NCBI GenBank assembly: GCA_963668025.2
Contig: CAXXTH010000007.1
Span: 1 to 22,422, forward strand
Direction: 5' to 3'
DNA: 22,422 nucleotides
DNA from: Candidatus Hydrogenedentota bacterium
GTDB lineage: Bacteria; Hydrogenedentota; Hydrogenedentia; Hydrogenedentales; SLHB01
Below the pieces are notes generated by a model. It was given only the letters and a program-made list of their open reading frames with translations. It searched no databases and was not told where the DNA came from. Both the position numbers and the translations under genes were made by a program. Numbering within the stretch: position 1 is the stretch's first letter; every line of letters begins with the position of its first letter. Positions 1-22,422 of the stretch are shown here, piece after piece.

Positions 1-1
1 T

Positions 2-144
2 ACAAAATGATCCTTGATCACCAGATAAAAGGGATGTGAGAGTCCGTGGCATGGGCGTCCCGCCCATGCACATGGCCGGGACGGCCATGCCACGAGAAGT
101 GCATATCTTTTTTTCTCTTATCCGGCGATTTGGGATCATTTTGT
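2..144. repeat. MITE-like element bounded by ~30-bp imperfect inverted repeats
   Basis: 2-31 ACAAAATGATCCTTGATCACCAGATAAAAG versus the reverse complement of 115-144 ACAAAATGATCCCAAATCGCCGGATAAGAG: 24/30 identical, outer 12 bp perfect. Non-coding; the left flank is cut by the window edge. Confidence 0.6.
45..94. repeat. REP-like doublet (two inverted GC-rich hairpin units)
   Basis: CGTGGCATGGGCGTCCCGCCCATG-CA-CATGGCCGGGACGGCCATGCCACG. Each half is a hairpin and the halves are near reverse complements. Confidence 0.8.
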
Positions 145-165
145 GTCTCTTGCGCCTCTTGTGGT
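141..165 (+). repeat. 9-bp-period short tandem repeat ending in GTGGT
   Basis: TTGTGTCTC TTGCGCCTC TTGTGGT; same architecture as the repeats at 1684-1709 and 22194-22252. Confidence 0.5.
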
Positions 166-241
166 CAATTCTAGTTTTTTTTATGTGATTGCCCTGTCCA
201 GTATACTGATATTGATATTGTGAAATGATTGGCATGTTGTA

Positions 242-1488
242 TCATTGTCTTCCCAATACCACTAATTTGCCTTGGCCCGGTTCGAGATGCACCTCCCATA
301 CATAGACATCATCGGCCGCATCCGTCTTCGAAGCCGCCAGACGCTCCATCTTCATGGCGTTCCGGGCGGCCCGTGTTCGGGTTGAGCACTCTCACGTGTT
401 TCTTTTGCGAAACGCGATCTGTGATTCGCACGGTTTGCTCAGGCTCCGGTTCACGAACATGGCGTATTTTTTGCCCTTGTCCGATTCAAAGCATCCGATT
501 ACGAACTCTCCACCCTTCATCCACGCCACAGGCCCATTCTGGCCGGAAGAGCGGTTGCAGCAGGCGGCACGGGCGCGGTGTGATAGACTGCCGTCGATTT
601 CAATTGGCCTAAGATCGGCGCAAGCGCATTCACTTCCGCATTGATGCGCTTCGCATAATAATACTTGCTCGTAGGAGTGCCGTCCCACCGCACCAGCGCT
701 TCTCCCCATCCTTCATAATCCTTCGATCCTGGCGGCGGGGTCATATAGGTAAAATAGGCCAAGCTTTCGCCCCGTACGCAAGCGACGTAAACACCTGCCA
801 CCGCAAATCCGCTTCGGAGGGATCCCGGTAGTCAAAGTGCGGGATCGACAGGAAAATATTGTTGAAAGGTATATTATACTTCAAGGCCTGTCGGCGGATG
901 CTCTCAAGATTAATCGAAGTAGCCATCGGTGGCGTCGTGGTCCTTAAAAAGAACATACCGGTCGTAACTGAGCAGATCGGGCTTATTTGTCTTGATATAA
1001 TGCTCGACGTTTTCTTCATAAGGCCCCCATGCGAAACTGGGCAGCAGATTGGTGAAAACCGGATGCGCGCCATCCGCTTCCGCACCGCCGCCGCACTCCC
1101 GGCCAGCCAAGTTTCAATCGCATCGGCTGCCATTGGCTCATCCCACAGCAGATATCCCCACAGCGCGGGATGGTTTTTCACCGCCTTCACCCGTTCAATC
1201 AGTTGGGTGTAGTCTGAATAGTTTTCCTTATTATAGAGGCCTTGTAGGCTAATAATTGCCTTGATGCCGCTCTCTTGCAGAGGTCCAAGCCTTGAAGCAT
1301 GTTTTCGAGTTTCTGCTCGCCAATAACCGTAGTATTGAATCCCGCTGCTGCAATGCCATCGAACACTTCCTTGCGAAATTGCTCCTGCCCTGGCCCCCAC
1401 CAGTGCCATATCAGAATGTCCTGGGCCATCGCCTGCCCCCAGAAAACAACAAGCATACGGTGGCTACAACGCCTATTCGTTTCAGCAT
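242..1488 (-). CDS. Secreted glycoside hydrolase-like (TIM-barrel, clan GH-A-like) protein, broken by about 8 frameshifts (probably sequencing errors)
   Basis: Stitched across frames: ATG 1488 with SD AAAGGA; signal peptide MLKRIGVVATVCL..AMAQ; then IAAAGFN, HPALWGYLLWDEP, PVFTNLLP, PDLLSYDRY, LRWQVFTSLAYGAK, LAYFTY, YAMFVNR, ending LEPGQGKLVVLGRQ* (TGA 242-244). ORF-track fragments 1199-1456, 741-1409, 910-1110, 517-801 and 392-709 are pieces of this one gene. Confidence 0.75.
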
Positions 1489-1678
1489 GACCAGATCCTT
1501 TCCTTTGCTTTCATGGAGCATCCCATGCAAACGATAAAATCGTATCATTTTAGGTGGATGAAGCGAAAGCAGCTTTTTCAGGACAGGATTGAGTTGCAGT
1601 ATAGGGAAGATTCCCAAACTACACGGCAATGGACAGCTTCTGTCGAAATGCGTTCTTTTCAGCCCATTTGATGCAACA

Positions 1679-1758
1679 AATTTCTCTGTGCTCTCTGTGT
1701 CTCTGTGGTGAAAATATACGATTATTCACCACAGAGACACAGAGAGCACAGAGAAATT
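1679..1758. repeat. Perfect 34-bp inverted repeat made of 8-9-bp units; possible terminator or processing hairpin downstream of pyrC
   Basis: 1679-1712 AATTTCTCTGTGCTCTCTGTGTCTCTGTGGTGAA is the exact reverse complement of 1725-1758; 12-nt loop. Confidence 0.9.
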
Positions 1759-1790
1759 CGATTGGTTATGGCTCACGCAAAGCATGGCCC

Positions 1791-3071
1791 TCACGCGCAG
1801 CGCCACACACTCGTCCATCGCACAGCGTGGCCTTGACTTGGCCCCGCACGTGCATGTCCGCGAATGGCGTATTGCGGCCCTTGCTCGCGATTGTTCCGGA
1901 TCTATGGTCCATTGGCTTCGGGATCGAATACGGTAATATCTGCTGGGCCGCCCTCCACGAGTCGTCCGGCGGGCAGATCGAGAATTTTCGCAGGCGACCA
2001 TGTCATCAGTTCGACCGCCCGTTCGAGCGAAAGGGCATGTGTTTCCACCAGCCCTGTGATAGCCAGCGCCAGCGCCGTTTCAAGCCCTACGATGCCGAAA
2101 GGCGCAAGCTGGAATTCCACGTCTTTCTCGGTGGGCGTATGGGGCGCGTGATCCGTGGCGATGCAATCAATCGTGCCATCGGCAAGGCCGTGTTTGATGG
2201 CTTCCGTGTCGGCGAAAGAACGCAGAGGCGGATTCATTTTTGCGTTAGGGCCATAAACGCTCCACGGCGTCATCCGTCAGCGTCCAGTAATGCGGGGCGG
2301 TTTCACACGTCACGGCAAGGCCCTTGTGGCCTTGGCCTTGGCGCGAGCGCACAATATACGACGCCTTCAGCCGTGCTCACATGGCAGATATGCACTTTTG
2401 CGCCCGCCAATTCCGCCAAGCGAATCACCCGGTCGATGGCGATTTCTTCCATGGCCTTGGGCATGCCAGGCAGGCCCAGCCGCGTCGAATGGAAGCCTTC
2501 ATTCATGGCCCCGCCATCCATGAGCGAGGCGTCTTCCGCATGGGCCAGATAGGTGAAGCCCACCATATGGGCATATTCGAGCACCCGGCGCATGACCCAA
2601 CTGCTGGCGATGTCGCTGCCGTCGTCCGTGACAGCCACCGCGCCCGTCGCCTTAAGGGCGGCCATTTCCGTCATCTCAGCACCCGCCCGGCCTTTGGTCG
2701 CGGCGGCGGCGGGCCACACCTTGATGCAGGCCGTTTCGCGGGCGCGCCGGTTATGCAGTTCGACCATGCCGCCGTTGTCGATGGGCGGGCTTGTATTGGG
2801 CATGACGACCACGGAAGTATATCCGCCGCGTGCAGCGGCGCGGCTGCCCGTGGCGATGGTTTCTTTCGACTCGAAACCCGGTTCCCGCAAATGGACATGG
2901 ATATCCACGAAACCGGGGCATACGACACAGCCCTCCGCATCGAGCACATTATCGCCTTCGAGGCCCGCGCCGATTTGGGCGATCACCCCCCATATCCACG
3001 AGCACATCGCGCACTTCGTTCAAGCCCGAGGCCGGGTCAATCACATGTCCGTTTTTAATGACGAGGCTCAT
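1791..3071 (-). CDS. pyrC: Dihydroorotase (type I), with several frameshifts in this assembly
   Basis: ATG 3071 [13 protein letters not shown]; motifs [69 protein letters not shown]. Indels near 2990 (G6 run), 2250-2360, 1890-1915 and about 1805. Stop is at 1791 or 1766 depending on the last indel. Confidence 0.92.
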
Positions 3072-3094
3072 CCCGTACTCCGCTGTCTGGCCGG

Positions 3095-4084
3095 TTACGC
3101 CGGTTCAAAAGTTGGTTTGTTGACCAGGAGATGCATGATGGCCATACGCACGGCCACGCCGTTGGTTACTTGTTCGAGGATGACATTGCGCGGCCCATCC
3201 GCCACCTCGGCGGACAGCTCGAAATCGCGGTTGATCGGGCCGGGGTGCATGACAATGGCATGCTTCGGCGCAAACTCGAGCGACTCGTTATCAATGCGGA
3301 ACAGCCGCACATATTCGCCGATGCTCGGAAACAGGCACTTTTGCTGCCGTTCAAGCTGGATGCGCAGCGAATAGATCACATCGGCTCCCGAGATAGCCTC
3401 GCGCAAATCCGTTGTCACGTCGCATCCCATTTCCGAGATACGCGCTGGCAGCAGGGTGCTGGGCCCGCACACCACGACCCGCGCGCCTAACTTGCGCAGG
3501 CACCAGATGTTGCTCCGCGCCACACGGCTGTGGGCGATATCGCCCACGATGGCGACGCGCATGCCATCCAGCGTGGCTTTCGGATCATGCCGGGTGCGGC
3601 GGACGTGTTGCAGCATCGTAAATGCATCAAGAAGGGCCTGGGTGGGATGCTCGTGCGCGCCGTCGCCCGCGTTGATGATCCCCGAGGGATGCCGTTCCGC
3701 CAATAGCTTCGCTGCTCCCGCGTAGCTGTGGCGAATCACTACGATGTCGCTGTGCATCGCCTCGATGTTGTAGAGCGTATCATGCAGCGTTTCACCCTTC
3801 TTAGCGCTCGATACGGCCACATTCATGGTCAGCGTGTCGGCGCTCAAGCGTTTGGCCGCCAGCTCGAACGAGGTGCGCGTCCGCGTGCTGGGCTCGAAAA
3901 ACCAATTCACCACCAAGCGGCCTTGCAGGAGGGGCACCTTCTTGATGCCGCTTTCCCGCTTCGATACCGCCACAAACTGGGGAGCCGTATCGAGAATCAT
4001 CTCGATTTCGCCGCGGGAAAGATCCTCGATGCCTACGAGATCCTTGCGGGTCCACACCCGTGTCAACGGCTGCGTGCCAGCCAT
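3095..4084 (-). CDS. pyrB: Aspartate carbamoyltransferase catalytic subunit
   Basis: FFEPSTRTRTSFE, KKGETL, NAGDGAHEHPTQALLD, GDIAHSRVARSN, LRIQLER, MHPGPINR. Start placed at ATG 4084 (SD GGAAGGGAG) rather than at 4177, which lies inside pyrR. Confidence 0.97.
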   Translation of the reverse strand: MAGTQPLTRVWTRKDLVGIEDLSRGEIEMILDTAPQFVAVSKRESGIKKVPLLQGRLVVNWFFEPSTRTRTSFELAAKRLSADTLTMNVAVSSAKKGETLHDTLYNIEAMHSDIVVIRHSYAGAAKLLAERHPSGIINAGDGAHEHPTQALLDAFTMLQHVRRTRHDPKATLDGMRVAIVGDIAHSRVARSNIWCLRKLGARVVVCGPSTLLPARISEMGCDVTTDLREAISGADVIYSLRIQLERQQKCLFPSIGEYVRLFRIDNESLEFAPKHAIVMHPGPINRDFELSAEVADGPRNVILEQVTNGVAVRMAIMHLLVNKPTFEPA

Positions 4085-4103
4085 CTGCGCGCTCCCTTCC
4101 GTG

Positions 4104-4679
4104 CTATGAGGCCGAAGCGGCCCGTTCCAGCAACACCATATCCTCCCCATCGGTCTCGATAAGCCGCACCGAGACATGGTCCGCCTCGGATGTGGCCAGC
4201 GGCCAGCCCAGGAAATCCGCTTGAATCGGCAATTCCCGCAGCCCTCGATCCACCAAGCAGGCTAACCGGATGCGGGCAGGCCGGCCATAATCCATGATCT
4301 CGTCCAAGGCGGCACGCGTGGTGCGGCCCGTAGACAATACGTCATCCACAATCACGACGGTTTTGCCATCTACGTCGAAATCGAAGTGGGTGCCCGTGCC
4401 GCCCGTAAAACCTGCCGTGCGGCCTGAACGCAAGTCGTCCCGGTACAAACGCGTCGAAAGCGAGCCTACCGCAGGGGCCACTCCGGCCATTTCGCCGATA
4501 TGCGCCGCAATACGGTCGGCCAGAGGCCGCCCCCGGCTCAATACGCCCAGCAGCACCAGCGCATGGATATCCGCTGTCGAGGCGGCAATCTCCTGGGCCA
4601 GCCTGCGAATGGCGCCAGCCACGGCTGTTGCATCCATCACTATGGTATGTTCCGGCTCTTTGTGGAGTGTATCATCCAT
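4104..4679 (-). CDS. pyrR: PyrR-family pyrimidine regulator / uracil phosphoribosyltransferase
   Basis: LYRDDL, PRPP loop VVIVDDVLSTGRT, GRP, LVDRGLRELPIQAD; sits directly upstream of pyrB. Start at 4679 (or 4637); the ORF-track start at 4736 lies in the leader terminator. Confidence 0.93.
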   Translation of the reverse strand: MDDTLHKEPEHTIVMDATAVAGAIRRLAQEIAASTADIHALVLLGVLSRGRPLADRIAAHIGEMAGVAPAVGSLSTRLYRDDLRSGRTAGFTGGTGTHFDFDVDGKTVVIVDDVLSTGRTTRAALDEIMDYGRPARIRLACLVDRGLRELPIQADFLGWPLATSEADHVSVRLIETDGEDMVLLERAASAS

Positions 4680-4719
4680 CGCTATATAGCCCGCCCGCGC
4701 GGCCAAATGCCCACCGCTC

Positions 4720-4755
4720 AAAAAAAACGCCCTCATCGCATCGCGCCATGAGGAC
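4720..4755 (-). terminator. Intrinsic terminator in the pyr operon leader (putative attenuator)
   Basis: Minus strand GUCCUCAU-ggcgcgaugcg-AUGAGGGC-G-UUUUUUUU, between the promoter and the pyrR start. Confidence 0.75.
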
Positions 4756-4816
4756 TTTTTCCGGCCTTCGTGTAAGCATTCTTGCCGTTGCGCCTTTCTG
4801 TTGCCCGGTTGACGTG

Positions 4817-4845
4817 ATTCTATCAGCCGACCTTCATACAGTCAA
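4817..4845 (-). promoter_or_regulatory. sigma70-type promoter of pyrR-pyrB-pyrC
   Basis: TTGACT-N17-TAGAAT on the minus strand; gives a leader of about 130 nt. Confidence 0.75.
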
Positions 4846-4904
4846 TGGTTTCATCTTTTTTACCCCAGATGTTTTATTTTAACAATACAGACAACGCCAG
4901 GCGT

Positions 4905-4933
4905 TTGAATCCAGAGCGCGATTTATCTATACT
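4905..4933 (+). promoter_or_regulatory. sigma70-type promoter of tRNA-His
   Basis: TTGAAT-N17-TATACT, ending 47 bp upstream of the tRNA, with an AT-rich stretch upstream. Confidence 0.7.
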
Positions 4934-4980
4934 ATCTCCCGACCCGGGCTTGGTTTTCCAAGCTTGCCGGGCGCACATGG

Positions 4981-5057
4981 GCCGGGATAGCTCAGTTGGT
5001 TAGAGCGCTGGATTGTGGATCCAGAGGTCGACAGTTCAACCCTGTCTCCCGGTACCA
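4981..5057 (+). tRNA. tRNA-His (GTG) with encoded CCA
   Basis: Acceptor GCCGGGA/TCCCGGT, D-arm GCTC..GAGC, anticodon arm CTGGA-TTGTGGA-TCCAG, T-arm GACAG-TTCAACC-CTGTC, then A-CCA. Confidence 0.97.
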
Positions 5058-5079
5058 TCCCTCGATGGCGCTCGATGAT

Positions 5080-6048
5080 ATGAAAATATTGGTAACGGGA
5101 GCCGGTGGTTTTATCGGCCATCATCTGGTTATAGCGCTCAAATCGTGCGGGCATTGGGTGCGGGGTGTGGATATCAAACATCCCGAATTCGAAGCCAGCG
5201 CCGCCGATGAATTCCATATCCTAGACCTGCGTAAAGAAGAAAATGCCCTCCGCGCGACGGAATCCATCGAACAAGCCTACCATCTCGCCGCGAATATGGG
5301 CGGCATCGGATTTATCGAACAGAACAAGGGCGTCATAGTCCGCGACAATACCTTGATCAACATTCACACCATTGAAGCGGCGCGTGTGAATGGCGTGGGC
5401 CGTTTTCTCTACACCTCCAGCGCCTGCATTTATCCCGGATATAAGCAGAAAGAGGCGGCTCTAACCCCCTTGAAAGAATCCGACGCCTATCCCGCCGACG
5501 CCGAAGATGGGTATGGCTGGGAAAAGCTCTACATGGAGCGCACCTGCCGCCATTACCGCGAAGATTTCGGGCTCGATACGCGGACTGTGCGTTTTCATAA
5601 TATATTCGGCCCTCTCGGCACATATGACGGCGGGCGTGAGAAAGCCCCAGCGGCGCTTTGCCGCAAAATTGCACTCGTCGCAGATGGCGGCGAGATCGAA
5701 CTGTGGGGCGATGGCGAACAAACACGCAGTTTTTGTTATATCGATGATTGCGTGGCGGGCCTGATGAAGCTTATGAATTCGGATTTTCATGATCCGCTTA
5801 ATCTTGGCCAGGACCGCATGGTCACGATCAATGAACTCGCCTATATGGTGGCCAGTGCGGCGGGCAAACGCATCCACATCCGGCATGAAATGGACCGCCC
5901 GCTGGGCGTGCGAGGCCGCAATAGCGATAATACGCTGTTGCGGGAAATCCTTGGATGGGAGCCCGCGATCTCGCTCGAGGAGGGCATCCGCCGCACCTAC
6001 GAATGGATTCACGGGCAGCTTATGCTCACGGGCAAGCTTACGGCCTAA
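5080..6048 (+). CDS. NAD-dependent epimerase/dehydratase, GDP-mannose 3,5-epimerase (GME)-like
   Basis: MKILVTGAGGFIG Rossmann motif, LAANMGGIGFI, SSACIYP, YGWEK (YxxxK), RFHNIFGP, EKAPAALCRK, GVRGRNSDN. Start at 5080 or 5065. Confidence 0.9.
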   Translation: MKILVTGAGGFIGHHLVIALKSCGHWVRGVDIKHPEFEASAADEFHILDLRKEENALRATESIEQAYHLAANMGGIGFIEQNKGVIVRDNTLINIHTIEAARVNGVGRFLYTSSACIYPGYKQKEAALTPLKESDAYPADAEDGYGWEKLYMERTCRHYREDFGLDTRTVRFHNIFGPLGTYDGGREKAPAALCRKIALVADGGEIELWGDGEQTRSFCYIDDCVAGLMKLMNSDFHDPLNLGQDRMVTINELAYMVASAAGKRIHIRHEMDRPLGVRGRNSDNTLLREILGWEPAISLEEGIRRTYEWIHGQLMLTGKLTA

Positions 6049-7053
6049 TCATTGATAGGTATTGAGATCCAGGCTGGCCCGAGGCGTAGTGCGCCAATCT
6101 CCGGGAGGCAGGCCATTGGCCATGCGCGAATGAGCCGCGGCGGCGATCATAGCCCCATTGTCCATGCATAATGGTATGCCCGGCATGTGGACGGGGACGC
6201 CCAATTCCGCTTTCAACCGTTCCCGCAACAACCGGTTCGCCGCCACGCCGCCCGCCAACACCAATCGCTTCGCCCCGCTTTGCCGCAAGGCCAGTTTGGT
6301 TTTTATCAGCAGCACATCCACGGCGGCATATTGGAAACTGGCCGCCAAATCCGCCAAACGGCTTGAGGCTTGTTCCTCTCCCAATTCACGCAAGGTATAC
6401 AGCACGGCCGTCTTAAGGCCGCTATAACTGAAATCGAGCGTTTCCGTGTTTGCCATGCCGCGCGGGAAGGGGAACGCCTTTGGATTTCCGCCTTCGGCCG
6501 CCCGCTGGATGGATGGCCCCCCGGGATACGGCAAACTCAACAATCGCGCGGCTTTATCAAAACACTCACCTATGGCGTCATCCCGCGTTGAACCCAGCGT
6601 CTCATAACAGTGCGGCTTAGGAATCCAGATAAGGCACGTATGGCCGCCGCTCACCACAAGCGATAAGAAAGGGTACTCAGGCGGCGTATCCGTATCTAGA
6701 AAAGACGATAGTATATGCCCTTCGATGTGGTGGACAGGTATGAAAGGCAGTTTCCACGCGTATGCAAGGGATTTGGCGAAATTAACCCCAACCAACAAAG
6801 AACCCATGAGCCCTGGGCCGCAGGTGGCCGCTATGGCGTCAATCTGCACACATGCCGCATCCAGCGCTGTTTGGGCAAACTGCGAAATGCACTCCGTATG
6901 ATGGCGTGAGGCAATCTCTGGCACGACTCCGCCGAACGGGGCATGTATGGCTATTTGCGACGCCACTTCATTGGCCAGAATATGGCGGCCATCGCGTACA
7001 ATGGCGACGCCGGTCTCATCGCAAGAAGTTTCAATTCCTAGTATGCAGCTCAT
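6049..7053 (-). CDS. tsaD: tRNA N6-adenosine threonylcarbamoyltransferase
   Basis: ILGIETSCDET, GGVVPEIASRHH, GPGL, HHIEGH, VSGGHT, DDAIGECFDK, FSYSGLKT, AGGVAAN, DNGAMIA. Confidence 0.97.
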   Translation of the reverse strand: MSCILGIETSCDETGVAIVRDGRHILANEVASQIAIHAPFGGVVPEIASRHHTECISQFAQTALDAACVQIDAIAATCGPGLMGSLLVGVNFAKSLAYAWKLPFIPVHHIEGHILSSFLDTDTPPEYPFLSLVVSGGHTCLIWIPKPHCYETLGSTRDDAIGECFDKAARLLSLPYPGGPSIQRAAEGGNPKAFPFPRGMANTETLDFSYSGLKTAVLYTLRELGEEQASSRLADLAASFQYAAVDVLLIKTKLALRQSGAKRLVLAGGVAANRLLRERLKAELGVPVHMPGIPLCMDNGAMIAAAAHSRMANGLPPGDWRTTPRASLDLNTYQ

Positions 7054-7100
7054 GATTTCCTACTTCGTACATTGGTTTAACAAGCCAAACACAAAATCGT

Positions 7101-7122
7101 GTAGGGTGGGGCTTGCCCCACC
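7101..7122 (+). repeat. GTAG-type REP sequence
   Basis: GTAG followed by the perfect hairpin GGTGGGGC-TT-GCCCCACC; intergenic. Confidence 0.75.
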
Positions 7123-7136
7123 GCTCAAGAGATCGT

Positions 7137-8855
7137 CTATGATCCGTCCGATCCATCCGATCCGTCCCTTGGCAGGAGTTTGGAGACATGCACCAGCTTG
7201 ATCCCTTCTTTTTTCATCTGCGGAATCACCTCTGTTAGCACCTGCGCGGTCACGGGACGAAAATGGCAGATGCCAATAGCGCTGCCATGCGTCTTTGCAT
7301 ATTCCACAAGCTTGTTGCAGTAGCTCTTGATATATTCCACTTCCGCCTTGTTATCAAGGAATAGGTCGCGCTGGCGCGAAGAGATTCCCTGGGCCACTGC
7401 TAATTCATACGCCACGGAGTGGGGGGCTGTCCGGCTGTCGATAAAATAGAGCTTTTTATCTTTGATGACTTGAAAGAAACGTTTCATAGCTTCCGGATCT
7501 TGGGTGTATTTCGAGCCGGTATGATTGTTGATGCCGACAGCGCCCGGCACTTCATGTAAAGCCTTTAGTGTGATGGCTTCTACTTCCTCCTGTTTCATAT
7601 CAATCATGATAGACCCAGGGAAAGTGGCTTTTTCGCCAAAGCTCTCCATCGGCATATGCAAGATCACTTCAAAGCCTTGTTTTCGCGCCGCCAAGGCGGT
7701 TTTTTTTGCAAATGGAGTAAAGGGCAGAATCGCGACCGTCAATGGGGCGTCTAGTTTAAGAATTTCATCCGTGGAAGGGCCACCGTAGCCGCCGTCGTCC
7801 ACCAGAATAGCCACTTGTGGCGTCCCGGTTACTGGGGGGTGTGTAGAAGAAGCCAGCGCGCCGTTGTGTCCGTTTCCATTTCCAATTTCATTGGACTCGA
7901 GAGGCAGGTCAAACAATTCGGGCAAGCTCGCGTTGAGCGAAGCCGCCAGGGCCTCATCGCTGGAATGATTTATTCCATTTTCCGCTGGACTGGCCAGGGG
8001 CTTCTCTGTCGGAACAAGCCGCAGTTCCATGCAATCGAGCGTATTATAAGTTATCGATAACCGAACGCCATCTTCAGCAGCGCCCGTCTTGTCCTCGAGC
8101 CGAACCTTTTCGGAATCAATTGCGCTCCGGAGCTGCCCGACGAGCGCTTCTGGCGATAGGGAAGGCGGCAGCTCCACGCGCGCGCTTTGAAAAGACCAAT
8201 GGCTTTCCTCGCTCGTTCGCGATTCCAGCGCTCCACGCGTAATGGCGCTTTCTGAAATCCCTGCCTTAACCAGCGCGGAGAAGACCGCTTCATGTATTTG
8301 TTTACAGTTTTCGGCATACTCTTGCAATTGAGGCGGTGTGGGCGGTTTCGGGGCGGGCGGCGCTTCCATAACGAGTCCTTGCAAGCGCAGATGGACGAAA
8401 GGGCGGCCCTCCATTGATATCACATAAGCGCGCTCACCGGCTTGCTTGGGGCCCTCTTGGCTGACAATAGCGCCCTCGCGCGCCATTTCTCTGCGTAGGA
8501 TGGTGTCTACGGCATCCGGATTGAGGCCTTCGGCAAGCTTCACATCGATTTCATACTGCCGCCAAATCGCTTGGCTGTCGCGCTTAGGTATTCCTTCGCC
8601 GCATTTGACGCGCATAGCGGGAATAACGCCGCCTTGAAATGTATCTTGAACGGCGTGTGCGAGATCACCGGCGTGCTCGTTCAAATTCGATGGAGCCGTC
8701 GAGAAATAGTATAACAGCAGCAAAACGCATATGCTGCCGCCGAATAAGACCGCCATGAGGCCGTATTGCATGTGGCGTTTTACAGGAGGCGCGTTTTTCT
8801 GGCGTTTAGCCGGTTTCTCCCGCCGCACCGGCTTTTTCCCACCCTTTTTAGTCAC
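7137..8855 (-). CDS. Membrane-anchored divergent polysaccharide deacetylase (YibQ/DUF610-type) with a long N-terminal region
   Basis: Basic N-terminus plus one TM helix. C-terminal domain has VAILVDDGG, PLTVAILP, EVILHMPME, GINNHTGS, FIDSRT, RDLFLD, AIGICH. GTG start overlaps the murI stop (GTGA). Confidence 0.9.
   Translation of the reverse strand: MTKKGGKKPVRREKPAKRQKNAPPVKRHMQYGLMAVLFGGSICVLLLLYYFSTAPSNLNEHAGDLAHAVQDTFQGGVIPAMRVKCGEGIPKRDSQAIWRQYEIDVKLAEGLNPDAVDTILRREMAREGAIVSQEGPKQAGERAYVISMEGRPFVHLRLQGLVMEAPPAPKPPTPPQLQEYAENCKQIHEAVFSALVKAGISESAITRGALESRTSEESHWSFQSARVELPPSLSPEALVGQLRSAIDSEKVRLEDKTGAAEDGVRLSITYNTLDCMELRLVPTEKPLASPAENGINHSSDEALAASLNASLPELFDLPLESNEIGNGNGHNGALASSTHPPVTGTPQVAILVDDGGYGGPSTDEILKLDAPLTVAILPFTPFAKKTALAARKQGFEVILHMPMESFGEKATFPGSIMIDMKQEEVEAITLKALHEVPGAVGINNHTGSKYTQDPEAMKRFFQVIKDKKLYFIDSRTAPHSVAYELAVAQGISSRQRDLFLDNKAEVEYIKSYCNKLVEYAKTHGSAIGICHFRPVTAQVLTEVIPQMKKEGIKLVHVSKLLPRDGSDGSDGS
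7141..7167. repeat. 3 x 9-bp tandem repeat encoding the C-terminal DGSDGSDGS of the deacetylase
   Basis: GATCCGTCC GATCCATCC GATCCGTCC. Confidence 0.8.
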
Positions 8856-9658
8856 TCAAAAGCCACCCATTCAACTTCGCCTACCTGGCCGCCCAAGAAC
8901 AGGCTGCCCACGGCGGCAAAGCTGTCCGGAGCATCCGTGACGAGGAATTGGTACGACGGCGGGCCTTCGGCGCATTGCAGATTCAATGATTCGAGTTGCC
9001 GGGCCACGATTTCTGAAGTGGCCTGGGCGCTGTCCACTAATGCCACGCTGTCGCCAGCCACCTTGCCGATTACTGTCTTCAACAACGGGTAATGCGTACA
9101 CCCGAGGACGAGCGTGTCGATGTCATTTTCAAGAAATTCCTGAAGATACTCCACCGCGATTTGTTCTGGCACGGGGCCTTCAATCCAGCCTTCTTCCGCT
9201 AGTGGCACAAACAATGGGCAAGCCTTCGCGAATACATGCGCATCGGGGATATATGATAGAATGGCTGACTGATACTGTCCGCTCCGAATGGTTCCCTTGG
9301 TGCCTATCACGCCTATGCGGCCGTTTCGGGTGCTCATGGCGGCTCGTTTCGCACCAGGCTCCACAACGCCCACGACGGGGATGTCCAGCTCGGCGCGCAA
9401 AATATCCAGCGCATACGCGGACGCCGTATTGCACGCCACGACAAGGAGCTTGATATCCCGCCGCACTAACATGTGCGCGCATGCGCGCGCATACCGCACC
9501 ACGGTCTCCGCGGATTTCGTTCCATAAGGCACGCGGGCGGTGTCGCCGAAATAGATGATGGATTCGGAAGGCAGGCGTTCCGCCACGCGATGGTGGACTG
9601 TTAGGCCGCCGACACCCGAATCGAAGATGCCGATGGCGCGTGATGCGCATGGATTCAT
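8852..9658 (-). CDS. murI: Glutamate racemase
   Basis: IGIFDSGVGGLTV, DTARVPYGTKS, VACNTAS, LVLGCTHYPLL (both catalytic Cys present). ATG 9658 forms an ATGA overlap with the GerMN stop; 9676 is an alternative start. Confidence 0.97.
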   Translation of the reverse strand: MNPCASRAIGIFDSGVGGLTVHHRVAERLPSESIIYFGDTARVPYGTKSAETVVRYARACAHMLVRRDIKLLVVACNTASAYALDILRAELDIPVVGVVEPGAKRAAMSTRNGRIGVIGTKGTIRSGQYQSAILSYIPDAHVFAKACPLFVPLAEEGWIEGPVPEQIAVEYLQEFLENDIDTLVLGCTHYPLLKTVIGKVAGDSVALVDSAQATSEIVARQLESLNLQCAEGPPSYQFLVTDAPDSFAAVGSLFLGGQVGEVEWVAFE

Positions 9659-10305
9659 TGGCTGGCGCTGCTCCATTGCGGAACGGGCGTCAATGGCCCC
9701 GATAAATCCAGATGCTCCGGGAACGAGTCATCCAGCGGCAAGCCTTGGAATAAAAAGCGCACTTGTTTCACCTCGCCTTGCGTGCCGCATAGGGCAGGCT
9801 GCATGAGGGTGTTCACGATGCCATACGCCATGAGCGCCTCGGCGGCGGCGCTCTTGGGCCGGGTGGGGTCATAGCGCAATTCCGCCGAGAAATCCACTAC
9901 TAACTCCCCGTGCTCTTCGAGATACACACTGCGGATTTTCACGGTCGTGGGAATAATTGGCGTACGCGCGCCTCGAGGGCCGCCAATCAGCGCCTCCATA
10001 GCCAAACGGCAATTATCTTGAGTGTATGGCCCTAACTCGAATTCCCGGGCCTCCGGCTCGATGCGGTTTCCCGATGCATCGGCGAAATATAACGCCACTT
10101 GGCGCTTTTCGGAGATTTCCACCGCGGCTGCCTGTTCCGAGGCTTGGCCAGCGGTTTGAGGCGTGGGCTGCGGCAACGGATTGCGCCCTTGCTCGGACAT
10201 TGTATATATCAACAGCGCCACCATAAAGAGCAAGGTCAGTGTGGCCATGCCCCAAAGCGTGTGCAGCGCTTGCCGTACAAAGCGATGCTCTCGGGATTCA
10301 CTCAT
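9655..10305 (-). CDS. GerMN domain-containing membrane protein
   Basis: N-terminal TM; VALYFAD, EALIGGP, LVVDFS, YGIVNTL, VKQVRFLFQG, HLDLSGP; typical amidase-GerMN-murI context. Confidence 0.9.
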   Translation of the reverse strand: MSESREHRFVRQALHTLWGMATLTLLFMVALLIYTMSEQGRNPLPQPTPQTAGQASEQAAAVEISEKRQVALYFADASGNRIEPEAREFELGPYTQDNCRLAMEALIGGPRGARTPIIPTTVKIRSVYLEEHGELVVDFSAELRYDPTRPKSAAAEALMAYGIVNTLMQPALCGTQGEVKQVRFLFQGLPLDDSFPEHLDLSGPLTPVPQWSSASQ

Positions 10306-11438
10306 GGCGTTACGCTCCCTTGCGCCGCGAAATACGCTTTCACGCCATTAGCAATGCCCCGGGCGATATCCCGCCGGAAGGCTTCCCTGCCCAATTGGGA
10401 TTCATCCTCTTCATTGGCTATGCATCCTGCTTCCACGAGGACGCCTGGCATGGCGGCGCTTTTCAACACCCGGCAAGGCCCTTCAAAAACGCCACGGCTC
10501 TCCATCTGCGTGGCTTCCGAAAGGGCTTGCGCTATGGCTTCCGCCAACGGGCGGCTCTGCGCGGCAGCGCCTTTTTCCGCGTCCGAATAAAAAATGTCGA
10601 AACCCCGCGCCGTTCTCGAATAACTGGCGCAAGAATGAACGCTGATGAAGAGCGCGCCTTTATTCACTTGTGCAAAATTGGCCCGGGCCGCGTTGGGCAG
10701 TTCGATATCTTCGTTTCGGGTGAGCAATGCCTTCGTGTTTGGTTCCGCCTGCAACAGCGCCTGTAATTCCTTTGCAATAGACAAGGCCGCTGTTTTCTCT
10801 TGCAAGCCGTTGGAGCCAATAGCGCCCGTGTCGTTTCCGCCATGGCCTGCGTCAATAATGATGGCTTTCATGGTGGGTTGTACGGCAGTTTCTGTTGCGG
10901 GCAATGCCGAATCAGGCGCAGGTGGGGCGGATTCCACCGGGAGTGGTTCGCTTGGCGGCGCAGGCGATTCTAACGGCGCAAGCGACGCAGCTTCTCCCGT
11001 TTCCGTTTCGGGCTGTGTTGCTTCACCCATGGATACGGTGGCTTCAAGCGCTTTCCCAAAAAACAACGCTACATCATCTTGTGCAAGCAGTATCTCGTCG
11101 TTCACGCGGAGAATGCGGCGAGCTAAGGAAAACTGTGAGGTCGAAGCATCCACCATATTTGAGCCGATTCGGATAAACGCCAATCGGCCGCCCATGCCCA
11201 CTTCCACTCGAGATGGCGTTATGTCGCATGAACCGCCAAAGGCCCGCATGAGCTGGGTCAGCGAGACATACGCCGCATCATTCTGGGAAGTGGCTTCAAC
11301 GGCGGCTGTTTTAACGCCGTTTTCCGCGCTCCATTGGAAGGTAACCGAGGTTTGCGCTTGTATGGTGGGCGCCGCCAGCGCCATCATGGCGGCAAGAATG
11401 CCTATGCAGGTTAGCCACGACTTATCTGCTCTTCTCAA
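10302..11438 (-). CDS. N-acetylmuramoyl-L-alanine amidase (Amidase_3) with an N-terminal copper-amine-oxidase-N-like domain
   Basis: IIIDAGHGG, GLQEK, TRNED, FISVH, PGVLVEAG (Zn ligands H/E/H and catalytic E present); Pro/Glu-rich linker. TTG 11438 gives a clean signal peptide (MRRADKSWLTCIGILAAMMALAAPTIQAQ); start uncertain. Confidence 0.9.
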   Translation of the reverse strand: MRRADKSWLTCIGILAAMMALAAPTIQAQTSVTFQWSAENGVKTAAVEATSQNDAAYVSLTQLMRAFGGSCDITPSRVEVGMGGRLAFIRIGSNMVDASTSQFSLARRILRVNDEILLAQDDVALFFGKALEATVSMGEATQPETETGEAASLAPLESPAPPSEPLPVESAPPAPDSALPATETAVQPTMKAIIIDAGHGGNDTGAIGSNGLQEKTAALSIAKELQALLQAEPNTKALLTRNEDIELPNAARANFAQVNKGALFISVHSCASYSRTARGFDIFYSDAEKGAAAQSRPLAEAIAQALSEATQMESRGVFEGPCRVLKSAAMPGVLVEAGCIANEEDESQLGREAFRRDIARGIANGVKAYFAAQGSVTP

Positions 11439-11586
11439 GATTAATAATGCGTTGTTTAACAATGACGCTCTCCGCGGGCGTACGCGTTGGCCCCCATGGT
11501 TTTTTAAAAATGGCCAGCAAGACAACGCAGAATATCACAAAGAGCAGAACCAGCACAAAGACCCCAGTTTTATCCCGCTTGGTCAT
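11422..11586 (-). CDS. Small (54 aa) single-pass membrane protein, not in the ORF track
   Basis: SD GGAGG 5 nt before ATG 11586. MTKRDKTGVFVLVLLFVIFCVVLLAIFKKPWGPTRTPAESVIVKQRIINLEKSR*; the end overlaps the proposed amidase start. Confidence 0.65.
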   Translation of the reverse strand: MTKRDKTGVFVLVLLFVIFCVVLLAIFKKPWGPTRTPAESVIVKQRIINLEKSR

Positions 11587-11742
11587 TGGAGCCTCCCTCT
11601 ATCCGTGCCTTTCATGCGAGCGTTGCTCCCTTACACAGAGTACGCTTATGCCCGCCGAATAAAAATTGCTCTCATTTGCTTCGAGCCCCGCTCCGCCGCC
11701 ATATCACTCAAAATGAACGCTTTTTGATAACCGCCATTCATG

Positions 11743-12198
11743 CTACATGCCGCTGCGTTTTCGGTAATCGAGGCTTCTGGAAACCCGGATGGGCTGTTCT
11801 TCACTCACATTCAGGGCCCGCCCGAGTTCAACTTCCCGCTTTTTAGGAAGGCGGATCTTGGATTGCGCTTTTGCTACTTCCTGGCTGAGTTGATTCAGGC
11901 AGGATTCACACAGCTTTTTGCTTGAACTGATAGCCGGAGCCCCACAACGTCCGCAACGCACTCTTTCGCCCTGGTCCATACTCTGAATGCGCCCGGAGGC
12001 TATGCAACGAAGCACGCAACTCAATTCGATGTCAGTCTTTTCAGAAAGTTGTTCAGCGGTCAACTGCGGACTCTCTTGGAGGATATCCCGCAAGCGCTCG
12101 TAATCTTCTTCTTCTTGTGGCAAACACTGAGGACAGATCACCAGATCTGACATCTTGGTGAACATCTTTTTGCAGCGATCGCAGGTTGCCAATGGCAT
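11743..12198 (-). CDS. YvyF-like (TIGR03826-type) protein: Zn-ribbon, helical/HTH-like region, second Zn-ribbon
   Basis: CDRC..CPQC..EEEDYERLRDIL..LSEKTDI..GRI..CGRCG..LCESC matches the pattern of B. subtilis YvyF as I recall it; SD GGAGG upstream. Confidence 0.8.
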   Translation of the reverse strand: MPLATCDRCKKMFTKMSDLVICPQCLPQEEEDYERLRDILQESPQLTAEQLSEKTDIELSCVLRCIASGRIQSMDQGERVRCGRCGAPAISSSKKLCESCLNQLSQEVAKAQSKIRLPKKREVELGRALNVSEEQPIRVSRSLDYRKRSGM

Positions 12199-12204
12199 GG
12201 CGTC

Positions 12205-12990
12205 TTAACCTCCTTCGCTTGGCTCCCATTGCGTGGAAACCGAGTTATAATTTATTTGTATATTGCCCTTAATACCCGCTTTTAGTATTTTACCATTAGT
12301 TGACACCACAACGCCTACTTGCATGCAATTAATGGGCTGCCCGTTTCCATCCCGGGGCGCTCTCTGTTTTCCTGGATACGTCACTCGAAGCCATGTACGC
12401 CCGCCAACAGGCTGTTCGTAATCTTCCTGCGGCACGGTATCTTGGCCGATTATTTCAAATGTAGCGCCCGGTGCAAATATGTATGAATCATCCAATCCTT
12501 CTTGTGATAATTGATTCTCTTCAATATCCCATTCCGTGATTCGCTTGTATAAAGCTTCTTTGGCGGCTTCATACACCGCTAAATCACCTGACTCCGATTT
12601 TACCTGGGTCAAGCGTTCATTCATCCATTGTGTGAGGCGTATTACTTCCTCGCAATCACGATTTTGCACCGCTAAGGCATATTGCATGGCCAGCGCATTA
12701 AGCGATGCATCTAGGCCCTTCTTCGTAGCTCCCTTGTGGGCATCGTCCGTTTTTTTGCCGGCCATCAACTGTAAAAGGGGCGCTTGTGCGAACGGCGAAA
12801 CTTTTTTATCTGGCTCAGGCGTCCCAGTCAATGGAAAGCTTGCACGCACCAGCATCCATCCGGTAGCAGCGCCTCCCGTTATTCCAGCAGCCAAAACGAT
12901 GAGGGCAATCCATATGCCTACTCTCATTCGGCGTGCGAGATTGCCATTATATGCGTCATGCTCACGTCTGTTATTCACTTGTTGCTTCAC
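12205..12990 (-). CDS. Hypothetical single-pass membrane protein
   Basis: 261-aa open frame with a TM segment (VGIWIALIVLAAGITGGAATGWMLV); ends 6 bp before the next gene; more AT-rich than its neighbours; start uncertain. Confidence 0.75.
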   Translation of the reverse strand: MKQQVNNRREHDAYNGNLARRMRVGIWIALIVLAAGITGGAATGWMLVRASFPLTGTPEPDKKVSPFAQAPLLQLMAGKKTDDAHKGATKKGLDASLNALAMQYALAVQNRDCEEVIRLTQWMNERLTQVKSESGDLAVYEAAKEALYKRITEWDIEENQLSQEGLDDSYIFAPGATFEIIGQDTVPQEDYEQPVGGRTWLRVTYPGKQRAPRDGNGQPINCMQVGVVVSTNGKILKAGIKGNIQINYNSVSTQWEPSEGG

Positions 12991-12999
12991 TTTGCATCT

Positions 13000-13028
13000 A
13001 TCATATCAGAATGTTTTGAATGCGTCAA
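13000..13028 (-). promoter_or_regulatory. sigma70-type promoter for the minus-strand envelope cluster
   Basis: TTGACG-N17-TATGAT with an extended -10 TG. Confidence 0.7.
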
Positions 13029-13158
13029 TAAAACTGTATAAAATTCGAATTTATGTCAATAAATTCCTTGAGGCAGTCTATCTTGATGCTACTTCCCGCT
13101 AGGTGCGAAAGTCTCTTGATTGGGTATGATGCTTCGCCTTCTTTCACTAGAAATTGAA

Positions 13159-13167
13159 TGATATACT
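13159..13167 (+). promoter_or_regulatory. Extended -10 element (TGnTATACT) in front of the GT2 gene
   Basis: TGATATACT ends 7 nt before ATG 13175; no SD and no clear -35. Confidence 0.5.
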
Positions 13168-13174
13168 GCCCAGC

Positions 13175-14497
13175 ATGAAAAAGCCATTGGTGCATGTCCT
13201 CGTCATTAACTGGAACGGCATCGAACACCTGCGTGAGTGTTTCGACACGCTGCTTGCGAATACGTATCCATATGCACGCTATGTGTTTCTAGATAATGCC
13301 AGTACGGATGGCTCCGCCGCATTTGTAAAAGAACAGTATGGCCATGACTCTCGCGTCGAGGTCTTGGAATTCGAGAAAAACTTAGGGTGGGCGGGCTGCA
13401 ATAATGTGGGCATCACGCGGGCTCTCCAAGCCGGAGCGGATTATATCTTCTTGCTCAACAATGATACCGCTTCCGCCCCGGACGTAGTGGAGCGCTTAGT
13501 GGCGGCGGCGGAAGCCCGGCCGGACGCCGGTGCGCTTGCTCCAAAGATGCTGCTGTATCATACGCCGTGGCTGATCAACTCGATTGGGATCGAATGCAGC
13601 ATCATCGGTTCCGGCTGGGATCGCGGTTTGGGGCGTGCGGATGGCCCGCGATGGAATATCCCTGGGCCTGTGATAGGCGTTTGCGGCGGCGCATGTTTGC
13701 TGCGCGCATCCGCGTTACAGAAGACGGGCCTGCTGCCGGAAGATTATGAGATCTATTTGGATGATCTTGAACTGGGATTGCGTATGTGGGCCGCTGGTTA
13801 TGGCGTGTGGACGTGTCCCGAGGCCGTCGTGCACCATAAGTTCAGCGCCACCATGGGCCAAGGGGCCCGGGCACGGCGAAAATATTATCTGAATGTCCGT
13901 AATCGTCTGCGCCTTATCACGCGCAATTTCCCTGCAACGCATTTTCCTTCCGTGGCGAAAGCGCTGCTTGCCGGCGAATGCCGGGCCATGGGCCGGTCGT
14001 TGCTCGATGGTTGCTTTTGGCGGGTGGGCGCTCATGTAAAAGCATGGCTGGCGGCCATGGCATATATCCCGCGCGCACTCAACGCCCGCCGAGATTGCCA
14101 GCATCGAGGCCTCGAACCAGAACGCTTCTGGCCCATGGTGCGGCAGGATACCTTATTTTTTGCGGGATATGAAGCGCCGCAAGATGGCTGGTTCCCGCCA
14201 ATAGAGCGGGATGGCTTGATGTTAAGGCCTATCTCCTCATACGCAAAATACCACGCCAAGGGGGGATGTTTGCGCATTACGGGGGTGAATTGCTATCCTC
14301 ACCTGCATCCGCTGGATATAGAAGTGCGCGCTAACGGAATCATCCTGGCAAGGCTTTGCACCCTTGAACGAACGGACGCACGGTTCGAGGCCCCGGCAGG
14401 CGAATTGGAAATAGTGGCCCATTCCGTATTCGACGCTGATGAGACAGGTGAACAGGCTGATTATGGCGGCTGGCTGGTTATCGAGCCACTGGATTGA
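13175..14497 (+). CDS. Glycosyltransferase family 2 with a C-terminal extension
   Basis: VLVINWNG, DNASTDGS, NLGWAGCNNVG, LLNND, GGACLLR, YLDDLELGLR, VVHHKFSAT, YYLNVRNR. Confidence 0.92.
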   Translation: MKKPLVHVLVINWNGIEHLRECFDTLLANTYPYARYVFLDNASTDGSAAFVKEQYGHDSRVEVLEFEKNLGWAGCNNVGITRALQAGADYIFLLNNDTASAPDVVERLVAAAEARPDAGALAPKMLLYHTPWLINSIGIECSIIGSGWDRGLGRADGPRWNIPGPVIGVCGGACLLRASALQKTGLLPEDYEIYLDDLELGLRMWAAGYGVWTCPEAVVHHKFSATMGQGARARRKYYLNVRNRLRLITRNFPATHFPSVAKALLAGECRAMGRSLLDGCFWRVGAHVKAWLAAMAYIPRALNARRDCQHRGLEPERFWPMVRQDTLFFAGYEAPQDGWFPPIERDGLMLRPISSYAKYHAKGGCLRITGVNCYPHLHPLDIEVRANGIILARLCTLERTDARFEAPAGELEIVAHSVFDADETGEQADYGGWLVIEPLD

Positions 14498-14537
14498 TCT
14501 CTAAAAATCCTCTATCCACCAACGATAGGATCTGTAT

Positions 14538-15395
14538 ATGGATGCGTCAGAGCTTTCCACCTATCTCGCTTCCCGCAAAGCCTTTATAGAAGGCGCGCTG
14601 GATAGATGCCTGCCCCATGCGGATGCGGAACCTGCATCTATTCATGAGGCGATGCGTTATGCCGTGTTTAGCGGCGGTAAACGGCTGCGGCCCATTCTGG
14701 CGCTGGCTGTCTGTGATCTGGCTGGGGCGGAGCTGGAACGCGTTTTGCCGGCGGCATGCGGCATCGAGCTGCTGCATACGGCTTCACTGGTGTTCGATGA
14801 TTTGCCGTCCATGGATAATGCGCATTACCGGCGGGAGCGCGAATGCACGCATATTCGATTCGGGGAAGCCACCGCCATTCTTGCGGGCTTAGGCCTTGTC
14901 GCCCAGGCGTTTGCCCAGGTGGCGCAGAGTGGGGGAGACGCGGAAGCCCGGAACCATTCCTGCCTCGAATTAGCCGAAGCCATGGGCACTCAAGGCGTCA
15001 TCGGAGGGCAATATACAGACCTTAGCCTCCAGGACCGCCTTGCAAGCATGCAACAACTGGAATCGGTTTTCGCCCGCAAAGCGGCGGCGTTGTTCATGTC
15101 ATCTGTCCGTATTCCCGCCTATTTATTGGGCATGAAAACACAGGCGCTCAAAGCTTTGAGCGAATATACCCATGCGCTCGGGCTGGCCTTTCAGATTACC
15201 GATGATATTTTAGACGCCTTCAAGCCGGGTGAAGATGCAGGCAAAAAAACGCACGCCGCTTATCTAGGCGCGGATGGCGCTCGAGAAAGGGCGGCAGAAC
15301 TTATTCAACAGGCGATCGATGCGCTGTTCCCATTGGGAGAACAGGCGGGGATCTTCCGGGCGATAGCAGAACATGTTAGGACGCGGACTGTCTAG
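14538..15395 (+). CDS. ispA: Polyprenyl (farnesyl/geranylgeranyl) diphosphate synthase
   Basis: GGKRLRP, ELLHTASLVFDDLPSMD..RR (first Asp-rich motif), GGQYTD, GLAFQITDDILD (second Asp-rich motif), GKKT. Confidence 0.9.
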   Translation: MDASELSTYLASRKAFIEGALDRCLPHADAEPASIHEAMRYAVFSGGKRLRPILALAVCDLAGAELERVLPAACGIELLHTASLVFDDLPSMDNAHYRRERECTHIRFGEATAILAGLGLVAQAFAQVAQSGGDAEARNHSCLELAEAMGTQGVIGGQYTDLSLQDRLASMQQLESVFARKAAALFMSSVRIPAYLLGMKTQALKALSEYTHALGLAFQITDDILDAFKPGEDAGKKTHAAYLGADGARERAAELIQQAIDALFPLGEQAGIFRAIAEHVRTRTV

Positions 15396-17838
15396 CACGC
15401 TGTTTGTCAGCGTGTTTCTTCTCAGTGTGCTGGTTTTTATTGGATTAGCCGCGCTGGCAGGGTATTGGCTGGGCAAAGCCCCAGAGCCGAGCGGCGAGCA
15501 AGAAGCTGCGCTTGCGGAAAACGCTGGTGCAGAGGGCGCTCCGTTGAAATATGTTGAAGAGACGCCTATATATTGTTGCATCAATACAGCTCCCGGCGCT
15601 GATATCGCTGCCGCAGCCCTTGAGATCAAGATGGCCGCGGAGAATGGCGTCCATCAATATGTGCTCTCCGTTGCGCCATCATGGCCTGGCCAGGAAGAAA
15701 CCGCCGGGTTTCTCAGTACTCCGGTCGAAACCGTCTTACAGGCTGATCCCGCGGCGCATATTCTGCTTCAGGTTGAGCTCGATCCTCCGGCGGCTTGGCT
15801 TTCACAGCATCCCGCCGCCGCTGTATCCGTGGATGGGGCGTTACAGACAAGTCCATGCGTGGCCTCGCCCGAATGGTTCGATGGCGCGAAAGAGGTTCTG
15901 GAGCAACTCATCAGCCAAGTAAAAGCCCATGAGTATCCCATCACGGGATATATCCCAGAGTGCCTGCGCAATGGAAGATGGCTTCGGGAAGGCGGATATG
16001 ATACTTCGGAGGCGAATCTGTCCGCTTTTCGCGCCTGGCTTAAAACACGATACGGCAGTGAAGATGCATTGCGCGCCGCTTGGGGGAATGAGCGCGCTTC
16101 ATTCGGCGAGGTGCAGCTCCCAAAACAACTGGATTCGGCCGATACCGGGAATGTTTTTTACCGTACGCCGGAAGAACAGTCCAATATCGATTTTCTCACG
16201 TTTAATTCGGATAACACGGTGAGTGTGCTCATCGCGTTGGCGGCGCATATCAGGCAATGCGCAGGGCCTGATACGCGCGTGTTGCTGCCCTATGGCGATT
16301 CCTACGAATCATTGTCCAATTTTACCACCCATCTGGCCCTTGGCCGCGTGCTGGATGGGCCAGTGGATGGATTCGCCAGCCCGGTTTCCTACCATGATCG
16401 CGGCGTGGGCGGCGTGGGCGGTTTCATGGGGCCCGTGGATTCCGCGCGCATGCACGGGAAGCGATGGTATTTGGTGGATGACACGCGCACGGGTATTAGC
16501 CGCGATGCCGCAAGCGGCGAGGCCGCCCATTTGGCTGGCCTTCGTATTGAAGACGTCTATAATGTACAGAAGCGCAATTTCGCCGCAGCCCTCGGGCATG
16601 GCCTCGGCTTGTTCTTTTGCGACCCAGAGGGGAAAGGGGCCCTTCTGGATGCGCCGATGTGGAAGCAGTTTGGCGGCATGTTCACGGCTTATGCGGATTT
16701 CTGGCGCGAAATAAACGCCAGCGGGCAGAATACAGCCGGGCAAGCGCCCGTTGAACTGAATCCGGCGTCACGCGTTTCGGTATGCGTGGTGATTGACGAA
16801 GCCAGCCGTTTCATACAACGTTGCGATGAAGCCTTGAATGGGCGTCTTCTTCTCGAGGGCCGTGACAGCGCTCTAATGAGCGGCGCACCCGCGGAATTTT
16901 GTTTACTGCAGGATGTCCTGGATGGGCGGGCCGCTCCGGCCTCCGTATATCTGTTTTTAAATCTGTTCCGCCTCGACGAAGGCTCCCGCCAGCGTTTGCA
17001 TGAGCTCCTTGCGAAAGGCAACGCCACCGCGATTTGGATGTATGCACCAGGTTATTTCGCGCAAACAGCTTCCGTGGACAACATCGCGGCTACCACCCTT
17101 CTGAATGTGAAAGCCTTTGACGCGCCTGAACCGTGCGGTTCCTCGTATAGCCTTGATGCGAAACTCATCCGCTCGGGGGAAGCGTTTGGCGAGGAAATGA
17201 AACTTGCGCCTCTCTTTTACATTGACTCCGAAACAGATCCGAACTTGGCTGTTTTGGCTCAATATCGTTCATCAAAAAAAACGAGCGCCGCCATCAAGTT
17301 TCTCGAACAAGGCTGGGCCTCGGTCTATGTGGCCGAACCGGCCATGACACCGGAATTGCTTCGGCAGATTCTGTTGATTATCGAAGAGCACTCCTATGTG
17401 AAGGGAGCAGTGGGCCAAGCACAGGATGTGTCTTATTTCGGTCCCAATTTAATTGCCATTCATGCGAAAGGGGCGGGCGATTGGGAGCGGGTTATCGAGT
17501 TCAAGGGATTCAATGATGTAAAGGATGTTCTGGACGAGGGGATCGGGTGGCCGCATAAGCAGGGCGTCAGCTTTTCGATGCGGTTCGGCGAAACTCGAAT
17601 TCTGAAACTGACGCCTTCTCCTGTTGATGTGGAAGAAGCCGGGACCGCGCCTGGCGAAGCGGGCACGGAAACTGCCTCAGGCGAGGCCGCCCCGGAAACA
17701 GCGCCTATTGTCGAGACGCCGCCATCACCCGAACAACCAGTAGCTCCGGAAACGCCTGCTGAACCTGCGCCTGCTGAGCCTGATGCTGGAGCGGAGCCGG
17801 AGCCGTCTTCGGGCCTGACGCCGATTAACCCGCCGTAA
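15373..17838 (+). CDS. Membrane-anchored GH42/beta-galactosidase-like protein with a Pro/Glu/Ala-rich C-terminal tail
   Basis: N-terminal TM; AFRAWLKTRYGSEDALRAAWG, ASPVSYHDRG, HGKRWYLVDDTRT; trimerisation-like region (VVIDE, YLFLN, IWMYAPGY); low-complexity tail of about 70 aa. Confidence 0.75.
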   Translation: MLGRGLSSTLFVSVFLLSVLVFIGLAALAGYWLGKAPEPSGEQEAALAENAGAEGAPLKYVEETPIYCCINTAPGADIAAAALEIKMAAENGVHQYVLSVAPSWPGQEETAGFLSTPVETVLQADPAAHILLQVELDPPAAWLSQHPAAAVSVDGALQTSPCVASPEWFDGAKEVLEQLISQVKAHEYPITGYIPECLRNGRWLREGGYDTSEANLSAFRAWLKTRYGSEDALRAAWGNERASFGEVQLPKQLDSADTGNVFYRTPEEQSNIDFLTFNSDNTVSVLIALAAHIRQCAGPDTRVLLPYGDSYESLSNFTTHLALGRVLDGPVDGFASPVSYHDRGVGGVGGFMGPVDSARMHGKRWYLVDDTRTGISRDAASGEAAHLAGLRIEDVYNVQKRNFAAALGHGLGLFFCDPEGKGALLDAPMWKQFGGMFTAYADFWREINASGQNTAGQAPVELNPASRVSVCVVIDEASRFIQRCDEALNGRLLLEGRDSALMSGAPAEFCLLQDVLDGRAAPASVYLFLNLFRLDEGSRQRLHELLAKGNATAIWMYAPGYFAQTASVDNIAATTLLNVKAFDAPEPCGSSYSLDAKLIRSGEAFGEEMKLAPLFYIDSETDPNLAVLAQYRSSKKTSAAIKFLEQGWASVYVAEPAMTPELLRQILLIIEEHSYVKGAVGQAQDVSYFGPNLIAIHAKGAGDWERVIEFKGFNDVKDVLDEGIGWPHKQGVSFSMRFGETRILKLTPSPVDVEEAGTAPGEAGTETASGEAAPETAPIVETPPSPEQPVAPETPAEPAPAEPDAGAEPEPSSGLTPINPP

Positions 17839-20673
17839 TGAGGACTGGCGCTCCCTCGGGAATCCGGGAAAAGGCAGTTAGCACATCATTGTTCCGAAGG
17901 CGGATGCAGCCATGGCTGGACGGCGTGCCGATGTTTTCCTCGCCATTGGTGCCGTGGATATAGATAAACCGTTCCGCCGAGTCCACATCGCCGCCTTTGT
18001 TCAATCCGGGTTCTTCCCCATCAAGCAGTAGCACCCGAGTCAGCACGAGATCTTCTTTTGCGTCCATGCCGGGTTGCCAGCGTTCGGCGGTGGGCGCGCG
18101 GGAACGGAAAACCTGCCCCCACGGCAGTCCGTCTCCGAGTTTTTTGCTTACTACATGCCATCCCTCCGGGGTCATCATGCTGCCCATCTTGGAGCCAACG
18201 CCCTTGGCGGCTGTTGAACAGGGCGCTTCCCACACGATATTACGGCCTTTTAGCAGCCGCATTTTTTGCTCCTTCACCGACACCCATACGCCCTCGGCTT
18301 GGCCTACGCGCGATTCCCATTGCTTTGCAGCGAGCAGAGCGGCTTGCCCTTCCGTAAGGCGTCCAAAACCATTCTCCACCCGCTGCTCGATGTGAACCGG
18401 AGTTTGCGCTGGAGCGGCGTTATCCACCGGCACGCCGGGCGGCACTATCAGCGTATATCCTTTATCTTGCGCATATTGTAGCGCCACCTTGCCCACGGGT
18501 GTGGGGATGTCTAGTTCCATCCGCGTCAGGCTTGTGGGCATATGCGGCTCAAACCGGATGGCTTTCCATCCTGGCTTGGCTGGCGTAAGGCCAGCCACTT
18601 GTTCCGCGATGAGATAAATGGGGCTGCTGCTCCAGGGATGGCACCAGCTTGTATTCTGTTTTTGGTCTGGCCCCCAGACTTCCATGCATGCCGTCGCTCC
18701 ATGGCGTATCATTTCCTGCCAGGAATGCTCGTCTTCCGACATTAGGAGGTTATATGCCAGCTCCGGCTCACCCGCCGCATAACAGGCTTCGATAACAAAA
18801 GGAGCTATATACACGCCGCAATTGAGGCGTTTTTCTCGAATGAGGGCAATAATTTGGGGCTTATTTTCGTCAGGAACCATGCCGAAAGCCAGGGGCAAGG
18901 CGTTTGTGTGTAACGAGCTGTGCTTCGAGCCTGGCGCGTCTACAAACAGGCCCGAGGCGGGATCGAGCAGCCGGGCGACAAACGCTTGGCGTACCCGTTC
19001 CGCGCGGGCCTCATAGTCCTCCGCGCCATCCAATTCGACGGCGCGGCAGATTTCTGCAGCCGCTTTGAGGGAGGCATAATACCATGCGTTGAGGACGGCG
19101 TTTGCCCCAGGCGTGCCGAAATCATATCCATCGCGCGTTTCCGGCGGCCAATCCACGAGTATTGTCTTCCCTCGAAAATCCGAGAGCAGGCCATCTTCAT
19201 CCTCGAAGGCGGCAAAGTGAGAGTAGAGCTTGTCAAAGGCTTCATCCGCCATGCGGTAGGTGAAAAAACGGTCATCCGTATAGAGGTAATAATTGCGCAG
19301 CAGCAAGGTCCATTGCAGGGAGTATTCAGCGAATTCTTGCATGTAGCTGCATGGAGCTACGCCCATGATGCCGGGATCGAGCCGTTGGGAAAGCTGAAAA
19401 TCCCGGATTGCCTTTCGCGATAATGAAGGATCGCCAGTGAGATACAGATGCGAATGGCTGGCGATAAGGGTGTCGCCGAGATATTGGCCTTTCTCTCGGG
19501 TCGGGCAATCGACGAATCCCCCTTGCGCGCCGAGCATGACGCCATTGCGGCATAGCGCCCAAATGGATTCAAGGATAGGTTCGGACGCGTTGAATTTGCT
19601 GGCTTCCGGGTTGAAGGGATAATGCCGCACCATGGCCCATACTTCCGGTTTCGCGGGCGCGTTCAGGATTTCGATGTACCGGAATCCCTTGTAATCGAAA
19701 AACTCGATTGTGTCATCATTTCCGGACAAGATAGGGAATTCTTGATAGGTGCAGGTTGCCCGGAGCTGGTAGCGCACCGTATCTGGACCTTCAAGCTCTT
19801 CGCCATGGCGGACCTCGAGCGCATGGCCTTCGGGGCCTTTAATGCGTATCCGGGTATGGCCGGTGAGTTCCGTGCCGAAATCATAGAAATAATGGCCTGG
19901 TTCTTTCTCTTTCACGAGGACGGGATCGGCGCGCCAAATCTGGAGCGGTTGGGTATCTGCTTTGACAAAGCCATGATCTTGCCAGCCGGTGAGCGGCGCA
20001 GGCCAGGAAGAATCATCAAATCCATATTCCCGCCAGCCTAATGGCTCCATGCGCATATCGATGTTTTCAAGAAATTGCGTTTCGTAGCCTATGGTATCTC
20101 CCGTGGGAAAAGCTTCCGAGCGCAGGCAGCGCCATGCGGGGTCCGTTGATATATCCAGTGAGCTTCCGTCTTCGAAGGTGATAGTGAGCAGCGCCACAAA
20201 ACCCGACCGGTTATCCGCACTGTTCCAGACCCGGTTACGCAAGCCTTGATAATAGACATGGCTGGCAAGGCAATTCCGCCTGCTTGGAGATAGGATGTCA
20301 CATCGATTTCGTAATATGGATACGCGAAAGGATACCCCGGCTCGGGGCCTTGCACGGCATATTGGCCGTTGATGTACAGGATGCAATAATCATCCGCGGA
20401 AAAACGCAGTATGGCGGATGCCGGTTTTTTATCGAGCATAAATTCATGGCGGAAGTAGGTGTGTACGTTGCGCGGCCCTGCCGGGGCAGTTTGTTCTGTA
20501 TTCGGATACGTGATGGTTTCCACACCGGCAAACAAGGGATCACGCAGCCATTGCGCTTCGCCAAAAGCCTGGCCTGCCGCTTTTGATGCAGTCAGAAAAG
20601 CCAGCCCCATTACTGCAATACAAACGGCATAGAACAACGTACGATTCCTGTCGTGTTTGTCACAACGTATCAT
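17825..20673 (-). CDS. Secreted alpha-L-rhamnosidase (GH78) fused to a C-terminal L,D-transpeptidase (YkuD) domain; one frameshift near 20277
   Basis: Signal peptide; YFRHEF, SADDY, YINGQ..GP (ORF 20089-20673) continuing as NCLASHVYYQG in ORF 17825-20386. GH78 motifs DFGTE, DCPTREKGQYLGD, VDWP, GATACMEVW, SWCHPWSS. YkuD motifs TPEG, IYIHGT, SHGCIRL. Confidence 0.88.
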
Positions 20674-21479
20674 GATTTGAAGCGCATTCTATCTTGGAAA
20701 GAAGGTAGATCGCACCTTAGGCGGGAGCCCAAGGCCAAGTGCAGTGGCAAATGGTCGCTTAGAAATGCCTTATCCCCTTTTACGGTTTTGATGCACTCCC
20801 AGCCGAGGACTGTCAAATGCGCTCACATGTTCAACCATGGTCTCATGCACCCAGATTTGGTCGCATCGAGGCTTATCGATGCCGGTGGATTCGACCGTGC
20901 AGCCGGTTAGCATGCCTGCAATCCATGTATCCTTCTTGCATGAGATACGCCGCGCGCCGCGCCATCGGGGCCTTCGTTAAAATCACCTGCAATCACATGG
21001 GGCCTTGGGTATTCCCCGCAACACGCTAGCTATGTCCGAAGCCCGCGCGCACAGCGGCCTTTTCGGGCCCGAGCGTGCGCCCTGATTCGACGATCGGATA
21101 TTGCAGACTCGGACCGGACGCCCTTCCGACAGGCGCACCTCGCAGATCTGCCACATTCGCTGGGGTTGCTGCTCGATACGGTCCGATTGCGTCACCAATT
21201 CGCCTTTTCGCCCAGAAAACAGCCCCGCCATACTGCGGTTGTTTACCTCCCGGACAATAATATCCCTCCAGTTTTAGTGATTGCGAAAGGGTGTTGAACG
21301 TTTCCATATTTTGCACTTCTTGCAGGCACAGCACATCCGGCCGCAACCGGCGATACAGCGCCACGAGGCGCCGTAGAATCGCTGGATCCGCCGGACCTGG
21401 CTCTGTTCCTTCAAAAGGCGCGCCTTTGGCACCAGAAGGCATTATGGCTCACTATATGAACAAGTTTTTTTTCACGCAT
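20670..21479 (-). CDS. Endonuclease/exonuclease/phosphatase (EEP) family protein, with multiple frameshifts
   Basis: Stitched: MREKKLVHIVSHNAFW, PDVLCLQEV, YGGAVF, VIAGDFNE, RCDQIWV, FLSDHLPL. As read, the stop forms an ATGA overlap with the GH78 start. Confidence 0.85.
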
Positions 21480-21744
21480 AAGACTCGGCCCGTTGCGATA
21501 GGCGCACGCATCACTGCCTCCTCAGCCCATTGGCTTTCGTTCCCGATGCCGCACATCCCCACGGCAAAAGCTCCCAGGATGATAGGTGGAGCTTGTCCTC
21601 AGATCAAGTCTGCTGCATTGGGTATGCGCCATGAAAGTAGGAGCACTTTGAAATAGGGGTGAAGTTTCTCGTTGTGAGCGGCTCCAATCCAAACGTGCGC
21701 CATCCCGGTATAGGCGTGCTTGGAATGTCTTGCGTTTTCCGATC

Positions 21745-21972
21745 AGCCTGCTTTGAGCAGGCTCCCCCCTTAGCCCCTGGCTTCAGCCAGGGTGGAGAGT
21801 TCGGACCAACAATCAAGAGCGCGCTTTAGCGCGGCTTCACGGGGGAGCTTTAGCGAAAAGAGGCCTGCTGAAGCGGGTCGAGAAGCCACGCTAAAGCGTG
21901 CTTCTTCAGGCGCTTCACGACGATCCACCCTGGCTGAAGCCAGGTGCTAAGGAGAGCCCGCTCAAGCGGGCT
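21745..21972. repeat. Composite palindromic array of short hairpins (REP/BIME- or IS200/IS605-end-like)
   Basis: Outer arm AGCCTGCTTTGAGCAGGCT..CCTTAGCCCCTGGCTTCAGCCAGGGTGGA versus the reverse complement of the right arm AGCCCGCTTGAGCGGGCT..CCTTAGCACCTGGCTTCAGCCAGGGTGGA. Inner pair GCGCGCTTTAGCGCGGCTTC / GAAGCCACGCTAAAGCGTGC. Confidence 0.85.
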
Positions 21973-22150
21973 AAGGGGACGTGCGGATAGTGAAAGAAAC
22001 AGCAGGCAATCTTGAAGCGTTCAACAGGCGGTACGAACCTTTTTATTGGGCAAGGCGCTCGGTGTATATACTTATTTGTCGAAATCTAGTTTCTTTGCAT
22101 GGATTTTCTGTGTAAATCAATATACATCAACTCGTTAGAGACCAGATTTC

Positions 22151-22254
22151 CACAACGAAGAACACGAAGTAAAACGATATCAATCCTAGATTTTCATCTG
22201 TGTCATCTGCGTCATCTGTGGAAAATCTTCGTGTTCTTCGTTTTCTTCGCGGTG
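22151..22254. repeat. Cluster of 9-bp-period trimers in inverted arrangement
   Basis: TCATCTGTG TCATCTGCG TCATCTGTG (22194-22220); TCTTCGTGT TCTTCGTTT TCTTCGCGG (22226-22252); an imperfect inverted copy of the latter at 22151-22178. Confidence 0.75.
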
Positions 22255-22422
22255 CGAAATCCGAATCTTTAGTTGCGGCTATGCTGCTGTATGTTCATAT
22301 ACAAAAGAAAGGCGGTTTTTCCGCAAAACGCATCAATACTCTTTTGGTGGCGCACACCCCGCTTCATTCGGCCTCTTGACACGAGTAGCCAGGCAGGATT
22401 ATTCCTATAGTTGTGGGAGGGT

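What the first reader, a model, noticed from the sequence alone, without database searches (positions are those of the whole stretch)
4980..5057. Non-canonical tRNA-His with G1:U72 and discriminator A73
Seen: the acceptor end is TCCCGGT-A-CCA, so U72 (5053) and A73 (5054). Established: bacterial tRNA-His nearly always uses G-1:C73 as its identity element. The known exception is an alphaproteobacterial clade (for example Caulobacter and rhizobia) that lacks G-1, uses U72/A73 plus the anticodon, and has a divergent HisRS. The gene content here (pyrR-led operon, GerMN, YvyF-like) does not look alphaproteobacterial. A genomic G is present at -1 (4980) but would face A73. Inference: horizontal transfer or independent origin of an orthogonal tRNA-His/HisRS pair.
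Basis: partly seen in the sequence, partly recalled or inferred. Interest (0 to 1): 0.75.

Follow-up and report, generated by a model that had tools for sequence, protein, structure and literature searches.

The report
G-1-less histidine tRNA outside Alphaproteobacteria
This is the genome's only histidine tRNA, and it and its charging enzyme are of the unusual type so far described only in one group of Alphaproteobacteria, yet here they sit in a Hydrogenedentota bacterium and are shared by almost all of its order.

Summary
Window 4981-5057 (+) is a tRNA-His(GUG) with G1:U72, A73, encoded CCA and a genomic G at -1. It is the only tRNA-His found in the 6.1-Mb assembly.

The host is Hydrogenedentota, not Alphaproteobacteria.

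The trait is not a local oddity. Of 121 genomes of the host's order with a readable tRNA-His 3' end, 113 have U72/A73, 5 have C72/A73, 1 has U72/G73 and 2 are canonical. Two deeper lineages of the phylum are also canonical. Base -1 is G in only 24 of 112 genes.

The single HisRS carries the marks of the alphaproteobacterial G-1-independent enzyme:
- Gly in place of the motif-2 Gln.
- An acidic patch in place of the G-1 pocket.
- An insert of about 18 residues in the anticodon-binding domain.

It falls in one clade with the alphaproteobacterial enzymes and with enzymes from Planctomycetota, Acidobacteriota, Zixibacteria and Ignavibacteriota. In 24 such genomes the tRNA-His read had A73, with U72 in all 24 (one has U1 in place of G1).

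No Thg1 was found. The papers I could read name the alphaproteobacterial clade as the only bacterial exception.

Verdict: a real new member of a known kind, inherited across the order rather than recently transferred. The mature 5' end and the charging rules remain untested.

The parts
4981..5057 (+). tRNA-His(GUG) gene, 77 nt, the only tRNA-His in the assembly. It is of the G-1-less type: G1:U72, C3:G70, a 9-nt D loop (AGUUGGUUA, with U20a), G37, A73 and encoded CCA.
   Evidence: The feature list of the alphaproteobacterial type comes from Yuan et al. 2011 (PMC3064791, whole text read).
4980..4980 (+). Genomic G at position -1, facing A73. It is most likely removed with the 5' leader.
   Evidence: Among 112 U72/A73 tRNA-His genes of the phylum, base -1 is T in 78, G in 24 and C in 10, so it is not conserved.
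5053..5054 (+). U72 and A73, the acceptor-end identity positions of the G-1-less type.
   Evidence: U72/A73 is found in 113 of 121 readable genomes of the order. In this genome the combination G1:U72 with A73 is unique to tRNA-His among 48 tRNAs.
5055..5057 (+). Genome-encoded CCA end.
   Evidence: 44 of the 48 predicted tRNAs of the genome are followed by CCA.
4905..4933 (+). Promoter-like site (TTGAAT, 17 nt, TATACT) 48 nt upstream of the tRNA. This is a consensus match only.
   Evidence: 9 of 12 matches; 2 sites found in the region against 0.6 expected from shuffles.
5065..6048 (+). NAD-dependent epimerase/dehydratase gene that starts 7 nt after the tRNA. No terminator-like site was found between them, so co-transcription is possible. 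It is context only and not part of the pair.
   Evidence: (PF01370, E 6.8e-44).
3095..4736 (-). Divergently oriented pyrR-like (4104-4736) and pyrB-like (3095-4177) genes upstream of the tRNA. Context only.
   Evidence: PF00156; PF02729 and PF00185.

Best explanation
The gene encodes the cell's single histidine tRNA, of the G-1-independent type.

Inferred mechanism:
- The precursor is cut by RNase P at the normal +1 site, because a G at -1 cannot pair with A73. The mature tRNA therefore starts at G1 and has an ordinary 7-bp acceptor stem that ends in a G1:U72 wobble pair.
- It is charged by the genome's single HisRS, a 480-aa protein on another contig (G000:C10:158728-160026). This enzyme has lost the features that read G-1:C73.
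- By analogy with the tested Caulobacter enzyme, it recognises the GUG anticodon plus U72, and to a lesser degree A73.

The tRNA and the enzyme are a co-adapted pair of the same family as the pair of the alphaproteobacterial RRCH clade. In this lineage the pair is old. It is fixed in nearly the whole main order of Hydrogenedentota, while two deeper lineages of the phylum keep the canonical pair.

Shown here: the sequence features, their distribution, the covariation of tRNA and enzyme, and the clade membership of the enzyme. Inferred only: the mature 5' end and the recognition rules.
For: tRNA features. A73, G1:U72, C3:G70, a 9-nt D loop with U20a and G37 are all present. These are the features listed for the alphaproteobacterial type in PMC3064791. 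Positions 8-48 match the Rhodobacter capsulatus tRNA-His at 41 of 41 bases. Against the canonical tRNA-His of the same phylum (G002) the figure is 30 of 41.

Lineage survey. I searched 135 species genomes of the phylum.
- Of the 133 in the same order, 121 gave a readable 3' end: 113 U72/A73, 5 C72/A73, 1 U72/G73 and 2 canonical (G096, G098).
- The two genomes outside the order (G001, G002) are canonical, with g at -1, C72 and C73.
- Base -1 among the 112 full-length U72/A73 genes is T in 78, G in 24 and C in 10.

No G-1 addition enzyme. The Thg1 family (PF04446) gave no match in the own genome, while the control rang in Methanosarcina.

Enzyme.
- There is one HisRS above the family cut-off.
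- Its motif-2 loop reads KP-G-PGR, where canonical enzymes of the phylum read RP-Q-AGR.
- None of the 120 best homologs has Gln at that position.
- It has 34-43 residues in query positions 436-472 (37 in this enzyme), against 17-27 in Gln-type enzymes. The insert is similar in sequence to that of alphaproteobacterial, planctomycete and acidobacterial enzymes.
- An acidic SPEGE stands where canonical enzymes have a Gly-rich, Arg-ending stretch. Tian et al. 2015 (PMC4357726, passages read) report aspartates at this spot in the Caulobacter enzyme and say they block the G-1 pocket.

Covariation inside the phylum.
- G094 has the G-1-less tRNA and a Gly loop.
- G096 and G098 have a canonical tRNA and a Gln-loop HisRS, with the tRNA gene directly 3' of hisS.
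- G001 and G002 have a canonical tRNA and an E. coli-like HisRS with Gln.

Trees.
- All 48 rows with a non-Gln loop and the insert form one clade, SH-aLRT 99.
- With the loop and insert columns removed, the same clade has ultrafast bootstrap 89 and SH-aLRT 65.

Other phyla. I searched 26 genomes that encode such a HisRS. A tRNA-His was found in 24, and in all 24 it has U72 and A73.
Against: - No experiment or read data shows the mature 5' end. This genome does have a G at -1, so retention of that G cannot be excluded from sequence alone.
- Contigs from an RNA library held a near-identical tRNA (2 differences), but contigs cannot show ends.
- RNase P RNA was not found in the own assembly. The protein subunit gene is present, and 20 of 20 relatives searched have the RNA.
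- The recognition rules are carried over from one tested enzyme (Caulobacter) that is only about 40% identical.
- When the trait columns are removed, support for a single enzyme clade is moderate (89/65).
- Twelve of the 135 genomes gave no tRNA-His with the pattern search. Their completeness is 63-94%.
Confidence: 0.85

Rival explanations
1. Eukaryote-like identity. The mature tRNA carries G-1 opposite A73, either because the encoded G at 4980 is kept after processing or because it is added afterwards, and the HisRS still reads G-1.
For: There is a genomic G at -1 in this genome. The HisRS belongs to the broad class that also holds human cytoplasmic HisRS: PDB search gives 3net 1.2e-68, human 4g84 3.1e-60 and E. 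coli 9.1e-39. Caenorhabditis elegans keeps an encoded G-1 opposite A73 (PMC4338351, passages read).
Against: Base -1 is G in only 24 of 112 related genes and T in 78. No Thg1 was found. The enzyme lacks the motif-2 Gln, and an acidic patch stands where the G-1 pocket should be. Eukaryotic tRNA-His is not described with U72.
Confidence: 0.06
2. Independent, convergent origin. Hydrogenedentota evolved a G-1-less tRNA-His and a matching HisRS on their own, and the likeness to the alphaproteobacterial pair is convergence.
For: With the loop and insert columns removed, support for one enzyme clade is only 89/65. Two Gly-loop enzymes without the insert (P0163, P0251) lie outside the clade, so the loop change alone has arisen more than once. 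The order of the deep branches inside the clade is unresolved.
Against: The insert of about 18 residues lies at the same place and is similar in sequence across phyla. It is absent from all 20 Gln-type rows. The clade was recovered in all three trees. The tRNAs share U20a, C3:G70 and G37 beyond the identity positions.
Confidence: 0.08
3. Recent horizontal transfer of an alphaproteobacterial tRNA-His gene, or a mis-binned contig, so that the tRNA does not belong to this organism's translation system.
For: The core of the tRNA (positions 8-48) is identical to that of Rhodobacter capsulatus.
Against: It is the only tRNA-His in the genome. The contig's G+C content (0.555) matches the rest of the genome. 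The same gene type is in 113 related genomes, including single-contig assemblies such as G034 and G069. The matching HisRS sits on a 1.42-Mb contig and clusters with Hydrogenedentota enzymes.
Confidence: 0.01

Closest known systems
G-1-less tRNA-His with G-1-independent HisRS of the alphaproteobacterial RRCH/RCS clade (Caulobacter crescentus pair; Yuan et al. 2011, PMC3064791)
   Same: tRNA: A73, G1:U72, C3:G70, U20a in a 9-nt D loop, G37, no conserved G at -1. Enzyme: no Gln in the motif-2 loop (KPGPGR in both), an acidic patch at the G-1 pocket, an insert in the anticodon-binding domain, and the same enzyme clade.
   Different: The host phylum differs. The enzymes are only about 40% identical. 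The acidic patch reads SPEGE here and DDDEQ in most alphaproteobacterial rows. The alphaproteobacterial enzymes nest in a sub-clade with Planctomycetota, Blastocatellia and Ca. Lernaella enzymes (100/99), while the Hydrogenedentota enzymes form a separate deep branch. Nothing about the pair here has been tested at the bench.
Canonical bacterial tRNA-His (encoded G-1 paired with C73, kept by an unusual RNase P cut) with its HisRS
   Same: GUG anticodon, encoded CCA and the class IIa HisRS fold family. This canonical pair is still used by two deep lineages of the same phylum (G001, G002) and by two species inside the order (G096, G098).
   Different: Here the tRNA has A73 instead of C73 and U72 instead of C72, so no 8th base pair can form. 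The enzyme has Gly where the canonical one has Gln.
Eukaryotic cytosolic tRNA-His (A73, with G-1 added by Thg1)
   Same: The A73 discriminator. The HisRS is nearer by sequence to human cytoplasmic HisRS than to E. coli HisRS.
   Different: No Thg1 was found in the genome. The tRNA has U72. The enzyme lacks the G-1 reading features.
G-1-independent HisRS of Trypanosoma brucei and Acanthamoeba castellanii (Rao and Jackman 2015, PMC4338351)
   Same: A tRNA-His without G-1 is charged by a non-canonical HisRS that leans on the anticodon, according to the passages I read.
   Different: The paper says the eukaryotic cases arose separately. I made no sequence comparison with them beyond the PDB search, where the Trypanosoma HisRS entries 3hri and 3hrk score 7.8e-44 and 1.2e-41.

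Membership tests
Bacterial G-1-less tRNA-His / G-1-independent HisRS pair (alphaproteobacterial type) | Discriminator A73 | tested here: met
   Window 5054 = A.
Bacterial G-1-less tRNA-His / G-1-independent HisRS pair (alphaproteobacterial type) | G1:U72 wobble pair at the top of the acceptor stem | tested here: met
   Window 4981 = G and 5053 = T. The pair is conserved in 113 of 121 readable genomes of the order.
Bacterial G-1-less tRNA-His / G-1-independent HisRS pair (alphaproteobacterial type) | C3:G70, a 9-nt D loop with U20a, and G37 | tested here: met
   Read. C3 and the D loop are 90% or more conserved in alignment A1. The feature list comes from PMC3064791.
Bacterial G-1-less tRNA-His / G-1-independent HisRS pair (alphaproteobacterial type) | No conserved encoded G at -1 | tested here: met
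   This genome has G at -1, but across 112 related genes the base is T in 78, G in 24 and C in 10.
Bacterial G-1-less tRNA-His / G-1-independent HisRS pair (alphaproteobacterial type) | HisRS motif-2 (IIb) loop lacks the Gln that goes with G-1:C73 (Gly in the RRCH clade) | tested here: met
   The loop reads KPGPGR here and RPQAGR in the canonical G001 and G002. None of the 120 closest homologs has Gln there. The Gly-versus-Gln rule comes from PMC3937112 (passages read).
Bacterial G-1-less tRNA-His / G-1-independent HisRS pair (alphaproteobacterial type) | Insert in the C-terminal anticodon-binding domain | tested here: met
   37 residues here in query positions 436-472 (34-43 across the clade), against 17-27 in Gln-type rows. 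The insert aligns with the alphaproteobacterial insert. The insert is described in PMC3064791 and PMC3245924.
Bacterial G-1-less tRNA-His / G-1-independent HisRS pair (alphaproteobacterial type) | The G-1 pocket dipeptide (Gly-Gly) is replaced by acidic residues | tested here: met
   SPEGE here, DDDEQ in alphaproteobacterial rows, and a Gly-rich, Arg-ending stretch (such as KGR or GGR) in canonical rows. The rule comes from PMC4357726. The alignment is by sequence only, not by structure.
Bacterial G-1-less tRNA-His / G-1-independent HisRS pair (alphaproteobacterial type) | The enzyme falls in one clade with the alphaproteobacterial G-1-independent HisRS | tested here: met
   A 48-row clade with SH-aLRT 99. 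The same clade has 89/65 when the trait columns are removed.
Bacterial G-1-less tRNA-His / G-1-independent HisRS pair (alphaproteobacterial type) | The mature tRNA starts at G1 (no G-1) | not testable with these tools
   Only contigs were available, and contigs cannot show RNA ends.
Bacterial G-1-less tRNA-His / G-1-independent HisRS pair (alphaproteobacterial type) | The enzyme charges G-1-less tRNA and depends on the anticodon and U72 | not testable with these tools
   This is a biochemical property, known for Caulobacter only.
Canonical bacterial tRNA-His | Encoded G-1 paired with C73 | tested here: not met
   The discriminator is A73, and G at -1 cannot pair with it.
Eukaryote-type tRNA-His identity (A73 with G-1 added by Thg1) | A Thg1 guanylyltransferase is present | tested here: not met
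   PF04446 gave no match at E up to 0.01 in the own genome, which is 93.75% complete. The control rang in Methanosarcina.

The most novel reading that the evidence does not exclude
The G-1-less tRNA-His/HisRS pair is not an alphaproteobacterial invention. On this reading it is one old, exchangeable two-gene unit that has replaced the canonical pair in lineages of at least six phyla: Hydrogenedentota, Planctomycetota, Acidobacteriota, Zixibacteria, Ignavibacteriota/Bacteroidota and Alphaproteobacteria.

Three observations point that way:
- In some lineages the two genes are still adjacent, with tRNA-His directly 5' of hisS.
- The alphaproteobacterial RRCH clade looks like one recipient, nested among Planctomycetota-like and Lernaella-like enzymes.
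- The swap can run backwards, as in two Hydrogenedentota species that now carry a canonical hisS-tRNA-His cassette.

If true, the statement in print that this trait arose only once, as an alphaproteobacterial synapomorphy, would fall.
Probability: 0.5. Interest if true: 0.72.

Novelty: new member of a known kind. Interest (0 to 1): 0.62.

Why it matters
G-1 on tRNA-His is treated as one of the most universal tRNA identity marks. The papers I could read say that a single alphaproteobacterial clade is the only bacterial exception:
[quoted passage not shown] - The 2023 review PMC9976931 names only Alphaproteobacteria.

This window shows the same pair fixed in almost a whole order of another phylum. 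Following the enzyme showed it patchily in several more phyla.

This has four consequences:
- It weakens the use of the trait as a marker of alphaproteobacterial descent.
- It gives natural replicates for studying how an identity rule is swapped without killing the cell. These include a reversal inside one genus and cassettes in which tRNA and enzyme are adjacent.
- It enlarges the pool of HisRS/tRNA-His pairs that are candidates for orthogonality to E. coli in genetic-code engineering.
- tRNA-His genes of these phyla should not be annotated with a G-1.

Tried and rejected
Model specificity. The covariance model R1, built from 81 Hydrogenedentota tRNA-His genes, was not specific. In 15 genomes its best hits were mostly tRNA-Met, tRNA-Phe and others. 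It did find the canonical tRNA-His of G002, G096 and G098. I then used a D-arm-to-anticodon pattern instead.

Genomes with no tRNA-His. Twelve genomes gave no pattern match: G085, G091, G119, G121, G126, G009, G033, G035, G038, G042, G060 and G080. These assemblies are 63-94% complete. For G009 the 3' part was read at a contig end. G012 is cut before position 72.

Second matches. The second matches in G018, G083 and G095 are the same gene cut at contig ends. The one in G023 gave no tRNA call.

Reads. Only contigs were on hand.
- They confirm the window's bases in run X1, which is probably the source.
- They cannot show the RNA's ends.
- The other runs (X2, X3, X22) mostly hold other organisms' tRNAs over the conserved core. 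I draw nothing from them about habitat or expression.

RNase P RNA. It was not found in the own assembly by the Rfam model or by BLAST with relatives' genes. I read this as an assembly gap, because rnpA is present and 20 of 20 relatives have the RNA.

A grouping to ignore. In one search I grouped rows by 'insert' with a threshold that was too strict. It mislabelled some rows as having no insert, including three alphaproteobacterial ones, so that table should be ignored. The residue counts are the data.

Literature.
- Ardell and Andersson 2006 (PMC1363771) and Wang et al. 2007 (PMC1855720) are not held. I know them only through citing papers and recall, so an early mention of non-alphaproteobacterial cases in them cannot be excluded.
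- Searches that found no paper on G-1-less tRNA-His outside Alphaproteobacteria were.
- One search was useless, because 'g-1' matched 'per gram'.

I ran no structure or complex prediction, because the question did not hinge on one.
Full report
WHAT IS IN THE WINDOW

One search shows g at window 4980, then GCCGGGA (4981-4987), the body of a tRNA, TCCCGGT (5047-5053), A (5054) and CCA (5055-5057). ARAGORN calls one gene in the window, tRNA-His with anticodon GTG at 4981-5057. The Rfam tRNA model matches 4981-5054 at 69.6 bits, E 3.9e-15.

The tRNA also has C3:G70, a 9-nt D loop (AGUUGGUUA, that is, with U20a) and G37. Yuan et al. 2011 (PMC3064791, whole text read) list A73, G1-U72, a conserved C3 pair and the extra U20a as the marks of the G-1-less tRNA-His of some Alphaproteobacteria. 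They show for Caulobacter that the anticodon and U72, and less so A73, are the recognition elements, and that adding G-1 does not help.

The gene lies between a divergent pyrR-like/pyrB-like pair (4104-4736 and 3095-4177, minus strand) and an NAD-dependent epimerase gene that starts 7 nt after the tRNA. A promoter-like site lies 48 nt upstream. No terminator-like site follows the tRNA. These are consensus matches only.

IS IT THE CELL'S REAL tRNA-HIS?

The whole assembly (6.15 Mb, 24 contigs, 93.75% complete; the window is contig C7) has 48 predicted tRNA genes and one tmRNA. This is the only tRNA-His, and there is no second gene with C73.

Contigs of run X1, probably the source sample, cover the region with 0 differences.

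Among the 48 tRNAs, the combination G1:U72 with A73 occurs only in tRNA-His. tRNA-Leu(CAA) has the very same acceptor stem and A73 but C72, so U72 is the only acceptor-end difference between the two.

WHO IS THE HOST?

The genome's HisRS (480 aa, G000:C10:158728-160026) has relatives at 65-74% identity. Where these are named, the names are Candidatus Hydrogenedentes/Hydrogenedentota. A genome of the same family code (G101 = G160) is labelled Candidatus Hydrogenedentota bacterium in its public record. The host is therefore not alphaproteobacterial.

HOW WIDE IS THE TRAIT IN THE HOST'S LINEAGE?

I searched all 135 species genomes held for the phylum, first with the tRNA and then with a D-arm-to-anticodon pattern. 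I read the genes with ARAGORN after fetching them.

- 123 genomes have a tRNA-His by the pattern.
- Of the 133 genomes in the same order as the window's genome, 121 gave a readable 3' end.
  - 113 have U72/A73.
  - 5 have C72/A73 (G026 and four species of one genus).
  - 1 has U72/G73.
  - 2 are canonical, with g at -1, C72 and C73 (G096 and G098, both of one genus).
- The two genomes outside that order (G001, G002) are both canonical.
- Twelve genomes gave no match (63-94% complete), and one gene is cut before position 72.
- Base -1 among the 112 full-length U72/A73 genes is T in 78, G in 24 and C in 10.

So the G at 4980 is not a conserved feature.

THE ENZYME

Only one HisRS gene passes the family cut-off in the genome.

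By sequence it is nearer to the HisRS of Nostoc (3net), an unnamed-organism entry (6nhi) and human cytoplasm than to those of E. coli or Thermus.

Its motif-2 loop reads WRADKP-G-PGRFRQF. The canonical enzymes of G001 and G002 read RP-Q-AGR at the same place. Amrine et al. 2014 (PMC3937112, passages read) give exactly this Gln-to-Gly change as the enzyme mark of the alphaproteobacterial RRCH clade. None of the 120 closest homologs has Gln there: 113 have Gly, 4 Ala and 2 Asp, and 1 could not be matched.

Two further marks are shared with the alphaproteobacterial enzymes.
- The first is an insert in the C-terminal anticodon-binding domain. There are 34-43 residues in query positions 436-472, against 17-27 in all 20 Gln-type rows. 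The sequence is alike across phyla. This insert is named in PMC3064791 and PMC3245924 as the likely anticodon reader.
- The second is an acidic stretch: SPEGE here and DDDEQ in most alphaproteobacterial rows, where canonical enzymes have a Gly-rich stretch ending in Arg. Tian et al. 2015 (PMC4357726, passages read) say that two aspartates at this spot block the G-1 pocket in the Caulobacter enzyme.

No Thg1 was found in the genome.

COVARIATION INSIDE THE PHYLUM

This is the strongest internal test.

- G094 has the G-1-less tRNA and a Gly-loop enzyme.
- G096 and G098 are in the same genus but have a canonical tRNA. Each has a single HisRS with a Gln loop (RPQEGR), and in both the tRNA-His gene lies directly 3' of hisS on the same contig.
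- G001 and G002 have a canonical tRNA and an E. coli-like HisRS with Gln.

tRNA type and enzyme type thus switch together. In one genus the switch went back to canonical, apparently as a two-gene unit.

RELATION TO THE ALPHAPROTEOBACTERIAL PAIR AND TO OTHER PHYLA

A search of 1.84 billion cluster representatives gave, after the Hydrogenedentota clusters, full-length matches at 40-45% identity. Where these carry names, they are Planctomycetota, Phycisphaerales, Candidatus Lernaella, Hyphomonadaceae and Pseudomonadota.

The best 80 come from the following groups:
- Planctomycetota.
- Acidobacteriota: Thermoanaerobaculia, Vicinamibacteria, Bryobacterales and Blastocatellia.
- Zixibacteria.
- Ignavibacteriota.
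- A few MAGs labelled Bacteroidetes or Chitinophagales.
- Many Alphaproteobacteria.

I searched 26 of these genomes for tRNA-His. 24 gave one, and in all 24 it has U72 and A73. One Planctomycetaceae gene has U1 instead of G1. Several lack an encoded CCA. Two of the 26 turned out to be genomes already counted in the phylum survey. For a 9.1-Mb Bryobacterales chromosome and a 3.6-Mb Zixibacteria chromosome, enzyme and tRNA lie on the same replicon, so binning error is not the cause.

In 8 of the 80 loci the tRNA-His gene lies directly 5' of hisS on the same strand; none of these 8 is alphaproteobacterial. The same arrangement occurs in 2 of 30 Hydrogenedentota loci.

In evenly drawn samples the trait is patchy.
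- Acidobacteriota: 8 of 114 genomes with a match end in TA and 106 in CC. The 106 include the two unpublished genomes G184 and G209.
- Planctomycetota: 6 of 104 end in TA, 97 in CC and 1 in CA.

The trees agree.
- In a FastTree of 144 rows and an IQ-TREE quick tree of 71 rows, all 48 rows that have both a non-Gln loop and the insert form one clade, SH-aLRT 99.
- In a careful tree with the loop and insert columns removed, the clade stays, but with ultrafast bootstrap 89 and SH-aLRT 65.
- Inside it, the Hydrogenedentota enzymes form their own branch (100/100).
- The nine alphaproteobacterial rows (100/95) nest within an 18-row group (100/99) with Planctomycetota, Phycisphaerae, Blastocatellia and Ca. 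Lernaella enzymes.
- The root was set on two Gln-type rows, so the direction of change is inferred rather than shown.

The window's tRNA matches that of Rhodobacter capsulatus at all 41 positions from 8 to 48, and the canonical tRNA of G002 at 30 of 41.

READING

The simplest account is that this is the G-1-independent system already known from Caulobacter, sitting in another phylum. There it was acquired or evolved before the main order radiated and has been inherited since.

Recent transfer into this contig is excluded.

What remains inferred:
- that RNase P cuts at +1;
- that the mature tRNA lacks G-1;
- that the enzyme reads the anticodon and U72.

RNase P RNA was not found in this assembly. 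The protein subunit gene is present, and 20 of 20 relatives searched have the RNA. I take this as an assembly gap.

NOVELTY

Every paper I could read names the alphaproteobacterial clade as the only bacterial exception:
[quoted passage not shown] - The 2023 review PMC9976931.
- PMC7590224 and PMC5370408.

Searches that combined tRNAHis with Hydrogenedentes, Planctomycet- or Acidobacteri-, and HisRS with horizontal transfer, found nothing on this.

[quoted passage not shown] 2007) are not held, and supplements were closed. Prior mention therefore cannot be fully excluded.

I rate the finding as a new member of a known kind. The wider reading is that this is a multi-phylum, exchangeable pair, with Alphaproteobacteria as one recipient.

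Noticed in passing
G096:C200:12760-14210 (L166, L138) and G098:C174:7047-8518 (L167, L128): Two Hydrogenedentota species of one genus carry a canonical tRNA-His (g at -1, C72, C73) placed about 115-140 nt 3' of a Gln-loop hisS. Three sister species have the G-1-less pair. This looks like a replacement of the whole pair by a foreign two-gene cassette.
   Followed up: partly
L169, L170, L172, L173, L179, L182, L183, L229; L024 (G082), L027 (G094): The G-1-less tRNA-His gene lies directly 5' of hisS on the same strand in 8 of 80 loci from other phyla and in 2 of 30 Hydrogenedentota loci. One Thermoanaerobaculia locus (L172) has two tandem tRNA-His copies before hisS. Such linkage would let the pair move as a unit.
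   Followed up: partly
G000:C17 tRNA-Leu(caa), 951509-951595: This tRNA-Leu has the same acceptor stem as tRNA-His (GCCGGGA/TCCCGG) and the same A73, but C72 instead of U72. The single base 72, together with the anticodon and the long variable arm, separates the two tRNAs at the acceptor end.
   Followed up: no
G000:C8 tRNA-Glu(ctc), 92535-92610: tRNA-Glu(CUC) also has a G1:U72 pair (with G73), while tRNA-Glu(UUC) has G1:C72. Unusual tRNA-Glu base pairs were reported for the alphaproteobacterial RRCH clade, according to PMC3937112.
   Followed up: no
G000, whole assembly: No bacterial type-A RNase P RNA gene was found in the own assembly by the Rfam model or by BLAST with relatives' genes. rnpA is present at C23:443479-443796, and 20 of 20 relatives searched have the RNA. 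This is probably an assembly gap.
   Followed up: partly
G026; G009, G010, G011, G013 (one genus); G111: There are variants inside the order: C72/A73 in five genomes and U72/G73 in one. I did not look at their HisRS. They could show how tightly U72 and A73 are held.
   Followed up: no
L262 (G138, Planctomycetaceae MAG): This tRNA-His gene appears to have T at position 1 opposite T72 (a U1-U72 mismatch), with A73.
   Followed up: no
L236 (JAACEL010000191.1) = G153 = G093: This public MAG is labelled Nitrospiraceae bacterium. Yet it falls in the same family code as the window's genome, and its tRNA-His sits at the same contig coordinates as in G093. The public label looks wrong. L223, a MAG labelled Luminiphilus, carries a Rhodobacterales-like pair and may be mis-binned.
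   Followed up: no
window 17825-20386 (-): A single 853-aa open frame combines alpha-L-rhamnosidase domains with a C-terminal YkuD L,D-transpeptidase domain. This is an unusual fusion.
   Followed up: no
window 741-1409 (-), 1629-3374 (+), 11743-12990 (-): Several long open frames (222, 307, 273, 151 and 261 aa) have no Pfam match at E up to 1e-5.
   Followed up: no
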